A stretch of DNA of 40,741 nucleotides from a virus (taxonomy: Duplodnaviria; Heunggongvirae; Uroviricota; Caudoviricetes): positions 1-40,741 of IMG/VR virus record IMGVR_UViG_2711768062_000003. The stretch is one strand, 5' to 3'. Numbering within the stretch: position 1 is the stretch's first letter; every line of letters begins with the position of its first letter. Positions 1 through 40,741 of the stretch are shown piece after piece. Under the pieces are notes generated by a model. That model had not been told where the DNA came from. It saw only the letters and a list, made by a program, of their open reading frames with translations, and searched no databases. Made by a program: the position numbers and the translations under genes.

Positions 1-1194
1 ATGATCACCGACACAAAGCTCAGGAAGGCGCTCGGCAAGAAAAGAGATGATATCGAGATTATTTCTGATTCGCACGGGCTCAACGCCAGAATCAGCCAGG
101 CCGGAAAAATATCATTTTTCTATCGGTATCGCTGGGCCGGTAAAGCGGTAAAACTCAATGTTGGTGATTATCCTGCAATGAGTATCACCCAGGCAAGAGA
201 GCGTCGCCAACAATTCAGAAACTGGTTAACTGAGGGACTGGATCCGCGAGAGCAGGTGAAGCTGGATAAGCAGACCCGACAGGAAGCGATGTCCGTTGCC
301 GAAGCGTTCAATTACTGGATTGAAAGGCACTGTATCGCTAACGGGCTAGTTAAAGTCGATTACTATCGCCAGGTGTTTGAGAAACATATCGCCGAACCGA
401 TGAAGAATGTCAAAGTCGATAACACAGCGAAAATGCACTGGATCAACGTCTTCGATTCTATAGAAAGCAGGGTGATGGCTCATTACATGCTTTCGCTGTG
501 CAAACGGGCCTTTAGGTTCTGCGTTAACAGAAGTGTGATCGCCTCAAACCCACTCGAGGGATTACTGCCATCTGATGTCGGGCAAAAGCCTAAAAAGAGA
601 ACTCGCAGGATGGACGATGACGATCTGCGCAAAATCTATCAGTGGTTGAAAAGCCATATGTCGATAGAGTCCGTTTTCCTGGTGAAATTTATTATGCTTA
701 CCGGATGCCGTACGGCTGAGATTCGACTTAGTGAGAGATCATGGTTTCGATTGGATGATAATGAGTGGGTCGTGCCTGCGGGCAGTTATAAAACTCGGGT
801 ACATATTAGAAGGGGACTCTCAGACGCCGCCGTTAACCTGGTCAGAAATCACCTCAAGAAAATAAACACCAATCACCTGGTGACTTCACAACGTAAAATT
901 GATGGCGGGATCAAAGATTCGCCCGTTCATTCACCTGTGGCATCCAATTACGCCCGTTCTATTTGGAATGGAACAGGTATGGCAGAGTGGTCGCTTCATG
1001 ATATGAGGCGGACGATAGCCACAAATCTCTCTGAGTTAGGTTGCCCGCCGCACGTAATTGAAAAGCTGCTCGGGCATCAGATGGTGGGGGTTATGGCGCA
1101 TTACAACCTTCATGACTATATCGATGATCAGAAACACTGGCTCCGCGTTTGGCAGAGCCATCTTGAAGAGATCATCGGAGAGCCCTTCAGTTAA
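1..1194 (+). CDS. Tyrosine-type site-specific integrase (phage integrase family)
   Basis: 397-aa ORF starting at ATG at position 1; C-terminal catalytic region with conserved Arg/His/Tyr context ([11 protein letters not shown] ... [18 protein letters not shown]); convergent with an excisionase-like gene. Confidence 0.85.
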
Positions 1195-1433
1195 TTTATC
1201 TTCTTTTTATCCTCCCACTCTTTGATTGACTCAGAGCGCCAGCGGTTAGGGTTGCCGGGCCAGTCAGGGGGTGGGAACGGGCATACGAAGCCCCGAGGCA
1301 TTGTGTCTGCACTTTGCCATGACCAAAGGGTTTTGCGTGAAATTTTGTAGCGACTGGTCAGGTCTGACGTTACCAAAATATCATCCATAGCTCTCTCCAG
1401 TTGCCCGTTCGGGCCATTCAAAATCTTTTTCAA
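1191..1433 (-). CDS. AlpA-family excisionase / transcriptional regulator (Xis-like)
   Basis: 80-aa ORF with motif [15 protein letters not shown] typical of AlpA/Xis HTH proteins; adjacent to the integrase; true start may be the internal Met (MDDIL). Confidence 0.6.
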
Positions 1434-1672
1434 CCAACCTGCCCGGGCAGGGAGCGGAGACGGCGCATGCCGGTCATCGCTGTGGCCACGTAGCTCGCCT
1501 TTCGGTTCACCACCTCCACCCAGACTTTCACGCCTTCAACCTTCACCGTATAAGTCTCTTTCATCTTGCTTCGCCCATAGTCGCCATATGTTTGCAAGTG
1601 AGCTGCCAGCGCGATGTCGCATGCTTGGCGAGCTAAAGGTGATTGCTTACTTCCTCGATTGATCAGTCGCAT
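1430..1672 (-). CDS. Hypothetical early-operon protein
   Basis: 80-aa ORF; strong SD (AAGGAG) 6 nt upstream of ATG; 4-nt overlap with downstream gene (translational coupling). Confidence 0.5.
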   Translation of the reverse strand: MRLINRGSKQSPLARQACDIALAAHLQTYGDYGRSKMKETYTVKVEGVKVWVEVVNRKASYVATAMTGMRRLRSLPGQVG

Positions 1673-1710
1673 ATAATCTCCTTGAGGGAGGGTTACCCCT
1701 CCCGGTTTCG

Positions 1711-2829
1711 TCAGGCCACGTATTCCGGTTTCATATCCGCCAGGGTGATGCTGAATTGATCGTGCAGTTCATCGCCTAAGTGACGCTTTGAAGATGCAAG
1801 CATGCGCTCGGCTTCAGCGAACCGTTCGGCTGCATGCGGCTCGTCGGGCTGGGGCAGGGATTTAATAGCCTCCTCAACCTTGTTGCGTGCATCCACTAGG
1901 TAATAACGCTTTACGGCTTTGTTTTTCAGCTCGGTGAATAGTGCGGATCCCAGCGTAGCTTTCGCCGTTTCAATGTCGGCACGCAGCGATTTGGCGCTAT
2001 CCACGTCCTGAGCAGATTCGATGCGTTCGCGGAAATCATCGGCAAGAGAGTCGACATTTACCGACGATTCCTGTGCGCTTTGCGTGGTTGTGACGGTGTC
2101 ACATGAGATATCAGCCAGGCTAACGCGTTGCGGCGTTGGGTTGATCTCTTTTTCTGTGCGCTGTTCAATCTCATCAGGGGTGTACACACCAAGAACAACT
2201 GCAGGGCAATACAGGCGCGCCCAGTATTTGAGTGCCAGATAAGCGATCTGCTGTTTCGGGTTTGATACCCAAAGTGGAGAATTACGTGTGATTACGCTGG
2301 AGAGGAAAACAGGCTCTCCCCAGGTGATATCACTTTCACCGCGAATAACGGCACCTACCCGTACCGACAGTCCTTGTTCATCAGCACTTTCCCAACCGCG
2401 TACCATTTCTTTCTTGTCGTACGTCCCGCCACCTTTCGCAGGCTTTTTAACGGTTATCTCGCGGCTGCTGGCACATTTCGACCAGTCGCCCTCGTACTCA
2501 TAGTGAAAGCGGCCAACGATGGCGTTTGAGCTGGAGATCACCGCATTAACCAGTTGCGCTTCGTATCCCAGGACACCGTTAACCAGGTGCGTCTTTTGCG
2601 CCACGGCGTAAGGGTTCATACCCCACTGCATCGCCTGCATGATGATGGCCATGCAGTCTGCCGGATTGCCGCGGAGGTGCTCAGGCACCGTTACGGCTGC
2701 CTGTGCCATCAACCCGGCGACAGACTGAAGCTGGGTTAAAGCCTGCACGTTGAAAATGGCATTGCTGGCTGAGATCGTGTTTGGAGTCTGCTGTTCAGCG
2801 GTTACGATATTCGTGTTTTCCATCATCAT
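1711..2829 (-). CDS. RecT/Bet-family single-strand annealing recombinase
   Basis: 372-aa ORF; N-terminal core (IIMQAMQWGMNPYAVAQKTHLVNGVLGYEAQLVNAV) matches the RecT/Red-beta pattern from memory; immediately downstream of the exonuclease gene as in recET modules. Confidence 0.65.
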   Translation of the reverse strand: MMMENTNIVTAEQQTPNTISASNAIFNVQALTQLQSVAGLMAQAAVTVPEHLRGNPADCMAIIMQAMQWGMNPYAVAQKTHLVNGVLGYEAQLVNAVISSSNAIVGRFHYEYEGDWSKCASSREITVKKPAKGGGTYDKKEMVRGWESADEQGLSVRVGAVIRGESDITWGEPVFLSSVITRNSPLWVSNPKQQIAYLALKYWARLYCPAVVLGVYTPDEIEQRTEKEINPTPQRVSLADISCDTVTTTQSAQESSVNVDSLADDFRERIESAQDVDSAKSLRADIETAKATLGSALFTELKNKAVKRYYLVDARNKVEEAIKSLPQPDEPHAAERFAEAERMLASSKRHLGDELHDQFSITLADMKPEYVA

Positions 2830-2834
2830 TCCCC

Positions 2835-5800
2835 TTATGCCTGAGTACGCAGCGCTTCAAGGCGGCGCAGGTCGAAGTCGTTCAGTTCGTCGGTGTAGTC
2901 AGCAGTGATTGGCGCTGGCCATTCACCTGTGTCGAATCCGGTTGCGATATTGCGCATCGCTTTGCGGTACTCGAGCATACCCAGCTCCAGTAGTTCAGCG
3001 GATGCCTCGATGATGGCGATCCAGTGGTAGTTCTCGTCTTTGTTGACGAAAATCCAGAAGAACTGATCCAGCGCTGCGGTTTCGCAGTACATAGCCGCGC
3101 TCAGGTGATAATCACGTTCAATAATTTCCCGGTGTAGCCTGGCGCGCAGGCTTTCCTGCTTAACATTCCACATGCTGATGGTTTTCAGGTCTGCACCTAT
3201 ACGCACGCCATCCAGGTCGATCTCAAGGTCAGGGCGCACACGAACTTCCAAGCCCGTCTCCTCGTCAAAACCAAAGTAGCTCACCTCAACGGCTCGGCTA
3301 GGGTGGGTCAGCAGCATGCCGGCGGTCGGGTGTGCCAGAAGCGCTTTTTGAATATTCAGCGCGGTGCTCAGCTGCTGGCGGGTGACCAGCACTTTTCCTT
3401 CCGGGTTATCGCGCCAGGCATCCAGCAGTTCGTCGGCAAATACGGCATCTGGTTTGACTGCCTTCACGGCCTGGATCATGTCTGCTTTGGTACCGGACAC
3501 TTTCAGTGGTGCCGGTTTCTGTGCTTCCTGAGCCACAAGGTCAGGGTTGATGATTGCCAACTGCTCCAGCAGCGCGTCACGGCTGCCGCTGGTTTTAACC
3601 GGCGGCGGCAGGGTGGCGTTGTACTCTTTAATGCATGCCTTCATTGCCGTCGCCGTCTGCTTCTGGTCACCATCAATACGCTGGAAGTCAGCTGGCAGCG
3701 CCATATAGTTCTGTGCCGTTTCTTCCAGGTTAGCGCCAAGCGGAACCTGCGGCGGCAGGGTGGCGTTGTACTCTTCCAGTAACACCTTGATGTCGTCGGC
3801 AGACAGCAGCGCCGGCAGGCTGGCATTGTGCTCATCGATAAAGGCGCGCAGGGTCGCGGCCGTTGTGAATGCGCCTTCAGGGATCACCGGTTCAACGCTG
3901 AATTCTGCGTCCAGTAGTTCAGGCTGCAACGCCAGCGCATGCACCAAGTTGCCCATGTCCAGCACCGCTGAGCGCTCTTTGACGATGGTTTTCTCTACGT
4001 GGCGCGCATTGAAGTACATCAGCGAAACGCGCGCATCTTTCACCTGGGTTGAGCTGATGCCGTTGGCGGCGTGGTAAACCTCGTTTGGCAGCCCTTCATA
4101 GCGGCCTGGCTCGAAATAAGCGGGATAAACAACAGCTGGTTCGTCAGATTGCGCTTCTGGCTCGGTTTGTGCTGCAACTGGTTCGGTTTGGCTTACAGAA
4201 TCGCTATTTTTGGCGACAGAATCCGTATTCTGGTTTACATCGTCCTTCTGGCTGGTATCTGACTCTTCACCAGACTCCAGACTGCTTTCGCCTGGCTGTA
4301 CTTCATCACCAACATTTTTTTCATCACTGACAGTTTCTTGAACCTGCACATTGCTGGTGGTTTCCGTAGCCTGTTTCGTGCCATGAGTTGCTGAGTTCTG
4401 CAGTAAAGCCGTAACATCGAATATTCCGTTGCCGACATTTTTAACCAGTTCTTGTTCGGCTTTATGTGGTTGTGCTGTCGCTTCCTCTGCGCGGCGGCGT
4501 GCTTCTTCTTCACGTACGCGTTGCAGGTTCTCTTCGTGAGTGCAGAAGGATTTGCGCGGAGACTCCTTACCTTCAGGTTGGGGAATTTCCTGTGCTGCGG
4601 GTTCAGCCTCATGCAACGGCAATAACTCGACCGCGGAATTGAACGCGGCTGTCATGGTCTGGTTAACAAATTCCAGGTGAGCGACAGGAGTTAAATGAAT
4701 ATTTTCCGGTGCGATACGTACCAGGTTAAAAATAGCCGTGCGGTTAACACCCAGAACGCCTGGCTGATTGCGCAGGATGTTGCTCCATGATTTCCATGGT
4801 TCTTCTTTTTTGGTCACGATTTCTTTAGCGCGACGAAGAATGCTGCCCGGGATCTCGAAGTGGTTGAAGTCCATAGGCAGAAGGGCACATGCAATCTCTA
4901 AATCGAGAGTGTCAAGGGTATGGTATGTATCAGGTCCACGGTCAGTGACGTAACCGCCGTTGGCATTGGTTCCGGAATCAGTACGCTGCACACTACTGAT
5001 GCGATTACCGGCGGCCCATTCGCGAACGAGGATACCGCGGTCGATGTGATCTGTAGCGAACCACAATTTCAAAAACTGGATTAAGGTTGCGAGTTCAGGG
5101 ATTTTTCCATCGACAGGGAAGACTTTCTTAACGGCATTCACGACTTTATGAATATCGTGCTCAATGGCTTTTTTGAATGCTTCCACATTCTCAGCTGCCA
5201 GCAGCAGGTTCTGGACGTACGCGTCATCGGTGTCCATCTCAAGGCGGACAATCTCATTTTTCTGCCCTGCGTCGATGTGATAGAGATATTCACCATCACC
5301 GATGAACTGAGCCAGTACGCGCTGGCGGAATGGCAGGGTGGCAACAACGATCAGGTTCGGTTGCTGTGTCTGCTGGGATTGCTCTTCGGTATCGACTTCA
5401 CCATCAACGACGCCACCTTCTGCCCGGCCGTTCTCGTCGGTCTGGATACCGTCCTCAACAGTGAGATCTTGACCAGTTGTAACGTCAGCAGCGTTGCTGG
5501 TTTCAGTTTTGAGCAACTGCAACTTACCACTGCGCCAGTCTTCTACCAGTTGATTGCGGTCACCGGCATCGGTGTTCACCCAGTCAGACATGAATGCAGC
5601 GATCAATCTTGGTTCGTGCTCTTCGTCTGGTGTGAAAATGTCCTTAACCGCCCGAATCATTTTCCACTCAGCATTCAGGCTGAGTTTGGCGGTCGCGGGC
5701 ACATCGTTCCTTGCCACAAGCAGGCTATGGAGATATGTATTGCCTTCATCCAGTGACATTTCGCTGGCAGCCAACTGCTGCTCTTTAGTGACGTGGGTTT

Positions 5801-6224
5801 GGTATTTATCGTTCATCAGATGGACGGCAAAGCGGACCGCTGGAGTACGGTTTTCAACCGGGACAATTTCGGACGCAGTCGCATCTTCAACGATTACGGT
5901 CGGAGTAGGTGTGTAGGGGGCGTCAACGGAACCAGTAGACACACCAGCGGCTTTTGGCAGCCAGGTGCGCCCATCGTCCTGAAGCTCGTAGCGATCACAC
6001 CAGGTAAAATCAACTTCACCTTCTTTCGGCAGGCCGTCGACAACTGGGAAATCAGTGCGAATCGGTTTGGCGTAGTCCTTACCCCGACCTGTTTCGATAC
6101 CTGCATCTTCCAGCGCAACATCCAGCATCAGATTGGCGCGAGCCTCGGTTTTAGCAGTGAACCAGACCACTGCATCTTGCTTTCCGGATTTCTGAGTGGC
6201 TTTAACCACATTAAAGAATTCCAT
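2835..6224 (-). CDS. RecE-like exonuclease VIII (long N-terminal region, C-terminal PD-(D/E)xK nuclease domain)
   Basis: 1129-aa ORF; C-terminus has RPDLEID ... ADLKT (PD ... DxK) nuclease motif arrangement; paired with RecT-like gene; acidic low-complexity linker and internal repeats. Confidence 0.7.
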   Translation of the reverse strand: MEFFNVVKATQKSGKQDAVVWFTAKTEARANLMLDVALEDAGIETGRGKDYAKPIRTDFPVVDGLPKEGEVDFTWCDRYELQDDGRTWLPKAAGVSTGSVDAPYTPTPTVIVEDATASEIVPVENRTPAVRFAVHLMNDKYQTHVTKEQQLAASEMSLDEGNTYLHSLLVARNDVPATAKLSLNAEWKMIRAVKDIFTPDEEHEPRLIAAFMSDWVNTDAGDRNQLVEDWRSGKLQLLKTETSNAADVTTGQDLTVEDGIQTDENGRAEGGVVDGEVDTEEQSQQTQQPNLIVVATLPFRQRVLAQFIGDGEYLYHIDAGQKNEIVRLEMDTDDAYVQNLLLAAENVEAFKKAIEHDIHKVVNAVKKVFPVDGKIPELATLIQFLKLWFATDHIDRGILVREWAAGNRISSVQRTDSGTNANGGYVTDRGPDTYHTLDTLDLEIACALLPMDFNHFEIPGSILRRAKEIVTKKEEPWKSWSNILRNQPGVLGVNRTAIFNLVRIAPENIHLTPVAHLEFVNQTMTAAFNSAVELLPLHEAEPAAQEIPQPEGKESPRKSFCTHEENLQRVREEEARRRAEEATAQPHKAEQELVKNVGNGIFDVTALLQNSATHGTKQATETTSNVQVQETVSDEKNVGDEVQPGESSLESGEESDTSQKDDVNQNTDSVAKNSDSVSQTEPVAAQTEPEAQSDEPAVVYPAYFEPGRYEGLPNEVYHAANGISSTQVKDARVSLMYFNARHVEKTIVKERSAVLDMGNLVHALALQPELLDAEFSVEPVIPEGAFTTAATLRAFIDEHNASLPALLSADDIKVLLEEYNATLPPQVPLGANLEETAQNYMALPADFQRIDGDQKQTATAMKACIKEYNATLPPPVKTSGSRDALLEQLAIINPDLVAQEAQKPAPLKVSGTKADMIQAVKAVKPDAVFADELLDAWRDNPEGKVLVTRQQLSTALNIQKALLAHPTAGMLLTHPSRAVEVSYFGFDEETGLEVRVRPDLEIDLDGVRIGADLKTISMWNVKQESLRARLHREIIERDYHLSAAMYCETAALDQFFWIFVNKDENYHWIAIIEASAELLELGMLEYRKAMRNIATGFDTGEWPAPITADYTDELNDFDLRRLEALRTQA

Positions 6225-6363
6225 GTGAGATCCTCATTTTTGGGTGTTAGAATCCCCGGACCATTGATAGCGCCCATTGGGTTAACTTTGGTTTTAATGT
6301 TGTTTCCGGTGTAACTTTGGTCGGTACCACCGGACGTAGATCCCGCCTTGCGCGGGTTTTACG

Positions 6364-6525
6364 TTAGCCTTCGTGAGCCATCTGGTCGTGCGAAGCGCAA
6401 CGTTTGGAGCAATACTCTTTTTCTTTGCGCGCCAGCTGTGAGCCGTTGCGATAGAGAAGGGTGCTCTTGATTACTTCCTCCGTTTTAACCGGCTTGCCGC
6501 AATATCCGCATTTCTTGTCTAACAT
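6364..6525 (-). CDS. Small zinc-ribbon protein (4 Cys; resembles Rac YdaE-type small Zn-binding proteins by position and composition)
   Basis: 53-codon ORF (MLDKKCGYCGKPV ... CSKRCASHDQ) not in the supplied ORF track (below length cutoff); GGAGG SD 7 nt upstream of ATG. Confidence 0.45.
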   Translation of the reverse strand: MLDKKCGYCGKPVKTEEVIKSTLLYRNGSQLARKEKEYCSKRCASHDQMAHEG

Positions 6526-6536
6526 GACATCCTCCG

Positions 6537-6743
6537 CTAGTGGCTGAGTCCATGCCCCAGACCGTTCAGATAAACTTCAACCAGCAAATCCTTGGTGTAA
6601 GTCATTTCTACGCCGCGATGCAGATACAAACGTCCGCGAGCGTTAGCTGATGCCGTCCAGGTTGAGTCTTTGTGTTTGACGAGCATCCCCGGCTGAACTG
6701 CGCCGCGGTTTACTGTCTGTGTACCGTAGTGCTGATGAACCAT
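6537..6743 (-). CDS. Small early protein, possibly Kil-like (first gene downstream of the candidate PL)
   Basis: ATG at 6743 preceded by GGAGA; 68 aa; the longer 116-aa frame in the ORF track starts with TTG at 6887; position and size match Rac kilR but homology is unverified. Confidence 0.4.
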   Translation of the reverse strand: MVHQHYGTQTVNRGAVQPGMLVKHKDSTWTASANARGRLYLHRGVEMTYTKDLLVEVYLNGLGHGLSH

Positions 6744-6984
6744 GATGTTCTCCAGTTTTTCTGAGTGAACTTCGCTGGTGGTGCCGCGGCGCTGATCTTC
6801 ACGGTTGAGCGTTTTAACTCTGCAATTCACCACCGCGAAGCTCACTCTGTGCTTTGCCCTTGTCGCCAGGCTGGCGGAACGTTTCAAACCTACTGCGCGT
6901 TAATCTCACCACCTCATTCCGGTCTTCGTATGCCCCGGACGGCTTCTTCGTGGGCGTCCTGCTTTGGTGGTTGTGTTGATGGAG

Positions 6985-7030
6985 TAATTAAACACAATGT
7001 TTATTTGCGTGTCAACATAATGAGTGTTTT
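6985..7030. promoter_or_regulatory. Operator-like inverted repeats (candidate OL) related to the PR/PRM operators
   Basis: AAACACAATGTTT and AACATAATGAGTGTT share AACA(T) ... (A)TGTT half-sites with the palindromes at 9034-9072. Confidence 0.3.
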
Positions 7031-7127
7031 TATATAAACAAAAAGTTTAGTTGGTTGCGCTCGTTGGCACGAGTAGTATGTTTTGTGGTCTATTTTGTGG
7101 TTATAAAAAAATCGATGAGGGTGAGTT

Positions 7128-7334
7128 ATGGATCGTGACGAACTGGAAGAAGACCGCGCAGCGTTTATTGCGGGGGAGATTGGTGGCGCAGTTGTCAGTC
7201 TGATAGCTAACGGGATTGTGATCAGCCGCGATGCGATTGTGGATAGTCTAGAGGCTAAGCGCAGGGTAGTGGGAAACGTCATTCACAAGTGGGTATTGCG
7301 GGATGCGGTTGCTATGGTGAGAAAAGGGCAATAA
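7128..7334 (+). CDS. Hypothetical small protein
   Basis: 68-aa ORF; GAGGG SD before ATG; candidate sigma70 promoter TTGGTT-17-TAGTAT upstream; ends at a bidirectional terminator. Confidence 0.5.
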   Translation: MDRDELEEDRAAFIAGEIGGAVVSLIANGIVISRDAIVDSLEAKRRVVGNVIHKWVLRDAVAMVRKGQ

Positions 7335-7370
7335 AAAACCCAGTTCGGTAACTGGGTTATTGCTTTATTC
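7331..7370. terminator. Rho-independent terminator (bidirectional; strongest for the minus-strand operon)
   Basis: AAAAAACCCAGTT-cggta-AACTGGGTT stem-loop flanked by A-run on one side and T-rich run on the other, between convergent genes. Confidence 0.7.
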
Positions 7371-7823
7371 AACAGATGATGGGGGGGTCGGTGCTTTCTT
7401 AAAGATCGACCACTGAGAAATGTAGGTCAGCAACCTTGAGCTTAACTCGAGTTCTTTTCGTAATATTTCGTCATAACGTTTTTTTGCTGCTTGCATGGTC
7501 GCATCACTAGCGTGATTGTCATCCATAATGATCTTTAGCCTTTTCTTTTCTCGGCTTGAGCATATTGTAAATAACAGACCTGTAAATGACATTCCACCAA
7601 AATCCTTTAACGTTTTGATTACAAAAAGAAGAATCAAAGACAGAAAAGGAACAGATCTGTAGGCCCAATCACGAAACTCACCGTCAGGAAAGAAGATAGG
7701 AATAGCATCTGTAGCATAACCACATATGAGGGAGACAATTAGAAAAGGTAGTCCATTTTTAGCTACATTTTTAACGTTATCGTTAGCCATGATTTTTTCC
7801 CGAGAACGATTTCGAGTCAACAT
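7365..7823 (-). CDS. Small membrane protein (about 3 predicted TM helices), accessory operon gene 3
   Basis: ORF of 152 aa (probable start MANDNV, 141 aa); hydrophobic stretches LPFLIVSLICGYATDAIPIFF, SVPFLSLILLFVI, MSFTGLLFTICS; AT-rich. Confidence 0.6.
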   Translation of the reverse strand: MLTRNRSREKIMANDNVKNVAKNGLPFLIVSLICGYATDAIPIFFPDGEFRDWAYRSVPFLSLILLFVIKTLKDFGGMSFTGLLFTICSSREKKRLKIIMDDNHASDATMQAAKKRYDEILRKELELSSRLLTYISQWSIFKKAPTPPSSVE

Positions 7824-8166
7824 GTAACTTTTGTGTTTTGACTACATAATACGCAAATCCAATCTTAACTAACCAATAAGCTACTGGTATGAGTGCTGCG
7901 TAAAGAGGGATATAGTACATAACCTTACCTCCTGTTAACCACACTATAACACCTAGCATCACTATTAGCGCGACAGAAAATGCTTTCAGCCCAACACAGC
8001 TATCAGGATGTGAAACACTGTTCCTTAGCAACAATACCCTGGATTCATCAAGTGTGTAAGGAATATCGCCAACATGATTTTCGATTTTTGGGAAGGTCTC
8101 AAATACTTCAACCCGATCAATCGAAATAATTGAGCTTGATTGATGATCTAAGCAAACTGCAGCCAC
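7783..8166 (-). CDS. Small membrane protein (2 predicted C-terminal TM helices), accessory operon gene 2
   Basis: 127-aa ORF; hydrophobic stretches AFSVALIVMLGVIVWL and YYIPLYAALIPVAYWLVKIGFAYYVV; start 3 nt from upstream stop; AT-rich. Confidence 0.6.
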   Translation of the reverse strand: MAAVCLDHQSSSIISIDRVEVFETFPKIENHVGDIPYTLDESRVLLLRNSVSHPDSCVGLKAFSVALIVMLGVIVWLTGGKVMYYIPLYAALIPVAYWLVKIGFAYYVVKTQKLHVDSKSFSGKNHG

Positions 8167-8168
8167 TG

Positions 8169-8492
8169 TTATCCCTCTCGAACCTTTAGTGATACTCGGT
8201 TAGCAGCAAATGTGGCAATGAAACCACATTCTACACATATAACAGGGAATGCCCATATACCTCGGCCAGCTGAATGAGGTAGAGGAAGGGTAATTATTGC
8301 AGGATAGTCTTGACTATCTTCTCGTGGAGGAACTCCCCAAAGCGTATGCTTACAAAGCGGACAGGCCATCTCGCCATGTTTTTCTTCGAGGCGTTGAAAA
8401 TAATCTCGAAATTCTTGTCTTGATATTGATAGCGTCAATGCTGTTGTATTGACACTTTCCTGACTTTTTTCTTCTTCAACCTGTTCGCCCAT
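8169..8492 (-). CDS. Zn-ribbon protein with acidic N-terminus, accessory operon gene 1
   Basis: ATG at 8492 (GAGAG SD); CPLCKH ... VICVECGF gives CxxC ... CxxC; candidate promoter TTCACT-17-TATATT upstream; AT-rich. Confidence 0.6.
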   Translation of the reverse strand: MGEQVEEEKSQESVNTTALTLSISRQEFRDYFQRLEEKHGEMACPLCKHTLWGVPPREDSQDYPAIITLPLPHSAGRGIWAFPVICVECGFIATFAANRVSLKVREG

Positions 8493-8603
8493 CTCAGCTC
8501 TCAATATAATGATAATTAACTGGTAAGTGAATTTTGCATATCGTTAAGATGTATCCCATTGGTACAGAAACATCTGAGGGGTAAGTAGCTTTTAACTACC
8601 GTG

Positions 8604-8999
8604 CTACTCACCATCCCCCTTAATCCGCCGTCCCATGTACTTGGCGTACAGTTCATCGAGTTCTTTCAACCGTAGAGATACGATCCGCAACATGTTCTGT
8701 TGTTCTTCTTCGTTTGGGAGTTGATTATAGAGTTCCAACAGTCTCCGTTCGTCGTGTCTCAAACCGTCCTTAGCATCCACGTCCTGACCTAGAACCCACT
8801 CAAGACTTACGCCTAGCGCATCGGCAAGTTTTATTGCTGAGCTTTTTCCTATCGCTCCTCTGACAAACCAGTTGTTGACTGATTGTGCGCTCACACCACA
8901 GATTCTCGCTATATCCGCTTTGGATATGCGCTTCTTCTCGATGATTTCATTTAACCGCCGAACCTGCGGGTTATCTGTTTGGTGTGTGTTTTTTCTCAT
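8604..8999 (-). CDS. CI-like phage repressor (XRE-family HTH, no S24 peptidase domain)
   Basis: 131-aa ORF; HTH signature ISKADIARICGVSAQSVNNWF; divergent from cro-like gene across a palindrome-rich intergenic region; almost leaderless start. Confidence 0.8.
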   Translation of the reverse strand: MRKNTHQTDNPQVRRLNEIIEKKRISKADIARICGVSAQSVNNWFVRGAIGKSSAIKLADALGVSLEWVLGQDVDAKDGLRHDERRLLELYNQLPNEEEQQNMLRIVSLRLKELDELYAKYMGRRIKGDGE

Positions 9000-9007
9000 A
9001 TATCAAG

Positions 9008-9078
9008 ATTCTAAACTAAAAGTTTATCGCCTCAACATTCATAATGTTGACTTGAACATAAACATAATGTTTAATTTG
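9008..9078. promoter_or_regulatory. Immunity switch region: divergent PRM-like and PR-like promoters with palindromic operators
   Basis: Palindromes AACATTcatAATGTT (9034-9048) and AAACATaATGTTT (9060-9072); PR candidate -35 TTGACT (9047-9052) / -10 TTTAAT (9070-9075); PRM candidate on minus strand -35 TTGAGG / -10 TAGAAT 8 nt before the repressor ATG. Confidence 0.55.
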
Positions 9079-9102
9079 GTTCGTTATTACTTGGAGCCAA
9101 AT

Positions 9103-9336
9103 ATGAAAGCACTTGATAAAGCAATATGCATCGTAGGGGGTGCAACCCGTTTAGCAGAAAAGCTCAATGTATCCCCAATGACGGTCAGTCACTGGCGTCA
9201 CCGTGACAATGGATTCGTACCGGCTAACCGTGTCATTCCTATTTTCAATGCTACAGGTGTAACTCCACATGAGTTACGCCCTGATTTGTACCTCAACCCT
9301 ACGGATGGATTACCGGCTCAGGAAGCGAGGGCATAA
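9103..9336 (+). CDS. Cro-like regulator (YdaS/Cro family HTH)
   Basis: 77 aa, MKALDKAICIVGGATRLAEKLNVSPMTVSHWR pattern; GGAG SD; the ORF track shows a longer frame but this ATG has the SD. Confidence 0.7.
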   Translation: MKALDKAICIVGGATRLAEKLNVSPMTVSHWRHRDNGFVPANRVIPIFNATGVTPHELRPDLYLNPTDGLPAQEARA

Positions 9337-9338
9337 CC

Positions 9339-9878
9339 ATGCAGTCACTATCACTTCATCAAAATAGCGGATATCAAACGGCTGCGATGATAAATCGCAA
9401 TCAACCTGTCTCGGTAGATAAACATGACCAGATCCGCGATGCCGTTCGTGCGTGGGCGGGTGTAGATGGTCAGGATGTCGTTTCTGCTCTGATCATCGAA
9501 GAGTACCAGGCTCAAGGGGGAGACGAGATCACTTTCCCTGATGACCTCAGCCGACAGCGTCAGAAGCTTTTCCGCTTTCTGGATAACCATTTCAACAGCG
9601 AACGGTACCGCGAAAACGTTCGCCAGCTGACTCCGGCAATCCTCGCTGTCCTGCCGATTGAATACCGCAATCGTCTGCTACCAGAAGACAACGTAATGGC
9701 TCGTCTGGCAAGGCTGGAGAAGGAAACCAGCGAAGCGAAGATTGCTGTCGCAATGGATGCGCCACGTCATCAGAAGCTGAAAGAGTTGAGCGAGGGGATC
9801 GTGGAGATGTATCGCGTTGACCCTGGGTTAACCGGTCCGTTGATGGAAATGGTGCAGATTATGCTGGGGGCTATATGA
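9339..9878 (+). CDS. YdaT-like / CII-like early regulatory protein
   Basis: 179-aa ORF directly after cro-like gene as in Rac ydaS-ydaT; family assignment from recalled pattern only. Confidence 0.5.
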   Translation: MQSLSLHQNSGYQTAAMINRNQPVSVDKHDQIRDAVRAWAGVDGQDVVSALIIEEYQAQGGDEITFPDDLSRQRQKLFRFLDNHFNSERYRENVRQLTPAILAVLPIEYRNRLLPEDNVMARLARLEKETSEAKIAVAMDAPRHQKLKELSEGIVEMYRVDPGLTGPLMEMVQIMLGAI

Positions 9879-9962
9879 CCGGTTCAAAAATGGCGAAAGC
9901 CGCGGTGCTCGAACACCAACGGCTTTCAGGTGCAAAAACAGTGCGTAATTGCGGAGAACAGT

Positions 9963-10871
9963 ATGTCAAACACCGCTGAAATAATCAATTTCCCAAATAA
10001 AACCGAACAACCGGGAGGTCGTATGGCCGACCTGTCGAACGGGTATACCAAGGTCGCTAACGAGATCCAACAGCTTAAGCCTCGCCTGAGACTGTCAGGC
10101 CGGGAATGGCAATGTTTTGAGGCGGTGATCTGGCTTACCTACGGCTGGAACAAGAAACAGGACCGCGTGACAAATACGGTTATTGCCGAGCTTACGGGCC
10201 TGAGCGATACGCATGTATCGGACGCGCTTAAGTCTCTCGCAGAACGCAAAATCATCTTTTCACAGAAGCAGGGCATGATGAAAATCGTCGGTGTAAACAC
10301 TGACCTTTCAGCATGGATTTTAGACAAACCGGAAACGGGAAGAAAATTCCCGAAAACGGGAAAATCCTTCCCGAAATCAGGAATAACCTTCCCGAAAACG
10401 GTAGACACCCAATACAAGAACAAGAACAGTATTAAAAGATCTTCGTCCGAGAATTCTGACGAATCCTCTGACGCACGTCTGAAGAAATTTTTATCAACTC
10501 ATCCTGAAGCTGCGGTCTACACACCATCCGGTGCGAAGTGGGGCTCTGCTGAAGACCTCGAGACAGCTAAGTGGATTTCCTCCAGGGTGAAGCTGATTAA
10601 CCCAACCTGCAAAGCCCCGGACATGACCTCCTGGTCTAACACTGTTCGCCTGATGCGCCAGATAGACGACCGGTCGCACCAGGACATCTGCGCGCTGTAT
10701 GACTGGGCTAGCAAACACCACTTCTGGCAGACCAACATCCTGAGTCCCGAAAGCCTGCGTAAGCAGTGGGACAAGCTGACAATGCAGCGTAACGCCGGAG
10801 GTGAGCAGCGCGCTGTCAAGCCAGATCTGGACTTCAACAACACTGACTGGGCCTATGGGGTGATCCGATGA
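9963..10871 (+). CDS. Replication initiator (lambda O-like replisome organiser)
   Basis: N-terminal motif LSGREWQCFEAVIWLTYGW ... VIAELTGLSDTHVSDALKSL typical of phage replication O N-domain; iterons inside gene; ATGA overlap with P; alternative GTG start at 9930. Confidence 0.75.
   Translation: MSNTAEIINFPNKTEQPGGRMADLSNGYTKVANEIQQLKPRLRLSGREWQCFEAVIWLTYGWNKKQDRVTNTVIAELTGLSDTHVSDALKSLAERKIIFSQKQGMMKIVGVNTDLSAWILDKPETGRKFPKTGKSFPKSGITFPKTVDTQYKNKNSIKRSSSENSDESSDARLKKFLSTHPEAAVYTPSGAKWGSAEDLETAKWISSRVKLINPTCKAPDMTSWSNTVRLMRQIDDRSHQDICALYDWASKHHFWQTNILSPESLRKQWDKLTMQRNAGGEQRAVKPDLDFNNTDWAYGVIR
10328..10402. repeat. Iteron array (candidate phage origin of replication) inside the O-like gene
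   Basis: Four direct copies of (T)TCCCGAAA(A/T)C(G/A)GG at about 20-bp spacing (10329, 10347, 10367, 10388), encoding the repetitive peptide FPKTGKSFPKSGITFPKT. Confidence 0.5.
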
Positions 10872-11557
10872 AATCTCTTGCAGAGCAGATGCGTAACCAC
10901 GACCGCGAGCAGATGAGCCGCATGGCCCATAACCTGCCAGAGCAGTACCAGGAGTGCGCGCCGGTCGAGCAGGTGGCGCAGGTATTCAACAAGCTGTTCA
11001 ACGAGCTGCGCGCCGCGTTCCCGGCCAGCATGGCGAACTTCCGCACCCAGGAAGACCTGAACGAATTCCGCCGTCAGTGGCTGCTGGCGTTTCAGGAGAA
11101 CGGGATCCACACCATGGCTCAGGTCGATGCCGGCATGCGCATTGCCCGCCGCCAGGAGCGCCCATTCCTGCCGTCGCCGGGCCAGTTCGTCGCCTGGTGC
11201 AAGCAGAGCGGCGGCGCGCTGGGCGTCAACGTTGACCAGGTGATCGCCGAATACTGGGACTGGCGTAACAGCTCGTTCGAATTCATCTCCAGCGAGCAAT
11301 TTCCATGGTCGCAGCCGGTCATGTACCACATTTGCGTAGAATTGCGCCACCGCAGCACCGAGCGCCAGTTAACGCATGGTGAACTGGCACGCGAGGCAGG
11401 CGATCTGCTGGACATGTGGGAAAGGCGCGTCACCGAGGGTAAGCCAGTGCCGCCGGTACGCCGGGCTATTGCCGCACCAGCTGCCGAGCAAGGGCCGACG
11501 CCGATCCAGCTGCTGCTGGCCAAGTACAACCGCAACAAGTCGAACGGGATGGTGTGA
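10868..11557 (+). CDS. Replication protein P (DnaB helicase loader), lambda P homologue
   Basis: 229 aa; long collinear similarity to lambda P from memory (EQMRNHDREQM ... NLPEQY ... VAQ ... RRQWLLAFQENGI ... RRQERPFLPSPGQFVAWC). Confidence 0.85.
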   Translation: MKSLAEQMRNHDREQMSRMAHNLPEQYQECAPVEQVAQVFNKLFNELRAAFPASMANFRTQEDLNEFRRQWLLAFQENGIHTMAQVDAGMRIARRQERPFLPSPGQFVAWCKQSGGALGVNVDQVIAEYWDWRNSSFEFISSEQFPWSQPVMYHICVELRHRSTERQLTHGELAREAGDLLDMWERRVTEGKPVPPVRRAIAAPAAEQGPTPIQLLLAKYNRNKSNGMV

Positions 11558-11558
11558 C

Positions 11559-11797
11559 ATGAACATAACAATCCGTGAGCAGGTGCTGGCAGCCCTGCGC
11601 AACAACCCAGGGTTGAACAACGCCAAACTGGCAGGGCTTCCCGGAGTGGTACATCATCGATCAGGACTATCGGGGGCAGAAGTACGCGAAGGACAAGCAG
11701 GTTGCGCGTTGTGGCAACGCAGTTCCGCCGCCATTCGCCGAGGCACTGGTGAGGGCTAATTTACCGGAGCTTTGTCAGCAGAAAGAGATCGCAGCTT
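11559..11797 (+). pseudogene. Degraded remnant resembling the 3-prime end of a DNA methyltransferase gene (frameshifted)
   Basis: Frame 1 gives MNITIREQVLAALRNNPGL ..., a second frame gives WYIIDQDYRGQKYAKDKQVARCGNAVPPPFAEALVRANLPELCQQKEIAA (GNAV-PP motif); too short for an intact enzyme. Confidence 0.3.
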
Positions 11798-11898
11798 AAT
11801 GTCCGAGTTTCAGAACATGGTGTAACAAATCCTGCTACTTCAATGACGTAGATTCAAACCTGATATAATTAGGCTCTTCACAACACGAGGAGCCTAAA

Positions 11899-12135
11899 AT
11901 GCACCATTACATGATCCCTATCAACGGAACTGTTCACCTGATCAAGACTGACTCTCTAATCCCTGAAGGGACTGAGTATAGCTTTGAAGGAGAAAGTCTA
12001 ATCTGCGCTCATGCCACTTTTAAATCTGGGACGTATGGCTTCCTGATACCAAAGGGAAATCAGTTGAATAGAGAGCATGCGTTCTGGCATGTAAGTGGAA
12101 TTCACCCTAATCCCCTGGGAATGGATAAATCGTAA
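11899..12135 (+). CDS. Hypothetical protein (AT-rich moron)
   Basis: 78-aa ORF with GAGGAG SD; AT-rich segment between GC-rich flanks. Confidence 0.5.
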   Translation: MHHYMIPINGTVHLIKTDSLIPEGTEYSFEGESLICAHATFKSGTYGFLIPKGNQLNREHAFWHVSGIHPNPLGMDKS

Positions 12136-12143
12136 TCCATAAT

Positions 12144-12180
12144 ATGCATGCCATCGTCCTGAACATACGGTGGCATGCAT
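12144..12180. repeat. Perfect 10-bp inverted repeat ATGCATGCCA / TGGCATGCAT with 17-bp spacer
   Basis: Read directly; begins 9 nt after the stop of the 78-aa ORF; no T-run follows. Confidence 0.5.
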
Positions 12181-12404
12181 CCGGCACTACAACAGAAACG
12201 TTAAAGTGCAAACAATACAATTCGAGCAATATTCAACCTGTCACAGATGGCGAATACCACCGCCATTTCGTGCATTCTGTGGTTTCTATTACCCATTGCG
12301 TTAATGCTGTCCAATCATCAGCTCGCTGAGGCGCTGGTTAGGGCTAACCTACAGGAGCTTTGTCAGCAGAAACAAATAGCGGCGTAATAAAACATCGCTA
12401 ATTC

Positions 12405-12431
12405 AACCCGCTACGGCGGGTTTTCTTTTTT
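12405..12431 (+). terminator. Rho-independent terminator
   Basis: CCCGC-tacg-GCGGG followed by TTTTCTTTTTT. Confidence 0.7.
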
Positions 12432-12494
12432 TACTACTGACAGAAAATTAACAATTTGTGCTCTTAAAGCGTTGATCATTTCCGCGCATAGGTA

Positions 12495-12514
12495 TACTGT
12501 ATAAAAACACAGTA
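12495..12514. promoter_or_regulatory. LexA (SOS) box upstream of the dinI-like gene
   Basis: TACTGTATAAAAACACAGTA matches CTGT-N8-ACAG consensus; lies between candidate -35 TTGATC and the start codon. Confidence 0.7.
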
Positions 12515-12532
12515 AATGCAATGGGGGCCATT

Positions 12533-12766
12533 ATGAAAGTTGAATTAACCATTGATCGCATGAAAGAACTTCCTAAAGGCGCAGTACCAGCACTGGAGAA
12601 AGAACTGCTTAAGCGCCTGAATGATCACTATGACAATTGCAGGCTCACAATCCGCCGTGCCGGGGCCGATGGGTTAAGTGTTTTTGGTGGTGACAAGGAC
12701 GATAAAAAGAAAATTGAATCAATCCTCCAGGATACCTGGGAAAGCGCTGACGACTGGTTTTATTAG
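12533..12766 (+). CDS. dinI: DinI-family protein (SOS-induced RecA modulator homologue)
   Basis: 77 aa; MKVELTIDR ... LSVFGGDKDDKKKIESILQDTWESADDWFY closely matches the DinI family C-terminus (QETWESADDWF); LexA box upstream. Confidence 0.8.
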   Translation: MKVELTIDRMKELPKGAVPALEKELLKRLNDHYDNCRLTIRRAGADGLSVFGGDKDDKKKIESILQDTWESADDWFY

Positions 12767-12883
12767 AATTGCGCTTAAGGCTGGCGCGCATTTTTCAGAA
12801 TACCGCAATTTGCGTAACCCTCTGATGCTGCTGCCGACAATCTTTAATCGCGTCTGTTAGTCGCTCGAAGGGAGAACATAAAT

Positions 12884-13132
12884 GTGAGTGATTCAGCTTT
12901 GCAAACGTCAGAAGACAACTGGTATGACATTGTAAGAAGGTCTGACGGCTGCGTGGTGTTTAGCTTTCCTTCATCGGGCAGGCATCTAATTTATCGCGTC
13001 AATGGCATGGTTTCTATGCGGCCTTTGCTGGATGATGAAGAGGTCTTTACTCCTAATGGTTTTATGCAGTTTATTAACCGTCTCGGCTACCGGGTAACCC
13101 AACCTTCTGATAATATGAAATCAACGGTCTGA
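12884..13132 (+). CDS. Hypothetical protein
   Basis: 82-aa ORF with GTG start and GAAGGGAG SD. Confidence 0.45.
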   Translation: MSDSALQTSEDNWYDIVRRSDGCVVFSFPSSGRHLIYRVNGMVSMRPLLDDEEVFTPNGFMQFINRLGYRVTQPSDNMKSTV

Positions 13133-13166
13133 ACAACCGTAACCTACTGCGCCACGGAGAGAAACC

Positions 13167-13766
13167 ATGGCGCACGAACTACAACTCATCAAGCAGTCAT
13201 CAGGAATCCTGATCCCCGCGACGCCGGAGACCAGCGATATTCTGCAATCAAAAATCAAACTCGGCGCCGTGCTGGTAGCCGACTTCAAACAGGTCCGCAA
13301 TCCGGCTTTCCACCGCCGCTTCTTCGCGCTTTTAAACCTCGGGTTCGAATACTGGGAGCCAACCGGCGGGGCGATCTCTTCCAACGAACGCAAGCTGGTG
13401 ACCGGCTATGCCAGATTTCTGGCCTCCTACGGCGGGAACGAAGGGGCGCTGCTGGATGCCGCTGAGCAATATCTCGAGCGCATCGCTGATAAGCGCACGG
13501 GCAGCATCAGCGCCTGCAAGTCATTCGACGCCTACCGCGCCTGGGTAACCATCGAATCCGGCCACTACGACGCGATACAGCTGCCTGACGGCACCCTCCG
13601 CAAACACCCCCGCAGCATCGCCTTCGCCAATATGGACGAAACCGAGTTCCAGCAACTCTACAGGGCCGCACTCGATGTTCTGTGGCGTTGGATCCTGTCC
13701 AGGGCATTCAAGAGCCGTAGCGACGCGGATAATGCCGCTGCGCAGCTCATGAGCTTCGTGGGGTGA
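13167..13766 (+). CDS. Conserved lambdoid nin-region protein (DUF1367-like, function unknown)
   Basis: 199-aa ORF; GGAGAG SD; coding-like composition; family recalled but unverified. Confidence 0.65.
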   Translation: MAHELQLIKQSSGILIPATPETSDILQSKIKLGAVLVADFKQVRNPAFHRRFFALLNLGFEYWEPTGGAISSNERKLVTGYARFLASYGGNEGALLDAAEQYLERIADKRTGSISACKSFDAYRAWVTIESGHYDAIQLPDGTLRKHPRSIAFANMDETEFQQLYRAALDVLWRWILSRAFKSRSDADNAAAQLMSFVG

Positions 13767-13972
13767 TGCCGATGAAAGAAACATGGTTCCAGCACACCGA
13801 GTGCACCACGCAGCAGGCCGACGAGCTCATGGCGGAATACCGGCGCCGCGGCGTGAAGGTAGAGCGAAGCCTGAATCCCGATTACGTCACCTGGACCGTC
13901 AGCGCCCGGCTGCCGGAGGCGCACCGGCAGGAACGTACGCCGCGGTCACTCCGTCAGAAGGTCTGGGGGTGA
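13763..13972 (+). CDS. Hypothetical small protein
   Basis: 69-aa ORF; ATGA overlap with upstream stop. Confidence 0.45.
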   Translation: MMPMKETWFQHTECTTQQADELMAEYRRRGVKVERSLNPDYVTWTVSARLPEAHRQERTPRSLRQKVWG

Positions 13973-13974
13973 GC

Positions 13975-14265
13975 ATGGCGGATTTACGCAAAGCTGCGCG
14001 CGGTCGCGAATGTCAGGTTCGGATCCCCGGCGTGTGCAACGGCAACCCAGACACAAGCGTGCTGGCGCATATTCGCCTGGCCGGGCTGTGCGGTACCGGA
14101 ATTAAGCCGCCTGATCTGATTGCCACCATTGCATGCAGCAGCTGTCACGACGAAATCGACCGCCGCACTCGCCTGGTCGACGCGGATTATGCAAAGGAGT
14201 GCGCGCTGGAGGGCATGGCCCGCACGCAGGTTATCTGGCTGAAAGAGGGGAAGGTGAAAGCGTGA
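13975..14265 (+). CDS. Small Cys-rich phage protein (DUF1364-like)
   Basis: 96 aa ([23 protein letters not shown] ... CSSCHDEID); tightly packed between neighbours; GTG of rusA overlaps its stop. Confidence 0.5.
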
Positions 14266-14624
14266 GCGAGTACAAAATCACATTGCCGTGGCCACCGAGT
14301 AATAACCGCTATTACCGACACAATCGCGGGCGTACGCACATCAGCACGGAAGGGCAGGCTTACCGCGACCGCGTGGCCCAAATCATCAAAGACCAGCTGC
14401 TGGATATCGGCATCTCCGGCCCGGTGAAGATTCGCATCGAGTGCCATATGCCTGACCGCCGCCGCCGTGACCTGGACAACCTGCAGAAGGCCGCGTTCGA
14501 CGCGCTTACTAAGGCCGGATTCTGGCAGGACGATCAGCTGGTGGACGACTACCGCGTTATACGGATGCCCGTCGTCAGGGGCGGCAGGCTGGAGCTGACC
14601 ATCACCGAACTGGGGGACTTATGA
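14262..14624 (+). CDS. rusA: RusA Holliday-junction resolvase
   Basis: 120 aa; near-identity over the full length to E. coli RusA as recalled ([21 protein letters not shown] ... [32 protein letters not shown] ... [10 protein letters not shown]). Confidence 0.9.
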
Positions 14625-14761
14625 CATCAGAACTGATTGAGGTAATCCGCATGCGCTGGACACGCCTCCGCATTTATCGCCGCCCGGGTTCGGTGCTGGT
14701 GGACTACCGCATTCTTCGCAATTTTATTCGCATTAACCAGTTGGCAGGAGCTGCTGCATGA
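14621..14761 (+). CDS. Possible 46-aa translationally coupled ORF between rusA and Q
   Basis: ATG overlaps rusA stop and its TGA overlaps Q start (ATGA junctions at both ends); basic, no homology known to me. Confidence 0.25.
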
Positions 14762-15588
14762 ACCTCGAAAACACCGTGAAATACCACTTCGCCAAATCGA
14801 CGCTGATTAGCGACTCTCCGCGCGCTACGGCCTCCGACTCGCTGACCGGAACGGACATCATGGCAGCCATGGGCATGACCCAGGAACGCGCCGCCATGGG
14901 CTACAGTGCCTTTCTCGGAAAGATGGGCATCAGCAACAACGATCGGGAGAGAGCGATCGAGCTGCTGGCCCAGTATGCGCTGACAAAATGCGATAGCGTG
15001 GCTGCCCTGCGCAAACTGGACGCTGGGGTTAAACCGCTGGTGATGCGCCAGCTTGCTACCTTCGCTTTTGAGGACTATTCCCGCAGCGCCGCCAGCGTCA
15101 AGAGGTGCGAATGTTGCGCAGGGCAGGGGTTCATTGAGGCTGACGTTTTTAGTATGAAAACCAGCATCTCTGGCTGCGCAAAAGACATCATTCAAAAATC
15201 AAAAAAATGGGGGCTGAAGGTTATCCCTTCGCAGCATCAGAATCGGCGTGAGGTGAAAGAGGTGGCCCGGGTGCTGTGCTCGGCCTGCAAAGGGAAGACG
15301 GTCGTCAGCTGCGCATGTAATGACTGCCAGGGGCGCGGAAAAGCTGTCAGCAAGACGCTGACAGAAAAGCAGGGCGCGCCGGTGATGGCCGACTGCAAGC
15401 GCTGCGGCGGGCGCGGGTATGAGCGGATCCCCTCGACTGAGGCATATGCGGCTGTTTGCCTTATTACCGACGCCATTACTCTGGACACCTGGAAAAAGTC
15501 AGTGAAGCCGTTTTACGACCGGCTGATCACCAAATTCGACATGGAAGAAGCGTGGGCCGAATCGCAACTGCGAGCAATAACTCGATAA
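14758..15588 (+). CDS. Late-gene antiterminator (Q-like, Cys-rich Zn-finger type)
   Basis: 276-aa ORF located immediately upstream of the late promoter region and lysis cassette; multiple CxxC pairs (CECCAGQG, CSACKGK, CNDCQGRG, CKRCGGRG). Confidence 0.6.
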   Translation: MNLENTVKYHFAKSTLISDSPRATASDSLTGTDIMAAMGMTQERAAMGYSAFLGKMGISNNDRERAIELLAQYALTKCDSVAALRKLDAGVKPLVMRQLATFAFEDYSRSAASVKRCECCAGQGFIEADVFSMKTSISGCAKDIIQKSKKWGLKVIPSQHQNRREVKEVARVLCSACKGKTVVSCACNDCQGRGKAVSKTLTEKQGAPVMADCKRCGGRGYERIPSTEAYAAVCLITDAITLDTWKKSVKPFYDRLITKFDMEEAWAESQLRAITR

Positions 15589-15625
15589 AGCACCAATTAA
15601 TCGCTGTCGATTTTATCGTGAGCTA

Positions 15626-15653
15626 TTTACTTTTCCCGAATCTGTGTTAATTT
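15626..15653 (+). promoter_or_regulatory. Candidate late promoter (PR-prime-like)
   Basis: TTTACT-16 bp-TAATTT with TGn extended -10, about 40 nt after Q stop, followed by a GC-rich hairpin at 15684-15713. Confidence 0.25.
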
Positions 15654-15968
15654 CTCTCCAACGATGGGTTACTGCCTTCGTTTAAAGCCCTGCGGTTAAC
15701 CCCGCGGGGCTTTGCCGTTTCTGGAGGGTATGAAAATGTAGAGTAGAACGGACACACCGTAGCCGAAAGGCAATGCAGCAGTCATGATGCTGCCCCGAGT
15801 CGCCATTGAGCGAGCCTGTGTAGTGACGGGTCAGGGTTCATAGATTAAAAATAGCTCCGGTAAAGCAGCGCGAAAGCCAGACGCGCACCGGTGATAAGCG
15901 GCGATGATGCGACAGCAGCTCAAGGGCATGAGCGTGGCCACTCCGGGAAGTGGCAAAGAATTTATAGA

Positions 15969-15997
15969 GGCTCGCATACGCGGGCCTTTTCTTTTTC
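15969..15997 (+). terminator. Candidate rho-independent terminator in the Q-S intergenic region (tR-prime-like)
   Basis: GGCTCGC-atac-GCGGGCC hairpin followed by TTTTCTTTTTC. Confidence 0.45.
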
Positions 15998-16096
15998 AGG
16001 CTCCGGGAAACCTCCTCAACAAGCCTTGTTGTTAATGCAGCCCGAGAGCCTGATCCCCATTACACATAGCACCCCGAAATAATCGGAGGTGAGAGC

Positions 16097-16312
16097 ATGT
16101 TACGCATGGAAAAACTAACCACTGGCATCGCCTATGGTGCATCAGCGACTAACGCTGGTTACTGGAGCCTGCAGTTGCTTGACCAGGTGTCACCATCGCA
16201 GTGGGCAGCCATTGGTGTGCTTGGCAGCCTGGTGTTCGGGCTGCTGACGTATCTGACAAACCTGTATTTCAAAATCAAAGAGGACCGGCGCAAAGCCGCC
16301 AGGGGGGAATAG
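16097..16312 (+). CDS. Class II holin (phage 21 S21-type pinholin) with dual start motif
   Basis: 71 aa; strongly resembles S21 (TGIAYG ... AGYW ... [18 protein letters not shown] ... [11 protein letters not shown] ... [10 protein letters not shown]); N-terminal MLRMEK gives two Met starts. Confidence 0.85.
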
Positions 16313-16848
16313 TGGCTGACAGATCAAAGCTTAGCGCTGCGGTATTAGGTCTTATCCTCGCCGGTGCGTCAGCGCCCGTTATTCTCGATCAGTTCCTGAA
16401 TGAGAAGGAAGGCAACAGCCTGATTGCTTATCAGGACGGTGGCGGCGTCTGGACTATTTGCCGCGGCGCCACGCTGGTAGATGGTAAACCAGTTCGCCAG
16501 GGCATGAAGCTGACGCAGGCCAAATGTGACCAGGTGAATGCCGTTGAGCGAAATAAAGCGCTGGCCTGGGTTGAACGCAATATCAGGGTGCCGCTGACCG
16601 AACCGCAAAAGGCCGGAATAGCTTCTTTCTGCCCGTATAACATCGGGCCCGGTAAGTGCTTCCCCTCGACGTTCTATAAGCGCATCAATGCCGGTGACCG
16701 TAAAGGGGCATGCGAAGCGATCCGCTGGTGGATAAAAGATGGCGGCCGGGATTGCCGGCTAACCAAGGGGCAGAAGAACGGATGCTTCGGTCAGGTGGAA
16801 CGCCGCGACCAAGAAAGCGCGTTGGCATGCTGGGGGCTCGATAAATGA
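16312..16848 (+). CDS. SAR endolysin (lysozyme-like with N-terminal signal-anchor-release domain)
   Basis: GTG start overlapping holin stop; hydrophobic N-terminus LSAAVLGLILAGASAPVIL then E-x8-D-x5-T region (EGNSLIAYQDGGGVWTICRG) as in phage 21 / P1 Lyz endolysins. Confidence 0.85.
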   Translation: MADRSKLSAAVLGLILAGASAPVILDQFLNEKEGNSLIAYQDGGGVWTICRGATLVDGKPVRQGMKLTQAKCDQVNAVERNKALAWVERNIRVPLTEPQKAGIASFCPYNIGPGKCFPSTFYKRINAGDRKGACEAIRWWIKDGGRDCRLTKGQKNGCFGQVERRDQESALACWGLDK

Positions 16849-17237
16849 AAGCTCGTCACATCATTGCGATTGCCATATTCCTCCTTTGCCTGTTCGGCGG
16901 GGCGTGCTGGTCGGCATGGTATTACAGCGACAAAGCCAGTAGCGAAAAGGAGCGGGCCGATAGCGCAGAACAGCAGGCTGAGACCGCGAATGCTGTCACC
17001 GCGAACGTGATTCGGGCCGTGAGTATCATCAACGCCATTTCAGAGGCGAACCAGAATGCAAAGAACAAGATCGCACTGGAGTCACAGAGAGCCCAGGCAG
17101 ATATCAAAGTGGCTGTTGCGGATGATGATTGCGCTCGTCGGCCTGTGCCTGCTGCAGCTGCTAACCGGCTGCGGGAATACGCGGACAGTTTACGTGCAGG
17201 CGCCGGTGGTGCCCCTGCCGGCGAACCTGACAGCTGA
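16845..17237 (+). CDS. Rz-like inner-membrane spanin (i-spanin)
   Basis: 130 aa; N-terminal TM helix (IIAIAIFLLCLFGGACWSAWYY) then coiled-coil-like periplasmic domain; ATGA overlap with endolysin. Confidence 0.75.
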   Translation: MKARHIIAIAIFLLCLFGGACWSAWYYSDKASSEKERADSAEQQAETANAVTANVIRAVSIINAISEANQNAKNKIALESQRAQADIKVAVADDDCARRPVPAAAANRLREYADSLRAGAGGAPAGEPDS

Positions 17238-17385
17238 AACACCACAGCCTGCCATTCCCGAGCCGCTGACCTACGGGGACAGTCTGGATCTGAATGTCAG
17301 TCTGCTATCGGCGCTGGGGCAATGCAATCGGGATAAGGCTGATATATGGAAGGTTGAGCTTTCACGCACATCTCATTTTAAATAA
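17122..17385 (+). CDS. Rz1-like outer-membrane lipoprotein spanin (o-spanin), begins inside Rz in the +1 frame and extends beyond it
   Basis: MMIALVGLCLLQLLTGCG: signal peptide with lipobox LTGC; Pro-rich mature part. Confidence 0.7.
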   Translation: MMIALVGLCLLQLLTGCGNTRTVYVQAPVVPLPANLTAETPQPAIPEPLTYGDSLDLNVSLLSALGQCNRDKADIWKVELSRTSHFK

Positions 17386-17566
17386 CAATATTTGCGAAAG
17401 TTACCCGTTTCGCTATCATAAAAAATGTTAACCCACGGAAAGTTCAAGGAGGTCTTTTTGACCCAGTTTTTGGACTTCCCCTTAAGCAACCGTTGATCGT
17501 GACGTCAGGGTTCCTGAGCCAGGGGTAACAGAAATCGAGAGGATAGTGCGAAGGGAGAATTCCGAG

Positions 17567-17749
17567 ATGGATGACCATCTTGAGATTTTTACCACCCGCG
17601 TCTGGGACGTTGGAGTCTCCCGCCTTTCAGGTCACGCTGTTGGGTCAATTCATGAAAAGCCAAGGGGCTCAGGTGACGCTGCTTGGTTTGGCCCCGAAAT
17701 GTCCGTCGCGTCATTAGGGATAACTGAACCTTGTAGTAATTCGCATTAG
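17567..17749 (+). CDS. Possible small ORF (60 aa) in a promoter-to-terminator unit; could instead be a non-coding RNA
   Basis: ATG with AAGGGAGAA SD; candidate promoter TTGCGA-16-TATCAT at 17391-17424; strong terminator about 20 nt after stop. Confidence 0.25.
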   Translation: MDDHLEIFTTRVWDVGVSRLSGHAVGSIHEKPRGSGDAAWFGPEMSVASLGITEPCSNSH

Positions 17750-17767
17750 CTTGGCCTTCCTTTCACC

Positions 17768-17793
17768 TACAAACCGCCTACGGGCGGTTTTTT
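17768..17793 (+). terminator. Rho-independent terminator
   Basis: AAACCGCC-tac-GGGCGG followed by TTTTTT. Confidence 0.7.
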
Positions 17794-17884
17794 AGTGTCA
17801 ACGCTATGGACAAACTCATCTTTATGGCTACATCCCCCGGAGGGGATGCGTAAAAGGCTTAAGAAAAATGATTTTGAAAAATGC

Positions 17885-18145
17885 TTATTGTGCTCTGCCT
17901 AGTAGAGCAGCGACTCTCTCGTTTAATTTTTCTAGGTATCCATCTTTAGCGGGAATGTCGAATTCGATGGGGTCGGCCTTAGAAACCCCTTCTAAATAAA
18001 CATCTCCGAGGTGAGTTTCTTTCCCCACAACTCCGTTTAAAGCCGTTGATAATACAGCAATAGCAACACGAGAAGCGTGGCTGTGTAACTGTAACTCTTC
18101 AACCAAATCCTCAAGATGGGCAATTCTTTTTTCTACATCTGACAT
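17885..18145 (-). CDS. Hypothetical protein (AT-rich moron, antisense to late genes)
   Basis: 86-aa ORF; AAGGAA SD 7 nt upstream of ATG; AT-rich; between lysis cassette and terminase. Confidence 0.6.
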   Translation of the reverse strand: MSDVEKRIAHLEDLVEELQLHSHASRVAIAVLSTALNGVVGKETHLGDVYLEGVSKADPIEFDIPAKDGYLEKLNERVAALLGRAQ

Positions 18146-18281
18146 AGTCGTTCCTTTGCATCAAAGTTCTTAGGGTTGAAACATGACACTTGTATAGAAG
18201 CAAAATAATTTTTGCCGCTAATACTTCGTCATTTTCAATGGTTACTATCGCCTCGTTTATTGGAATATTCCAGAGAGTTTT

Positions 18282-18989
18282 ATGGCAAAACCGGACTGGG
18301 GAAGCCTCCAAAGACGGTTCCTCGCCGAGCATGCCAAAACAGGTATATCGCCGAAAGAATGGTGCGAAGCGCAGGGACTGAATTATACATCTGCGCGCAG
18401 GTACATCAAAAAGCCTGCTGCGCAAAAAACTGCGCAAAAGGATGTGCGCAAAACTGCGCAAAGCCAGATGCCGCATGTAGTAGTGGTTGAAGCCTCTACG
18501 CCAGTTGAGGGCGATACTGCGCAGGAAAACGCAGGCATCCTTAAACCACAGCATGAGCAGTTTGCGCAGAACATCGCGCGGGGCATGCCGCAGAAAGAGG
18601 CGGCGATATGCGCGGGCTATTCGCCTTCACGCGCTGATTCCCAGGCATCGATACTTTTCAAACGCCCGGATGTGCGCAGGCGCATCAGAGAGCTGCGTCA
18701 GGATGCCGCTCTGCTCGTATCATTCGACGCGAAAGACCTGGCTGAACTCTCCTACAAATCGGCGAAAGCCGCGCTGGACGCTGAGAAGTTTGGGCAGGTA
18801 GCCCCGAACATCAAAAACGCCGCGCAGCTCACCGGCATCGACATGAGCAACAAAACGGAAGTGAATGTCGATCTGGCTGGCCTGAGTTACGGAAAGGTCT
18901 GCATCGTCACGCCGTCGAACTGCCCGCCTGAAGCGTGGGCAGCGCACATGGATAAGCTGCGCGAGGGAAAGCAGACAGCCCAACAATAA
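18282..18989 (+). CDS. Terminase small subunit
   Basis: 235 aa; motif [23 protein letters not shown] ... [18 protein letters not shown] characteristic of small terminase HTH domain; directly upstream of the large subunit. Confidence 0.7.
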
Positions 18990-19024
18990 TCGATGGTGTC
19001 CTGTACTCATTCAGTAGCGACTGG

Positions 19025-20230
19025 GTGCTCGGGACGCTGTACGACGCACCGATAGGCTCTGTCCGCTGGCGCTGGACGTATGGCGGTCGTGGTGGCGGCA
19101 AATCGGTAGAGATTGCCCGCGCGCTGGTATTGTTGGGCGCTATCGAGCCAATGATCATCCTGTGCGCTCGTGAGTTCCAGAACTCTATCAACGATTCGGT
19201 ACTGGCACTGCTGGACGCTGAAATCCACTCGCTTGGCCTGGCGCACTTCTACAAGGTCAAGAACAACGAGATAGAGGGCAGCAACGGCACGCGGTTTACC
19301 TTCAAAGGTCTGCGCAACAACATCCAGAGCATTAAGTCGATGCACGGCATCAAAATATGCTGGGTAGAGGAAGCGCAAACCGTATCGCAGGATAGCTGGG
19401 ACATCCTCGGTCCGACCGTTCGCGCCAATAAATCCGAAGTGTGGGTGTCGTTCAACCCGCGCGAAGCTACCGACCCGACCTACGCCATGATGGAGCGGCA
19501 CCGCGCCGATCCCCCTGATGGCGGAGCGATTATTACCTGCGTCAACTACTGCGATAACGCATTCTTCCCTGACGTGCTCAGGCACGAGATGGAATACTGC
19601 AAGCGTATCGACTTCGAGGCTTACGAGCATATCTGGCTGGGGCTGCCGAAGGCGCTCAGTGAGGCCGTTATCTTCTCCGGCAAGTACCGGGTTGAGGCAT
19701 TCTCTGACGACCTGTGGAAAGAAGCCGATCGCCTGTTTTATGGGGCTGACTTCGGTTTCGCCAACGACCCATCCACTCTGGTCCGTTGCTTCATTATCGG
19801 CACCCGATTGTACATCGAGTACGAAGCCTACGGCGTCGGCGTCGAGCTGGACGAAATGGCGCAGTTCTATGACTCCATCCCGGAATCCAGAAAATGGCCC
19901 ATTCACGGCGACTGCAGCCGGCCGGAGACCATCAGTTATCTTTCGCGTCAGGGCTTCATCATCGACGGCGCTACCAAATGGCCGGGGAGCGTTGAGGACG
20001 GCATTACCTACCTGAAAGGGTTCGAAGAAATCATCATCCATGAGCGCTGTAAGCACATGGTCGATGAGGCGCGCCTTTACTCCTACAAAACCGACCGCAT
20101 GACCGGCGAAGTGCTGCCGGTTGTCGTGGATAAGCATAACCACCTGTGGGATGCCGTGCGCTACTCGCTGGATGGATACATCACAAGCGTTGGCGATCTC
20201 GGTGTCTGGGCCGCCCTGGGCAAACAATAA
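19025..20230 (+). CDS. Terminase large subunit (ATPase/nuclease)
   Basis: 401-aa ORF (GTG start); Walker A-like GGRGGGKS and ATPase/nuclease architecture; follows small subunit. Confidence 0.85.
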
Positions 20231-20242
20231 CAGTGAGGGGAT

Positions 20243-21721
20243 ATGTCCCGAAAGAAACGCCAGAGCGGCGCACAAAAGCCCGTCCGGACTGGTGACGGGT
20301 ACAACAACTTCGCGGCTAAGCTCGGCGGCTATACATCCAACATCCAGAGCGGTGGGAGCTATCAGCCTGGCTATATCTCGCGTAACCGCGTACAGCTGGA
20401 ATTTGCGTATCGTTCATCGTTTTTGGTGGGCGCCGGTGTAGACGCTATGGCCGATGATATGACCCGCAAGGGCATAAACATCAGTTCCAAGCTCGAGCCC
20501 GGACAGAAGGGTAAATTTGAGATGTTCTGGGATGACATTGCCATCTGGGACGGACTGAACGACACCCTGAAGTGGTCCCGGCTGTACGGCGGCGCGCTGC
20601 TGGTGGTGCTGCTGGAAGGGCAGGACATGTCCACTCCGCTGAAGCTCGACCGCATCAAAGAGGGTCAGTTCAAGGGGGTGATGTGCCTCGACCGCTGGCA
20701 GGTAACCCCGAGCTATTACGACCTGGTGACCGATTACGGCCCGGAGTTCGGCAAGCCGAAGTACTACAAGGTGGTGACCAACCAGCAGGGGATCCCCCCG
20801 TGGAAGATTCACCACAGCCGCATTATCCGCATGGAAGGTGACACACTGCCATTCCAGCAGGCGCAGACCGAGAACGGCTGGGGAATGTCGGTAGTCGAGC
20901 GTATCTACGAGCGCATTCAGGCGTTCGATACCGCAACCGTCGGCACTACACAGCTGATTCACAAGGCGCACCTGCGTACCTACAGCATTGACGGATTGCG
21001 TAAGATTCTGGCCACTGGCGGCACGCTGGAAGATGGTCTGATGAAGCACATGGACATGATCCGTGAGTTCCAGACCATAGAAGGCATGACCATCATGGAT
21101 AAGTCGGACGAGTTCCAGACCCACAGTTACTCGTTCGCCGGGATCGCTGATGTCATCCTGCGCTTTGCTGAGCAGGTATCCGGCGCAACTGGGATCCCGC
21201 TGGTGCGCCTGTTCGGGCAGTCACCATCCGGATTCAGCACCGGCGACGGGGATCTGGAGAACTACTACAGCCGCGTTAACTCGCTGCAGGAGCGCCGCCT
21301 GCGCCGACACATCCGCTGGCTGCTGGATATCTCCTGGCGCTCCCTGTTCGGACAGCCCCTGCCGGAAGACTTCACCTTCGAGTTCAACAAGCTCTGGGAG
21401 ATGTCGGACACTGACCGGGCGACAATGGCCAGCAACGTGGCCACCGCCCTGGCGACTGCCGTGCGCGACATCGGTATGCCGCAGCATGCCGCGCTGAACG
21501 ACCTGCGCAACCTGTCCGACATCATCGGTATCGGCGGCTCTATCACCGACAAGGATATTGAAGATGCCAAAGCAGAATGGGAGGAGGCTGAATCTGAAAC
21601 CGAACCTCCGCCGCAAATCGGAGCGCCAGTATCAGAAAAGTCTACAGGAGATAGCGCGTCAGTGCGGCGCGATAGTAACTGGCTCCTACGATGGTTCGGA
21701 AGCGAGCGCCGAGCAGGTTAG
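20243..21721 (+). CDS. Portal protein
   Basis: 492-aa ORF after terminase; acidic C-terminal region; the last 160 nt overlap the next gene in another frame, so the true end is uncertain. Confidence 0.75.
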   Translation: MSRKKRQSGAQKPVRTGDGYNNFAAKLGGYTSNIQSGGSYQPGYISRNRVQLEFAYRSSFLVGAGVDAMADDMTRKGINISSKLEPGQKGKFEMFWDDIAIWDGLNDTLKWSRLYGGALLVVLLEGQDMSTPLKLDRIKEGQFKGVMCLDRWQVTPSYYDLVTDYGPEFGKPKYYKVVTNQQGIPPWKIHHSRIIRMEGDTLPFQQAQTENGWGMSVVERIYERIQAFDTATVGTTQLIHKAHLRTYSIDGLRKILATGGTLEDGLMKHMDMIREFQTIEGMTIMDKSDEFQTHSYSFAGIADVILRFAEQVSGATGIPLVRLFGQSPSGFSTGDGDLENYYSRVNSLQERRLRRHIRWLLDISWRSLFGQPLPEDFTFEFNKLWEMSDTDRATMASNVATALATAVRDIGMPQHAALNDLRNLSDIIGIGGSITDKDIEDAKAEWEEAESETEPPPQIGAPVSEKSTGDSASVRRDSNWLLRWFGSERRAG

Positions 21722-22316
21722 CGCCCGGCTGATAGATTACTCGCTGCTGATTGACGACTGGGCCGACCGGGTAGCCAAACGCATGTTCCTGCAGGTTGAG
21801 CAGGAGGAGTGGAACCAGTGGCGCTCTGTGTCGCAGGAAATCTCTGAGGGGCTGCGGGATGTTGTCGGCAATACGCCGGTGGGGTTCGTGGCTCAGGACA
21901 TCGTATCCCGCCAGGTGCAGCTGATTAAATCTCTTCCGCTGGAAGCTGCCGACCGCGTTCGTGACATCCAGGAGCGCGCAATGGAAGCCGTCATAAACGG
22001 TGAGCGCCCCGACGCGCTCTATCGGATGATTATGGAGTCCGGCGACGTGGCAGAGAGCCGCGCGAAGATGATCGCCCGCACCGAAATCGGCCGGGCCACG
22101 ACAGCGCTCACCCAGGCGCGCGCTGAGTCGATTGGCTCTGAGGGCTACTGGTGGCGCATCGAAGGGGCCGGAACGCGCGATTCACATCGCTGGATGAAAG
22201 ATAAGTTTGTGCGCTGGGATAACCCGCCGACGCTGGACGGTATGACCGGGCACGCCGGGTGCCTGCCGAACTGCAAATGCTGGCCGGAAGTGCAGGTGCC
22301 AAATCCCAGGAAATAA
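21558..22316 (+). CDS. Head morphogenesis protein (Mu F / SPP1 gp7 family-like)
   Basis: 252-aa ORF following portal; start assignment (21558 or 21564) gives a long overlap with the portal frame. Confidence 0.7.
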   Translation: MKMPKQNGRRLNLKPNLRRKSERQYQKSLQEIARQCGAIVTGSYDGSEASAEQVSARLIDYSLLIDDWADRVAKRMFLQVEQEEWNQWRSVSQEISEGLRDVVGNTPVGFVAQDIVSRQVQLIKSLPLEAADRVRDIQERAMEAVINGERPDALYRMIMESGDVAESRAKMIARTEIGRATTALTQARAESIGSEGYWWRIEGAGTRDSHRWMKDKFVRWDNPPTLDGMTGHAGCLPNCKCWPEVQVPNPRK

Positions 22317-22338
22317 AAAAGCCATCACAAGGATGGCT
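22313..22338 (-). terminator. Rho-independent terminator for the minus-strand moron
   Basis: On minus strand AGCCATC-cttgt-GATGGCT followed by TTTTTTATTT. Confidence 0.6.
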
Positions 22339-22353
22339 GGGAGGGAGGCTTTC

Positions 22354-22551
22354 TCAATCTACATAAACCCTGAATTGAGCTGAATTACCCTCTACGGCAT
22401 CAATGCGAGCGTTCACCCCGAGCGCTGCAAGTTGGTCTTTGATTTTGGTGTAACGCTCGCCCTCAACATAGTCATTGTTGAGGCCAGTGGTGCGTGACCA
22501 CTCATCTGCCATGCGATCCATCTTCGCTAACAATTCTGCTTTAGTGCTCAT
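22354..22551 (-). CDS. Hypothetical protein (moron antisense within head gene cluster)
   Basis: 65 aa from ATG with AAGGAG SD; own terminator; perfect TTGACA hexamer upstream on minus strand. Confidence 0.55.
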   Translation of the reverse strand: MSTKAELLAKMDRMADEWSRTTGLNNDYVEGERYTKIKDQLAALGVNARIDAVEGNSAQFRVYVD

Positions 22552-22669
22552 TTCAAAACTCCTTTTGGTGGTGGGAATCAATGTTCATGTTTTCACTATC
22601 GAATTTAGAGTGTCAAGGCCGAAAATTAGTGGTGAAGAGCTCGTGCTAAAGCATTAGATAAACCCCAGT

Positions 22670-22692
22670 GGCCGCTACTGCGCGGCCTTTTT
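22670..22692 (+). terminator. Rho-independent terminator-like hairpin on the late strand
   Basis: GGCCGC-tactgc-GCGGCC followed by TTTTT, just upstream of scaffold gene. Confidence 0.5.
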
Positions 22693-22718
22693 ACTGCCCG
22701 CAATTCAGCAGGTAACCC

Positions 22719-23972
22719 ATGAAATACTTCTTCATTACCCGCCTTGGCGAAACGCGCTACCAGCTGGCGGACGGCTCCCTGCTGTGCAAAGACGTCCCGA
22801 TCGCCCGCACCGGCACGCAAACCTATCTTCCCGAAGAAATCGGCCTTGAGCCTGGCGCAGATGGGCTGGTGGTCATCTATCGCACCGAGGACGAGGTTTT
22901 CTCTCCAGAGACTATGGCGAGCTTCGAGGGCATGGCGGTAACGCTGGATCACCCGGAAGACGGCGAAGGCAACATCGTTTTCGTTAACCCGGCGAACTTC
23001 GCGGAGCTGGCCCATGGCCATATCCAGAACGTCCGCCGCGGCACCGGCGATAAAACCGACCTGTTGATCGCTGATGTGCTGGTGAAGCGGCAGGAAGGCA
23101 TCGATGCGGTCAACGCTGGTAAAAACCAGGTCAGCTGTGGCTACGACGCCCAGTACGTGCAAATCGGCCCGGGCAAGGGCAAGCAAACAGAAATCACAGG
23201 AAACCATCTGGCCATCGTTGATAAGGGCCGGGCGGGCTCCCGCTGTGCAATCGGGGATTCGGCCCCATCAAAACCAAAGGAGAAGCCTGCAATGTCATGG
23301 CTGAAAAAACTGGCTCAGGCCATTAAGACGAAAGATGAGGACGCGCTGACGAAGCTCATCGATGAAGCGCCGGACATGCCATCTGACGGCATGGGTTCCA
23401 TCCCCGGCGTAACCATCAACATGAACGTGCCTTCACAGGCTACCGCGCTGCCAGCAGACCAGAAGACCACGGTCGATGAAGATACCGATCCGGAAAAGAA
23501 AACCGGTGATGAAGAGGCGCCCGCCTGGGCGCAGGCTCTGATTGCTCGACTCGATAAGCTGGAAGGCAAAACTGGCGATGCTGATCTGGACGACGAAACC
23601 AAAACCGGTGACGAAGACGCGAAAGAGGATGCGAAGGTAACCGGCGATGCGGCCTATAAGCGCAACATCATCGGCGACGCAGAGATCATCTGCCCGGGCT
23701 TCCAGCCTGCCGGCGACAAAGGCCTGAAGCGTCAGGTACTCAACCAGGCGCTGCGCACAGGCGACAGCCTGAAGGCGTTTGGCATTTCCGACTTCGCCAA
23801 AGCGCCGAAGGCCACTGTCGATGCGGTGTTTAAGGCTGCAGTCGAGATCAGTAAGGCAAAGAACCGCATCACCCCGCCTTCAGGCAAACCAACTGGCGAC
23901 CGCGCCCGCGGCCCAATGTCCCCGGCTGAGTTGAACAAAATCAACGCCGAATTCTGGAAACGTAACAAATAA
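22719..23972 (+). CDS. Putative prohead scaffolding / maturation protein
   Basis: 417-aa ORF between head morphogenesis and capsid genes; acidic repetitive centre (KTGDEE ... KTGDAD ... KTGDED). Confidence 0.55.
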   Translation: MKYFFITRLGETRYQLADGSLLCKDVPIARTGTQTYLPEEIGLEPGADGLVVIYRTEDEVFSPETMASFEGMAVTLDHPEDGEGNIVFVNPANFAELAHGHIQNVRRGTGDKTDLLIADVLVKRQEGIDAVNAGKNQVSCGYDAQYVQIGPGKGKQTEITGNHLAIVDKGRAGSRCAIGDSAPSKPKEKPAMSWLKKLAQAIKTKDEDALTKLIDEAPDMPSDGMGSIPGVTINMNVPSQATALPADQKTTVDEDTDPEKKTGDEEAPAWAQALIARLDKLEGKTGDADLDDETKTGDEDAKEDAKVTGDAAYKRNIIGDAEIICPGFQPAGDKGLKRQVLNQALRTGDSLKAFGISDFAKAPKATVDAVFKAAVEISKAKNRITPPSGKPTGDRARGPMSPAELNKINAEFWKRNK

Positions 23973-23983
23973 GGTAACCAACA

Positions 23984-24502
23984 ATGGCTGGTAAAGCTTA
24001 TCTAACTCGCATGGGGCTGGGCTTCCCTGGTGCCGTAACTCGCCCGCAGGACCTCACCGCAGAGCCGGTGATTCTCGATGCTGCTAAGCCATTCCCTTCG
24101 TATGGTCTGGCTGGCAAAAACCTCAACGGTAAATTTGTGCCGCTGGAAGCTGGTGATGATATCGACGATGTTGACGGTATCTTCATTCGCCCATACCCGG
24201 CCACCAACCCGACCGACGCTCGCGCGCTGGGCATCACGAGCGGTTATACCGGCGATGCCCTCAAGCGCGGTTATATCGCCGTAGCGGTGCCAGCAGCACA
24301 GGCCGGTACCGCCAAGAAGGGCGACAAGGTTTATATCCGCGTTGCTGAGCCTACTGCCTCCAGTCCTCTTGGTTCAGTGGTGCTCAAGCCAGACGCTACC
24401 GCAGAAAACACCCCGGAGCTGACCATCGCCAAAGTGATGGGGCCGGGGGACAGCAGCGCCACCACCACCCACGGCAACGTTGAAATCGCCTACAACATCT
24501 AA
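23984..24502 (+). CDS. Head structural protein (possible decoration or accessory capsid protein)
   Basis: 172-aa ORF immediately upstream of major capsid gene. Confidence 0.55.
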   Translation: MAGKAYLTRMGLGFPGAVTRPQDLTAEPVILDAAKPFPSYGLAGKNLNGKFVPLEAGDDIDDVDGIFIRPYPATNPTDARALGITSGYTGDALKRGYIAVAVPAAQAGTAKKGDKVYIRVAEPTASSPLGSVVLKPDATAENTPELTIAKVMGPGDSSATTTHGNVEIAYNI

Positions 24503-24513
24503 AGGAACGATGA

Positions 24514-25458
24514 ATGATTACCATTGATAAGGCCACCGTAGACGCTGCTGGCGTATTCCTGGTCGGCGAACTTGAACGCCTCGACCAGACGCTCAACCTG
24601 CCGCTGGTTAGCTATAAGTGGTCGCGCGATATGCCTCTGCGTAGCGATGTTTCTATCGCCGACGAGCAGTCATCTTTCACCAACACCGATCTGGCAGCCG
24701 CTGGTGGTGTAAACCCGAACGGTAAAAACTGGATAGGCAAAAACTCCACCGCGCTTCCGCAGACCAATCTCTATATCGAGAAGACCGCACAGCCGCTTAG
24801 CCTGTGGGGTATGGAGCTGGGCTGGACCTTGCCGGAACTGGCTTCAGCGCAGCAGGTTGGACGCCCAATCGACAGCCAAAAGTATGATGCCATGCAGCTG
24901 AAATGGAACATGGACATCGATGAGCAGGTTTATATCGGCGACAGCGACATGGGTATCACCGGCCTGTTGAACCTTTCCCAGGTAACGCCGATCAGCGCAG
25001 CCAAAGCGTGGGCCACCGCCAGCCCTGACGAAATCGTACAGGACTTTAACCTCATCCTCTCCCAGGCATGGGTGACTTCAGGTTACGCAATTTGCCCGAA
25101 AAAAGTCGGCCTGGCGCCGGAGTTATTCGGCCTGCTGGCAAGCAAGAAGGTTTCTGATGCGGGCAATATCTCCGTGCTGGAGTACGTGAAAGTTAACTGT
25201 ATCGCGTTCCAGGAAAACGGCGAACCGCTGGAAATCGTGTCCATGAAATGGGCATCCAAACGCGGCGCGGCTGGTGCACACCGCGTTGTAGCGTACACCC
25301 AGGATGAGAAATTCATTCGCTTCCCGCTGGTGCCGCTGCTGAATACCCCGCTGGAATACCGCGGCCTGTATCAGCTGACAACCTACTACGGCCGCCTGGG
25401 CCAGGTGGAAACCCCGTACGGCAACACCATTGCCTACATGGACGTGCCTGCAGCTTAA
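24514..25458 (+). CDS. Major capsid protein
   Basis: 314-aa ORF at the expected position; size close to Mu T-type capsid; followed by a GC hairpin. Confidence 0.65.
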   Translation: MITIDKATVDAAGVFLVGELERLDQTLNLPLVSYKWSRDMPLRSDVSIADEQSSFTNTDLAAAGGVNPNGKNWIGKNSTALPQTNLYIEKTAQPLSLWGMELGWTLPELASAQQVGRPIDSQKYDAMQLKWNMDIDEQVYIGDSDMGITGLLNLSQVTPISAAKAWATASPDEIVQDFNLILSQAWVTSGYAICPKKVGLAPELFGLLASKKVSDAGNISVLEYVKVNCIAFQENGEPLEIVSMKWASKRGAAGAHRVVAYTQDEKFIRFPLVPLLNTPLEYRGLYQLTTYYGRLGQVETPYGNTIAYMDVPAA

Positions 25459-25495
25459 CCCCTATGGCGGGGCAACCCGCCGTTCTGGAGAGAAC

Positions 25496-25861
25496 ATGAA
25501 ATATCTCGTTAATACCGGGACCGTGCTGCGCTTTGCCGATGGTTCGCAGGTAGAACTTACCCCTGGCGTGCACAGCTTCGATAAGCGCGTTACCGAGCAC
25601 TGGGCTTTTGGTGCGCATGCGCAGGCCATCAGTGAAGAAGATCTGAAGCAGAGCCAGGGAGGCGAAGACCTCTCGCTTAAGATCTCGGCGCTGGAATCCA
25701 CCATCGCCGGCCTGCAGCAGCAGGTGACGGATAAGGATGTCACTATCGCAGAGCAGTCAGACACCATCGCCGGCCTGCAGCAGCAGCTGGATGATCTGAC
25801 TGAGAAGCTTGCATCACAGGAGGCTGGCAATGCCAAAAAACAGCCTTCTGCCAACAAGTGA
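25496..25861 (+). CDS. Hypothetical head-completion region protein with coiled-coil repeat
   Basis: 121 aa; GGAGAG SD; direct repeat TIAGLQQQ twice (DNA repeat accatcgccggcctgcagcagcag). Confidence 0.55.
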   Translation: MKYLVNTGTVLRFADGSQVELTPGVHSFDKRVTEHWAFGAHAQAISEEDLKQSQGGEDLSLKISALESTIAGLQQQVTDKDVTIAEQSDTIAGLQQQLDDLTEKLASQEAGNAKKQPSANK

Positions 25862-26237
25862 TCAATTCCGCACCGACTTTCCTGAGTTTGCCAACACCAC
25901 CCGCTATCCAGACGCCGCGGTAAATTTTTACCTCTGCCAGGCTGACGCCATCCTCAATCAGGATGTGCACGGCGACCAGTTCGTTTACCTGGCGGAGCTG
26001 TTCACTGCGCATTACGTTGAGCTGCGTGGTCGCGCGCTGGCGGGCGCCTCTGGCGGCTTTGTCAGTAGCGGTGGCAGCGGCGTAGCGTCGTCGAAGTCTG
26101 TCGATAAGGTCAGCGTCAGCTATGACAACTCGGGCACCATCAACCCTGACGCCGGATTCTGGAATAAAACCGGATACGGCCAGGAGTTCTTCTGGTGGTG
26201 GTTGATGTTCGGTGCTGGCGGGCGGCAACTGTTATGA
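25830..26237 (+). CDS. Hypothetical head-tail joining region protein
   Basis: 135 aa from ATG with AGGAGG SD; overlaps upstream gene by 32 nt. Confidence 0.55.
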   Translation: MPKNSLLPTSDQFRTDFPEFANTTRYPDAAVNFYLCQADAILNQDVHGDQFVYLAELFTAHYVELRGRALAGASGGFVSSGGSGVASSKSVDKVSVSYDNSGTINPDAGFWNKTGYGQEFFWWWLMFGAGGRQLL

Positions 26238-26740
26238 GCGGCGTGAAGGTCAGGGCAGACAATGCCGCATCCGTGCTGGCCGGGCTGGACAGAGTGTCCC
26301 GCATGGATGTGCTGGTGGGCATCCCTGAATCCAACGCTGTGCGTGAGGATGGGGAAGATCTCAACAACGCTGAGATCGCCTATCTGCAATCCACCGGGGC
26401 GACGGTCCGGCTCGGTGGGCAGGAGGTGACCTTGCCGCCGCGCCCGTTCCTGGACATCGGTATTGAGGATTCGGCAAAGGTAACTGCTGAGCACCTCAAG
26501 GCGGCCGCAGGTCATGCGCTCGATGGCAATTTCTCTGGTGCTGAGCGCGAGCTTACCAGCGCAGGTCAGCTGGCATCGGATGCCGCGAAGCGCGTTATTA
26601 CGGATGGTGATCGGCTGGCACCAATATCCGATTTCACTATCCAGAAACGCAGAGAGCGCGGGTACGCAGGCATTAAGCCGCTGTATGACCATGGCTATCT
26701 GCTTCGCTCGATCACCTTCGTTGTGAGAGGTAAAAAATAA
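26234..26740 (+). CDS. Hypothetical head-tail joining region protein
   Basis: 168 aa; ATGA overlap with upstream stop. Confidence 0.55.
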   Translation: MSGVKVRADNAASVLAGLDRVSRMDVLVGIPESNAVREDGEDLNNAEIAYLQSTGATVRLGGQEVTLPPRPFLDIGIEDSAKVTAEHLKAAAGHALDGNFSGAERELTSAGQLASDAAKRVITDGDRLAPISDFTIQKRRERGYAGIKPLYDHGYLLRSITFVVRGKK

Positions 26741-27126
26741 TGCCTTTTCTCGATGTCACCGATGTGTTGTCGGATCCTGATTTTTGCGATTACACGCTGG
26801 TCTGCATCCGCAACCACCAGGCGAAGGATGCTGACGGCTTCGTGACCAATACGCCGGAGGATATTCCGTTTAACGGCGTGGTCACCGTCGACCGCTCGCT
26901 GGAAGCCCGGCGCATGGCGGCAGGGCAGGTTATTGGCGGCGCAATCCTGGTGGTTACCACCTTCCGCTTAACGCAGGGCCTGCCCGGTCAGGATGCTGAC
27001 GTGGTGCTCTACAACGGGCGGCATTACCGCGTAACGTTTGTGGATCCGTACACCTCATATGGTGCCGGGTTCGTTCAGGCCCACTGTGAGCTGGTGGAGT
27101 TTAACGGAGGTACGCCAGTTGAATGA
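26740..27126 (+). CDS. Hypothetical head-tail joining region protein
   Basis: 128-aa ORF in tight array. Confidence 0.55.
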   Translation: MPFLDVTDVLSDPDFCDYTLVCIRNHQAKDADGFVTNTPEDIPFNGVVTVDRSLEARRMAAGQVIGGAILVVTTFRLTQGLPGQDADVVLYNGRHYRVTFVDPYTSYGAGFVQAHCELVEFNGGTPVE

Positions 27127-27661
27127 CACCACACATCCCGGATACCTGACGCCTACCAGCCAGCCGCCGCAGTACGACCAGGCGCTTGAGCGCGAGCTCA
27201 GCCGGTGGATTCGCGGTGTTTCTGGCCTGCCGGATGGCATGGCCATACCACGCTTTACTGACCCTCAGCCAGCGATCCCGGTGCTGGGCACCAACTGGTG
27301 CGGGTTTGGTATCACAGACTTCCAGGACACAGCCAACCCGGCATCGGTCACCAAGGACGACGACACCGACTACCAGTGGCAATTCGAATCGCTGGTGGTG
27401 CTCTGCTGTTTCTACGGCCCTGCAGGCCAGGCTTACGCCAAAACGTTTCGTAACGGTCTGTTCGTGTCCCAGAACAACGCTGAGCTAAATCGCGTCGGCC
27501 TCACGCTCGGCGAGGTGGGCCGAATCATCCCGGCGCCCGAGCTCGTTAACAACCAGTGGCAGCGTCGCTACGACCTGTCTGTGACGCTACGCCGCAAAAC
27601 GGTACGCGAGTACGGCATCAAATCCATCCTCTCTGCTCCAGTACAATTTTTCGGAGATTAA
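27119..27661 (+). CDS. Hypothetical tail-module protein
   Basis: Frame open from 27038; most plausible start is TTG at 27119 with GGAGG SD; start uncertain. Confidence 0.5.
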   Translation: MNDTTHPGYLTPTSQPPQYDQALERELSRWIRGVSGLPDGMAIPRFTDPQPAIPVLGTNWCGFGITDFQDTANPASVTKDDDTDYQWQFESLVVLCCFYGPAGQAYAKTFRNGLFVSQNNAELNRVGLTLGEVGRIIPAPELVNNQWQRRYDLSVTLRRKTVREYGIKSILSAPVQFFGD

Positions 27662-27664
27662 ATC

Positions 27665-29155
27665 ATGCCTAACGGCTTATCTGTATCACGCGTCGTTCGC
27701 GTGCAGGTCGCGCTCGCCGTTCGCGCGGCGGCCGGGCGTAACTTCGGCGCGCTGCTGGTTCTCGGCACCGCCGACGTAATCACTGCCCCGGAAGTGATGC
27801 GCCTTTACCAGGATATCGAAAGTGTCGCCACCGACTTTGGCACTACCGCTGAAGAGTACAAGGCGGCAAACCTTTACTTCCAGCAGTCGCCGCAGCCCCG
27901 CGATCTTTATATCGGAAAACTGGAACGCGCCTCCAGCCCGGCAACGGCCGGCAAGCTCACTGGTGCTGTACTGACCTCTGCAGAGCAGGCAATCGCAAAC
28001 TTCACCGCGGTTGACGATGGCGCGATTAAGATCTCGGTGGACGGCACTGTTAAAACCGTAACGGGTATCGACCTGTCAGCGGTGACCGATCTGGCCGGAG
28101 TAGCGACGGCCATCACTGCGAAACTTACCGGCACCGCCGTTTCCTACGTGGCCGGCTCGAATCAGTTTGTGGTGACGTCTTCCACTACCGGGGCCACCTC
28201 AGCAATTGGTATTCCTGTTGCTGCCGGCACTGGCACTGACCTGGCGCCGCTGCTGGGCATTGACTCAGCGCATAACCCAACCGTGTCAAACGGCCAGGAT
28301 GCTTCATCTTCAGTGCTGCCGTCGGTGAACACAGCGCTGAACTACTCAGCCGACTGGTACGGCCTGGTTATCGCCGATACTGCAATGACGGACCAGGACC
28401 ATATCGATGTTTCTGCCCTGATCGGCTCTGCGAGCGATTCCCGGGTGTACGGTGTGACGACTGCGGCGGCCGAGGTCCTGGACTCAACCAGCACCACGGA
28501 TATTGCCTACAGGCTGAAAGCCGCCGGTTATGGCCGCACGTTCTGCCAGTACAGCCAGGTGCCTTATGCCGCAGCCTCTGCCTTTGGTCGCGCGTTCACA
28601 GTAAATTTCCTGGGTAACAACACCACCATTACCCTGAAATTCAAGCAGGAACCGGGCATTACTGCCGAGACGATCACCGCGCAGCAGGCCGATACGCTCA
28701 AGGCAAAAAACTGCAACGTATTTGTGCGCTACGCCAACGATACCGCCATCATCCAGGAAGGCGTGATGTCCAACGGCGATTTCTTCGACGAGCGCCACGG
28801 CCTCGACTGGCTGCAGAATTACGTCCAGAACAACCTCTGGAACCTGCTTTACACCTCAACCACCAAAATCCCGCAGACCGAAGCGGGCGTGACGCGCCTG
28901 GTGACCAATGTCGAACAGTCGATGGACCAGTCTGTAAACAACGGTCTGGTGGCACCGGGAATCTGGAACGGCGGTGACGTCGGACAGCTGACATCAGGCG
29001 ATATGCTGACCAAAGGCTATTACGTTTACGCGAACCCGCTCAACGCCCAGGCGCAGGCAGATCGTGAAGCGCGTAAGGCGCCGGTGATTCAGGTAGCAAC
29101 CAAACTGGCGGGGGCTATCCACTTCGCTGATGTATTAATCGACGTGGTGCGCTAA
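27665..29155 (+). CDS. Tail sheath protein (contractile tail)
   Basis: 496-aa ORF followed by tube-size gene, chaperone with frameshift and tape measure; size equals Mu L sheath. Confidence 0.65.
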
Positions 29156-29166
29156 GGGGGCACTGA

Positions 29167-29607
29167 ATGAGCACTTATTCTTTTCTGGATATCACGGGGT
29201 CAATGACTGGCCCCACCGGGGTGATTGACCTCGGCGCCGGTTCTGCCAACTCCGAAGAGGGCATTACCATCGCCATGGTCGAAAACAAAAACACCATGAC
29301 GATCGGCGCTGACGGCGAGGGCATGCACTCCCTGCACGCCGGCAAGGCTGGAACGGTAACCGTTAACCTTCTGAAAACCTCGCCGGTGAACAAAAAGCTG
29401 TCTCTGGCCTACAACGCGCAAAGCCAGTCCTCAGCGCTGTGGGGTAATAACGTCTTTGTGTTCCGCAACACTGCATCTGGCGACATCATGACCGCGCGCG
29501 GCGGCGCCTTCCAGAAGCACCCCGACTGGCAGAACGCCAAAGAGGGCGGGACGGTGGCCTGGGTGTTCGACTGCATCAAAATTGACCCGTTCCTGGGGGA
29601 GTATTAA
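29167..29607 (+). CDS. Tail tube protein
   Basis: 146-aa ORF between sheath and chaperone genes. Confidence 0.6.
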   Translation: MSTYSFLDITGSMTGPTGVIDLGAGSANSEEGITIAMVENKNTMTIGADGEGMHSLHAGKAGTVTVNLLKTSPVNKKLSLAYNAQSQSSALWGNNVFVFRNTASGDIMTARGGAFQKHPDWQNAKEGGTVAWVFDCIKIDPFLGEY

Positions 29608-29610
29608 TTC

Positions 29611-30036
29611 ATGGAAATTACTATCAAGGATCAGCAGTACCGTATCGCTAAGTTAAGCGTTTTCGAACAGCTGAAGGTATCCCGCAAGCTGCTGCCGGTT
29701 CTGGCGGGTCTGGTTTCTGACTTCCGTAACATCCAGACGAAGCTGAATGCCAAAGACACCGAAGGCGCGATGGAAAGTATTCTTCCGAAGATCGCTGGCG
29801 CCGTTTCCGGCCTCAGTGATGATGATGTGAATGCGATCCTTTTTCCCTGCCTGCAGGTGGTGGCGCGCAAACACTTGAGCGCCTGGGTGCCGGTGTGCCA
29901 GCAGGGCACCATGGCCTTTGACGATATCGACCTGTTCGTGATGCTGCAGCTTGTGGCGCGGGTGGTCGCCGATTCGCTGGGAAATTTTTTGCAAGGACTT
30001 CCTACCAGCGAGACGAACACCCAGCCTGCGGAATAA
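29611..30036 (+). CDS. Tail assembly chaperone (G-like), short form
   Basis: 141-aa ORF immediately upstream of tape measure; open -1 frame downstream extends to 30224. Confidence 0.6.
   Translation: MEITIKDQQYRIAKLSVFEQLKVSRKLLPVLAGLVSDFRNIQTKLNAKDTEGAMESILPKIAGAVSGLSDDDVNAILFPCLQVVARKHLSAWVPVCQQGTMAFDDIDLFVMLQLVARVVADSLGNFLQGLPTSETNTQPAE
29985..29991 (+). other. Candidate -1 programmed ribosomal frameshift site (T TTT TTG) producing an extended chaperone, 29611..30224
   Basis: Slippery heptamer in the chaperone frame; -1 frame is open from here to TGA at 30222-30224 (about 78 extra codons, no start codon of its own), overlapping the tape-measure start. Confidence 0.45.
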
Positions 30037-30216
30037 CCTTTAACACCCTGCCGGGCGGTGAGGATTACATCCTTCGCCCGGCGCTCGCCTTCAACCTCGA
30101 TCAGAAAGACCTCGACAGCGGTGCAGTGGACCTGTGCCGCATCGCGCTGCTTAACGATTACCTCGATATGCGTGACGATAACGACGCGCGCGTAGCCAAA
30201 TGGAGAGCCCAGAACA

Positions 30217-32196
30217 ATGGCTGATACTATCCGTGATTACCTGGTCTCTCTGGGGTTCGATATCGACGGCGCGGGCCAGGCGAAGTTTGAAGCCACGCTC
30301 AAAGGTGTGGCCGCGAACGTCGTAAAACTGGGGGCCATAGTTGAGTCGACGGGGCTGGCCATTGTGGGCTTCACCGCCTCGATCGCCAGCGGCCTTGATA
30401 AACTCTACTGGGCCGCGGAACGCACCGGGGCATCGGTCAACGGCATCAAGGCGCTTGGCTATGCTGCCTCACAAACCGGCTCCAGCGCCGAGGCTGCCCA
30501 GAACTCACTGGAGAGCCTGGCGCGCTTCATGCGCAGCAATCCCGGCGCCGAAGGCTTCCTGAACCGCCTGGGGGTGCAGACCCGGGACGCTTCCGGACAG
30601 ATGCGCGACATGTCGGCTATCTTCACCGGCGTCGGCCAGCGCCTCAGCAGCATGCCCTATTATCGAGCCAATCAGTTCGCGCAGATGCTGGGCATTGACG
30701 AAAACACGCTGATGGCAATGCGGCGAGGAATGTCCGGCTTCACGGCTGAATACCAGTCGATGATGCAGAAGACAGGCTTCGATGCTGACAGGGCCGCGCA
30801 GCAGTCCAACAAGTTCATGACCTCAATGCGCAACTTCGTTTCGCTACTGGGGATCTTGCGCGATAAGGTTGGCTCGAATCTGGCCGGCGGCCTGAGCGGC
30901 ACGCTGAACAATCTCAGCAAGCAGATGCTGGAGAACTGGCCGAAGATAGAGGGCGTGGTCACGAAGATAGTGAAGGGGGTGCTCTTTGCTGCTGATGTCA
31001 TTACCCAGATGGCGTGGCGCGTCTCGCAGGCGGTAGGCGGCCTGATTGAGTGGTTTAAAAAGCTGCCGCCGGATATACAGCAGCTAATCATGCTGGTGTC
31101 CGGGCTGGTTTCGGCGTGGCAGCTGCTTAACGCTGAGTTCCTCAAATCGCCGATAGGTATCGTAATCGCGCTAGGCTCGGCGCTGTTCGCGCTTTACGAC
31201 GACTACAAAACCTGGAAAGAAGGCGGTCAAAGCCTGCTGCCCTGGGATAAATGGGAGCCAGAAATAGAGGCTGCCCTGAAATCGCTTGGCGAGCTGCGGG
31301 ATTCTGTGAAGGCGATAGGGGTTGAAATCGCAAAGCTGCTCAATATCAACCTCAAAAACTGGACCCTTAAAGGCGACATCGACAACCTCACTAAGCAGTT
31401 CGGTGAGTTTGGCAAGATGATTAAGATGATTGGCGACCTGATAAACGCCATCAACGAGGGGCGTTGGAAAGATGCTTATGCGATCGGCAAGAACCTGCTG
31501 GCACAAGGGCAAGGCCAGGATGCTCTACCTGCAGTATCTGACAGCGCTAACAATACTGCTGACTGGATAGAGGGCAAGACGGGGTTCGACCCGCGAAGCA
31601 TCGGGAAAACAATAAACGGGTGGATTTTCGGCAAAGAAGAGGGCGGCTCAGACCAGCAGGAGAGCGGCCCGGGCAAGACGCTGGCCGACCGTAACAACAA
31701 TCCTGGCAACCTGCGCCCCGTCGGCGGCACCGGTTTTACCTCTCATCAGACGCCGCTTGATGGTTGGATGGCAATGGCCAGGCAGATCCGTCTTTATTTC
31801 ACCGGAAAAAGCGCGGCCGCCGGGTATGAAAAACTCCAGTCAATATGGGACATCATCCACAAATACGCACCTGCCAGCGACAACAACGACCCCGAGGCCT
31901 ATTCGAACTTCGTAGCCAATATGATGGGCGTGGGCGCTAAGGACACGCTGAACCTGAGCGACCCGCAGCAGTTCAGCAACCTTCTGCAGGCCATGTCCAG
32001 GAAGGAAGGTTACGGTCAGTGGAATTCCCCATTGGCCAGCGTTGCCGCTACGCAGGCAGCCGCGCAGATCAGCCAGGAAACGAACATCAATATTTACGGC
32101 GCGAGCGACCCGGCATCCACTGGCCGGGAGGTTGCCGATCGTCAATCCGGCGTTAATTCCCGTCTTACTCAGCAGCTACAACCGAGGGTCTACTGA
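30217..32196 (+). CDS. Tail tape measure protein
   Basis: 659-aa ORF; Ala/Gly/Met/Gln-rich composition typical of tape measure; follows chaperone/frameshift pair. Confidence 0.8.
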   Translation: MADTIRDYLVSLGFDIDGAGQAKFEATLKGVAANVVKLGAIVESTGLAIVGFTASIASGLDKLYWAAERTGASVNGIKALGYAASQTGSSAEAAQNSLESLARFMRSNPGAEGFLNRLGVQTRDASGQMRDMSAIFTGVGQRLSSMPYYRANQFAQMLGIDENTLMAMRRGMSGFTAEYQSMMQKTGFDADRAAQQSNKFMTSMRNFVSLLGILRDKVGSNLAGGLSGTLNNLSKQMLENWPKIEGVVTKIVKGVLFAADVITQMAWRVSQAVGGLIEWFKKLPPDIQQLIMLVSGLVSAWQLLNAEFLKSPIGIVIALGSALFALYDDYKTWKEGGQSLLPWDKWEPEIEAALKSLGELRDSVKAIGVEIAKLLNINLKNWTLKGDIDNLTKQFGEFGKMIKMIGDLINAINEGRWKDAYAIGKNLLAQGQGQDALPAVSDSANNTADWIEGKTGFDPRSIGKTINGWIFGKEEGGSDQQESGPGKTLADRNNNPGNLRPVGGTGFTSHQTPLDGWMAMARQIRLYFTGKSAAAGYEKLQSIWDIIHKYAPASDNNDPEAYSNFVANMMGVGAKDTLNLSDPQQFSNLLQAMSRKEGYGQWNSPLASVAATQAAAQISQETNINIYGASDPASTGREVADRQSGVNSRLTQQLQPRVY

Positions 32197-32771
32197 TGGA
32201 TATTTTATCGGTCATCTTCCGGCTGCAGTCTCGGAAAATAGGTATTTTTGTACCTGACGTGGTGGTGTCGGAGAAGCATGTTGATGCCCTGGAAATCACT
32301 GAACATCCGGTGGAGTTTGGCGCCGCCATAAACGACCACGCCTATAAGCGCGCCAGCGAGGTCACTATGGAGTGCGGGTTTGCCGGCGGCGGGTCGGTAC
32401 TCGACCTGGTAAATCTGTCCAGCATAGGCTTGCGGGTTGGCGAGAGCCCAAGGGAGATTTATCAGCAGTTGCTGGATCTGCAGAAATCCCGGGTGCCGTT
32501 TGATGTTGTTACCGGCAAGCGCACCTACAGCAATATGCTGATACGCGCTATCGAGGCCACGACGGACCGAACCAGCGAAAATGTGCTGTCATGCGTTCTG
32601 ACGCTGCGGGAAGTGATCATGTCGGATACGCAGAGCATCACTGTTACGGATAAGGCCAACATGCAGGAGGGAGTCAGCACCGCGCCAGTACAGAATACAG
32701 GGATGAAATCTCTGGTGCCGACCAGCAGCTCATCTGTAATTCAAAAGATAGCCGATTTTGCGAGGGGATAA
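32196..32771 (+). CDS. Tail/baseplate assembly protein (Mu gp43-position)
   Basis: 191-aa ORF; ATG overlaps tape-measure stop. Confidence 0.5.
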   Translation: MDILSVIFRLQSRKIGIFVPDVVVSEKHVDALEITEHPVEFGAAINDHAYKRASEVTMECGFAGGGSVLDLVNLSSIGLRVGESPREIYQQLLDLQKSRVPFDVVTGKRTYSNMLIRAIEATTDRTSENVLSCVLTLREVIMSDTQSITVTDKANMQEGVSTAPVQNTGMKSLVPTSSSSVIQKIADFARG

Positions 32772-33076
32772 TGAGCGTTAATGAGATTCCGATGATCCCT
32801 GATAACCAGGAGTTTCGCATCACCCTGGGCGACATAAGCTACACGCTCCGCGTGCTATGGCGCGACGATGCTGGCTGGATAATGGACGTTATGGATAGCG
32901 GCGCGCAGCCTCTGTTAATGGGCGTCCCCCTGGTGCCGGGGGTTAACCTTTTGGCTCAGTATCCGGATCTGGGGATATCTGGCGCACTGGTGGTCATGAC
33001 AGACAACGGAGCCCCTGAATACCCGACGAAAACAAACCTTGGTGCCTCGAGCCATCTTTATTTTGTTCAGGAATAG
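32771..33076 (+). CDS. Hypothetical tail protein
   Basis: 101-aa ORF in tight array. Confidence 0.5.
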   Translation: MSVNEIPMIPDNQEFRITLGDISYTLRVLWRDDAGWIMDVMDSGAQPLLMGVPLVPGVNLLAQYPDLGISGALVVMTDNGAPEYPTKTNLGASSHLYFVQE

Positions 33077-33079
33077 CCC

Positions 33080-34150
33080 ATGACTATTAACTGGAATCGC
33101 CATTTTGAACTGCGGCTTCTGAACGACAAGGGGAATGGCATATCCCTGTCGGACTTTAAAGTTACCTTCGCAATCGACTGGTTTAACTCGATGTGGCCAC
33201 GTGTGGCGACGCTTAAAATTTACAACCTCAAGCGTGACACAATCACCCGGATTACGGGGGATGAGTTTTCTCGCATTACCATCATAGCCGGTTATAACGG
33301 CCTGGCGCCGACGGTTACTGAAAGCGAGGTTGGGCAGGTTACCGAGATTTCATCTGAGCAAACCGGCCAGACGCGCGGGCAAAATTACGGAGTCATTTTT
33401 GATGGGGAGATTCGTTTTACGATAACCGGGCGCGATAATCCTACCGATATTTTTACGCTAATTCAGTCGGTAGATGGTCATAAGGCGTTCAACGAAGCCG
33501 TATCGTCCGGCAGCCTGGCGGCAGGATATAAGCTTGCCGACGTGCATACACTTCTGATGAAGGACTTTTCGCCTTACGGCATCACCCAGGGCATCACCGG
33601 GCAGTTCCCTGACAGGGTGATGCCACGCGGTCGCGTCTTCTTCGGCGCAACGCGCGACTACATGAGCAACCTAGCGGCGCAGTGCGAGGCTAACTGGCAA
33701 TTTGTCGACGGCCAGCTGCAAATGGTGCCTGAGAATAAATATCTCCATGAAGCGATCGTGCTTAACACCAAAACTGGCCTGGTCGGTATGCCTCAGCAAA
33801 CCATGGGGGCAGGCGTTAATGTGCGCTGTCTCATTAATCCAAACATTCGGGTTAACGGGCTTATTCAGTTGAACCAGGACTCGGTGTATCGCTCGCAATT
33901 ACCGAACGATGAGATCCAAAGATCACAGGCAAGGATTACTGAGGCAAATGATAATGGTAATCTTAGTACAGGCAGCGCGACGCTTGCGCAGCCCGCCAGT
34001 GTGGCAACTGATGGCGTTTACATAGTTCAGTCAATCAGCTACACCGGCGATACGAGAGGGAATCCGTGGTATATGGATCTCATGTGTATGGCCAGAGGGG
34101 CGCGTGATTTACAATCGAATACGGCCCTACAGCGAACGGCTCCACAATGA
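33080..34150 (+). CDS. Baseplate hub-like protein (Mu gpP / late control D-like position)
   Basis: 356-aa ORF after tape measure; size and position match Mu gp44. Confidence 0.55.
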   Translation: MTINWNRHFELRLLNDKGNGISLSDFKVTFAIDWFNSMWPRVATLKIYNLKRDTITRITGDEFSRITIIAGYNGLAPTVTESEVGQVTEISSEQTGQTRGQNYGVIFDGEIRFTITGRDNPTDIFTLIQSVDGHKAFNEAVSSGSLAAGYKLADVHTLLMKDFSPYGITQGITGQFPDRVMPRGRVFFGATRDYMSNLAAQCEANWQFVDGQLQMVPENKYLHEAIVLNTKTGLVGMPQQTMGAGVNVRCLINPNIRVNGLIQLNQDSVYRSQLPNDEIQRSQARITEANDNGNLSTGSATLAQPASVATDGVYIVQSISYTGDTRGNPWYMDLMCMARGARDLQSNTALQRTAPQ

Positions 34151-34503
34151 AAAAAATACTTTTTTTGGTTTCTTTAGCATTCGTCAGTTTTTCTTCTACA
34201 GCGGCAAACACCGCTTATATGAAGTGTGGTCCCTTTACTTTCTCAACCTCATCAAGCAACGACGGATATCCGAGGATAAACGGAGCAAAGCCTGATAGTC
34301 AGAAGGTGACATTCCTCAAAAAAGAGGGAGATTATGACAATATTAAAATGCAATGGATTGTCATGAATGAGAATTCTGGGCAGCGCTATGGTCTTGATTA
34401 TATAAAACGCAATGGGAGAGGGATACTCAATGCCGAGGCCATCAGAATGAACATGAATGAACCTCGAGTGTTTGGAACTTACGACTGCGTGAAGGCTAAG
34501 TGA
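34147..34503 (+). CDS. Small secreted protein (cleavable signal peptide, 2 Cys), AT-rich moron
   Basis: 118 aa; MKKILFLVSLAFVSFSSTA-ANT signal peptide; ATGA overlap with baseplate gene stop; AT-rich unlike flanks. Confidence 0.55.
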   Translation: MKKILFLVSLAFVSFSSTAANTAYMKCGPFTFSTSSSNDGYPRINGAKPDSQKVTFLKKEGDYDNIKMQWIVMNENSGQRYGLDYIKRNGRGILNAEAIRMNMNEPRVFGTYDCVKAK

Positions 34504-34508
34504 TTTAA

Positions 34509-34535
34509 TAAAGGCGCCGGAACTACCGGCGCTCA
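34509..34535 (-). terminator. Rho-independent terminator (minus strand; weaker on plus)
   Basis: GGCGCCGG-aacta-CCGGCGC hairpin; T-rich tail (TTTATTAAA) on minus strand. Confidence 0.55.
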
Positions 34536-34536
34536 G

Positions 34537-34887
34537 TTACTCGTCTTTAAAACTTATAATTTTGTACTGCTCCAGTACTTCTGAAAGCTCCTTTGATGTC
34601 AGATTTTGTATTTCGATCGTACCTTTTTCAGTGGTTACCGTTATTTTTTTTGATGATCTGGTCTGTAACCATTTTCTCGCTATCGATGCAATGGCGATAC
34701 AAGCTGGTGATGATGTGATAACGGTAATAGATATTTCGAGAATTGTGCCAATAGCGCCAGGAGAATCACCCGTTCTGACTCTTTTACTTACTACATAGTC
34801 ATTAGCGGGTATGTTATCCTGGATTACAGGAAGTAACTCTTTCCAAATAGCTGGAGTAAATTTTATGGTTGTTTCTGATTTTGGCAT
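34537..34887 (-). CDS. Hypothetical protein (AT-rich moron, antisense to tail genes)
   Basis: 116-aa ORF with its own terminator; weak SD; overlaps a possible 53-aa plus-strand ORF (34865..35026), so one of the two may be spurious. Confidence 0.4.
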   Translation of the reverse strand: MPKSETTIKFTPAIWKELLPVIQDNIPANDYVVSKRVRTGDSPGAIGTILEISITVITSSPACIAIASIARKWLQTRSSKKITVTTEKGTIEIQNLTSKELSEVLEQYKIISFKDE

Positions 34888-35066
34888 AAAGGTTTCAGGC
34901 CCCTATCGAGAGAAGCTAAAAATTGCCTACCGGCTTTTCCTTAGCAGCCTGTATCTTGCTACAAATCACGACGTTACCGTGGTTCTAAGCAAAACCTATA
35001 TTAAGAGCTGCAATGAAGATAAATAGCACGCATTAACTCACCCTCAAATCCTGACATTTGATCAGT

Positions 35067-35090
35067 AACCCGCCTCGGCGGGTTTTTTAT
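35067..35090 (+). terminator. Rho-independent terminator
   Basis: CCCGC-ctcg-GCGGG followed by TTTTTT, 16 nt upstream of the spike gene. Confidence 0.6.
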
Positions 35091-35105
35091 TACCTGGAGA
35101 AAGCT

Positions 35106-35759
35106 ATGCCAGTATCAGCCCGCGCGCAGGACGGCAACGAATCGCAGACTCTTGAGGCGCACCGCCACGCCATTTTCGGCAGCCTGCGCGTGGCTTTGCC
35201 GGGGATCATCCAGTCCTTTGACCCTGAAACAGTGACATGCACCGTGCAGCCAGCCATCTACGGTCAGCGGCTCAGCGACGATGGCGCTCTGGTTTCTGAG
35301 GAGATACCGATTTTGCCAGACGTTCCAGTGGTGTTCCCCCGCGGCGGTGGCTGCACGTTAACCTTCCCGGTAAAGGCCGGTGACGAGTGCCTCCTGGTCT
35401 TCTCCGATCGCTGCATCGACTTCTGGTGGCAGAGCGGCGGGGTGCAGGAACCGGTTGACCCGCGCCAGCATGACCTGAGTGATGCGTTTGCCATTGTGGG
35501 TCCGCAGTCGCAGGCGCAGAAAATCAGCAGCATCAGTACCAGTGCGGTTGAACTGCGCAGTGACGACGGTGGAACAAAACTGAGCCTTAACCCTTCATCC
35601 GGAGCGATAACGGGAACCGCGCCGGGAGGCTTCAACCTTAACGGTCTGAAAATTCTGCCTGACGGCCGCCTGCAGCTGGTGGATGGCTCCATGGTTGATA
35701 AGCATACGCATGGCGGCGTGGAAGTCGGCGGCAGCAATACGAAACCACTGGGAGGGTAA
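35106..35759 (+). CDS. Baseplate central spike protein (gpV / Mu gp45-like)
   Basis: ATG with GGAGA SD; 217 aa; size/position as baseplate spike; C-terminal Gly-rich tail. Confidence 0.55.
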   Translation: MPVSARAQDGNESQTLEAHRHAIFGSLRVALPGIIQSFDPETVTCTVQPAIYGQRLSDDGALVSEEIPILPDVPVVFPRGGGCTLTFPVKAGDECLLVFSDRCIDFWWQSGGVQEPVDPRQHDLSDAFAIVGPQSQAQKISSISTSAVELRSDDGGTKLSLNPSSGAITGTAPGGFNLNGLKILPDGRLQLVDGSMVDKHTHGGVEVGGSNTKPLGG

Positions 35760-35761
35760 TT

Positions 35762-36115
35762 ATGCGATACCGACGCGAAGACGACGACGGGGACTACACC
35801 TTCGGCCAGGGCGATGACACCTTTCTGGTCAACTCACCCGAGTGCGTGGCCCAGGCCGTTAAAACGCGCTTTGAACTGTGGAAGGGGCAATGGTTTCTGG
35901 ACACAACCGAGGGCACACCCTATATCCAGTCGGTTCTGGGAAAGCAAAGGCCTGAGGTTTATAACCTTGCGATCAGGGATCGCATCAGCACCACACCTGG
36001 CGTTCTGTCCATACTGGCCTTTGATACCGTGAATGAAAGCACGACACGCCGGGTAACGTTCACAGCCACCATAAACACTATCTACGGACAAACCACCCTT
36101 ACCAGCGAGGCATAA
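35762..36115 (+). CDS. Baseplate wedge protein (gp25/gpW-like position)
   Basis: 117-aa ORF between spike and J-like genes. Confidence 0.5.
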   Translation: MRYRREDDDGDYTFGQGDDTFLVNSPECVAQAVKTRFELWKGQWFLDTTEGTPYIQSVLGKQRPEVYNLAIRDRISTTPGVLSILAFDTVNESTTRRVTFTATINTIYGQTTLTSEA

Positions 36116-37315
36116 ATGGCCCTCAATTTGGACACGCTCGGCTTATCGGCAACGGTAACCGCTGAGGGGATCAGCGCGCCTGATTACCAGACAATACTGG
36201 ACACCCTGACCAACTACTTTAAGCAGATATATGGCAGCGATGCTTATCTGGATCCTGACAGCAAAGACGGGCAGATGGTGGCGCTGGTGGCCCTGGCTAT
36301 TCACGATGCTAACAACACGGCCATTGCTGTTTACAACAGCTTTTCGCCTGCCACCGCTTATGGCGCAGGGCTGAGCAAGAACGTGAAAATAAACGGTATT
36401 AAAAGGAGAACGGCTACCAACTCAACGGTTGATTTGCTGCTTACCGGCGCGGCCGGTACGACCATTTCGAATGGCTCCGTCAGGGATAAGAATGGCCTGG
36501 TCTGGAGCATGCCGGCTTCCGTGGTAATTGGTTTAGACGGGACGGCGACGGTCACTGCCACCTGCTCAAATAGCGGCGCAGTGGCCGCGCTGTCCGGAAC
36601 GGTCACGACCATTAACACACCGACCCGCGGCTGGACTTCGGTAACTAACCCCGCGGCGGCCACCGTCGGATCCCCGGCGGAAACCGACGCAGAGCTGCGC
36701 ATCCGGCAGGGGCAGAGTGTCGCGCTACCCTCCATCACGCCGTTTGAAGGGGTGGACGGCGCGATAGTGAACGTTGCAGGGGTTACACGTCACAAGCTCT
36801 ACGAGAATGATACCGGCACGACCGACAGTAATGGGCTGCCGCCACACTCTATCTCTGCCATCGTGGATGGCGGCGATCTGACTGAAATCGCCCAGGCCAT
36901 CCGGGGCAATAAGGGGCAGGGGGTGTCAACGTATGGTGCGACAGCCGTCACGGTGCCGGATAAATACGGTAATCCCCATGTGATTCGCTTCTCCCGGTCA
37001 ACGGATGTTCCTATTTATGGACATATAACGCTGAAAGCTTTCGCGGGTTACACATCACAAATAGGTAAGGAGATTCAGCAGGCCGTTGCGGATTACATCA
37101 ACGACCTGACGATCGGTGATTCGGTGCTGCTGAGCCGCATTTATTCACCTGCCAACCTCGGGGTGGTCAGCGGCGGTAGCGCGCGTTATTACGACATCCA
37201 GGAATTACTCATCGGTAAATCAGCAGGATCCGTAGCATCGGCAAACATAACCATAGCCTACGACGAATCAGCTTCATGTAAACCGGCAAACATCGTTATC
37301 ACGGTGACGTCATGA
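36116..37315 (+). CDS. Baseplate J-like protein
   Basis: 399-aa ORF; position and size as gpJ/Mu gp47/e14 JayE. Confidence 0.65.
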   Translation: MALNLDTLGLSATVTAEGISAPDYQTILDTLTNYFKQIYGSDAYLDPDSKDGQMVALVALAIHDANNTAIAVYNSFSPATAYGAGLSKNVKINGIKRRTATNSTVDLLLTGAAGTTISNGSVRDKNGLVWSMPASVVIGLDGTATVTATCSNSGAVAALSGTVTTINTPTRGWTSVTNPAAATVGSPAETDAELRIRQGQSVALPSITPFEGVDGAIVNVAGVTRHKLYENDTGTTDSNGLPPHSISAIVDGGDLTEIAQAIRGNKGQGVSTYGATAVTVPDKYGNPHVIRFSRSTDVPIYGHITLKAFAGYTSQIGKEIQQAVADYINDLTIGDSVLLSRIYSPANLGVVSGGSARYYDIQELLIGKSAGSVASANITIAYDESASCKPANIVITVTS

Positions 37316-37992
37316 GTAGGTACACGGATCTAATCACTAACTACCACGCCACTAAGCCGAAATACCTCGATCACATCGATCTTAGTACCCGTCCCCTGAT
37401 TGATATCACGTCAGCCACAAGGGGCCTGGTGAGTGCGTTTGACATTGATACGGCTGTTGGCGTGCAACTCGATATTCTCGGACTCTGGATTGGACGTAGC
37501 CGTATAGTCAGCCAGCCCATTAGTGGCGTTTATTTCAGTTGGGACACGGAGGGGCTCGGATATGACCAGGGCGTATGGCAGGGGCCATATGATCCTAACT
37601 CCGGCTATACGACGCTTAGCGATGATACCTATCGCACTATTCTGAAAGCAAAAATCGCTATTAACAACTGGGACGGGCGTAACGACTCGCTTCCGGACAT
37701 TCTTGACACTGCCACAGTGGGTTCGGGCCTGAAGATGCAGATCGTCGACAATCAGGACATGACGATATCGGTCTGGGTATTTCCCGAGACTGATATTTCT
37801 GATGTGTCTCTCGAACTGATCGCCGCTATCAAACAGGGCTATCTCACCGTTAAAGCCGCTGGCGTCTGGGCCGGTGATGTTGAAATGCCTTCGGTTGAAA
37901 CACCGTCCGAAGGAACAAAATTCTTTGGATTTGACATGGATAACGAATACATCGCCGGTTTTGATGACGGCGCATGGGGGAGATTACTTTAA
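37312..37992 (+). CDS. Tail protein (gpI / Mu gp48 / e14 YmfQ-like position)
   Basis: 226-aa ORF; ATGA overlap with J-like gene; precedes tail fibre gene. Confidence 0.55.
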   Translation: MSRYTDLITNYHATKPKYLDHIDLSTRPLIDITSATRGLVSAFDIDTAVGVQLDILGLWIGRSRIVSQPISGVYFSWDTEGLGYDQGVWQGPYDPNSGYTTLSDDTYRTILKAKIAINNWDGRNDSLPDILDTATVGSGLKMQIVDNQDMTISVWVFPETDISDVSLELIAAIKQGYLTVKAAGVWAGDVEMPSVETPSEGTKFFGFDMDNEYIAGFDDGAWGRLL

Positions 37993-38636
37993 TGGCTGGA
38001 ACTAATGATTTTAAAGCGTTTGCGACAGATGCTAATGCAAATGTTACCTCGCAGGAGGAATGGGAGACGCTAACCGCACTGAAGAAAGGATTCTCCTCGG
38101 GTAAAGCATCCAGCGCACAGGTCAGTAAAGCGCTGCGCCAACCGTCGACGATGGCGGCTGTACTGGGGCAGTTTATCGCGAACGCCGAACTGGACGCGCT
38201 CGATGATGGTGACGTTGATGGACTGGTGGCAAAGCTGGCGACAGCGATTACCACAAACCTTGGTTTGGGAGAAGCGGCAAAACGGGATGTGGGTAACGGG
38301 CAAAACCAAATTCCTGATATGTCAGCGTGGGAGTGTGGGGGAGATACAACGACGGGATGGAGGCGAAGCCCGGATGGTTATATTGAACAATGGGGGCTAA
38401 CTGAGGCCACAACAAATGAAGTTTTGATTAATTTTCCTATCCCATTTCCGACAGCCGTCATTTCTATTAATGAACATGACCAGGCTCCTGTGGCAGGGAA
38501 AATGGCAGTATGGCAATTCTATAAATTGACTAACTCAAATGTCATAGCAGAGAACCTGGGATCTCTTGATAAAGGAAATCCATCCTTCAATGTTCCAACT
38601 ATCGCTGGTTGCCGCTGGTTTGCTACAGGAAGATAA
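37992..38636 (+). CDS. Tail fibre protein (short; constant N-terminus plus variable C-terminal part)
   Basis: 214 aa from ATG overlapping upstream stop; followed by tfa; counterpart variable segment on the opposite strand. Confidence 0.65.
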   Translation: MAGTNDFKAFATDANANVTSQEEWETLTALKKGFSSGKASSAQVSKALRQPSTMAAVLGQFIANAELDALDDGDVDGLVAKLATAITTNLGLGEAAKRDVGNGQNQIPDMSAWECGGDTTTGWRRSPDGYIEQWGLTEATTNEVLINFPIPFPTAVISINEHDQAPVAGKMAVWQFYKLTNSNVIAENLGSLDKGNPSFNVPTIAGCRWFATGR

Positions 38637-38637
38637 A

Positions 38638-39078
38638 ATGAGTAAATATCTTTACGATGCAAAAACTAATATGTTTTACCCATTTACTCTGGAAAGTCAG
38701 TATAAGGAGTCTGGGTTATGGCCTCATAATGGAGTTGAAGTTGATGAGGATATATTTATTAAGTACCTGTCCCCACCTCCAGGGAAAGTGAGAGTTGCGG
38801 GTGATGATGGCTATCCTGCATGGGATGACGTACCGCCGCTAACTCATGAAGAACAACAGTCAGAAGCGGAACGAAAAAAACAGGCACTCATAAATCGAGT
38901 TAATGAATATATTAACAGTAAGCAGTGGCCAGGAAAGGCTGCTATTGGTCGTCTGAAAGGTGAGGAACTGGCGCAATATAATTTGTGGCTGGATTATCTG
39001 GACGCACTGGAACTGGTTGATACCTCCAGTGCTCCAAATATTGAATGGCCTACGCCTCCGGCAGTTCAGGCCAGATGA
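38638..39078 (+). CDS. Tail fibre assembly protein (Tfa)
   Basis: 146 aa; C-terminal Tfa signature DTSSAPNIEWPTPP. Confidence 0.8.
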   Translation: MSKYLYDAKTNMFYPFTLESQYKESGLWPHNGVEVDEDIFIKYLSPPPGKVRVAGDDGYPAWDDVPPLTHEEQQSEAERKKQALINRVNEYINSKQWPGKAAIGRLKGEELAQYNLWLDYLDALELVDTSSAPNIEWPTPPAVQAR

Positions 39079-39652
39079 CATCCGGCGCGGTACTGGTATC
39101 TGTTACCGTCACCGCGTCAATGTAATCTAGCACACTGTTAAGTCGGGTGGTCTCTGCTTGCGTCAGCTTCCGCCCGGCCTGCAATTTCAGCTGAATCAGA
39201 CTGATGGAGGCCATAGCAGCATCAATCAGCGACTGGCGCTGTGCTTCTGCCACGTCTACTGCAGCGCTATGCTGTGCCTCAGTATCCGTCACCCATTTCT
39301 CACCATCCCATTTATCGTATGGCGTTAACGGGGCGATAGTGGTTGTATTTTCGGGATAGTCGCCTAGTGCTGTGATTTCTTTGGCATCTCCCGTTTCGGT
39401 GTTATAGACGATTTCACCGCGATGGTCTGACACATATTCCCATGATTTTAAATCCACAGAACGGCAAATTGTATAACCAGCCTTATATGTACCAGGACCG
39501 TCTAAACAGGAATATGCTGGAATACCGACACCCACTGCAAGATATTCAGTTGATTCAGAAATATATTCCCGAGTTTCACCATCATAGTTATAGACGGTAA
39601 TATTCCCCGCCTTCGTGGCAATAAGCTCGCTATTTAATACGGCATTATCCAT
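39050..39652 (-). CDS. Alternative tail fibre assembly protein (Tfa-prime, inverted orientation)
   Basis: 200 aa; Tfa signatures (DHRGEIVYNTETG ... DTSTAPDVIWPELP); convergent with and overlapping tfa. Confidence 0.8.
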   Translation of the reverse strand: MDNAVLNSELIATKAGNITVYNYDGETREYISESTEYLAVGVGIPAYSCLDGPGTYKAGYTICRSVDLKSWEYVSDHRGEIVYNTETGDAKEITALGDYPENTTTIAPLTPYDKWDGEKWVTDTEAQHSAAVDVAEAQRQSLIDAAMASISLIQLKLQAGRKLTQAETTRLNSVLDYIDAVTVTDTSTAPDVIWPELPEA

Positions 39653-40140
39653 TATGCAGCCCTCACGATAAAGTTAAATGCGATATTTCGTGGACGATTC
39701 TCTGATGCTGTTGGGATCTGTCTGGAGGCATCAAATTCAATCTGGCTATAAATCCCGTCGCTTGAGGTGATATTATTGATTTGCTGTTTGAGATACTTTC
39801 CCGCAAGATCAAAAACACCGGTACCGACAGAAAAAAGGCCATTAATATTTATCCCAAAATTACCTGTGATATTTCGAATTGCATCTCCCTGCGCGCTCAT
39901 TAACGCACGTCCGCTATCTACCCCGCGCCCATCATCCCAGCCTCGTAAAAACTCACCACGTAAATCTGGCAATTTATTTGTCGGGTAAGCCTTTGCCAGT
40001 TTCGGGTATTCCTCAGCAGAAAAAGGCGCACCGTTGCACTTAAGCCATCCCGTTGGTGGCGTTTCTGAAGGCCACGGAACAGGCACGCCAACAGGTAATG
40101 CAGAGCCTTCTCCCAAACCAACCTTTTTTATAACCATCAA
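39652..40140 (-). CDS. Alternative tail fibre variable C-terminal segment (lacks its own N-terminus; expressed only after inversion)
   Basis: 162-aa ORF, frame open upstream to the recombination site next to the invertase gene; stop overlaps Tfa-prime start. Confidence 0.6.
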   Translation of the reverse strand: MMVIKKVGLGEGSALPVGVPVPWPSETPPTGWLKCNGAPFSAEEYPKLAKAYPTNKLPDLRGEFLRGWDDGRGVDSGRALMSAQGDAIRNITGNFGININGLFSVGTGVFDLAGKYLKQQINNITSSDGIYSQIEFDASRQIPTASENRPRNIAFNFIVRAA

Positions 40141-40161
40141 AAATCTGGTGATGCTTCGCCG

Positions 40162-40187
40162 TTTCTCCTGTTTTCATAACAGGAGAA
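40162..40187. other. Candidate invertase recombination site (hix/gix-like 26-bp imperfect palindrome)
   Basis: TTTCTCCTGTTTTCATAACAGGAGAA: 12-bp half-sites TTCTCCTGTT(T/A)T in inverted orientation, 6 nt upstream of invertase ATG. Confidence 0.45.
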
Positions 40188-40192
40188 ATCCC

Positions 40193-40741
40193 ATGATTTA
40201 CGGTTATGCCCGAGTATCAACAAACCACCAGGACACTGAATTGCAACTAACGGCGCTCAAGTCAGCGGGTTGTGAGAAAATTTTTGAAGAGCATGCCAGC
40301 GGGAGGAAATCGAATCGGCCGGTTCTAAAACGGCTGATCACCACTATGCAGCCGGGGGATGAACTGGTGGTCTGGAAGCTGGACAGGATAGGCCGCAACG
40401 TTCTGCATGCGCTGTTGATGTTCCAGCAGTTACAGGAAAAGGATATCAACTTCCGCAGTATTACCGATGGCGTGGATCTCAAAACAGCCAGCGGCCGCTA
40501 TAACTTTCGTAACATCCTTTCCGCAGCACAATATGAATCTGATCTTAATAGCGAACGTACCTTAGCAGGGCTGGCCGTAGCCAGGGCAAAAGGGCGAGTT
40601 GGTGGTCGCAGGCCTAAGTTCACGGATGAGCAATGGCGGGAAATGGGGGAGCGGATGGCAACCGGTGAATCACGACAAAGCGTATCAAAAACGTATGGAG
40701 TAGGGCTCTCAACTCTGTATAAAAAGTTTCCAGCTAGCTGA
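40193..40741 (+). CDS. Serine DNA invertase (Gin/Pin/Hin/Cin family)
   Basis: 182 aa; strong collinear match to Gin from memory (MIYGYARVSTNHQD ... VVWKLDRIGRN ... INFRSITDGVDL ... RTLAGLAVARAKGRVGGRRPKF ... LSTLYKKFPA). Confidence 0.9.
   Translation: MIYGYARVSTNHQDTELQLTALKSAGCEKIFEEHASGRKSNRPVLKRLITTMQPGDELVVWKLDRIGRNVLHALLMFQQLQEKDINFRSITDGVDLKTASGRYNFRNILSAAQYESDLNSERTLAGLAVARAKGRVGGRRPKFTDEQWREMGERMATGESRQSVSKTYGVGLSTLYKKFPAS

Follow-up and report, generated by a model that had tools for sequence, protein, structure and literature searches.

A mobile three-gene module behind the repressor of a Rac-like Escherichia coli prophage and its possible role in abortive infection

What purpose is served by three small genes packed right behind the repressor gene in an E. 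coli prophage? The window, by which we mean the whole 40.7 kb stretch of DNA analysed here, is a complete lambdoid, Rac-like E. coli prophage that runs from an integrase gene (1-1194) on the left to the host gene yciI (40312-40608) on the right. An annotated copy identical to the window prophage is carried by E. coli strain EC17CM13; EcE.CRE.COL is another natural lysogen. The original prediction regarded the three genes, which encode a zinc-ribbon protein and two small membrane proteins, as a candidate phage-exclusion system. We have considered the immunity region in which these genes lie, their exchange between phages, the proteins that they encode and the known systems with which they can be compared.

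The immunity region and the cassette

The features to which we refer are as follows.

6986-7049, no strand: region read as OL, with two operators (6989-7003 and 7035-7049); repeat scan and sequence
7128-7334, plus strand: 68-residue open reading frame (ORF), convergent with the cassette; PHROG match to phrog_3975, which has no function assigned
7337-7358, no strand: bidirectional intrinsic terminator that ends the cassette and the convergent 68-residue ORF; dG -16.2 kcal/mol, z = -4.6
7342-8604, minus strand: exchanged cassette unit of 1263 bp and 39.9% GC (leader, A-B-C and terminator); homology breakpoints against the sister prophages L002, L003 and L004
7365-7790, minus strand: gene C, 141 residues, ATG start; ORF list
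7783-8166, minus strand: gene B, 127 residues, GTG start; ORF list
8169-8492, minus strand: gene A, 107-residue acidic cytoplasmic zinc-ribbon protein, ATG start; ORF list
8493-8603, minus strand: cassette-specific leader of 111 nt, holding a candidate promoter and the ribosome-binding site of A; promoter scan and sequence
8604-8999, minus strand: CI-like helix-turn-helix (HTH) repressor of 131 residues, without an S24 peptidase domain; Pfam and PHROG matches
9008-9035, minus strand: candidate PRM-like promoter, TTGAGG-16-TAGAAT, of inferred function; promoter scan and sequence
9012-9073, no strand: region read as OR, with two 15 bp palindromic operators TAAAC-N5-GTTTA (9012-9026 and 9059-9073); repeat and inverted-repeat scan

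The cassette genes span 7365-8492 on the minus strand, directly downstream of the repressor and on the same strand. RefSeq copies hold the same genes of 107, 127 and 141 residues, annotated as hypothetical proteins. To the left of the cassette recT, a recE of 1129 residues, ydaE and kil all lie on the minus strand; to the right a cro/YdaS-like gene, a YdaT-like gene and the O/P replication genes all lie on the plus strand. The repressor matches HTH_3 (2.9e-8) and Phage_CI_repr (1.6e-5) in Pfam and phrog_8 (2.6e-19) in PHROG.

The 15 bp palindrome TAAAC-N5-GTTTA occurs in four copies, two in the gap between the repressor and cro and two between the 68-residue ORF and kil, all within a 43 nt inverted repeat that bears TTGACA and TTGACT boxes. 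We read these sites as OR/PR and OL/PL, with a PR-like promoter directed to cro and a PL-like TTGACA promoter directed to kil and recE. So read, they would place the cassette inside an operator-bounded immunity region, as is the case for rexB-rexA-cI in lambda. The 68-residue ORF belongs to the phage backbone and not to the cassette, as it occurs also in L002-L004 together with other cargo.

The three genes are as tightly packed as had been proposed. The stop codon of A is separated from the start of B by 2 nt, and the stop of B and the start of C overlap by 8 nt (ATGGCTAA). Gene A would encode 111 residues if read from an upstream TTG. For gene C a length of 141-152 residues had been suggested, and the shorter reading is the one to retain since the homologue alignments begin at MANDxVK. 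The 152-residue reading, which starts at 7823, adds a non-conserved upstream extension lying over B in a different frame.

How the cassette is transcribed is a separate matter. A strong terminator after C had been anticipated, and the hairpin at 7337-7358 bears this out; in each of the ten other cassettes that we examined, a terminator of related sequence lies 2-14 nt beyond C. The same cannot be said of the promoter of its own, TTCACT-17-TATATT, with which the cassette had been credited. This site is found at 8531-8503 but is weak, matching the consensus at nine of 12 positions, and sites of that quality are no rarer than chance allows (eight observed in 2.6 kb against 4.7 expected). The leader that contains it is not conserved, differing in sequence between cassettes and being only 30-37 nt long in some loci. 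Folding of the leader revealed neither a terminator nor significant RNA structure (z = -0.46), and a sequence scan found no terminator between the repressor and A. Transcription more probably reaches the cassette by read-through from the repressor promoter than from a promoter within the leader. The candidate PRM-like promoter ends 8 nt before the repressor ATG, so its transcript would be near-leaderless. Rfam and tRNA scans of the window gave no match.

Cargo exchange, distribution and selection

The limits of the cassette are set by comparison with sister prophages. On the right, the flank is 99% identical to that of three E. coli prophages. In two of these the identity reaches position 8605, within the stop codon of the repressor, and in the third it reaches 8613. 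On the left, the three sister prophages match at 85-95% identity as far as 7341, which falls inside the terminator, or 7132. In the interval so bounded L002-L004 carry unrelated genes, from which the exchanged unit is defined as 7342-8604. The GC content of this unit, 39.9%, is lower than that of any other stretch of equal length in the 40.7 kb (mean 53.6%, s.d. 4.8%), and the GC content at third codon positions is 0.25-0.35 in the cassette genes compared with 0.51 in the repressor. The impression that the genes are AT-richer than their neighbours was therefore correct, and with its sharp breakpoints and extreme composition the block does look horizontally exchanged.

Three other gene sets occupy the slot in the prophages with 99% identical flanks, in agreement with the suggestion that it is a hotspot for cargo. 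The first consists of a YoaK-like peptide, HicA, HicB and a 141-residue protein, the second of a 149-residue soluble protein and a 136-residue coiled-coil protein with a transmembrane (TM) anchor, and the third of a 101-residue protein and a 217-residue coiled-coil protein, again with a TM anchor. The cI-N region is a recognised mosaic hotspot, holding rexAB in lambda and bstA in BTP1 (PMC8585504).

The order A-B-C is kept at every locus that holds A. Some 30 such loci were drawn from assemblies, from IMG/VR and from the isolated Escherichia phage PHB10, and the identity of A among them ranges from 42 to 100%. The ORFs upstream fall into twelve groups at 50% identity, about eight of which precede A-B-C cassettes. 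In a Pfam scan of ten upstream representatives, seven proved to be HTH repressors, all but one of them with an S24 peptidase domain. Judged by these neighbours, the cassette is shown to be mobile, sitting behind several unrelated repressor types with and without the S24 domain.

Such mobility bears on the idea that the cassette regulates the lysogeny or induction of its own phage, either as a membrane-linked input to the repressor switch or as a modulator of host proteases, as reported for RexB. The family to which A belongs is tied to many repressor types, in phages of Enterobacteriaceae, Yersinia and Pseudomonas, as might be expected of a regulator. Nevertheless, sister prophages that share the repressor, cro and operators carry unrelated cargo in place of the cassette, and a cassette that combines with unrelated repressors is unlikely to recognise any particular one of them. 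We consider a regulatory role of this kind highly unlikely.

In each of A, B and C synonymous divergence (dS) is saturated whereas dN lies at 0.17-0.7, and both frame and length are preserved; from these substitution patterns all three genes are evidently under purifying selection. A-B-C is thus a real, selected and mobile three-gene module with its own terminator.

The module is nonetheless very rare. Among 5.8 billion protein clusters we found six relatives of A, 13 of B and 17 of C, the named ones coming from Klebsiella, Kluyvera, Cedecea and Enterobacter. Of 5426 complete E. coli genomes five contain cassette DNA, none of 72,556 plasmids has a match to C, and a profile scan found no relative of A in the 100,044 species-representative genomes of GTDB. 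Any benefit that the cassette confers is therefore narrow or recent.

The three proteins and the phrog_4293 family

Gene A was predicted to encode a 107-residue acidic protein with a CxxC...CxxC zinc ribbon, and this description is accurate. The protein is soluble with a pI of 5.3, and its ribbon is formed by C44-P-L-C47 and C86-x-x-C89; the four cysteines and W80 are invariant in 37 relatives. The predicted structure comprises a disordered N-terminus, two helices and a beta-rich zinc ribbon (pTM 0.57).

Gene B likewise conforms to expectation as a 127-residue protein with two C-terminal TM helices, which hydropathy places at about residues 58-80 and 84-108 in a tight hairpin. The N-terminal region of about 55 residues carries an invariant PxIENxxG motif in the homologue alignment. 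The second helix is rich in Tyr and Pro, almost invariant and followed by a short basic tail. The positive-inside rule suggests that both ends of B, including the N-terminal domain, are cytoplasmic.

About three TM helices had been proposed for C. Hydropathy supports two, at about residues 14-34 and 43-65, and perhaps a third in the short hydrophobic stretch 67-79. The loop joining the two helices contains a conserved PxGxxRxWAYR motif (Pro35, Gly37, Arg40 and Trp42-Ala-Tyr-Arg45). This loop is probably periplasmic, with the basic helical tail of C in the cytoplasm. The AlphaFold2 model has four helices, with a pLDDT of 66 and a pTM of 0.35.

That none of the three proteins would fall in a characterised family was also foreseen, and the sequence, profile and structure searches gave no informative match. 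Scans of A, B and C against Pfam, NCBIfam and PADLOC-DB 2.0.0 (the last up to E = 1) were negative, as were profile searches with the three proteins against PDB sequences. The structure models match no known fold; their confidence is moderate to low, with a pTM of 0.57 for A and of 0.35 for C. A search by RefSeq accession found no mention of the three proteins in the literature or in the supplements of the DefensePredictor paper. The sole significant match in the PHROG scans was that of A to phrog_4293.

These searches have a bearing on the proposal that the cassette is an addiction module similar to a toxin-antitoxin system, in which B and/or C would be membrane toxins and A the antitoxin or autoregulator, the whole stabilising the prophage and perhaps, as a side effect, acting against phages. 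A bona fide toxin-antitoxin pair, HicAB, lies in the same slot of a sister prophage; A is a small acidic protein whose gene always leads the operon, and the coupling of A-B-C is tight. Against this, A, B and C have no match to type II toxin-antitoxin families in Pfam or NCBIfam, nor any such similarity in PADLOC, and three conserved components would be unusual for a toxin-antitoxin system. On balance we think a module of this type quite unlikely.

phrog_4293 itself has no functional annotation. It is matched by all 37 members of the A family tested (A and 36 others), the window protein matching at E = 3.7e-7 through its C-terminal knuckle only and the best member at 9.4e-12. Of 1.84 billion representative proteins searched in full with an HMM, 46 were A-like, almost all of them 84-117 residues long. 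In most of the loci recovered the more distant A-like genes, too, come first behind a repressor, with partners of other kinds. An A-family lead gene occupies this first position in phages of Escherichia, Klebsiella, Yersinia and Pseudomonas. One A-like locus, L049, is preceded by lipoprotein genes instead of a repressor.

Two further types of partner were found. In the first, an acidic soluble protein of 86-103 residues is combined with a soluble protein of 124-138 residues, the latter matching phrog_5954 in both cases scanned; such cassettes occur in IMG/VR loci and in Yersinia phage vB_YenM_30.14. In the second there is one single-pass coiled-coil membrane protein, as in IMG/VR loci and Pseudomonas phage vB_PaeS-D14O. 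A single repressor type (242 residues, HTH and S24) is followed by a cassette of the window type in some cases and by a soluble-partner cassette in others. In the single-pass partners the N-terminal motif (I/L)ENxDG..Y takes the position that IENxxG has in B, and hhalign of B against them aligned exactly these motifs. With E = 0.023 and a probability of 2% this homology is not significant and provides only a lead.

The exchangeable partners fit a common sensor with interchangeable effectors. The link of the A family to repressors and the exchange of its partners are described here and are absent from the PHROG annotation. It is conceivable, if doubtful, that the phrog_4293 proteins represent an unrecognised modular class of repressor-coupled prophage immune systems, with one lead protein and interchangeable effectors, of which the window would offer a complete example.

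The family also informs the suggestion that the cassette is lysogenic-conversion cargo unrelated to phages, serving envelope, stress or host-interaction functions in the manner of lambda bor and lom. Membrane proteins encoded by a prophage and an AT-rich foreign composition are compatible with such cargo. A, B and C, however, have no secretion signal and no match to virulence families in Pfam or NCBIfam, and the cytoplasmic zinc-ribbon lead gene, common to the soluble-partner cassettes, is hard to reconcile with it. We regard this as the least probable of the explanations considered.

Comparison with known systems and a possible function

The slot had been likened to two known positions, one of which holds. 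It corresponds to that of rexAB in lambda, being behind the repressor, on the same strand and inside the OL-OR region. It does not correspond to that of sieB in Rac, where ydaG/ydaF lie directly behind racR and sieB is found beyond them on the opposite strand; in the window the place of Rac sieB is held by the 68-residue ORF on the plus strand (7128-7334). The positional comparison is therefore exact for rexAB and not for sieB.

The SieB proteins of Rac and P22 resemble B and C in being small prophage membrane proteins encoded near the immunity region. The suggestion that the third protein might be a distant SieB-like protein was not sustained, and we reject both C and B as relatives of SieB; hhalign against Rac SieB gave probabilities of 1.1% for C and 0.3% for B.

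Lambda RexAB excludes phages such as T4 rII, with a loss of membrane potential. The likeness of the cassette to lambda RexA and RexB is one of arrangement. Both systems use the same slot and strand and are probably co-transcribed with the repressor, and both combine a cytoplasmic protein with one or more small inner-membrane proteins. Homology was rejected, the hhalign probability being 0.3% for A against RexA and, against RexB, 1% for C and 0.1% for B. The components differ as well. A is a zinc ribbon of 107 residues whereas RexA is a DUF4747 protein of 279, and A, B and C have no DUF4747 match in Pfam. The cassette has two membrane proteins with two TM helices each (C perhaps three) whereas RexB is one protein with four; it has three genes and rexAB two. 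DUF4747 is the hallmark of RexA (PMC6426596).

Pairs of a cytoplasmic and a membrane protein are a recurring design in prophage defence, as exemplified by RexA/RexB and by gp30/gp31 of the mycobacteriophage Sbash, for which membrane depolarisation has been proposed (PMC6426596). In Sbash, and in Butters, gp30 and gp31 are likewise a cytoplasmic and a small membrane protein and are expressed from the prophage, as the cassette is presumed to be. They differ from the cassette in belonging to unrelated families and serving other hosts, gp30 having DUF4747 and gp31 four TM helices. BstA of the Salmonella prophage BTP1 provides a third comparison, as a repressor-adjacent, lysogen-expressed defence whose position is kept across diverse prophages; it consists of one protein, which is found where phage DNA is replicated (PMC8585504). 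The cassette shares with BstA the repressor-adjacent locus and the retention of position across diverse prophages, and differs in that BstA is one protein without similarity to A, B or C. We would describe the cassette as a repressor-linked accessory or defence module of prophages with cytoplasmic and membrane components, drawn from unrelated protein families.

Our tentative reading, possible rather than probable, is that this accessory module is expressed in the lysogen and guards it against other phages, most likely by abortive infection of the RexAB type. Position, architecture and analogy are what point to an anti-phage function. In the repressed prophage the repressor promoter would transcribe the repressor together with A-B-C, and transcription would stop at the terminator after C. 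The gene anatomy suggests translational coupling, by which the three proteins would be made together. B and C would reside in the inner membrane, with the N-terminal domain of B and the basic tail of C exposed to the cytoplasm, as hydropathy and the positive-inside rule predict. By analogy A may be a cytoplasmic sensor or adaptor that detects a cue given by an infecting phage and converts B and C to a state that breaks the membrane barrier, the infection being stopped at the cell's cost. We infer that the three proteins form a membrane-associated complex.

The conserved gene order, the overlaps, the terminator and the repressor-adjacent slot in the OL-OR region all agree with the reading as a module. 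With respect to the sensor role, the zinc ribbon of A could equally be that of a regulator or an antitoxin. The RexAB-type reading has against it the lack of homology to RexA, RexB and SieB, the lack of a PADLOC match and the great rarity of the cassette.

The membrane components might alternatively act in superinfection exclusion, B and C blocking the entry of phage genomes at the inner membrane without killing the cell while A assists in assembly or regulation. The two small and highly conserved inner-membrane proteins are suited to such a block, the invariant interhelix loop of C, if periplasmic, could contact a host entry component, and the location of the cassette implies expression in the lysogen. 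T4 Imm, P22 SieA and HK97 gp15 block genome entry in this way as single membrane proteins, and are not known to need a cytoplasmic zinc-ribbon partner of the sort that the cassette possesses. Proteins of the A family in the same slot also pair with purely soluble partners, for which a membrane entry block is impossible. The soluble partners point to intracellular sensing or control and not to an envelope block, for which reason abortive infection is favoured and exclusion appears rather unlikely.

The abortive-infection hypothesis is directly testable given a compact cassette of 1.26 kb with clear boundaries, an isolated phage (PHB10) that carries it and sister prophages that differ in the slot. 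If the cassette is defensive, three protein families without known relatives would join the anti-phage repertoire and the slot behind the repressor could be mined systematically in lambdoid prophages. A conserved lead gene with exchangeable partners would then amount to a natural experiment in which one sensor is coupled to different effectors.

Probable operators of the immunity region and the convergent ORF

The 15-bp palindrome TAAAC-N5-GTTTA occurs four times in the window, at 6986-7049 and 9012-9076, as two pairs with spacings of 46 and 47 nt inside a 43-nt inverted repeat. In this immunity type the two pairs probably represent the operators OL and OR, with TTGACA and TTGACT in the inverted repeat as probable -35 boxes of PL and PR. 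One ORF converges with the cassette, the three-gene block behind the repressor.

7128-7334, + strand: 68-aa ORF (phrog_3975), convergent with the cassette

Its place is that of sieB in Rac. It is also present in sister prophages whose cargo differs, and a homologue with 45% identity lies downstream of the distant cassette at locus L024.

Alternative cargo and other zinc-ribbon cassettes

The slot behind the repressor holds different cargo, also unannotated, in three sister E. coli prophages whose flanking DNA is near-identical.

L002, 3360-4222: alternative cargo
L003, 3360-4749: alternative cargo
L004, 3353-4317: alternative cargo

Two of these sets consist of a soluble protein and a coiled-coil protein with a TM anchor; the other comprises a YoaK-like peptide, HicAB and a 141-aa orphan. 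Distant relatives of the zinc-ribbon protein A (A-like) lead two further cassette types.

Second type, repressor-adjacent: L032, L034-L036 and L040 (Yersinia phage vB_YenM_30.14)
Third type: L041 (Pseudomonas phage vB_PaeS-D14O) and L043-L049

In the second type the A-like zinc ribbon is accompanied by an acidic protein of 86-103 aa and a protein of 124-138 aa; the latter carries the motif LWHYHxG...HPPF and matched phrog_5954 in both proteins scanned. In the third type the zinc ribbon is followed by a single coiled-coil, single-pass membrane protein. At L049, lipoprotein genes and not a repressor lie upstream of the A-like gene.

Further features of the prophage

Other parts of the window hold candidate cargo, a Q-like antitermination gene and a tail-fibre segment.

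33860-34393, - strand: DUF4236 gene, reverse-oriented within the tail module
15723-16133, - strand: 136-aa hypothetical gene, reverse-oriented, with the Q-like gene on one side and the holin on the other
39645-40193: 'recombinase family protein' gene adjoining the tail-fibre genes

The DUF4236 gene lies in a second AT-rich patch (34001-35000, 42% GC), which looks like another moron insertion. The 136-aa gene and an unannotated gap upstream of dinI (11760-12532; the surrounding kilobase, 12001-13000, is AT-richer at 45% GC) are candidates for further cargo sites.

In the RefSeq annotation of an identical copy the Q-like gene (14717-15588) is a pseudogene with an internal stop. In the window a 276-aa ORF in a different frame (14758-15588) is intact, so the prophage may or may not be defective. 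At 38099-40193, tail-fibre assembly and tail-fibre genes lie in opposite orientations, which, together with the adjoining recombinase gene, suggests an invertible host-range segment.

Follow-up and report, generated by a model that had tools for sequence, protein, structure and literature searches.

The DNA stretch analysed here (40,741 nt, called the window in the following) is a phi80/mEp237-like E. coli lambdoid prophage, and its region between the replication gene P and dinI is very probably an eroded slot that was remodelled in four events: a join, a 2865-bp deletion, a 718-bp deletion and a loss seen in strain AR_0119. The only parts that look functional from their sequence are dinI and an open reading frame of 78 codons (ORF78) with a putative promoter of its own. 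We consider the junction an ordinary, well-resolved case of known lambdoid mosaicism, and the current view of phage evolution is unchanged by this locus. It is a worked example, in which about 900 bp read against about 40 relatives make each step of lambdoid prophage remodelling visible. Precisely, these steps are the joining of modules at a shared gene end, the retention of a gene-end relic, the loss of an orphan methylase by two microhomology deletions and the loss of a cargo gene by recombination between two relics.

The arrangement is common to at least 30 complete E. coli genomes, with an identity of 99.9-100%. For the interval 11300-12900, at least seven E. coli chromosomes match the window at 100% and others at 99.9%, and phage mEp237 matches it at 99.8% and carries 718 extra bp. 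The left neighbour is the P gene (10868-11557, + strand; PF06992, E 1.8e-49), annotated as replication protein P both in E. coli genomes and in mEp237; its G+C content is 57-67%, against 42-47% over 11800-13100. An Rfam scan of 11400-13200 returned one chance match alone (17.8 bits against a gathering score of 49.5 bits), and in the literature mentioning mEp237 the region of the methylase end and ORF78 is not discussed. The annotation of the locus is corrected here on two points: a deletion created the 66-aa "hypothetical protein" as a chimera, and ORF78 and the second relic were left unannotated by PGAP.

Two diverged methyltransferase gene ends

The region contains a direct repeat of 66 nt, with copy 1 at 11735-11800 and copy 2 at 12323-12388 (both on the + strand). 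The copies align without gaps at 83% identity with a spacing of 588 nt, 522 bp of unrelated DNA separate them, and in mEp237 the same pair is found by BLAST with an E value of about 1e-14. The initial annotation had described duplicated, diverged methyltransferase-like 3′ ends of roughly 80% identity; the second copy is indeed present and homologous to the first on alignment, and the remnant matches DNA methyltransferase PHROGs, while the figure had to be corrected to 83%. Of the differences between the copies, 9 are synonymous and 2 non-synonymous (pN/pS 0.07, p = 7e-5). On this comparison, we read them as the 3′ ends of two different C5-cytosine methyltransferase alleles, hereafter A (copy 1) and B (copy 2).

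Copy 1 closes the remnant of allele A (11632-11799, + strand), which is made up of the last 55 codons and the stop of the gene. Its translation, QGFPEWYIIDQDYRGQKYAKDKQVARCGNAVPPPFAEALVRANLPELCQQKEIAA followed by a stop, contains CGNAVPPPF and matches phrog_23072 (E 1e-22). On the PF00145 profile it occupies positions 287-320 of a 324-position model and scores 16.5 bits against a cutoff of 22 bits, this score being below the cutoff because the piece is short. Motif X (GNAV) and homology to the family are present; a complete catalytic domain, with the AdoMet-binding motif I FxGxG and the catalytic PC of motif IV in one ORF, is absent from these last 55 codons. As only motif X survives, no enzyme can be made from the window, and lysogens with a window-type prophage cannot make the prophage methylase. 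PGAP did not call any methylase at the locus. In a comparison with relatives carrying the intact gene, which had been proposed as a check, positions 11631-11800 are identical (170/170) to the end of the intact methylase gene in IMG/VR locus L020. Both L020 and a second IMG/VR locus, L031, have a full-length methylase that aligns to residues 1-662 of our reference, the annotated 662-aa gene of E. coli strain H6, and scores 71 bits with PF00145; after it come an identical ORF78, then the relic, then dinI.

Copy 2 translates as AEALVRANLQELCQQKQIAA followed by a stop. Strain MSB1_9D has a relic of 99 nt that matches it at 97% identity and still reads VARCGNAVPPPF, with motif X kept, and by this alignment copy 2 is the end of a real second methylase allele. 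No intact allele-B methylase with exactly its 3′ end (...ANLQELCQQKQIAA) was recovered, and E. coli gave relics of 66-99 nt only; in Klebsiella phage 5 a methylase runs straight into a terminator and dinI, its end being only 75% identical to copy 2. Upstream of copy 2, the spacer at 12243-12322 (+ strand) is probably an older, decayed methylase relic with a +1 frameshift: in relatives without one A near position 12318, VTDGEYHRHFVHSVVSITHCVNAVQSSL is in register with IIDQDYRGQKYAKDKQVARCGNAVPPPF. Within the window, the DNA similarity of the regions upstream of the two copies was not significant by shuffling (p about 0.04-0.09), so that the evidence for a relic reaching further upstream than 12323 is the CxNAV match found in frame in the relatives, and for this reason the original position of the founding join is uncertain. 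We also considered as genes a 46-aa ORF at 12247-12387 and an ORF of about 81 aa in some relatives, and rejected them: the frame is not conserved, as lineages differ by a 1-nt indel and L026, L027 and L029 have an in-frame stop.

The spacer and the relic lie 3′ of every window-type ORF78 locus with downstream sequence, even where the next module differs (L011, which ends at the ORF78 stop, is outside this count), which suggests a single origin of the duplication. Complete E. coli genomes lack the L026-type downstream module, which has a lipoprotein-like ORF, and therefore its intact-methylase partner could not be found.

The strong terminator said to close the unit is predicted at 12405-12432 (+ strand) as a 7-bp GC-rich stem (12405-12422) followed by a T run, with a folding energy of -12.8 kcal/mol and z = -4.3. 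The unit of relic, terminator and dinI is also found in ECCWS199, KL53 and AR_0119 behind differing upstream genes, those of ECCWS199 and KL53 being unrelated. Ahead of dinI, a LexA-box-like palindrome at 12495-12514, TACTGTATAAAAACACAGTA, contains a perfect CTGT-N8-ACAG and has 0 mismatches to TACTGTAT-N6-ACAGTA, for which 0.05 occurrences per window are expected by chance. The right neighbour itself (12533-12766, + strand) belongs to the DinI family (PF06183, E 3.8e-26, 91.6 bits against a cutoff of 24.2; phrog_189), and with this predicted SOS box upstream it would be LexA-controlled.

Deletions, recombination and the proposed history

Immediately after P, the window carries codons 1-27 of a ren-like winged-helix gene (11559-11639, + strand; MNITIREQVLAALRNNPGLNNAKLAGL). 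The beginning of mEp237 gp44, a Ren-like protein of 114 aa with a match to PF13412 (HTH_24), is identical to them. The remnant ends in the junction of the 718-bp deletion (11631-11639), the sole surviving copy of the 9-bp repeat GCAGGGCTT (9/9 match); mEp237 has this repeat twice, at 1832-1840 and 2550-2558 of our locus L001, and the window keeps one copy without the intervening 718 bp. The ORF list contains here a chimeric ORF of 66 aa (11559-11759, + strand), called by PGAP as hypothetical protein WP_001299077.1, in which the ren start continues into the methylase end in a frame other than that of the methylase. Its first 25 residues match HTH_24 weakly, and it is probably a functionless by-product of the deletion. 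Hence the short out-of-frame remnants reported after P are real, but they derive from this later deletion between 9-bp repeats and not from module exchange. At the 2865-bp deletion, the junction GGC(C/G)GGTGGGCTG matches at 12 of 13 positions.

Strain AR_0119 is without the 588 bp between the repeats; left of GGAGCTTTGTCAGCAGAAA its bases are those of copy 1, right of it those of copy 2, with the crossover within a 19-bp identical block. The identity of the window to ECCWS199, AR_0119, KL53 and MSB1_9D starts or stops inside the 66-nt methylase end or at its edge, and this end is thus a diverged but alignable segment at the border of near-identity to relatives, as is the border ("shoulder") left by homeologous recombination. 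By these alignments, modules are exchanged at this methylase gene end. The window encodes RecT (PF03837) and RecE/ExoVIII (PF06630) at 1711-6224, and phage recombinases act on pairs of sequences with a divergence of up to 22% and generate lambdoid mosaics (PMC2327257, PMC3945230). The prophage RecE/RecT pair likely catalysed these events. The microhomology deletions could equally stem from replication slippage.

The reading of the region as the scar of module exchange between homologous gene ends therefore needs an amendment. The relatives do show exchange at this gene end, but a clean module swap by homologous recombination leaves no duplicate, and the duplicate thus requires an unequal or illegitimate joint inside a second methylase allele, which we infer to have produced it. 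Likewise, the AT-rich DNA between the copies, presented as an insertion, is a foreign module of lower G+C content, but it was not inserted into this methylase, which ORF78 and its promoter natively follow.

The following history would account for these observations. An ancestor would have carried an intact orphan methylase of allele A and, after it, its native moron, with an extended -10 promoter, a phrog_30079 gene and a hairpin. An unequal or illegitimate crossover would then have joined A and the moron into the 3′ part of allele B, which in other phages lies directly 5′ of the intrinsic terminator and the presumably LexA-controlled dinI. As this join left the 3′ end of allele B as a relic, the moron would have become bracketed by two diverged copies of one gene end. 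As comparison with relatives shows, a 2865-bp deletion between 13-bp near-repeats next removed ead-like genes and about the first 5/6 of methylase A, giving the state of mEp237. By the same kind of comparison, the 718-bp deletion put the 55 terminal methylase codons, in the wrong frame, directly after codon 27 of the ren-like gene, giving the state of the window, and because of this fusion the prophage makes neither the methylase nor the Ren-like protein any more. The repeats remain a substrate for recombination, and the comparison shows that in AR_0119 they have recombined, with loss of the moron. For the order of the deletions, descent is assumed and not reassortment between prophages.

Two head-to-tail copies at a distance of 588 bp could also have arisen by tandem duplication of the methylase 3′ end in situ, with the downstream copy drifting neutrally to 83%, in an arrangement old enough for the spacer to diverge by up to 13% among relatives. 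We consider this very unlikely, as the pattern of 9 synonymous and 2 non-synonymous changes fits coding alleles under selection and not decay, an intact gene matches copy 1 at 100%, a relic that in another context still keeps VARCGNAVPPPF matches copy 2 at 97%, and the unrelated 522 bp between the copies are left unexplained. Some prophages integrate into the 3′ ends of genes, and ORF78 could similarly sit on a small mobile cassette targeting the methylase 3′ end, the repeats being a target duplication or a gene-restoring copy of the attachment site. The module is in fact flanked by direct repeats of the 3′ end of its upstream gene, the upstream copy preserves the methylase frame in L020 and L031, and some relatives lack the module. 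Against this stand the length of the repeats (66 nt) and their identity of only 83%, the H6-type ORF78 allele, which follows a methylase without any downstream relic, and L037, in which promoter and ORF78 occur without upstream methylase sequence. In addition, neither an integrase or transposase in or beside the 588 bp nor terminal inverted repeats were found, and all of 11559-12432 is free of recombinase and transposase genes and of such inverted repeats. The single observed loss, in AR_0119, crossed over within a homology block as in ordinary recombination, and altogether a cassette seems very improbable.

Selection could be thought to have kept the methylase-end relic itself, either as a linker promoting exchange or because it belongs to a small ORF or a functional transcript. 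In several unrelated contexts, relics of 66-99 nt have survived 5′ of terminator and dinI, the relic sequence is precisely where differing modules on its two sides are combined, and preservation is far better in the last 66 nt than immediately upstream of them. This better preservation is, however, explained by repeated recombination with intact alleles; the candidate frame is broken as described above for the rejected ORFs, no Rfam match supports a functional transcript, and selection for evolvability is hard to show and is required by nothing at the locus. Selective maintenance of the relic thus appears unlikely, and we retain the joining of two alleles, followed by deletions, as the most probable history of the region.

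ORF78, its putative promoter and its hairpin

ORF78 (11899-12135, + strand) has a GAGGAG 6 nt 5′ of its ATG and lies, as first described, in AT-rich DNA (G+C 42-47%) bracketed by the two copies. The homology search that had been recommended for the 78-aa protein placed it in the family phrog_30079 (E 6.9e-49), its residues 1-78 covering profile positions 1-78 in a full-length match; homologues with 39-43% identity keep the length and 18 invariant residues. Searches in Pfam, NCBIfam and PADLOC and by fold gave no match (the AF2 model has a mean pLDDT of 80.5). A word-indexed protein search found near-identical copies only, a scan of genome contigs for relatives found none, and an exhaustive HMMER search found four real cluster representatives together with a few spurious repeat proteins. 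Among relatives, ORF78 is 96.6-98.3% identical against 87-88% for the adjacent spacer (Fisher p 1e-5 to 6e-4), a contrast by which the gene is judged to be under constraint; within the window-type allele, the few changes are split about evenly between synonymous and non-synonymous and are clustered in the C-terminal tail.

Two alleles of ORF78, with about 42% aa identity, lie 3′ of a methylase stop or remnant in 28 of 29 IMG/VR loci, and also in strain H6; L037 has the promoter and ORF78 without methylase sequence upstream. From this linkage we conclude that in both alleles ORF78 and its promoter natively follow this methylase. The putative promoter (11843-11869, + strand) consists of an extended -10, TGATATAAT, at 11861-11869 and a weak -35, ATGACG, with a 15-nt spacer, and because of this spacer length a generic -35/-10 scan found no site. 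The extended -10 is kept in every locus of both alleles, L037 included, and is an annotated promoter in the mEp237 record.

Just 3′ of the ORF78 stop, a hairpin (12144-12180, + strand; -22.2 kcal/mol, z = -3.7) without a U tract corresponds to the inverted repeat that the initial annotation had called perfect. The repeat is there, but its arms (12144-12157 and 12167-12180) are complementary at 13 of 14 positions, the odd one being a G-U pair as RNA, and only a 10-bp core (ATGCATGCCA/TGGCATGCAT) is perfect. Relatives retain the stem, without compensatory changes. The H6-type allele has a canonical terminator directly after the gene; past ORF78 of the window, the first one is that at 12405-12432, beyond the relic.

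By its arrangement ORF78 is probably a moron: its G+C content is deviant (42-46%, against 57-67% in P), and in Klebsiella phage 5 and AR_0119 the methylase end adjoins the terminator and dinI without it. As cargo of the lysogen, it probably has an expression of its own, separate from that of the early operon. A possible but doubtful further reading is that the 78-aa phrog_30079 protein is a partner or successor of the orphan methyltransferase, perhaps a small anti-restriction, anti-defence or superinfection-exclusion factor made from its own promoter in the lysogen. If true, this would explain the linkage of ORF78 to the methylase stop in two alleles of about 42% identity, its identity of 97-98% while the spacer drifts to 87%, and its retention in at least 30 E. 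coli genomes after deletion of the methylase. As a conserved small gene with a separate putative promoter, phrog_30079 merits a functional test.

Comparison with known systems

The closest known relative of the region is that of phage mEp237 (NC_019704/JQ182730, gp43-gp48), which shares with the window the P gene, the truncated end of the methylase, the second relic, the terminator and dinI, and whose record annotates a truncated methylase, the promoter and a 78-aa hypothetical gene (gp47). It differs from the window in that its ren-like gene is complete and in that it has an ORF of 65 aa and an in-frame chimera of 134 aa with the methylase C-terminus at its end; the second relic is unannotated in its record.

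The remnant can also be placed among the orphan C5-cytosine methyltransferases of enterobacterial lambdoid phages, such as those of E. coli H6 (662 aa) and Klebsiella phage 5 LV-2017 (715 aa). It is an exact 3′ end of such a gene in the same slot, between the replication genes and the nin-like region, but motif X alone survives in the window.

Morons are autonomous promoter-gene-terminator units between genes that are adjacent in related lambdoid phages, and the term was reportedly defined in the comparative papers on HK97 and HK022. ORF78 resembles them in its conserved promoter-like element, its downstream hairpin, its G+C content lower than that of its neighbours and its presence or absence between the methylase end and dinI among close relatives. 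Unlike them, it stays with one particular upstream gene across two diverged alleles, its hairpin is without a U tract, and one of its allele lineages is bracketed by duplicate ends of the upstream gene.

Homeologous ("relaxed") recombination by phage Rad52-like recombinases leaves diverged "shoulders" at mosaic borders (Martinsohn et al. 2008, PMC2327257; De Paepe et al. 2014, PMC3945230). The locus shares with these cases a 66-nt homology of 83% identity with a 19-bp identical block at a module border, an encoded RecET pair and, in AR_0119, a recombinant with its crossover inside that block. Here, unlike in the published shoulders, both partners are direct repeats in one genome, so that the outcome read from the sequences is the deletion of the moron.

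The prophage and its repeated methylase ends

The window carries an integrase gene (1-1194), RecT (PF03837) with a 1129-aa RecE/ExoVIII-like exonuclease (1711-6224, minus strand), a CI-like repressor, a YdaT-like gene (9339-9878), the replication genes O and P (9930-11557, P being phi80-like) and, 3′ of O/P, a DUF1367/DUF1364/RusA/Q-type nin region. Segment 11300-12900 was matched at 100% in at least seven complete E. coli chromosomes and at 99.9% in others, with 99.8% identity to coliphage mEp237. The window is thus an E. coli lambdoid prophage of the phi80/mEp237 type.

The initial annotation had described repeated methylase-like ends around AT-rich DNA with a 78-aa ORF, and these were indeed present as a gap-free direct repeat of 66 nt (11735-11800 and 12323-12388, 83% identity, 588 bp apart). 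Copy 1 closes the reading frame 11632-11799, whose translation ends in ARCGNAVPPPFAEALVRANLPELCQQKEIAA and a stop, and which matches DNA methyltransferase PHROGs (E 1e-22) and the C-terminal end of PF00145; copy 2, hereafter the relic, translates as AEALVRANLQELCQQKQIAA and a stop. The G+C content passes from 57-67% in P to 42-47% over 11800-13100. The inverted repeat reported as perfect was found as a hairpin between the 78-aa ORF and the relic (12144-12180, -22.2 kcal/mol, z = -3.7), with arms complementary at 13/14 positions. A canonical terminator (12405-12432), positioned between the early rightward operon and dinI, closes the unit. A second small hairpin in the spacer (12246-12272, GATGGCG...CGCCATTT), with a weak T-rich tail, could be a degenerate terminator; its stem is disrupted in one relative (L028).

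The 78-aa ORF (ORF78, 11899-12135, with a GAGGAG ribosome-binding site) matched phrog_30079 over its full length (E 7e-49). A second allele, of equal length and with about 42% aa identity, lies directly 3′ of an intact methylase in E. coli H6 and in several IMG/VR loci, and 18 residues are invariant in this very small family. An extended -10 element (TGATATAAT, 11861-11869) and the intergenic DNA around it are kept in all ORF78 loci of both alleles, and in locus L037 although the methylase is absent upstream; the mEp237 record annotates a promoter at this upstream region. Among more distant loci of the window type, ORF78 had 96.6-98.3% identity versus 87-88% in the adjoining spacer (Fisher p 1e-5 to 6e-4). 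By these comparisons ORF78 is a real gene whose place is beside the methylase and, with its own predicted promoter, is likely the functional gene of 11559-12432. Searches of Pfam, NCBIfam and PADLOC gave no match, and the confident AF2 model (pLDDT 80.5; five strands and one helix) had no significant structural neighbour.

Deletions after the P gene

The earlier reading of the region as a module exchange was partly right, but it did not hold for the out-of-frame remnants after P, which are the product of deletions, nor for a plain homologous exchange leaving a duplicate. The mEp237 alignment consisted of two blocks with a 9-nt overlap, and the window is without the 718 bp between two GCAGGGCTT copies (1832-1840 and 2550-2558 of the mEp237 locus, L001). 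In mEp237 this segment holds the remainder of a 114-aa Ren-like winged-helix gene, a 65-aa ORF and the start of a 134-aa protein with the methylase C-terminus at its end. Since the segment is missing from the window, 27 ren-like codons are joined out of frame to the final 55 methylase codons, giving a 66-aa chimera (11559-11759) that PGAP calls a hypothetical protein.

mEp237 is already a deleted form in its turn. In two IMG/VR loci (L020, L031) the P, ren and 65-aa genes are as in mEp237 and are followed by ead/Ea22-like and further small genes, after which comes a full-length methylase (PF00145, 71 bits) aligning to residues 1-662 of the annotated E. coli H6 methylase, taken as reference; downstream are an identical ORF78, the relic and dinI. 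Compared with these loci, mEp237 has lost 2865 bp between GGCCGGTGGGCTG and GGCGGGTGGGCTG, and the 170-nt remnant of the window agrees at 170/170 positions with the terminal part of the intact gene in L020. Because the genes are intact in the long forms, the direction of change, from long to deleted, is clear. Neither the methylase nor the Ren-like protein can be made by the prophage. In two further loci (L024, L025) a 1-nt deletion in the copy 1 upstream of ORF78 frameshifts the methylase remnant, which is another independent inactivation. A 142-aa database protein from outside the window (P0003) joins the first ~84 residues of the window's YdaT-like protein to ORF78 residues 19-78, so that some assembly must have an even larger deletion, removing O, P and the methylase remnant.

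Origin of the relic and exchange at the methylase end

The two copies differ at 11 positions, 9 synonymous and 2 non-synonymous (pN/pS 0.07, binomial p = 7e-5), so they diverged while both were coding; an in-situ duplication of the methylase end is, against this ratio, very unlikely. Copy 2 instead derives from the 3′ end of another methylase allele. It shares 97% identity with a 99-nt relic of strain MSB1_9D that still reads VARCGNAVPPPF. Relics of 66-99 nt, with the same terminator and dinI, stand behind unrelated genes in E. coli ECCWS199 (a cargo block with tRNA-Ile) and strain KL53 (an HTH gene), while in Klebsiella phage 5 LV-2017 a 715-aa methylase leads straight to terminator and dinI. 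KL53 and MSB1_9D have the upstream gene and relic in common but differ downstream, with dinI in the former and an H6-type ORF78 and a theta-subunit gene in the latter. With such varied modules on either side, the methylase gene end is the recombination point for upstream and downstream modules in this phage group. We considered a mobile cassette targeting the methylase end as scarcely credible; selection keeping the relic as a linker is improbable, and none of the data require it. In ECCWS199 (L007, 1709-4000) the slot from the ren-like gene to relic and dinI holds several small hypothetical genes and the opposite-strand tRNA-Ile, and the relic, which reads AVPPF, extends to about 85 nt and so is longer.

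Every window-type ORF78 locus with downstream sequence shares the hairpin, the spacer and the relic, even before differing modules (L011 ends at the ORF78 stop and is thus outside this comparison), so the duplication had a single origin. In relatives without one A near 12318 the stretch that precedes copy 2 reads ITHCVNAVQSSL, which is in register with VARCGNAVPPPF. This stretch is probably an older, decayed part of the relic, frameshifted in the window; on that view the well-kept last 66 nt would have been refreshed at a later time through recombination with intact alleles. This longer relic is graded only as probable because the DNA-level test of the extension within the window was not significant. 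No conserved ORF spans the relic among the compared loci. In three loci (L026, L027, L029) the relic is followed, in place of terminator and dinI, by a palindrome and an ORF starting MKFSRMIAGTVFSVMLSGC, which resembles a lipoprotein signal; complete E. coli genomes lack this module.

The 718-bp deletion junction is shared by E. coli AR_0119, but this strain is without the 588 bp between the repeats. To the left of a 19-bp identical block, GGAGCTTTGTCAGCAGAAA, its only methylase end has the bases of copy 1, and to the right those of copy 2. Recombination or single-strand annealing between the copies would be expected to give this form, so the repeats still recombine. Phage Rad52-like recombinases are known to act on sequences with as much as 22% divergence and to give rise to lambdoid mosaics (PMC2327257, PMC3945230). 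We infer that RecE/RecT of the prophage take part here, and the RecT and RecE/ExoVIII-like pair could be the catalyst of repeat-mediated deletions in the region.

The dinI side and comparison with known systems

To the right of the relic dinI looks intact. A perfect LexA-box-type palindrome, TACTGTATAAAAACACAGTA (12495-12514), lies 19 nt upstream of its start, with a chance expectation of 0.05 per window, which implies that the prophage dinI would be under SOS control. An 82-aa ORF (12884-13132, phrog_340, E 4.5e-20), between dinI and the DUF1367 gene, accompanies dinI in most relatives. ORF78, relic, dinI and this ORF form a 1.3-kb low-G+C island (11800-13150, 42-47%) between high-G+C flanks (P up to 67%, DUF1367 58-68%); it would seem, then, that several neighbouring modules are foreign, beyond the ORF78 unit alone.

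Part of this was already known: mEp237 is a published phage of essentially the same sequence, in whose record the methylase truncation, the promoter and the ORF are already annotated. New in this analysis are the second relic, the argument for two alleles, the reconstruction of successive deletions and the recombinant form in AR_0119. The structure as a whole fits established concepts, namely the moron, the gene-end relic at a module border, homeologous recombination and prophage decay by microhomology deletion.

Follow-up and report, generated by a model that had tools for sequence, protein, structure and literature searches.

The region 12405-13766 of the DNA analyzed here (40,741 nucleotides, hereafter the window) is very probably an SOS-responsive induction module of a lambdoid prophage of the Gifsy/Rac type in Escherichia coli, that is, an E. 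coli copy of the already described Gifsy-type DNA-damage switch. The sequence itself shows the LexA box and its conservation, the identities and order of the genes, homologs of GfoA, GftR and IrsA, and a repressor that lacks a cleavage domain. Unless noted otherwise, the features described below are on the plus strand.

The mechanism that we propose for the module is as follows. In the lysogen, host LexA would occupy the box at 12495-12514 and with it the candidate -10 element, thereby silencing a three-gene unit that consists of dinI, a gfoA-type antirepressor gene and an irsA homolog. Upon DNA damage, RecA would be activated, LexA would cleave itself and the unit would be transcribed. The 82 aa antirepressor would then bind the short, non-cleavable repressor encoded on the opposite strand, probably via the C-terminal domain of the latter, and once the repressor is off its operators, the lytic program would begin. 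DinI would be made alongside the antirepressor and play an accessory role.

Organization of the locus and its prophage context

[quoted passage not shown] The module occupies the position of the nin region, 3' of the replication genes, with the LexA box located about 0.94 kb past the end of gene P (11557). The prophage repressor gene (8604-8999, minus strand) is divergent from two genes that encode a Cro-like YdaS protein (9103-9336; pfam PF15943, E = 7.6e-16) and a YdaT protein (9339-9878; PF06254, E = 1.9e-25). Judging by these family assignments, the repressor gene and the ydaS-ydaT pair (9103-9878) constitute an immunity region of the Rac/Qin/Gifsy type. The original prediction that this DNA belongs to a prophage is correct.

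The third gene of the unit (13167-13766) encodes a DUF1367 protein (PF07105, E = 6.4e-93) that is 85% identical to STM2620, the LT2 copy from Gifsy-1. The primer used to delete irsA in the Gifsy study (PMC3121763) encodes MAHELQLIKQS, which is the N-terminus of this protein and identifies the gene as the irsA homolog.

The predicted antirepressor gene

The second gene of the unit is a GTG-initiated ORF encoding 82 aa (12884-13132) that is homologous to the gene for GfoA, the Gifsy-1 antirepressor, as indicated by primer matches and position. Of the published gfoA primers, one matches the start of the ORF (20 of 23 nt, at 12884) and another a site close to its end (33 of 40 nt, at 13075). The ORF is also 91% identical to a TTG-initiated 82 aa ORF that occupies the equivalent place in Salmonella Gifsy-type prophages and is matched by the same primers; the identity to GfoA is based on two primer-derived stretches combined with the position and the non-AUG type of the start codon. 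The ORF belongs to phrog_340, a PHROG family shared with Rem, the 83 aa antirepressor encoded by the cryptic prophage Qin of E. coli K-12, which has been shown experimentally to relieve repression by DicA, a short repressor of the DicA/Gifsy type (bioRxiv 10.1101/2023.04.14.536235). The pairwise BLASTP comparison with Rem is not significant, and the connection is made only through the shared PHROG family. The rem gene differs from the window ORF in that no signal is known to induce it and LexA control has not been reported.

GftA, the antirepressor of Gifsy-2, was considered as a direct relative and rejected: the BLASTP comparison was not significant and hhalign returned E = 4.8e-4 with a probability of 32%. 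Because this similarity is marginal, the ORF is linked to known antirepressors through GfoA and is not filed with GftA. No pfam family matched the 82 aa protein, nor was there any sequence match among solved structures. The AlphaFold model, which is of moderate quality (pLDDT 66), consists of four strands and one helix, and found no meaningful match among PDB structures (best E = 2.9), so that it offers no clue to the mechanism.

In the Gifsy prophages, expression of nothing but the small ORF led to prophage induction, and the antirepressor is both sufficient and necessary for induction and binds the repressor (PMC3121763). Replacement of the box region with PBAD abolished induction by mitomycin (PMC3121763). 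The LexA dependence, the sufficiency and necessity of the antirepressor and its binding to the repressor can be expected to hold in this E. coli prophage as they do in Salmonella. By this analogy, the 82 aa ORF, rather than DinI, is most likely the gene that wakes the prophage and is the predicted inducer.

The ORF is found in 14 phage records, where those that are annotated all label it "hypothetical". In PHROGs, too, as in every annotated public record examined, the antirepressor gene is labeled as hypothetical or is assigned no function, and the switch has been overlooked for this reason: annotators see only "DinI" and miss the induction switch. The main value of the present assignment is in annotation and in the prediction of prophage behavior.

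The repressor and its link to the antirepressor type

The predicted target of the antirepressor is the 131 aa prophage repressor, which consists of an N-terminal HTH domain and a short C-terminal domain. In the pfam search, only HTH families matched this protein, with no match to Peptidase_S24, the self-cleavage domain. Since the repressor lacks such a domain, RecA would reach the prophage only indirectly, via LexA. The repressor is homologous over its full length to GftR, the repressor of Gifsy-1/-2 (27% identity, E = 1e-9), and its C-terminus, AKYMGRRIKGDGE, corresponds to AKYMSRRIKGEGA, which is encoded by the gfhR tagging primer. As with the CI-type repressors of lambda and P22, the process would start with the activation of RecA by DNA damage and end with the loss of repression. 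The difference is that the window repressor has no S24 domain and that the signal would be relayed by LexA and an antirepressor, a route that is reversible in principle.

The type of the repressor C-terminal domain goes with the type of the antirepressor across phages. In the 25 related loci that encode an antirepressor of the window type, the C-terminal 48 aa of the repressor are on average 83% identical to those of the window repressor, whereas the identity in the HTH part drops to 43-49%. Loci with other antirepressor types encode repressors with other C-termini (29-40% identity); the exception to this pairing is one of the seven loci of type C (L121). The antirepressor region of E. coli CRE444 shows 100% identity to that of the window, and the repressor encoded there combines a divergent HTH half with a nearly identical C-terminal half. 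This pattern suggests that the C-terminal domain is probably the surface contacted by the antirepressor, although the link could, in part, reflect physical linkage of the genes rather than contact.

Prophages of this family should respond to DNA-damaging antibiotics via LexA and a diffusible antirepressor, not via repressor cleavage. This mode of induction would let one prophage induce heteroimmune neighbors that share the repressor C-terminal domain, and such cross-induction of heteroimmune prophages has been shown for Gifsy-1 and Gifsy-3.

The DinI homolog and its role

The first gene of the SOS unit, dinI (12533-12766), is preceded by a Shine-Dalgarno sequence (GGGGG, 12523-12527) and encodes a 77 aa protein. 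The assignment to the DinI family made in the original prediction is firmly supported: the protein matches PF06183 over positions 1-63 of 63 (E = 3.8e-26; 91.6 bits compared to a cut-off of 24.2) and PHROG 189, "RecA filament binding protein DinI" (E = 1.1e-26), and aligns over residues 1-76 with the structures of E. coli DinI (PDB 1GHH and 7YWA, E = 9.5e-18). The acidic C-terminal helix is conserved (ILQDTWESADDWF in the window protein, with ILQETWESADDWF as the counterpart in E. coli DinI; motif ILQ-TWESADDWF). The window DinI is a single-domain protein, 66% identical to the Gifsy-1 DinI, and covers only positions 71-148 of the 151-position PHROG 189 profile. An alternative start, ATG at 12521 (81 aa), was rejected: this codon is GTG, TTG or ACG in relatives and has no Shine-Dalgarno sequence; the real start is the ATG at 12533. 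The start coordinate originally given, 12473, falls on the conserved candidate -35 hexamer (12472-12477).

Given its location behind a strong LexA box that probably overlaps the promoter, dinI is very likely to be SOS-induced. The homologous Gifsy genes are controlled by LexA, and nalidixic acid raises their expression 4.6- to 23-fold. The chromosomal dinI of E. coli encodes a protein of the same fold family with the same C-terminal helix, and its LexA box overlaps the promoter. This gene is, however, a distinct paralog, and is monocistronic, with no antirepressor gene following it.

DinI presumably binds RecA filaments, and one could envisage that DinI itself is the functional output of the module, a RecA modulator that is made on DNA damage and tunes either prophage induction or the SOS response of the host. 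In favor of this view, the DinI domain is complete and retains the acidic C-terminal helix that contacts RecA. A coupling of DinI to LexA-controlled antirepressors is also seen in unrelated phages, where the two are fused (Tum of phage 186) or split (PSP3 and Fels-2), or DinI is encoded upstream (Gifsy); such a recurrent association suggests a real role. Furthermore, induction by an antirepressor is reversible in principle, so that the duration of RecA activation could matter. Nevertheless, we consider this interpretation unlikely because the repressor has no RecA-dependent cleavage domain, leaving LexA as the only path from RecA to this prophage, and because, in Gifsy, the antirepressor is enough for induction on its own. 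Non-polar deletion of dinI in Gifsy changed neither the level nor the rate of induction significantly (PMC3121763, where the data are not shown). The proposal that DinI tunes the induction of its own prophage thus finds no support in the closest tested system, even if such an effect is possible under other conditions, for example, in the reversal of induction. Of the earlier reading of this locus, the prophage, the DinI homolog and the SOS box stand, whereas the functional emphasis on DinI does not: the antirepressor ORF is most likely decisive, and DinI, by analogy with Gifsy, is most likely an accessory product, not the trigger of induction.

Tum of coliphage 186 provides a parallel case, with a LexA-repressed promoter, an antirepressor and DinI module, and induction without repressor cleavage; long forms of this kind are included in the PHROG profile for DinI. 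However, Tum is a fusion protein of about 146 aa with a DinI-like C-terminal half, whereas the window DinI is a separate protein of 77 aa, with the antirepressor gene located 117 nt downstream. Phage 186 is P2-like, whereas the window phage is lambdoid.

The spacer between dinI and the antirepressor gene

The 117 nt spacer (12767-12883) contains a palindrome, CGCAATTTGCG, an invariant block, GATGCTGCTGCCGACAAT, and a Shine-Dalgarno sequence, AAGGGAG (12868-12874). The spacer is represented by 25 variants over about 150 loci. Its first 95 nt are 90-92% identical to the Salmonella Gifsy sequences, compared to 67% for the dinI coding sequence and 76% nucleotide identity for irsA. The spacer is thus unusually conserved, above the level of the flanking genes, and even the antirepressor family on one side of it has diverged or been swapped.

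There is some possibility, which we put forward tentatively, that the segment 12767-12861 is a functional cis-acting or RNA element, either a leaky terminator or attenuator, or a small RNA derived from the 3' UTR. A precedent for the latter is DinR, a small RNA derived from the 3' UTR of the chromosomal dinI of Klebsiella. A weak hairpin (12770-12788; -7.8 kcal/mol, 6 pairs including a G-T) is followed by five T's (12791-12795), and some of the transcripts could terminate there without reaching the antirepressor gene. If such an attenuator exists, it would set the ratio of DinI to antirepressor, such that commitment to lysis occurs only under sustained SOS. No Rfam family was detected in the window, nor in the locus at a permissive threshold, and the window spacer folds no better than shuffled sequences (z = 0.32). 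Sequestration of the Shine-Dalgarno sequence was rejected for the window-type spacer, for which RNAalifold predicts a long-range helix with one-sided changes only; the pairing probability of the Shine-Dalgarno sequence is 0.53 in the window spacer compared to 0.78 in shuffled sequences, and 1.0 compared to 0.75 in gftA-type spacers. A short peptide ORF in the spacer (MLLPTIFNRVC) was rejected as well, having no Shine-Dalgarno sequence and, by eye, a mixture of synonymous and non-synonymous substitutions among the variants.

The same hairpin raises the question of whether transcription from the LexA-controlled promoter reaches the antirepressor gene at all. If dinI were a self-contained moron ending at 12770-12795, the downstream ORFs would be LexA-independent and transcribed, for example, from the early-right or an internal promoter. 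A terminator-like hairpin directly 3' of the dinI stop codon and a strong terminator 5' of the unit, the latter being typical of morons, are compatible with such an arrangement, which we nevertheless regard as quite improbable. The hairpin is weak, with only five T's, and several relatives have a broken T run or none at all; the sigma-70 scan detected no promoter between 12767 and 12883. In Gifsy-2, where the spacer is 83-90% identical, PBAD placed upstream of dinI made induction dependent on arabinose, and deletion of the LexA box region abolished induction by mitomycin; because both manipulations control induction, transcription has to cross the spacer in that prophage.

The LexA box and the candidate promoter

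The LexA box, TACTGTATAAAAACACAGTA (12495-12514), is a 20 bp sequence that is found once in the window and matches the E. coli LexA consensus, TACTGTATATATATACAGTA, in 17 of the 20 positions; the three differences are all in the central A/T spacer, and the CTGT-N8-ACAG core is intact. It is the sole site in the window within three mismatches of the consensus, with none expected (100 shuffles). The bare core occurs once compared to 0.52 expected occurrences, which by itself is not significant, and therefore the identification of the box relies on the full 20-mer and its conservation. Among related loci in IMG/VR, the 65 whose upstream sequence is usable all have the box at the equivalent position, 49 of them identical to the window, with all differences confined to the central spacer; a further locus (L061) contains the box as well, bringing the count to 66 of the 66 related loci that have upstream sequence. 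[quoted passage not shown]

A candidate -35 hexamer, TTGATC (12472-12477), is invariant in the upstream alignment and is located 17 nt, the optimal spacer length, before TACTGT or, alternatively, 15 nt before TATACT. The -10 hexamer is likely to be TACTGT (12495-12500), that is, the first six bases of the LexA box, so that the conserved TTGATC-17 nt-TACTGT arrangement places the candidate -10 element inside the operator. A generic sigma-70 scan called no promoter in 11800-13800; hence the promoter is assigned from sequence conservation and by reference to the Gifsy alignment in the literature. The promoter sequences of the window and Gifsy are about 55% identical at the nucleotide level. The claim of a near-perfect SOS box in front of dinI therefore holds, based on the unique 17/20 match and the presence of the box in all 66 loci, and the conserved arrangement makes its overlap with the candidate promoter likely. 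Although 0.52 occurrences of the bare core would be expected per window, the possibility that the box arose by chance or is a relic without a regulatory role can be practically dismissed given that no full 20-mer within three mismatches is expected, that its distances to the -35 hexamer and to the ATG are fixed, that the box is kept in 66 of 66 loci while the adjoining spacer bases vary, and that the homologous Gifsy boxes have been shown to be LexA-dependent.

Upstream of the promoter, an intrinsic terminator (12405-12432) with the stem AACCCGCTACGGCGGGTT (7 pairs, 5 of them G-C; -12.8 kcal/mol) and a long T run is kept in nearly all related loci and shields the SOS unit from upstream early-right transcription. 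For all Gifsy prophages, Lemire et al. (2011; PMC3121763) reported the same kind of terminator-like palindrome ahead of the LexA box. Between the terminator and the promoter, just 5' of the -35 hexamer, the alignment of 46 unique upstream sequences reveals a nearly invariant block, TTAACAATTTGTGCTCTTAA (12449-12468), which could be an UP-element-like sequence or a second regulatory site.

Relationship to the Gifsy prophages and distribution

The closest counterparts of the window locus are those of Gifsy-1 and Gifsy-3 of S. Typhimurium ATCC14028 (repressors GfoR and GfhR; Lemire, Figueroa-Bossi and Bossi, 2011, PMC3121763), which share the order dinI-gfoA/gfhA-irsA, the 19 bp between box and ATG, the similarity of the antirepressor (91%), IrsA (85%, relative to the LT2 copy of Gifsy-1) and DinI (66%), and a short (about 130-140 aa), non-cleavable HTH-type repressor with a matching C-terminal tail. 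The window locus differs in its host, E. coli, in the start codon of the antirepressor gene (GTG compared to TTG in Gifsy), and in the divergence of dinI (about 67% nucleotide identity) and the promoter (about 55%). In addition, the replication genes are of the lambda O/P type in the window and of the DnaC type in Gifsy. Gifsy-2 and the LT2 version of Gifsy-1 (dinI-gftA-irsA, with GftR) have the same architecture, with a spacer that is 83-90% identical and a repressor with 27% identity, but GftA belongs to phrog_4847, in contrast to phrog_340 for the window ORF, and the C-terminal domain of GftR is of another type. The prophage family is present in 52 of the 5,426 complete E. coli genomes; its further carriers include phage mEp237, and relatives are found in Salmonella, Klebsiella, Citrobacter and Enterobacter.

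A probable Gifsy-type induction module

The window is a lambdoid prophage that begins with an integrase gene, followed in order by RecE/RecT-type genes, a Rac/Qin/Gifsy-type immunity region, lambda-type O and P genes, the nin region (RusA, Q), lysis genes and head genes. The relevant published system is the LexA-controlled operon of the Salmonella prophages Gifsy-1, -2 and -3 (Lemire et al., 2011; PMC3121763). The repressors of these prophages are short, lack a cleavage motif and remain uncleaved during induction, which requires cleavage of LexA. [quoted passage not shown] The gene responsible for induction is a small non-AUG ORF that lies between dinI and the irsA homolog and encodes a repressor-binding antirepressor (GftA, GfoA or GfhA); prophages of Escherichia and other enterobacteria share a conserved dinI-irsA region (PMC3121763).

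Exactly the same order is found in the window, namely terminator, LexA box, dinI, a GTG-initiated 82-aa ORF and a DUF1367 gene. The DUF1367 protein (13167-13766, plus strand), the irsA homolog, is 85% identical to Gifsy-1 STM2620, and its N-terminus, MAHELQLIKQS, is the sequence encoded by the published irsA deletion primer (PMC3121763). Judged from its sequence, the locus is a known kind of system, the Gifsy-type LexA/antirepressor induction module, in an orthologous E. coli copy. In the lysogen, LexA would sit on 12495-12514 and block the promoter; upon DNA damage, activated RecA would stimulate LexA self-cleavage, and loss of LexA would allow transcription of the dinI-antirepressor-irsA unit, with co-production of DinI. 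The antirepressor would then titrate the repressor from its operators, and lytic development would start.

LexA box and candidate SOS promoter

The LexA box, TACTGTATAAAAACACAGTA (12495-12514, plus strand), agrees with the E. coli consensus TACTGTATATATATACAGTA in 17 of its 20 bases, the three mismatches all being confined to the central A/T spacer. No other site in the 40.7 kb window comes within three mismatches of the consensus, and none is expected in shuffled sequence. The CTGT-N8-ACAG arms by themselves are expected by chance about once per two windows, so the significance of the box rests on the full 20-mer and on its conservation. Among related IMG/VR loci, all 65 whose upstream sequence was usable have the box in the same place; it is identical to that of the window in 49, and changes in the others are confined to the central spacer or the last base. 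A further locus, L061, also has the box.

The promoter region was delineated from an alignment of 46 distinct upstream sequences of related phage contigs. Conserved in this alignment are a strong intrinsic terminator (12405-12432, -12.8 kcal/mol), a candidate -35 hexamer, TTGATC (12472-12477), and, 17 nt beyond it, TACTGT (12495-12500), the first LexA half-site. TACTGT is conserved throughout and is the likely -10 element, so bound LexA would occlude the -10 region; the alternative -10 sequence TATACT, with a 15-nt spacer, is missing from some relatives. No SOS promoter was called at the LexA box by the generic promoter scan, and the assignment therefore rests on conservation and on the published description of putative -35 and -10 motifs on either side of the LexA box in Gifsy prophages (PMC3121763). 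Directly 5' of the -35 hexamer lies a nearly invariant 20-bp block, TTAACAATTTGTGCTCTTAA (12449-12468), which is kept even where the neighboring sequence changes; it may act as an UP element or bind another regulator.

The probable antirepressor gene

The candidate antirepressor is the 82-aa ORF at 12884-13132 (plus strand), which matches no Pfam family and is a "hypothetical protein" in every annotated phage or E. coli record examined. Four lines of sequence evidence tie this ORF to GfoA. First, the gfoA primers used for PBAD placement and tagging, which encode MSNSALQ and RRLGYRVTPPSDI (PMC3121763), match it at 20 of 23 nt at the start (12884), where the primer carries ATG in place of GTG, and at 33 of 40 nt near the end (13075). 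Second, Salmonella Gifsy-type contigs contain, at an equal distance after dinI, a TTG-initiated 82-aa ORF that starts with MSNSALQK and includes RRLGYRVTPPSD, the two proteins being 91% identical. The third line is the irsA neighbor, and the fourth is membership in PHROG 340 (E=4.5e-20), to which Rem of the cryptic E. coli K-12 prophage Qin also belongs (E=4.4e-21). Rem relieves repression by DicA, a Gifsy-like repressor, as demonstrated experimentally (bioRxiv 10.1101/2023.04.14.536235). Similarity to GftA is marginal and GftA belongs to a different PHROG, so the window gene is placed in the GfoA/GfhA/Rem group. The AlphaFold model comprises four strands and one helix at moderate confidence (pLDDT 66), and neither the model nor the sequence showed resemblance to solved structures. 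The GfoA, Rem and GftA families (PHROGs 340, 1813 and 4847) are labeled 'unknown function' in PHROGs and have no Pfam family; the annotated phage and E. coli records examined still call them 'hypothetical protein' despite experimental characterization in 2011 and 2023.

In phage contigs whose DinI shares at least 83% identity with that of the window, dinI is invariably followed by a small GTG-initiated ORF, and these ORFs fall into three types: A, to which the window ORF and GfoA belong; B, which is GftA-like; and C, which is 44% identical to A. Nearly all antirepressor-type ORFs after dinI (types A, B and C and a Salmonella variant of C; related loci L007-L247) begin with GTG or TTG, and in four Salmonella loci the same ORF is called in a shorter, ATG-initiated form. 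Starting at a non-AUG codon (GTG in the window, TTG in the Salmonella gfoA gene) probably limits how much antirepressor is made. In the window, the antirepressor GTG is overlapped by an out-of-frame ATG-TGA 'start-stop' (12882-12887) that is not conserved in Salmonella.

The dinI gene and the transcription unit

The dinI homolog (12533-12766, plus strand; 77 aa) starts at ATG 12533, which is preceded by a GGGGG stretch (12523-12527). An in-frame ATG further 5' (12521) was rejected as the start since relatives have GTG, TTG or ACG there. The protein covers the whole Pfam PF06183 model (91.6 bits, E=3.8e-26) and also matches PHROG 189. It is similar to E. coli DinI, whose structure has been solved (1GHH/7YWA, E=9.5e-18), and keeps the C-terminal helix ILQDTWESADDWF. 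In Gifsy-1, -2 and -3, the dinI homologs respond to nalidixic acid with 23-, 14- and 4.6-fold rises.

Conceivably, dinI could be a stand-alone moron that ends at the hairpin and T5 run at 12770-12795. This hairpin, however, is weak (-7.8 kcal/mol), the T run is interrupted or absent in relatives, no consensus promoter was found in the dinI-antirepressor spacer, and in Gifsy-2, whose spacer is nearly identical, induction can be driven from a PBAD promoter upstream of dinI (PMC3121763). For the proposed joint transcription unit, no plus-strand terminator-like site was found between this hairpin and the strong terminator at 15966-15989 (plus strand), just 3' of the Q antiterminator gene (14758-15588), so transcripts from the LexA promoter might in principle run through irsA, DUF1364, rusA and ylcG into Q.

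The dinI 3' end and the following spacer are ~90% identical to Gifsy-1 and Gifsy-2. The spacer is better conserved than its neighboring genes: its first 95 nt (12767-12861) are 90-92% identical to Salmonella Gifsy prophages, against 67% for the flanking dinI CDS and 76% for irsA at the nucleotide level. For the antirepressor, identity is 90% to gfoA-type loci, and gftA-type loci cannot be aligned. Besides the weak hairpin and T5, the spacer contains a palindrome, CGCAATTTGCG, and an invariant block, GATGCTGCTGCCGACAAT; an Rfam search of it gave no match. Possible roles are a leaky attenuator, a dinI 3'-end small RNA, for which DinR of Klebsiella is a precedent (PMC10907235), or a conserved junction for module exchange. 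Sequestration of the antirepressor Shine-Dalgarno sequence was not supported by folding tests for the window type.

The original prediction of a DinI-family gene behind a LexA box is confirmed as real and non-random by the unique 17/20 20-mer, the PF06183 match and conservation; its interpretation, a RecA modulator that tunes induction, is partly right but missed the key gene of the locus, the probable antirepressor. That DinI is itself the main point of the locus appears quite unlikely: DinI modules do recur beside LexA-controlled antirepressors in unrelated phages (fused in 186 Tum, split in PSP3 and Fels-2; PMC3121763) and the PHROG DinI profile covers long forms, but non-polar deletions of dinI or irsA in Gifsy-1 and Gifsy-3 caused no significant change in the level or rate of induction (PMC3121763, data not shown), and the window repressor cannot be a RecA substrate. 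Given this recurrence and the long forms, a role of DinI under other conditions is possible, for example in shaping the duration of LexA cleavage and thus whether reversible induction is completed.

Repressor and proposed antirepressor specificity

The repressor candidate (8604-8999, minus strand; 131 aa), divergent from YdaS-type Cro and YdaT genes, contains a helix-turn-helix domain only; no S24 self-cleavage domain was found. Its alignment with GftR of Gifsy-1/-2 spans the whole protein (27% identity, E=1e-9) and includes the C-terminal LL-L-NQLP motif, and its tail, AKYMGRRIKGDGE, resembles that of the gfhR tagging primer, AKYMSRRIKGEGA (PMC3121763).

In every type A locus with a repressor within reach (25 loci), that repressor ends in a C-terminus of the window type. 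Its final 48 aa are on average 83% identical to the window protein, and in 14 of the 25 the HTH part is only 43-49% identical. In a modular comparison of the window repressor with those of L004 (9208-9591) and L088-L167, the C-terminal ~50 residues (…LLELYxQLPEEEQQNMLRIxSLRLKELDELYxKYM…) are 71-100% identical in 24 of the 25 type A phages and 50% in L107. Types B and C are, with one exception, paired with other C-termini (29-40% identity to that of the window). E. coli CRE444 carries an antirepressor region with 100% identity to the window, together with a repressor that is divergent across much of its DNA-binding half and almost identical from residue 82 on. These patterns fit an antirepressor that recognizes the C-terminal domain of the repressor and could act on heteroimmune prophages, as GfoA acts on both GfoR and GfhR (PMC3121763); physical linkage may contribute to the pairing. 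The modular repressors further suggest that heteroimmune prophages with one antirepressor specificity could cross-induce.

Six related DinI loci (L135, L139, L141 and L146-L148) have no recognizable type A, B or C antirepressor, and their DinI match spans 76 residues without the usual C-terminal motif. Two of these, L147 and L148, encode GftR-like repressors with yet other C-termini, so that further antirepressor types may exist.

Distribution and mosaicism

Over the 781 bp around the box and dinI, identity is 99% with coliphage mEp237 and 86% with Salmonella phage SEN34. This segment is present in 52 of 5,426 complete E. coli genomes, as a single, always chromosomal copy. At the nucleotide level, the immunity region 6978-9253 with its repressor gene matches neither mEp237 nor the CRE444 prophage, which is otherwise collinear. 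The flanks of the region match them at 83-99%, a typical mosaic pattern that points to exchange of the immunity cassette. Between replication gene P and the terminator lies a low-GC insert (11899-12387) with a 78-aa ORF (11899-12135; PHROG 30079, 'unknown function'; gp47 of mEp237, where a promoter is annotated upstream) and a 46-aa hydrophobic ORF (12247-12387), which looks like a separate moron-like unit.

Follow-up and report, generated by a model that had tools for sequence, protein, structure and literature searches.

A probable family of large, highly structured RNAs encoded as autonomous genes by lambdoid phages of Enterobacteriaceae

Positions 17392-17793 of a Caudoviricetes genome (IMG/VR record IMGVR_UViG_2711768062_000003; "the window" below is the whole 40,741-nucleotide stretch analysed) most probably form an autonomous gene whose product is a non-coding RNA of ~368 nt, highly structured, which would belong to an undescribed family of Enterobacteriaceae lambdoid temperate phages. 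Judged from sequence comparison, the RNA behaves as an RNA 'moron', because it occupies two different module junctions, is co-oriented there and lies among unrelated flanking genes. A preliminary description had characterized the interval as a self-contained transcription unit for a small protein or sRNA, running from a sigma70-like promoter just after Rz1, through a ~140-nt leader and a 60-codon ORF, to a terminator ~20 nt past the ORF stop. The promoter and the terminator are both present, and they bracket a conserved block:

17392-17419, + strand: sigma-70-type promoter, from the promoter scan (both hexamers kept at a fixed distance in 34/34 family members, surroundings unconserved)
17426-17793, + strand: RNA gene of subtype A, ~368 nt, spanning predicted start to terminator U-tract (conservation, nhmmer and covariation; both ends predicted)
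17567-17749, + strand: 60-codon ORF, judged a non-gene (broken in homologues; no PGAP gene in 17 identical E. coli genomes)
17771-17793, + strand: intrinsic terminator with an 8-bp stem, a UACG loop and a U-tract (scan and covariation)

The -35 hexamer (TTGCGA, 17392-17397) starts 6 nt 3' of the Rz1 stop (17385), and a 16-nt spacer separates it from the -10 hexamer (TATCAT, 17414-17419), giving a 9/12 match to the consensus. We judge the unit to be real because it is conserved, not because of its promoter score – which by itself is within chance (2 promoter-like sites in 4 kb versus 2.8 expected in the scan) – or its single-sequence folding (z-score only -1.87). A TTGnnn-16/17(18)-TAnnAT promoter occurs in 34/34 homologues and ends 5-8 nt 5' of the first conserved base. 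The conserved block opens at UGUUAACCC, the predicted transcription start, and closes at the terminator; nhmmer returned a full-length match in every homologue. The terminator stem-loop (AAACCGCC-UACG-GGCGGUUU, 17771-17790, with a T-run to 17793) lies 21 nt past the ORF stop and is kept in all but two subgroups. Lack of conservation in related prophages had been named as grounds for abandoning the unit; we found the opposite, with the region kept even where the flanking lysis or packaging genes are unrelated.

The predicted fold, strongly backed by covariation, consists of two domains – a 5' domain in which P1 closes P2 and P3, and a 3' domain in which P4 closes P5-P10 – and an 8-bp pseudoknot (17513-17520 with 17666-17673) ties the 5' and 3' domains together. 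Its elements are:

17426-17434, + strand: 5' strand of P1, UGUUAACCC, closing the 5' domain by pairing with 17522-17530 (GGGGUAACA; MFE and covariation)
17437-17480, + strand: long hairpin P2, whose apical module at 17446-17475 (AAGGAGGUCUUUUUGACCCAGUUUUUGGAC) is better conserved than any other part of the family
17485-17515, + strand: hairpin P3 (AGCAACCGUUGAUC...GUCAGGGUUCCU; covariation)
17513-17520, + strand: 5' strand of the pseudoknot, CCUGAGCC, which pairs with 17666-17673
17537-17542, + strand: 5' strand of P4, GAGAGG, closing the 3' domain by pairing with 17759-17764 (CCUUUC)
17553-17621, + strand: P5, GGGAGA at 17553-17558 with UCUCCC at 17616-17621, which encloses P6 and P7 and covaries between subtypes
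17563-17582, + strand: hairpin P6, with compensatory changes in 5/8 pairs
about 17592-17613, + strand: hairpin P7, inside P5
17622-17646, + strand: hairpin P8, with compensatory changes in 4/7 pairs
17659-17664, + strand: 5' strand of P9, GCCAAG, which pairs with 17750-17755 (CUUGGC)
17666-17673, + strand: 3' strand of the pseudoknot, GGCUCAGG, which pairs with 17513-17520
17678-17740, + strand: long hairpin P10, variable in sequence and length (helices 12 and 13: 14/15 pairs with compensatory changes)

Comparison between subtypes revealed helices that are rewritten on both sides, with P1, P4, P5 and P9 covarying. Within P1, A-U is exchanged for U-A, U-A for A-U, and an A.G mismatch for C-G. 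P4 reads GAAAGG/CCUUUC in subtype A, GAUUGG/CCAGUC in B and GACUGG/UCAGUC in C, and the corresponding versions of P9 are GCCAAG/CUUGGC, GCCUUG/CAAGGC and ACCGAG/CUCGGU. The stem of the P2 module changes from GGUC/GACC to GGGC/GUCC in subtype C, and P3 changes from CUGA/UCAG to CUAA/UUAG in one homologue (L007). At the pseudoknot, both sides change between subtypes at 7/8 pairs and 99.2% of cells are paired; a further version (GUCUGAUC/GAUCAGAU) is also fully complementary. Conserved junctions lie 3' of the P4 5' strand (UAGUG, 17544-17548) and ahead of the P9 5' strand (GGUCAAUUCAUGAAAA, 17643-17658). Hairpin P6 corresponds to a 'terminator-like' match of the terminator scan at 17563-17582.

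Applied to 22 subtype-A sequences, the nested model left 96.6% of cells paired, versus 35-52% with slid partners, and contained double changes in 29/94 pairs, versus 14-15 in controls. These values were reached by 0/500 shuffles, a comparison that overstates significance because the sequences are related; we regard the slid-partner controls and the between-subtype rewrites as stronger evidence than the shuffles. For the long-range helices, subtypes A, B and C together (30 distinct rows) gave 94.5% paired cells, versus 33-57% with slid partners, and double changes in 19/34 pairs. G.U accounts for 325/2059 paired cells (16%), so only the + strand folds: the - strand version was only 80.8% paired, versus 96.6% on the + strand. 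The family therefore shows the compensatory pairs beyond controls and the strand specificity by which a structured non-coding RNA is recognized.

Cross-subtype rows were cut as fixed windows at sequence anchors and padded with N, which preserved the register; MAFFT by itself placed subtype B 1-2 nt off at the pseudoknot. We set aside two results from this part of the analysis. RNAalifold run on subtype B alone put the pseudoknot helix in place of P1, an artefact of nested-only folding, and pseudoknot support from homologue L002 alone was dropped, this copy having mismatches and looking decayed.

Covariance analysis across homologues had been proposed in the preliminary description as a check on the 'leader', and it changes what that stretch should be called. 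The stated length is right (~141 nt from the predicted start at ~17426), but the stretch is the 5' domain, with a covarying P1, and no other part of the RNA is as well conserved; the multi-domain fold is backed by the same analysis. The suggestion that the product could be an RNA rather than a protein is likewise upheld, by the covariation and by the broken ORF discussed below.

Among 5426 complete E. coli genomes, 20 + 159 (~3%) carry the family, one copy each, and PGAP places no annotation at the RNA locus in any of these 179 genomes. It also occurs in Citrobacter, Serratia, Pseudescherichia and Klebsiella phage Kp4856-1. Carriers include culture-collection strains (NCTC11023 with subtype A; NCTC9966, NCTC9699 and FDAARGOS_497 with subtype C) and, besides the Klebsiella phage, the isolated Escherichia phages IdasGreatGrand and Turner. 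In IdasGreatGrand, isrK and C4 lie ~0.8 kb upstream of the RNA. One deposited phage genome has spurious 'hypothetical protein' calls overlapping the RNA. A one-genome-per-species scan gave 3 true matches and 1 chance match in Acidimicrobiaceae, a low yield that we attribute to prophages being strain-specific. Subtype A had no blastn match among 50,697 phage records, and subtype B had none among plasmids. Five metagenome matches were rejected as chance, as were most matches of a two-block pattern scan. A search by flank megablast for the same prophage without the RNA was uninformative, the flanks being unique to 17 genomes.

The genomic surroundings fall into two arrangements. Subtype A has lysis genes upstream in 24/27 copies; its neighbours include three unrelated endolysin families on the upstream side and at least two terS families on the downstream side. 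Subtypes B and C sit in the nin region upstream of Q, with nin/Q genes downstream in 50/50 copies that have enough flank. The RNA invariably points the same way as phage rightward or late transcription; the gene that follows it in the window lies on the opposite strand. The locus thus combines the features of a moron: its own predicted promoter and terminator, modular variable flanks, and a deviant GC content (41-51% versus ~57% in the flanks). A stretch of subtypes B and C, GGGGAUAAA, resembles the E. coli type I-E CRISPR repeat; this is a single 9-mer with a chance probability of ~0.03, is absent from subtype A, and was put down to coincidence.

A promoter, a long structured RNA, an intrinsic terminator and then a gene make up the classic layout of an attenuator, and we considered whether the RNA is a cis-acting leader – riboswitch-like or a leader-peptide attenuator – in which the RNA, with or without a 12-codon mini-ORF, senses a signal and controls terminator read-through into the gene downstream. 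The 5' domain does hold a mini-ORF with a strong Shine-Dalgarno (SD) sequence, and terS starts 70-110 nt past the terminator in several subtype-A loci. In E. coli, copies of subtype C lack the terminator and abut the downstream ORF, running directly into it, an arrangement that would fit a 5'-leader role, at least there. However, what follows the RNA differs from locus to locus, the genes being unrelated to one another (two terS families, small unknown ORFs, NinB, DUF1367), and the one in the window is antisense; Pfam found no families in six downstream ORFs, and no conserved downstream ORF was found among the loci examined. Conservation also stops at P4, 5' of the terminator. In 17/22 sequences the 5' strand of the terminator has no upstream complement of 5 nt or more, and the others have only non-conserved 5-6 nt matches; there is no anti-terminator because most members lack a sequence able to pair with that strand. 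We therefore consider control in cis unlikely for the family as a whole.

The mini-ORF itself raises a second alternative. Within the P2 apical module, a perfect Shine-Dalgarno sequence (AAGGAGG, 17446-17452) is followed by UUG (17458-17460) and a 12-codon open frame ending at TGA (17494-17496). All three subtypes (A, B and C) retain the module, as do Streptococcus phage RNAs; the Shine-Dalgarno sequence and the UUG 5-9 nt downstream of it are invariant in all subtypes and in the Streptococcus phage relatives, and the frame from UUG is open for 11-19 codons in every subtype. For the Streptococcus RNAs, which lie between cro and cI in phages P9 and phiGBSVK-D and in the MGAS315 prophages, homology outside the ~25-nt module could not be established, and they had 0 matches in Rfam 15. 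Such a pattern could be produced by a dual-function RNA or an mRNA for an 11-19 aa micro-peptide (M[T/S][Q/E]FL...) starting at UUG 17458, the rest of the molecule serving to regulate or stabilise it. The substitutions speak against translation as the reason for conservation: in codons 1-5 it is the third positions that are invariant and the first that differ (ACC/UCC, CAG/GAG/AAG), the reverse of what coding would give across such distant hosts, and the changes seen are explained by pairing (U-A to G-U in a GGNC/GNCC stem). Past codon 8 neither sequence nor length is conserved, ten stop-free codons have a probability of ~0.6 by chance, and ~300 nt of covarying structure far exceeds what a 3' UTR needs. 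A dual-function RNA or micro-peptide mRNA accordingly seems improbable to us, although some translation of the short frame may occur.

The label 'sRNA' in the preliminary description does not suit the molecule, a ~370-nt multi-helix pseudoknotted RNA instead of a small base-pairing one. An ordinary base-pairing sRNA or sRNA sponge, like IsrK, DicF, AgvB or AsxR, would use a short seed to target host or phage mRNAs. The RNA resembles these in its prophage location and in having a promoter of its own and a U-tailed Rho-independent terminator, and it offers conserved single-stranded stretches such as UAGUG and GGUYAAUNCAUGAAAA. Yet its size, ten covarying helices and long-range pseudoknot are unlike seed-type sRNAs, and no Rfam sRNA family matches it. 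The conserved hairpin module also recurs in Streptococcus phages, which are not known to have Hfq, and this argues against an Hfq-seed mechanism. We rate the base-pairing explanation as quite unlikely.

Rfam 15 had 0 matches at the gathering threshold in the whole window and terminator-like fragments only at E<=10, and it had 0 matches to the RNA of subtypes B and C. ARAGORN and Rfam found no tRNA, tmRNA or tRNA-like domain. The RNA contains no tandem repeats and is followed by no conserved ORF, and a type III toxin-antitoxin RNA (ToxI-like) was rejected on these grounds. A CsrB-like GGA sponge was also rejected (~9 GGA in 368 nt versus ~6 expected, one of them conserved, as counted by eye). 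For a retron or DRT template, no reverse transcriptase ORF was found among the neighbours in the contexts examined, using annotation with PHROGs and Pfam on a subset. Full-text literature searches with conserved 16-18-mers and by topic found no description of the RNA, and candidate preprints were unrelated.

The primary reading of the preliminary description was that the 60-codon ORF codes for a small protein and that the upstream 140 nt are its 5' UTR. The ORF is where it was placed (ATG 17567 to TAG 17747-17749; MDDHLEIF...SNSH), with an AGGGAG motif 5' of the ATG, and it is intact in 13/22 close subtype-A homologues, among which the first ~38 residues are similar. As a gene it does not hold up. 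In the other 9/22 it is broken by loss of the start, a stop or a frameshift while the RNA fold is kept; across the 22 homologues variable columns fall 16/12/15 over the three codon positions, with no third-position excess, and synonymous changes (21/67, 31%) show no excess over the 24% expected at random. Subtypes B and C have no equivalent ORF, PGAP calls no gene, and the supposed UTR is better conserved than the ORF. On these comparative data the small-protein reading is already contradicted and has very little probability left, and we take the ORF to be an accident of the 3' domain. The idea that the conserved block is a DNA-level site (pac or cos, a recombination site or a protein-binding array) rather than a transcript draws on the position of subtype A just upstream of terminase genes, a frequent place of packaging sites, and is on present comparisons also contradicted and highly improbable: the helices are strand-specific with 16% G.U among paired cells, compensatory changes keep pairing and not sequence, promoter and terminator share one orientation and are both conserved, the nin-region location of subtypes B and C is distant from packaging genes, and terminase families differ among loci.

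Returning to an autonomous RNA gene, we propose that host RNA polymerase would transcribe it without phage factors, so that lysogens would produce the RNA and newly infected cells would do so at once. It would act in trans as a folded RNA, through partner binding or through catalytic or assembly properties, and not as an antisense RNA or mRNA. That an RNA-only cassette moves between two sites typical of morons, with no protein partner encoded next to it, implies a function on which selection can act in phage or lysogen. Our best guess for a partner, offered tentatively, is the small ribosomal subunit, because the sole module that is invariant in all subtypes and shared with the Streptococcus phage RNAs is a small hairpin that, by sequence resemblance, presents a Shine-Dalgarno sequence and a UUG. 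It is possible, if still speculative, that these large, pseudoknotted phage RNAs form a new class, one with a biochemical activity of its own rather than one of base-pairing regulators – for example docking to the 30S subunit, or serving as a decoy, sponge or self-assembling particle. This class may be related to the Streptococcus RNAs, the link being to RNAs of the lysis-lysogeny switch region through the shared hairpin with its Shine-Dalgarno sequence and UUG. If so, 30S docking would alter translation during lysogeny or early infection, and a decoy, sponge or self-assembling particle would serve in phage-host or phage-defence conflict. Large RNAs of complex tertiary structure are rare, and the majority of those followed up have proved to act as ribozymes, riboswitches or RNP scaffolds. 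No system in biology has been studied better than E. coli with its lambdoid phages, yet the RNA is unannotated in 179/5426 complete E. coli genomes and is not in Rfam 15.

Several known systems share some of these properties. tmRNA is of similar length (~360 nt), pseudoknotted and equipped with a short internal open frame; the present RNA has no tRNA-like domain or CCA end, and its frame has a Shine-Dalgarno sequence and a start codon, neither of which the tmRNA frame is known to possess. Attenuators of the mgtA/mgtL and tnaC type are long leaders with a mini-ORF, and they share with our RNA a Shine-Dalgarno sequence and short ORF within a long structured RNA with a terminator at its end; here, by contrast, there is no constant downstream gene and no anti-terminator pairing, and the structure is conserved whatever follows.

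Prophage small RNAs are ~50-100 nt long and act by base pairing. Like the present RNA, they are RNA genes of E. coli and Salmonella lambdoid prophages with their own promoters and intrinsic terminators, but our RNA is 4-7x longer, fits none of their models and contains a pseudoknot as well as ten covarying helices. Described examples are IsrK/C4, IsrJ, DicF, AgvB/AsxR, StxS and the Pas sRNAs (PMC4104026, PMC7547250, bioRxiv 10.64898/2026.05.13.724894).

ROOL (~580 nt) and GOLLD (~800 nt) are, like the present RNA, long, multi-helix, tertiary-structured prophage ncRNAs with conserved joining regions, free-standing and without an adjacent protein partner. The present RNA has no match to their Rfam models, is ~370 nt long and has hosts in Enterobacteriaceae. 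Both are Rfam families of large 'ornate' bacterial RNAs found in prophages, with cryo-EM structures available (PMC12286853).

In its genomic behaviour the family recalls morons. The gene has its own promoter and terminator, sits at module junctions (lysis/packaging and replication/Q) between interchangeable flanks, and is lower in GC. The moron concept reportedly goes back to Hendrix and colleagues, for autonomous promoter-gene-terminator cassettes between conserved phage genes; lambda bor and lom are morons of this kind. The difference lies in the cargo, which here would be a structured RNA, not a protein.

The RNA unit lies in the late region of a lambdoid prophage, in a GC trough (41-51%, vs ~57% outside). 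The neighboring features are listed below.

Features around the RNA unit
14758-15588: Q-type antiterminator
16097-16312: holin
~16312-16848: endolysin
16845-17237: Rz
ends at 17385: Rz1, directly before the RNA unit
17392-17793, + strand: RNA unit, with the RNA (~368 nt, predicted ends) at 17426-17793
17885-18145, - strand, opposite to the RNA: 86-codon ORF after the unit
18282-18989: terS
19025-20230: terL

The preliminary description of this unit proposed a promoter, a leader, a 60-codon ORF and a terminator, with a small protein or an sRNA as the product. All three sequence features are present – the promoter TTGCGA-16-TATCAT (17392-17419), the ORF (ATG at 17567 to TAG at 17749) and a strong intrinsic terminator (17771-17790) followed by a U-tract. 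By itself, however, the promoter match in the window is not above chance (2 sites vs 2.8 expected) and the folding z-score of the window sequence alone is only -1.87, so evidence must come from comparison of homologues.

To gather relatives, we ran pattern scans over IMG/VR, a set with one genome per species, and metagenomes, and then applied nhmmer. This identified 26 distinct close relatives (subtype A) from E. coli, Citrobacter portucalensis, Serratia and Pseudescherichia. Seventeen complete E. coli genomes share a 415-bp block with the window at 100% identity and three more share it at 78%, and PGAP leaves the block unannotated in these genomes. Within one of these E. coli genomes, strain 53, the RNA comes after a wholly different lysis cassette that has a GH108 endolysin. 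Sequence upstream of the RNA is unrelated across the alignments except for TTG and TAnnAT at fixed spacing; the first conserved base falls 5-8 nt past the -10 element, at UGUUAACCC, and the last at the terminator. At the sequence level, this pattern is that expected of an independently transcribed RNA gene. The 78%-identical copy (strain 53 and two more genomes; L002, 4021-4378) is probably decaying: it lacks the terminator and the 3' strand of P4, has mismatches in otherwise invariant pseudoknot strands and has a weaker promoter (TTACGA, TAACAT).

Consistent with the unit being a structured RNA, RNAalifold predicted 94 pairs from 22 subtype-A sequences, and compensatory double changes occur in 29 of these pairs. 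Paired cells make up 96.6% in these sequences, vs 35-52% when partners are slid 1-3 columns, and the covariation score is 0.251, vs 0.03-0.07 in controls; none of 500 shuffles equalled the observed pairing or covariation values. G.U accounts for 16% of paired cells, which implies that the fold exists on the + strand only – the strand of the promoter and terminator. A terminator-like pattern match inside the unit (17563-17582) was rejected as a terminator, since it corresponds to helix P6 of the RNA, in which five of eight pairs covary.

Looser patterns reached more divergent relatives. Subtype B comprises L046, L101, L102, L106 and L107; subtype C, reached through B, includes Escherichia phages IdasGreatGrand and Turner and Klebsiella phages Kp4856-1 and Kp4862-1, and 159 of the 5426 complete E. 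coli genomes carry it. From 5' to 3', the predicted order of elements is P1(5') - P2 - P3 - PK(5') - P1(3') - P4(5') - P5[P6, P7] - P8 - P9(5') - PK(3') - P10 - P9(3') - P4(3') - terminator, where P1 and P4 close the 5' and 3' domains and PK is a pairing between the 8 nt preceding an invariant AGGGG and the 8 nt starting one base past helix P9 (17513-17520 with 17666-17673 in the window). P1 encloses only one of the two strands, which makes this pairing a pseudoknot. Its sequence differs in every subtype, with full complementarity and offsets unchanged. The single-stranded junctions UAGUGNGAAG and GGUYAAUNCAYGAAAA are conserved.

Pseudoknot and helix strands (5'/3') by subtype
Subtype A: PK CCUGAGCC/GGCUCAGG; P9 GCCAAG/CUUGGC; P4 GAAAGG/CCUUUC; P5 GGGAGA/UCUCCC
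Subtype B: PK GUCCGGYU/RGCCGGAC; P9 GCCUUG/CAAGGC; P4 GAUUGG/CCAGUC; P5 GAGGGU/GCUCUC
Subtype C: PK GUCUGACY/GGUCAGAC; P9 ACCGAG/CUCGGU; P4 GACUGG/UCAGUC; P5 GAAAGU/GCUUUC
Subtype C2: PK GUCUGAUC/GAUCAGAU

In P1, likewise, some A-U pairs are replaced by U-A and some U-A pairs by A-U. Since MAFFT put subtype B out of register, fixed windows were cut at sequence anchors, N-padded and realigned, which held the register over 146 columns with zero gaps. Across 30 distinct rows, pairing in the five helices (34 pairs) reaches 94.5%, vs 33-57% when slid, with double changes in 19 of the 34 pairs (vs 2-7 slid and 11.9 shuffled); seven of the eight pseudoknot pairs covary and 99.2% of the pseudoknot cells are paired.

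The protein reading did not survive. Reading the ORF in its own frame from the alignment column of the window's ATG, we found ATG in 13 of the 22 subtype-A sequences and GTG in four. The start is missing, or a stop or frameshift intervenes, in nine of the 22, and the RNA helices are nonetheless kept in these. Codon-position bias is absent (16/12/15 variable columns at positions 1/2/3), synonymous changes make up 31% vs a random expectation of 24%, and subtypes B and C have no counterpart of the ORF. Judged from these comparisons, the unit is not a protein gene. The "leader" label also fits poorly, as this 5' part is the most conserved stretch of the RNA. Covariation, a strand-specific fold and conservation as a unit instead favor the RNA product offered as the alternative, and overall the observation is confirmed by sequence analysis. 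In IdasGreatGrand (PP925829.1, L109), CDS0041 (3424-3555) and CDS0040 (3605-3724), hypothetical proteins of 39-43 codons annotated over the RNA, are probably spurious calls.

The genomic setting suggests that the cassette acts like a "moron" with RNA cargo. Among loci with enough flank, subtype A has lysis genes directly upstream at 24 of 27 and nin or Q genes downstream at none of 27; subtypes B, C and C2 have NinB, NinG, RusA, DUF1367 or Q downstream at 50 of 50 and lysis genes upstream at none of 50. The endolysins found upstream of subtype A fall into three families with no relation to one another (phrog_7, phrog_315 and phrog_181), terS at these loci belongs to at least two families, and in FDAARGOS_497 the RNA is set in a DLP12-like nin region. 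Orientation always follows rightward or late transcription.

Several observations concern the flanks. The 86-codon ORF points toward the RNA terminator (convergent), matches phrog_16546 (unknown function) with no Pfam match, shares the RNA's low-GC island (41-45%) and is confined to this prophage lineage; a hairpin, CATCCCCCGGAGGGGATG, lies between it and the RNA at 17832-17850. Four homologue-bearing sequences (L003, L008, L013 and L024) have a second conserved inverted repeat between the RNA terminator and the terS start codon (GCCATTACCATGGG-TAGC-CCCATCGTAATGGT in L003), with compensatory changes of GGG/CCC to GAG/CTC in L008 and TTAC/GTAA to TGAC/GTCA in L024, and a weaker counterpart occurs in the window at ~17797-17830. 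This repeat could serve as an extra terminator, act as an operator for terS translation or function as a site at the DNA level. Unannotated ORFs downstream of a subtype C copy (L110, +388 to +939 relative to the RNA) and a subtype B copy (L046, +2895 to +3392) have in common IIRLR(H/N)N(L/A)LH, a stretch read here as an Rx4H, HEPN-like motif; Pfam matches neither ORF, and their adjacency is not general in the RNA family.

We propose that the RNA would be transcribed by host sigma-70 RNA polymerase, both in lysogens and in early infection, and that in its folded form it would work in trans. The P2 apical module (17446-17475) gives the best lead to function, as no other block is kept in every subtype: a 4-bp stem, GGNC/GNCC, presents AAGGAGG, with UUG 5-9 nt downstream and then NAGUUUUUG. 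Scanning IMG/VR for this module gave at least 119 loci; those listed include Streptococcus temperate phages with RNAs of similar length (~390 nt). In phages P9 (NC_009819; L203, 3001-3422) and phiGBSVK-D (L204, 3601-4020), the ~390-nt RNA is bracketed by a TTGATT-17-TATAAT promoter and a terminator of its own within a ~750-nt unannotated gap between cro-like and cI-like genes; further carriers are L113, L115, L121, L124, L129, L133, L137, L157, L160 and L185. This unit is co-oriented with the repressor and integrase and has no Rfam match. At its 5' end it shares the AAAGGAGGAC-loop-GUCCGAGUUUUUG module with the E. coli RNA. The 30S subunit is the simplest candidate for a partner that such distant hosts have in common and that recognises a perfect Shine-Dalgarno, though we consider this assignment tentative and somewhat unlikely.

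One alternative is a regulated leader. E. coli subtype-C copies (L111 from FDAARGOS_497, 5001-5349; L112, 4001-4345) may have a leader role: they lack an intrinsic terminator after P4, and unrelated small ORFs (118 aa and 93 aa) lie 15-35 nt past them. The Klebsiella subtype-C copy retains its terminator. A riboswitch or attenuator is disfavoured, because the RNA's terminator has no conserved anti-terminator partner and the genes downstream are mutually unrelated, with no Pfam match among six downstream ORFs searched. The RNA could instead be an mRNA for a micro-peptide, as the short frame from UUG is open over 11-19 codons everywhere; however, codon position 3 is invariant, position 1 varies and pairing accounts for the changes, so the constraint acts on the RNA. 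A seed-type sRNA and a decoy or self-assembling particle are the other alternatives.

Known phage RNAs occur in some contigs that carry the RNA. In IdasGreatGrand (L109, 2532-2714), Rfam detects isrK and the C4 antisense RNA; an antirepressor-like ORF comes directly after them and the RNA follows it, an arrangement that resembles an immI-like module. In two other RNA-bearing phage contigs (L046, 9730-9803; L114, 2253-2329), isrJ occurs elsewhere. The RNA itself has no Rfam 15 match in any subtype, no tRNA or tmRNA is detected and it contains no tandem repeats. Its conserved 16-18-mers matched no paper in the searchable literature open without subscription, and topical literature yielded small prophage sRNAs, ROOL/GOLLD work, unrelated RT-associated RNAs and nothing else. 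Because matches are absent across these sources, we treat the RNA as a putative new, complex, pseudoknotted family of enterobacterial temperate phages.

Follow-up and report, generated by a model that had tools for sequence, protein, structure and literature searches.

What is the small, AT-rich reading frame that runs against the late genes of this prophage, does it encode a protein, and what might such a protein do to its host? The DNA analysed here (40,741 nt, IMG/VR record IMGVR_UViG_2711768062_000003, hereafter the window) is an Escherichia coli prophage, and a 1.4-kb locus within it recurs at 99.9-100% identity in 17 of the 5426 complete E. coli genomes searched; NCTC11023, a natural lysogen, has a copy at 99.6% identity. 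A sequence-only reading had singled out one gene in this locus, describing it as an AT-rich minus-strand ORF of 86 codons with a strong Shine-Dalgarno sequence, antisense to late transcription at a typical moron site between the lysis and terminase genes, and belonging to no recognisable family. Apart from the point on family, that description stands. The features of the locus are collected in Table 1.

Table 1. Features at and around the antisense gene, in window coordinates.
Feature	Position	Strand	Basis or remark
Q-type antiterminator	14758-15588	plus	Pfam on identical contigs / PGAP
Class II holin	16097-16312	plus	Pfam on identical contigs / PGAP
Lysozyme	ends 16848	plus	Pfam on identical contigs / PGAP
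Rz/DUF2570	16845-17237	plus	Pfam on identical contigs / PGAP
Rz1/LysC	17056-17385	plus	Pfam on identical contigs / PGAP
Variable segment (pid + 356-bp spacer module), moron boundaries	17346..18278		Homology to L027, a related E. coli prophage without pid, stops at 17345 and returns at 18279
Bidirectional hairpin AAACCGCC/GGCGGTTT (plus-strand loop TACG)	17771..17796		95 nt past pid stop
3' hairpin 1, GCAUCCCC-uccg-GGGGAUGU	17830..17849	minus	36 nt past stop; 8 bp, GC-rich, dG -15.6 kcal/mol
pid-like CDS	17885..18145	minus	86 aa, 9.36 kDa, pI 5.0
Proximal 5' leader, homologous to last ~45 nt of P22 pid 5'UTR	18146..18190	minus	BLASTN
Shine-Dalgarno AAGGAA	18151..18156	minus	6 nt 5' of pid-like ATG
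Terminase_2 small subunit (terS)	18282-18989	plus	Pfam on identical contigs / PGAP
Candidate sigma-70 promoter TTGATG-16 nt-TATAAT (10/12)	18382..18409	minus	Consensus scan, prediction; inside terS
TerL	19025-20230	plus	Pfam on identical contigs / PGAP
DUF1073/Phage_portal_3 portal	20243-21721	plus	Pfam on identical contigs / PGAP

The frame is present exactly as the sequence-only reading gave it, flanked by Rz1/LysC on one side and terS on the other, both on the plus strand. Its ATG, the earliest possible start past an in-frame stop, is served by an AAGGAA that bears out the claim of a strong ribosome-binding site, and the AAGGA core is unchanged across a seven-locus upstream alignment. The AT-richness is equally clear: the ORF has 42.9% GC where its late-gene flanks have about 57% (57.6% for the late genes and 56% for the lysis genes, 53.4% for the whole window), its GC3 is 33% against 62% in terS, and the spacer at 18146-18281 falls to 35%. 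The length of the frame is not by itself beyond chance; a rough estimate puts the expected number of frames this long in a short AT-rich stretch at a few tenths. We accept the ORF as real because it is conserved across relatives, and not because of its length. Conservation as coding sequence, which had been set in advance as the test of the gene, is what we find: the frame of 85-86 codons is intact in all 11 distinct nucleotide relatives examined, differences are in excess at third codon positions (28/12/44 by position in the comparison with P22, for example), and dN/dS is 0.15-0.28 (Nei-Gojobori, in comparisons with unsaturated dS). The ORF is a real protein-coding gene under purifying selection.

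The gene belongs almost certainly to the Pid family, as its protein sequence indicates. A tblastn search of phage records matched 30 records of P22-like Salmonella phages at 61.6% identity, gap-free over 86/86 aa (E=7e-30), and the BTP1 and phage P6 records name that gene 'Pid regulatory protein'. Residues 1-86 of 86 match phrog_16546 in PHROGs (E=5e-36), as do all 22 aligned members of the family. P22 was reached through the protein-level search only; megablast of the locus against phage records returned no match. The verdict of no recognisable family hence holds for Pfam and NCBIfam, where there is no usable family for the protein, and for PADLOC-DB, where 0 defence-system HMM families match at E<=10, and it fails for PHROGs and for phage records, where P22 Pid lies. 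The ORF looked like an orphan because PGAP calls it a 'hypothetical protein' and because the P22 RefSeq entry leaves pid unannotated. A match to SlyX (PF04102) was discarded as coiled-coil noise: at 16.9 bits it is well under the cutoff of 30 (E=0.01), and it appears in only 4 of 22 family members, beside assorted coiled-coil families. We also note that the gene is missing from the annotation of P22 in RefSeq (NC_002371.2, where it would occupy 1019-1279) and in the GenBank records, and that the BTP1 annotation (701-1015) gives a 104-aa version from an upstream start and not the 86-aa protein.

An exhaustive HMM search of 1.84 billion cluster representatives gives the Pid family 21 representatives at E<=1e-3; this depth was needed, as a word-indexed protein search had returned only 5 relatives and missed P22 Pid. 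The named sources are E. coli/Enterobacteriaceae, Pantoea agglomerans, Enterobacter spp., Klebsiella spp., Erwinia, Trabulsiella and Buttiauxella, to which Salmonella prophages are to be added, and every representative from a named source is annotated 'hypothetical protein'. A scan of genome contigs found a single locus, in Buttiauxella. Members measure 80-89 aa, except for two fragments or chimeras and one call with an 18-residue N-terminal extension, and they align almost without gaps. L11, A24 and L74 are invariant and M1, L20, H23, A28, I29, S33, Y70, L81 and L82 nearly so. Two conserved motifs are also present in the window protein, LE..L.L..HA.R.AI..LS and, at the C-terminus, Y..KL...V..LL. 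The E. coli allele forms a distinct branch, nearest to representative P0002 (69%), then to the P22 group (62%), while the Enterobacter-type representative P0008 is 48% identical to it. Relatives outside Salmonella are not new, given that a 2013 addendum noted a homolog antisense to the late genes of a prophage in Enterobacter cloacae ENHKU01 (PMC3694060); a 2022 paper still terms pid an ORFan (PMC8835761), and in the searchable literature we found no report of E. coli pid alleles or of the extent of the family.

P22 Pid, the reference member, is a 9.3-kDa moron protein that has been detected by mass spectrometry, with AAGGAG as its Shine-Dalgarno sequence (PMC3573128). When induced, it derepresses the Salmonella dgoRKAT operon, and multicopy dgoR cancels the derepression; a start-codon frameshift removes both protein and phenotype, the effect is due to protein and not to RNA, and deletion of pid leaves the lytic and lysogenic growth of P22 unaffected (PMC3573128). 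The substitution T84M attenuates the Pid/dgo interaction (PMC8835761). P22 pid is expressed in carrier-state cells (PMC3573128, PMC8835761), and BTP1 pid, identical to the P22 allele, exceeds a TPM of 100 in lysogens (PMC7067206); expression confined to carrier-state cells or lysogens, as against strictly lytic infection, is known for these two phages. The window allele shares with P22 and BTP1 Pid its 86-aa length, its gap-free alignment, the type of Shine-Dalgarno sequence, the low-GC character of a moron, the homologous proximal leader of 45 nt, and the antisense position in the late region, past the lysis genes and before the packaging genes. It differs in its host, in an unrelated virion and packaging module (with a Terminase_2 terS and a DUF1073 portal), in a promoter region without detectable homology, in the lack of the hairpin that ends the P22 gene just past its stop codon, and in carrying R in place of T84. 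The immediate neighbours differ as well: here pid adjoins terS directly, where P22 has orf80 and orf59c between, and neither rha nor orf25 is found on its other side.

The position of the gene is itself a recurrent trait. In P22, Pantoea and metagenome loci, an antisense pid has terS on one side and, on the other, an endolysin/Rz/Rz1 block that in some cases includes rha, and the same setting is found in 6 of 9 distinct IMG/VR loci (L011, L013, L018, L020, L022 and L023). In L019 the gene lies, as in P22, between orf80/TerL and Rz; in L021 the flank could be identified on the lysis side only, and in L010/L025 and L024 on neither. The flanking genes are themselves often no more than distant relatives, or are unrelated, between loci, and the window prophage has a virion module unlike that of P22, with Klebsiella, Yersinia and Elizabethkingia phages as the best DNA matches. 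Presence and absence at this junction, which the sequence-only reading had proposed to compare among related prophages, can be seen in the CX12 prophage of E. coli, where Rz/LysC is 78.5% and the 5' end of terS 83% identical to the window and terS has the same MAKPDWG... N-terminus. With these homologous flanks CX12 has no pid, and the gap from Rz/LysC to terS is 274 bp against 933 bp in the window. The deviant GC, the site at the lysis/terminase junction and the absence from CX12 bear out the earlier assignment, and the pid-like gene is supported as a moron. Lambda bor, a lysogen-expressed moron just past Rz/Rz1 and antisense to the late operon, encodes an outer-membrane lipoprotein with a signal peptide. 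It is a positional analog of the window gene; unlike Bor, the pid-like protein has neither signal nor lipobox, no membrane helix, and no sequence similarity to it. The gene persists in decayed prophages. In truncated prophage remnants of two E. coli assemblies that encode the exact protein, pid, terS and terL are kept and other modules are gone, with dmsCBA-serS in place of the lysis genes in one (L004) and yciI-tonB-yciABC in place of the head genes in the other (L008).

Several other elements in and around this region were seen in passing. Between lysC and the 3' hairpins of pid lies the unannotated module of ~356 bp (17405-17761, plus strand), which may be the leader or remnant of another accessory cassette. 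A copy that is 77.6% identical, and nearly 100% over ~17420-17510, stands in the prophage of E. coli strain 53 (L026:3001-3356), directly after the lysis cassette of a prophage without pid, and is followed by two small plus-strand ORFs and then by a copy of the terminator at 17772-17800. The module has a weak sigma-70-like site at 17392-17419 and an AAGGAGG-TTG mini-ORF of 12 codons, and it matched nothing in Rfam or in the phage collection. A 67-aa plus-strand ORF within it (17546-17749) was rejected as a gene: the strain 53 copy carries frame-breaking indels, and neither Pfam nor PHROG gave a match. A second small antisense ORF (22354-22551, minus; 65 aa from ATG, 75 aa from the first TTG) lies between a Mu_F-like head morphogenesis gene and a Pa193_gp24-like gene. 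Every full-length copy has it as a gene call, labelled 'hypothetical protein' by PGAP (WP_053271619.1); it has no Pfam or PHROG match, and may be another moron. Phages of the P0002 type (L034-L036, ~330-680) carry an ORF of 86-110 aa antisense to the late genes between terL and portal, and the Pantoea loci (L031-L033) a 58-aa ORF on the same strand as pid, ~270 nt downstream of it.

Significant DNA homology to P22 spans 18190..17873 (68.9% identity, E=3e-33, BLASTN), that is, from 45 nt 5' of the ATG to 12 nt past the stop codon, and upstream of -45 BLASTN gives no significant homology to P22. The P22 counterpart of the homologous leader belongs to a stretch that the secondary 'S-band' transcript requires, and P22 pid has a weak promoter of its own, with an eroded -10 box (AATCCT) and a start site 174 nt ahead of the ATG (PMC8835761). 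In the window the pid ATG and the divergent terS ATG are 136 bp apart (42 bp in Pantoea), and a long leader of the P22 kind would begin inside terS because only those 136 bp separate the start codons; the site that aligns with the P22 -10 box reads AACCGT and lies inside terS. The promoter is expected either in the AT-rich spacer of 136 bp or within terS, at its 5' end. One consensus-like site, at 18382..18409, would give a 5'UTR of ~230 nt. It is a candidate that we do not take for the pid promoter: the scan counted 2 promoter-like sites where shuffled sequence gives 1.6, so that the match by itself lacks significance, and conserved terS codons (N-Y...Y-I-K) account for the motif, its -10 part occurring also in the pid-less CX12 prophage. 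The idea that the P22 promoter lies in a relic of a terS 5' end, suggested by an alignment of GGTTTTGACAT with the reverse complement of ATGGCAAAACC, was dropped as unsupported, there being no significant BLASTN homology beyond -45. At 18411-18460 (plus strand) terS also contains successive TGCGCAAAA-like repeats (ctgcgcaaaaaactgcgcaaaaggatgtgcgcaaaactgcgcaaag), from which TerS gains a repetitive AQKTAQK... linker; the scan reports several overlapping terminator-like hairpins on the minus strand, the repeats are conserved in L013, L018 and L022, and they could be a pac-site-like or recombination-prone element.

The 3' side differs from that of most relatives. A stable hairpin starts 4-17 nt past the pid stop codon in 10 of 12 distinct loci, and the window allele has none at that distance; in P22, in L013 and L018, and in the closest relative, P0002, it takes the form of a AAGCCGCT...AGCGGCTT terminator. 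Disruption of this Rho-independent terminator destabilises the pid mRNA of P22, and one stem mutation nearly abolishes the transcript (PMC8835761). The window has two other hairpins. That at 17830..17849 lacks a U tract and is not a canonical terminator, though it could lend stability to the 3' end. The other, at 17771..17796, ends in a U6 tail on the late (plus) strand and in only UUUGU on the pid strand, and it recurs downstream of pid in the IMG/VR locus L020 and, at L026:4085-4113, in the prophage of strain 53. In the window the pid transcript probably ends at this hairpin. On the plus strand it is a canonical intrinsic terminator that points along the late operon, past the lysis genes and ahead of terS, and late transcription has to pass it, presumably by means of Q antitermination. 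Because the P22-type terminator is missing and a single stem mutation in P22 all but eliminates the transcript, expression may be weak here; judged by these comparisons, the window allele may be expressed less, or may rely on the two alternative hairpins. The missing terminator lowers our confidence in equal expression, and not in homology, the terminator being a feature of the P22 locus and not of the family.

The protein itself is predicted to be all-helical. AlphaFold2 with an MSA of 21 sequences gave a model at pLDDT 80, where an earlier run on a 4-sequence alignment had been poor (pLDDT 58), and it places a long helix at residues 3-40, a short one at 46-56 and a C-terminal one at 70-83. 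A transmembrane protein was considered and rejected, the hydrophobic stretch at 27-41 being too short and too polar (the Kyte-Doolittle maximum of 1.15 over 19 residues gives no TM helix). The search for domains recognised no enzymatic or DNA-binding domain. A Foldseek match to the AroQ chorismate mutase (EcCM, PDB 1ecm), at probability 0.13 and 8-10% identity, is of the kind that small helical proteins produce as noise, and no catalytic site is evident because the invariant residues of Pid are hydrophobic. Conservation is uneven along the chain: of 86 residues 33 differ from P22 Pid, with an identity of 71% over residues 1-41, 38% over 42-67 and 74% over 68-86, and position 84 (T in P22, R here) is variable throughout the family.

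What, then, would this protein do in E. coli? The explanation that we favour, and that as a whole we consider probable, is that the window encodes a Pid-family protein that would antagonise DgoR and so derepress dgo. By homology, the small acidic three-helix protein would act against the GntR/FadR-type repressor DgoR, probably by binding it directly; that mode is putative even for P22, and we found no report of direct Pid-DgoR binding, for P22 or otherwise, in the searchable literature. As a result dgoRKADT, the operon for D-galactonate uptake and catabolism, would be expressed without inducer whenever a prophage or episome expresses pid, and in lytic growth convergent late transcription would silence pid. 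The preconditions on the side of the host target hold. Of the 5426 complete E. coli genomes, 5020 have dgoR (92.5%; about 7.5% lack it), and the full dgoRKADT operon is present in COL60J, a carrier of the window prophage and the one of the 17 host genomes that was checked. The E. coli and Salmonella DgoR proteins are 94% identical, and for Enterobacter, Klebsiella and Pantoea, genera with pid homologs, the identity is 86-96%. In the sequence comparison with P22, the diverged middle third, the loss of T84 and the lack of conservation in the regulatory DNA would count against a dgo function here, and the narrower claim that the window Pid acts on DgoR and dgo in E. coli is one that we advance tentatively, as a serious possibility in which we stop short of confidence.

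The main rival is a different target or a role centred on the phage. In this reading, which we think unlikely although not to be set aside lightly, the protein belongs to the Pid family and has an E. coli target other than DgoR or dgo, either because each allele acts on a different host regulator or because the dgo effect in Salmonella is secondary to another activity. Such an alternative conserved activity could lie, for example, in the carrier state or in the control of packaging or lysis, given the fixed site by terS. The pattern of conservation is divided on this point, as the central region, at 38% identity to P22, and the functionally sensitive T84 are poorly kept, whereas the two terminal helices match those of P22 Pid at 71-74% identity. 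That position and orientation between lysis genes and terS are kept across unrelated virion modules suggests a phage-centred role; no benefit of the Pid/dgo interaction is known, and P22 lost nothing in lytic or lysogenic growth with its pid. Against this, derepression of dgo is the sole experimentally known activity of any family member, and its target, DgoR, is highly conserved (86-96%) among host genera in which the family occurs.

Related to it is a broader proposal that we put forward as improbable though worth stating, namely that the Pid family is a position-locked antisense module, held between lysis cassette and terS in phages with unrelated virions across at least eight Enterobacterales genera, whose role may not be D-galactonate metabolism. 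Its members might be small helical anti-repressors, possibly intertwined dimers of the AroQ-like kind, in which case the variable segment 42-67 would perhaps retarget them to different FadR/GntR-type metabolic regulators of the host; or they might be carrier-state or packaging regulators, with derepression of dgo in Salmonella as a by-product. Were this so, the E. coli allele, having lost the canonical terminator, would be a variant under different regulation.

After that main rival, plausibility falls from a defence role through an RNA-only role to a chance ORF. We regard it as very unlikely that the gene is a small anti-phage moron (superinfection exclusion or defence) or an anti-defence one. 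Site and composition are those of a typical moron, the protein has no recognised enzymatic or DNA-binding domain, and lysogens express the BTP1 homolog at a high level beside the defence gene bstA (PMC7067206); the gene, however, stands alone without a partner and matches nothing in PADLOC, deletion of pid in P22 had no effect on infection, and no such activity has been reported for Pid. That the functional unit should be the antisense transcript, interfering with or insulating the late operon or acting as antisense RNA to the lysis or terS mRNA, with the ORF secondary or incidental, is more doubtful still. The gene does converge with the late operon, stable 3' hairpins are present, and a long leader over the 5' end of terS is to be expected (the P22 UTR has 174 nt, and the start codons here are 136 bp apart), but the strong purifying selection is on the protein, ORF length is invariant in 22 diverged homologs, no Rfam family matches at E<=1 over 15000-19500, and in P22 the start-codon frameshift abolishes the phenotype of a protein that mass spectrometry has seen. 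A chance ORF in AT-rich spacer DNA, for which one might cite its unremarkable length and a PGAP label that says only 'hypothetical protein', is refuted by the conservation data and by the record of the exact protein on more than 500 contigs, and we give it next to no credence.

The E. coli allele of Pid does not alter the general view of how phages work. It does call for a correction to annotation, as family members outside BTP1 and P6 are filed as 'hypothetical protein' and the P22 RefSeq entry lacks pid altogether. [quoted passage not shown] An allele 62% identical to that of P22 now stands in a prophage of E. coli, at the junction that pid occupies in P22, within a small family spread across the Enterobacterales. 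The alleles form a natural variant series for mapping residues, with the N- and C-terminal helices conserved and the middle segment and T84 not. DgoR and its operators have been characterised biochemically in E. coli, and the E. coli allele opens access to Pid in that host.

Follow-up and report, generated by a model that had tools for sequence, protein, structure and literature searches.

A small antisense gene with the features of a moron adjoins an ancestral terminator-like hairpin between two head genes of a lambdoid Escherichia coli prophage

The window analyzed here (the whole stretch of DNA, 40,741 nt) belongs to a lambdoid E. coli prophage in which a 351-nt insertion with clean boundaries separates a MuF-like gene from a DUF2213 gene. 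The latter is a member of the Pa193 gp24 family and a putative scaffold gene, as is Pa193 gp24 itself (PMC11456595). The insertion, hereafter the cassette, was delineated by alignment with relatives, by a catalogue of junctions and by base composition (Table 1). In the alignment, 842 nt of the prophage correspond to 491 nt in the relatives, and the interval between the two genes, whose left edge is the MuF stop codon (TAA, 22314–22316), spans 402 nt as compared to 51 nt in the closest phages (Klebsiella phages, E. coli ST361), from which the cassette is missing. Its GC content is 45–49% (0.45–0.495 over 22300–22700) versus 58–65% (0.585–0.655) in the flanking head genes. The original prediction that a minus-strand gene interrupts the head operon between head morphogenesis and scaffold genes is borne out by the families to which the two flanking genes belong and by the insertion itself, and all sequence features that it named lie where it had placed them.

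Table 1. Positions of the genes and signals discussed in the text
Feature	Position	Strand	Evidence or remark
Q-type late antiterminator gene	14758..15588	+	PF03589, E = 1.2e-43; RefSeq 'antitermination protein'
tR'-like terminator	15966..15989	+	10-bp stem and T-run; between Q and the holin gene
MuF-like head morphogenesis gene	21783..22316	+	PF04233, E = 5e-13; RefSeq start 21783
Intrinsic terminator of the cassette (putative)	22314..22338	-	Stem 22338-22332/22326-22320 (AGCCATC/GATGGCT), 5-nt loop, T6 at 22319-22314
Inserted cassette	22319..22669	.	Alignment, junction catalogue, composition
65-aa ORF, ATG start	22551..22354	-	Hypothetical protein WP_053271619.1 (RefSeq, identical E. coli chromosome)
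Shine–Dalgarno AAGGAG	22564..22559	-	7 nt 5' of the ATG; conserved as AAAGGAGTT
Extended -10 TGAAAACAT (TG-n-AAACAT)	22587..22595	-	18 nt from the -35; invariant, 6/6 lineages
-35 hexamer TTGACA	22616..22611	-	Perfect consensus; invariant in all lineages
Conserved box TTCACYACT (TTCACCACT box)	22628..22636	-	About -52 from the inferred start site
Terminator-like hairpin, intra-operon, ancestral	22670..22692	+	GGCCGC-N6-GCGGCC at 22670-22687, then T5
DUF2213 leader and ribosome-binding region (..TGCCCGCAATTCAGCAGGTAACCC)	22693..22718	+	Nearly invariant
DUF2213 / Pa193 gp24-family gene, putative scaffolding protein	22719..23972	+	PF09979, E = 2e-42

The gene predicted on the minus strand of the cassette is an ORF of 65 codons preceded by an AAGGAG Shine–Dalgarno sequence. 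Such an ORF could be a chance antisense frame in a non-coding spacer, the cassette then making no protein: it is short, it belongs to no database family and no promoter was called by a scanner. Its evolution argues against this. Comparison of six lineages, in all of which the gene occupies the same junction in the same orientation, gave dN/dS values of 0.05–0.2 with saturated synonymous sites (dS about 1–4), and the variable columns are distributed 27/12/50 over the three codon positions, with the third dominant. Every homolog in this comparison is 65 aa long, with the same termini and no indel, and the Shine–Dalgarno sequence is conserved. Furthermore, distant homologs, down to 24–35% identity, are found in unrelated mobile elements, and the protein is predicted to adopt a confident fold (pLDDT 91). 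As judged from these comparisons, the ORF is a genuine gene that encodes a protein and is under purifying selection, and the notion of a chance frame, whose probability we put close to nil, appears effectively refuted by the selection analysis.

The gene is accompanied by expression signals that are conserved across the six lineages: the TTGACA hexamer, the extended −10 element TGAAAACAT, the Shine–Dalgarno sequence and an intrinsic terminator. The invariant CTTGACA, TGAAAACAT and AAAGGAGTT motifs, together with the retained terminator stem, stand out as footprints amid otherwise diverged non-coding DNA; TGAAAACAT stays invariant in the six lineages despite a differing spacer. The perfect TTGACA that had been pointed out upstream of the gene is thus a conserved feature. 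The −10 hexamer, AAACAT, has only three of six consensus positions and lies 18 nt from the −35 element, and a consensus scan with strict rules called no promoter in the 2 kb scanned. Pattern scanning is by itself weak in this region, with four terminator-like sites in 2 kb versus 2.2 expected. Upstream of the candidate promoter lies the conserved TTCACYACT box, which could mean that this promoter is regulated rather than constitutive. The box does not recur elsewhere in the prophage. We considered and rejected a connection of the promoter with the prophage repressor, either through this box or through an AACAT motif: the former does not recur, and the CI/Cro operators, as AACAT..ATGTT palindromes, have another form.

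The terminator that had been assigned to the gene consists of a 7-bp stem followed by a T6 run that overlaps the MuF stop codon (−9.6 kcal/mol, z = −3.4). Its core stem is conserved, one outer pair having undergone a compensatory change, from A-U to G-C, in L004; read on the plus strand, the hairpin is without a U-run. This putative terminator and the facing promoters bear on the possibility that the main product of the cassette is an antisense RNA, which would pair with the late mRNA between MuF and DUF2213 (resulting, for example, in RNase III cleavage and in the uncoupling of upstream and downstream message stability), or that the promoter interferes with late transcription. Indeed, the promoters are convergent, and the minus-strand transcript could base-pair with the late mRNA along its entire length of about 265 nt. 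The cassette terminator would, however, end this transcript precisely where the MuF gene stops, leaving no overlap with any late coding sequence. Moreover, it is the amino-acid sequence that is under strong purifying selection, with a conserved Shine–Dalgarno sequence, most relatives do without the cassette, and a search of the region with Rfam gave no family at threshold (a sub-threshold asX2 match, which scored 20 bits where the gathering cutoff is 70, was discarded). We therefore regard an RNA as main product as very unlikely.

The original prediction had also placed a hairpin with a T-run on the late strand, next to the antisense gene. The hairpin is present and predicted to fold (six G-C pairs and a 6-nt loop; −14.4 kcal/mol, z = −3.3). 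By contrast, its association with the moron did not hold: the hairpin is not part of the cassette, because relatives that lack the cassette and have an empty, 51-nt junction possess it too. Its pairing is kept at 93% over 22 distinct sequences, as compared to 32–64% in slid controls; three of the six pairs display double changes, and the covariation score was reached in 1 of 500 shuffles. The T-run that follows the stem (T4–T7) has been retained in essentially all of the 36 distinct versions, also in those whose stem is replaced wholesale. By these measures, the hairpin is an ancestral junction element maintained by compensatory changes. The leader of about 27 nt that follows it shows no difference in Klebsiella phages, although their DUF2213 protein shares only 53% identity.

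As for its function, the prophage encodes a Q-type antiterminator, upstream of the lysis and virion genes and followed by a promoter-proximal, tR'-like terminator, which is the layout of a Q-dependent lambdoid late operon; a Q-type gene is also found in a cassette-free relative. With Q and the tR'-like terminator both encoded, read-through of the hairpin by Q-modified polymerase would be the expected lambdoid arrangement, and the earlier remark that late transcription would need antitermination to pass the hairpin is consistent with this context. We infer that transcription ends at the hairpin unless the polymerase has been modified by Q, in which case it continues. Internal terminators are already known in the lambdoid late operons of phages L and P22, where their role is unsettled (PMC8022706), and by analogy a plus-strand terminator inside the operon would be ordinary for lambdoid late operons. 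Like the phage L/P22 terminators, the hairpin is GC-rich, followed by a T-run and located between virion genes of one Q-dependent late operon; it goes beyond them in being conserved by compensatory changes across many phages, at a site that is also a cargo hotspot and a mosaic boundary (see below).

The hairpin might, alternatively, not be primarily a terminator. Together with the leader, it could act in stabilizing or processing the mRNA or in translating the scaffold and capsid genes, or be a conserved linker that favors homologous recombination between head modules. The identity of the adjoining leader in phages with diverged DUF2213 proteins fits such a role, as does the mosaic breakpoint at this junction, and it would seem counter-productive to place a real terminator before the head proteins that are needed in greatest abundance. 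On the other hand, retention of the T-run in essentially all versions is a specific signature of an intrinsic terminator, the Q-type antiterminators of the prophage and of the cassette-free relative would neutralize the terminator, and there are the precedents in P22/L-type operons. The terminator and the other roles are not mutually exclusive, and we think it rather unlikely that the primary function is something other than termination.

Comparing this junction in related phages, as had been suggested, showed that the difference between 402 and 51 nt is one instance of a broader pattern. Of the 53 junctions in IMG/VR, 36 are empty and 17 are occupied by cargo. The cargo falls into at least seven unrelated kinds, and its turnover is evident from the catalogue. 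The cargo genes are very small (about 55–214 aa), none matched a known defence family, and they always lie past the MuF stop codon and just upstream of the hairpin. This constant position would be explained if the hairpin stops polymerase that is not modified by Q. For L008, L010 and L013/L014, portal and MuF are 96–97% identical and DUF2213 81–82%. Taken together, the catalogue and these identities mark the MuF/DUF2213 junction as a hotspot for cargo and as a boundary of mosaic recombination. The variable loci of P2 and P4 are accessory-gene hotspots of temperate phages and satellites. The junction resembles them in that unrelated, exchangeable cargo is found in different relatives at one fixed intergenic site; unlike them, it lies within a head-assembly block and its cargo consists of very small genes without a match to a known defence family.

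A homology search with the 65-aa protein, likewise suggested at the outset, did uncover a family, albeit a rare and unnamed one (motif A-x2-W-x5-L-S-N-D-Y-S-E-G-x-R-Y); no named family was found in Pfam, NCBIfam or PADLOC, the latter giving no family, and thus no known defence or toxin–antitoxin model, for any of the 17 family members. The PHROG matches were weak and non-significant (E = 0.024 and 0.16), and tblastn against 50,697 deposited phage genomes gave no match; no paper mentioning WP_053271619 was found in the literature. The close family is confined to the MuF/DUF2213 junction, where it co-diverges with DUF2213, and gave no match among 185,579 species-representative genomes; in these, the distant branch was represented only by the two loci already known. 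Outside head modules, distant members occur as stand-alone genes in contexts that include a P2-like prophage and a conjugative element. The longer members P0016, P0017 and P0011 have extensions without a recognizable domain. The cassette was found in 5 of 5426 complete E. coli genomes; it is rare, and any benefit that it confers is therefore not broadly selected. E. coli NCTC11023 has the region at 99.9% identity, and that of Res13-Sevr-PER07-33 is identical.

The product is a hydrophilic protein of 7.3 kDa with a pI of 5.0, devoid of cysteine, and its sequence has no transmembrane segment, signal peptide or lipobox. A type I toxin was rejected on the grounds of its hydrophilicity and the lack of a transmembrane segment. 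An AF2 model built from an alignment of 18 family sequences predicts an alpha-alpha-beta-beta fold and supersedes an earlier, poor prediction from 7 close sequences (pLDDT 66). The model matched no fold in the PDB or in BFVD, and a profile search against PDB sequences returned nothing meaningful (best E = 1.3). Nothing points to a virion or assembly protein: the gene is missing from most relatives, it is antisense to the late operon, and its distant homologs lie outside head modules. Its absence from Klebsiella phage Mulock and other relatives, along with the stand-alone distant homologs, argues that the gene is not structural. Tentatively, we propose that the product is a soluble, mildly acidic, alpha-alpha-beta-hairpin protein that may use its invariant polar loop, L-x-N-D-Y-x-E-G-x-R-Y, to bind a partner from the host or the phage and, without being a component of the virion or of its assembly, give the lysogen or the prophage an accessory benefit (exclusion, anti-defence or host modulation). 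Two bolder, linked ideas strike us as improbable: that the protein founds a new class of mobile-element accessory factor, e.g. an inhibitor of host defence or a means of excluding competitors, acting via the L-S-N-D-Y-S-E-G-x-R-Y loop on an alpha-alpha-beta-beta mini-fold not seen before, and that the hairpin and leader form a docking and insulation site where small cargo is swapped without disturbing capsid expression.

Morons are recognized as extra DNA with respect to collinear relatives, with a distinct base composition and their own promoter and terminator; expression from the repressed prophage and horizontal spread among phage genomes are further criteria (PMC3594210). The reading of the cassette as a moron agrees with its being extra DNA of low GC content, with the conserved candidate promoter, Shine–Dalgarno sequence and terminator, and with the purifying selection on the ORF. 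The original prediction had held that absence of the ORF from close relatives, without consequence, would count against it. The ORF is indeed missing, for example from the viable, plaque-forming phage Mulock, but this is no argument against a moron, because such an absence partly defines one. Altogether, the genetic architecture is probably that of a real, independently signalled antisense moron adjoining an ancestral terminator.

This architecture suggests the following scheme. In the lysogen, with the late operon silent, host sigma-70 polymerase would start a minus-strand mRNA near 22580 and end it near 22314, after about 265 nt, and the cassette terminator would spare the MuF, portal and terminase genes its antisense extension. 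Once the prophage is induced, polymerase modified by Q would arrive from pR' and pass first the cassette, where the hairpin lacks a U-run in that direction, and then the ancestral terminator, thereby reaching the scaffold and capsid genes, while the converging late transcription would probably switch the moron off. The ancestral hairpin, for its part, would halt polymerase unmodified by Q ahead of the scaffold and capsid genes; in other phages, this would include polymerase that transcribes plus-strand cargo.

The same promoter could instead serve the lytic cycle, the gene encoding an early anti-defence or takeover factor that is made immediately upon infection or induction, ahead of the Q-driven late transcription that would override it. 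A sigma-70 promoter without a recognizable CI operator would be active both in a prophage and on a genome that has just entered the cell, and the distant relatives of the gene adjoin restriction–modification, toxin–antitoxin and nSTAND genes in mobile elements. Anti-defence factors are typically small, acidic and soluble proteins, which the 65-aa product resembles. Yet neither PADLOC nor the other family searches gave a match, and the site deep in the late region, the reversed orientation and the insulation by terminators make up the classic layout of a prophage-expressed moron (PMC3594210). Although lytic expression is not separable from lysogenic expression and both could hold, we deem a lytic role unlikely.

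The prophage-expressed moron that we favor has known counterparts. Like gene 15 of HK97, a moron of the HK97/HK022 type (PMC3594210), the cassette is extra DNA with respect to collinear relatives, lies in a virion-structural operon, deviates in GC content, has its own promoter (a candidate in the present case) and terminator, and is dispensable for virion production. Unlike gene 15, which belongs to the tail operon, it is located in the head module, in the MuF/scaffold interval, and runs against the late operon; its soluble protein has no sequence relation to HK97 gp15. In phage lambda, the bor gene, which lies beyond the lysis genes and opposite to the late operon, is expressed from the prophage and encodes an outer-membrane lipoprotein that confers serum resistance. 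The cassette gene is likewise a small accessory gene of the late region, antisense to late transcription and with its own candidate promoter, but its product has neither signal peptide nor lipobox and it is sited between head-assembly genes.

In sum, the cassette is probably a fairly ordinary phage moron that does not overturn current ideas, and a well-documented case of a temperate-phage accessory gene inserted inside an essential operon, in reversed orientation and upstream of a pre-existing putative terminator, which would shield the scaffold and capsid genes downstream of it. The protein belongs to a rare, unnamed family that lacks known relatives and has a confidently predicted fold, which makes it a candidate for screens of function. 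The conserved, putative intra-operon terminator may provide a test case for the role of such elements in Q-regulated late operons, a role that has been called unknown (PMC8022706), and the hotspot and mosaic boundary at which it lies belong to a head module found in enterobacterial prophages that form a widespread group.

A prophage in the chromosome of E. coli Res13-Sevr-PER07-33 matches the window at 100% identity, and there the 65-aa ORF has the RefSeq entry WP_053271619.1 (hypothetical protein). This prophage is lambdoid: integrase, RecET, CI/Cro-like regulators, replication O/P, nin-like genes, a Q-type antitermination protein and holin/lysozyme/Rz1 are followed by TerS, TerL, portal, MuF, the cassette carrying the ORF, DUF2213, a cement protein, the major capsid protein and a contractile tail. 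The original prediction described a 65-aa minus-strand gene with an AAGGAG Shine–Dalgarno sequence, its own terminator and a TTGACA hexamer, all of which are present. The "scaffold" label of the DUF2213 gene is reasonable, since PMC11456595 describes Pa193 gp24, the type member of the PF09979 family, as a putative scaffold.

Window coordinates of the features discussed
Feature	Position	Strand	Remarks
Q antiterminator gene	14758-15588		PF03589, E = 1.2e-43
Strong terminator	15966-15989		between Q and holin gene
Terminator near 86-aa ORF	17771-17790	plus
86-aa ORF	18145..17885	minus	between lysis genes and TerS
Sigma-70-like promoter (10/12)	18409..18382		inside TerS 5' end
MuF-like head morphogenesis gene	stop codon 22314-22316		PF04233, E = 5e-13
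Cassette terminator	stem 22338-22332/22326-22320, T6 22319-22314	minus	T6 overlaps MuF stop codon
65-aa ORF	22551..22354	minus
Shine–Dalgarno AAGGAG	22564..22559	minus	7 nt 5' of ATG
TTGACA	22616..22611	minus
TTCAC/GTGAA inverted repeat	22587-22636	minus
Hairpin GGCCGC-N6-GCGGCC	22670-22687, then T5	plus
Leader	22693-22718		26-27 nt
DUF2213 gene	start 22719		PF09979, E = 2e-42
Second antisense cassette	34514-35084
Late gene 5' of second cassette	end 34503
Second cassette terminator	34532..34514	minus
EACC1-domain ORF	34887..34537	minus	PF19953, E = 1e-6
Terminator before spike gene	35067-35084	plus
Spike (next late gene)	start 35106

The MuF-to-DUF2213 gap measures 402 nt in the window and 51 nt in three Klebsiella phages and E. 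coli ST361. The nearest deposited phages are the Klebsiella phages ST405-OXA48phi1.2, ST11-VIM1phi8.3 and Mulock; these match both flanks, 842 nt of the query corresponding to 491 nt in the phages. Alignment with the relatives reveals a clean 351-nt insertion at 22319-22669, which begins directly 3' of the MuF stop codon and ends directly 5' of the plus-strand hairpin, and whose GC content is 0.45-0.495 versus 0.585-0.655 in the flanks.

Several observations indicate that the ORF is a real gene. The exact protein was found on 454 contigs in a search among 5.8 billion proteins, which contained only six other 90%-identity clusters, and its length is exactly 65 aa throughout. All divergent homologs examined (71-92% identity) occupy this MuF-DUF2213 junction, also in antisense orientation. 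Pairwise dN/dS values of 0.05-0.20 (with dS of ~1-4 between lineages), together with 27/12/50 variable columns at the three codon positions, show that the minus-strand frame is under strong purifying selection.

The non-coding DNA of the aligned cassettes has mostly diverged, some elements being invariant or retained. These are CTTGACA and, 3' of a variable 15-nt spacer, TGAAAACAT, both invariant; a TTCACYACT box ~10 nt upstream of the -35; the Shine–Dalgarno sequence AAAGGAGTT; and the terminator stem GCCATC/GATGGC with its T-run, the outer pair of which changes from A-U to G-C in one relative (L004). We read TGAAAACAT as a putative TG-extended -10, AAACAT, whose positions 2 and 6 are A and T and which is separated from the -35 by 18 nt. 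The conserved signals as a whole are phylogenetic footprints. A consensus scanner missed the candidate promoter because its -10 matches the consensus at only 3/6 positions. Judging from the conserved signals, a minus-strand mRNA of ~265 nt would run from near 22580 to about 22314. Note that the conserved TTCAC of the box and the conserved GTGAA within TGAAAACAT form an inverted repeat symmetric about the -35 hexamer, which may bind a regulator or reflect a chance coincidence of two 5-mers. Folding of the cassette terminator gave -9.6 kcal/mol (z = -3.4 versus shuffled sequence); in the plus-strand reading, this hairpin is followed by GGGAGGG and lacks a U-run, so late transcription should not stop there.

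The plus-strand hairpin with its T-run before the scaffold gene (-14.4 kcal/mol, z = -3.3 versus shuffled sequence) is present as predicted; it is, however, an ancestral element of the junction and not part of the moron. Comparison of this junction in related phages yielded empty, other-cargo and cassette junctions, and every type retains the hairpin and T-run directly 5' of a nearly invariant leader (..TGCCCGCAATTCAGCAGGTAACCC-ATG). A scan of IMG/VR returned 53 loci, which were fetched by exact leader match, making leader invariance within that set circular; the same conservation is seen in the independently fetched L001-L016, even at 53% DUF2213 protein identity. Phages that share only 53-56% identity in portal and DUF2213 proteins still have an identical leader, which may act in translation, in recombination as a linker, or in both ways. 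The leader also coincides with a mosaic breakpoint, at which MuF is 96-97% and DUF2213 82% identical. In a comparison of 22 distinct hairpin versions, pairing holds in 93% of cells, versus 32-64% when the partner is slid; 3/6 pairs display both-side changes, and the covariation score was reached by only 1/500 shuffles. In some phages the stem is wholly different (AGGCCTGC/GCAGGCCT, AAGCCCGC/GCGGGCTT) and the T-run is still kept, which argues for an intrinsic terminator over a mere stabilising stem.

In 36 of the 53 loci, nothing but the hairpin separates the MuF stop codon from the leader, and the other 17 carry cargo: plus-strand ORFs of about 55, 62, 91-93, 139 or 214 aa, a segment of ~240 nt without an ORF, or the 65-aa cassette, which is the sole minus-strand cargo and the sole one with its own terminator. 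The junction is a hotspot for cargo: unrelated plus-strand ORFs share one point in L010 (a related prophage in E. coli GZ2408P; 3318-3829), L025, L051, L056, L037, L054, L074, L023 and others; none could be assigned confidently to a family, the 214-aa protein giving only weak HTH matches. The junctions of L011 (3318-3578), L024 and L047 hold a ~240-260-nt insert with no ORF of at least 45 aa, partly conserved among three phages (e.g. ATGTTAAATAGCCCGTTATT) and without a match in Rfam; it could be non-coding cargo or a decayed cassette. Cargo at the junction has changed several times, by gain, loss or replacement. The 65-aa protein tracks DUF2213 in identity (71 vs 74%, 83 vs 82%, 92 vs 92% and 75 vs 81%) and not portal and MuF, which can be 96-97% identical where the cassette is only 75-83% identical, indicating that the junction is also a mosaic recombination boundary. 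In L010, with its different cargo, portal and MuF are 96% and DUF2213 82% identical. Positioned downstream of the cargo, the hairpin would keep transcription that is spurious or starts in the cargo from reaching the scaffold and capsid genes of the lysogen, and would leave the leader intact, a plausible explanation for cargo always lying upstream of the hairpin.

The original prediction held that late transcription would need antitermination to pass the hairpin. The Q gene, the tR'-like terminator and the holin gene appear to form the classic pR'-tR' layout, and the Klebsiella relative that lacks the cassette carries a Q-type gene at the equivalent position (DUF1133 and Phage_antitermQ, 40 bits versus a 26-bit cut-off). 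Q-modified polymerase ignores intrinsic terminators. Intra-operon terminators have already been noted in lambdoid late operons, with partial attenuation or a block of transcription begun without antitermination as suggested roles (PMC8022706). Read-through by antitermination is therefore a reasonable expectation, but an ordinary one for operons of this kind.

Other antisense or variable loci were observed. A second antisense cassette, encoding an EACC1-domain protein, has the same layout as that between MuF and DUF2213. A third minus-strand ORF (86 aa) has no match in Pfam. In L010, an antisense hypothetical gene (768-1097, minus; 109 aa) lies between TerL and portal, a site uninterrupted in the window. 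At the window edge (~38700-40741; L017 1-2022), a "recombinase family protein" adjoins oppositely oriented tail-fibre assembly genes, an annotation that suggests a Gin/Cin-type invertible host-range segment.

The 65-aa protein (7.3 kDa, pI 5.0) is hydrophilic, without a transmembrane segment or Cys. It has no match in Pfam, NCBIfam or PADLOC and only weak ones in PHROGs. The proposed homology search recovered a rare unnamed family and no named one: among 1.84 billion representatives searched exhaustively by profile, only 12 proteins reached E <= 1e-3, and a second profile search, with protein names, gave 18, all labelled "hypothetical". Both profile searches pooled define a core motif, A-x2-W-x5-L-S-N-D-Y-S-E-G-x-R-Y, in the wider family. 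A confident AlphaFold model from 18 sequences (pLDDT 91, pTM 0.74) comprises helices 3-20 and 28-43 and a beta-hairpin (48-53/56-64), the best-conserved polar residues lying in the inter-helix loop and at the start of helix 2. Foldseek against PDB and BFVD returned nothing below E = 0.1, and a sequence profile search of PDB gave no match. The distant members stand alone as genes of accessory regions in other mobile elements: near an nSTAND/Mrr gene in a P2-like prophage region of Marinomonas; directly 3' of a Gp49/HTH_37 (HigB/HigA-type) pair on a phage-like contig; in a conjugative element, with the coupling protein on one side and a Phd antitoxin plus type I R-M genes on the other; and on a Methylobacter chromosome. 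No partner gene is conserved across these loci, and among 185,579 species-representative genomes the family occurs only at the Marinomonas and Methylobacter loci.

Morons are defined as extra DNA that differs in GC content, carries a promoter and a terminator of its own and is expressed while the prophage is repressed (PMC3594210). The cassette shows the attributes that sequence can reveal: it is extra DNA with a different GC content, a candidate promoter and its own predicted terminator, and it may be expressed in the lysogen. Its low-GC insertion, selected ORF and conserved signals support the proposal of an antisense moron between head morphogenesis and scaffold genes. Absence of the ORF from close relatives, which had been proposed as counter-evidence, is seen, yet such absence defines a moron and so does not refute the proposal. 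[quoted passage not shown] Its orientation is similar to that of lambda bor, and ORFan morons are common. The cassette is probably a further moron of an already known type, with a new and unnamed protein family, and our best guess is that its product is a small binding protein giving an accessory benefit.
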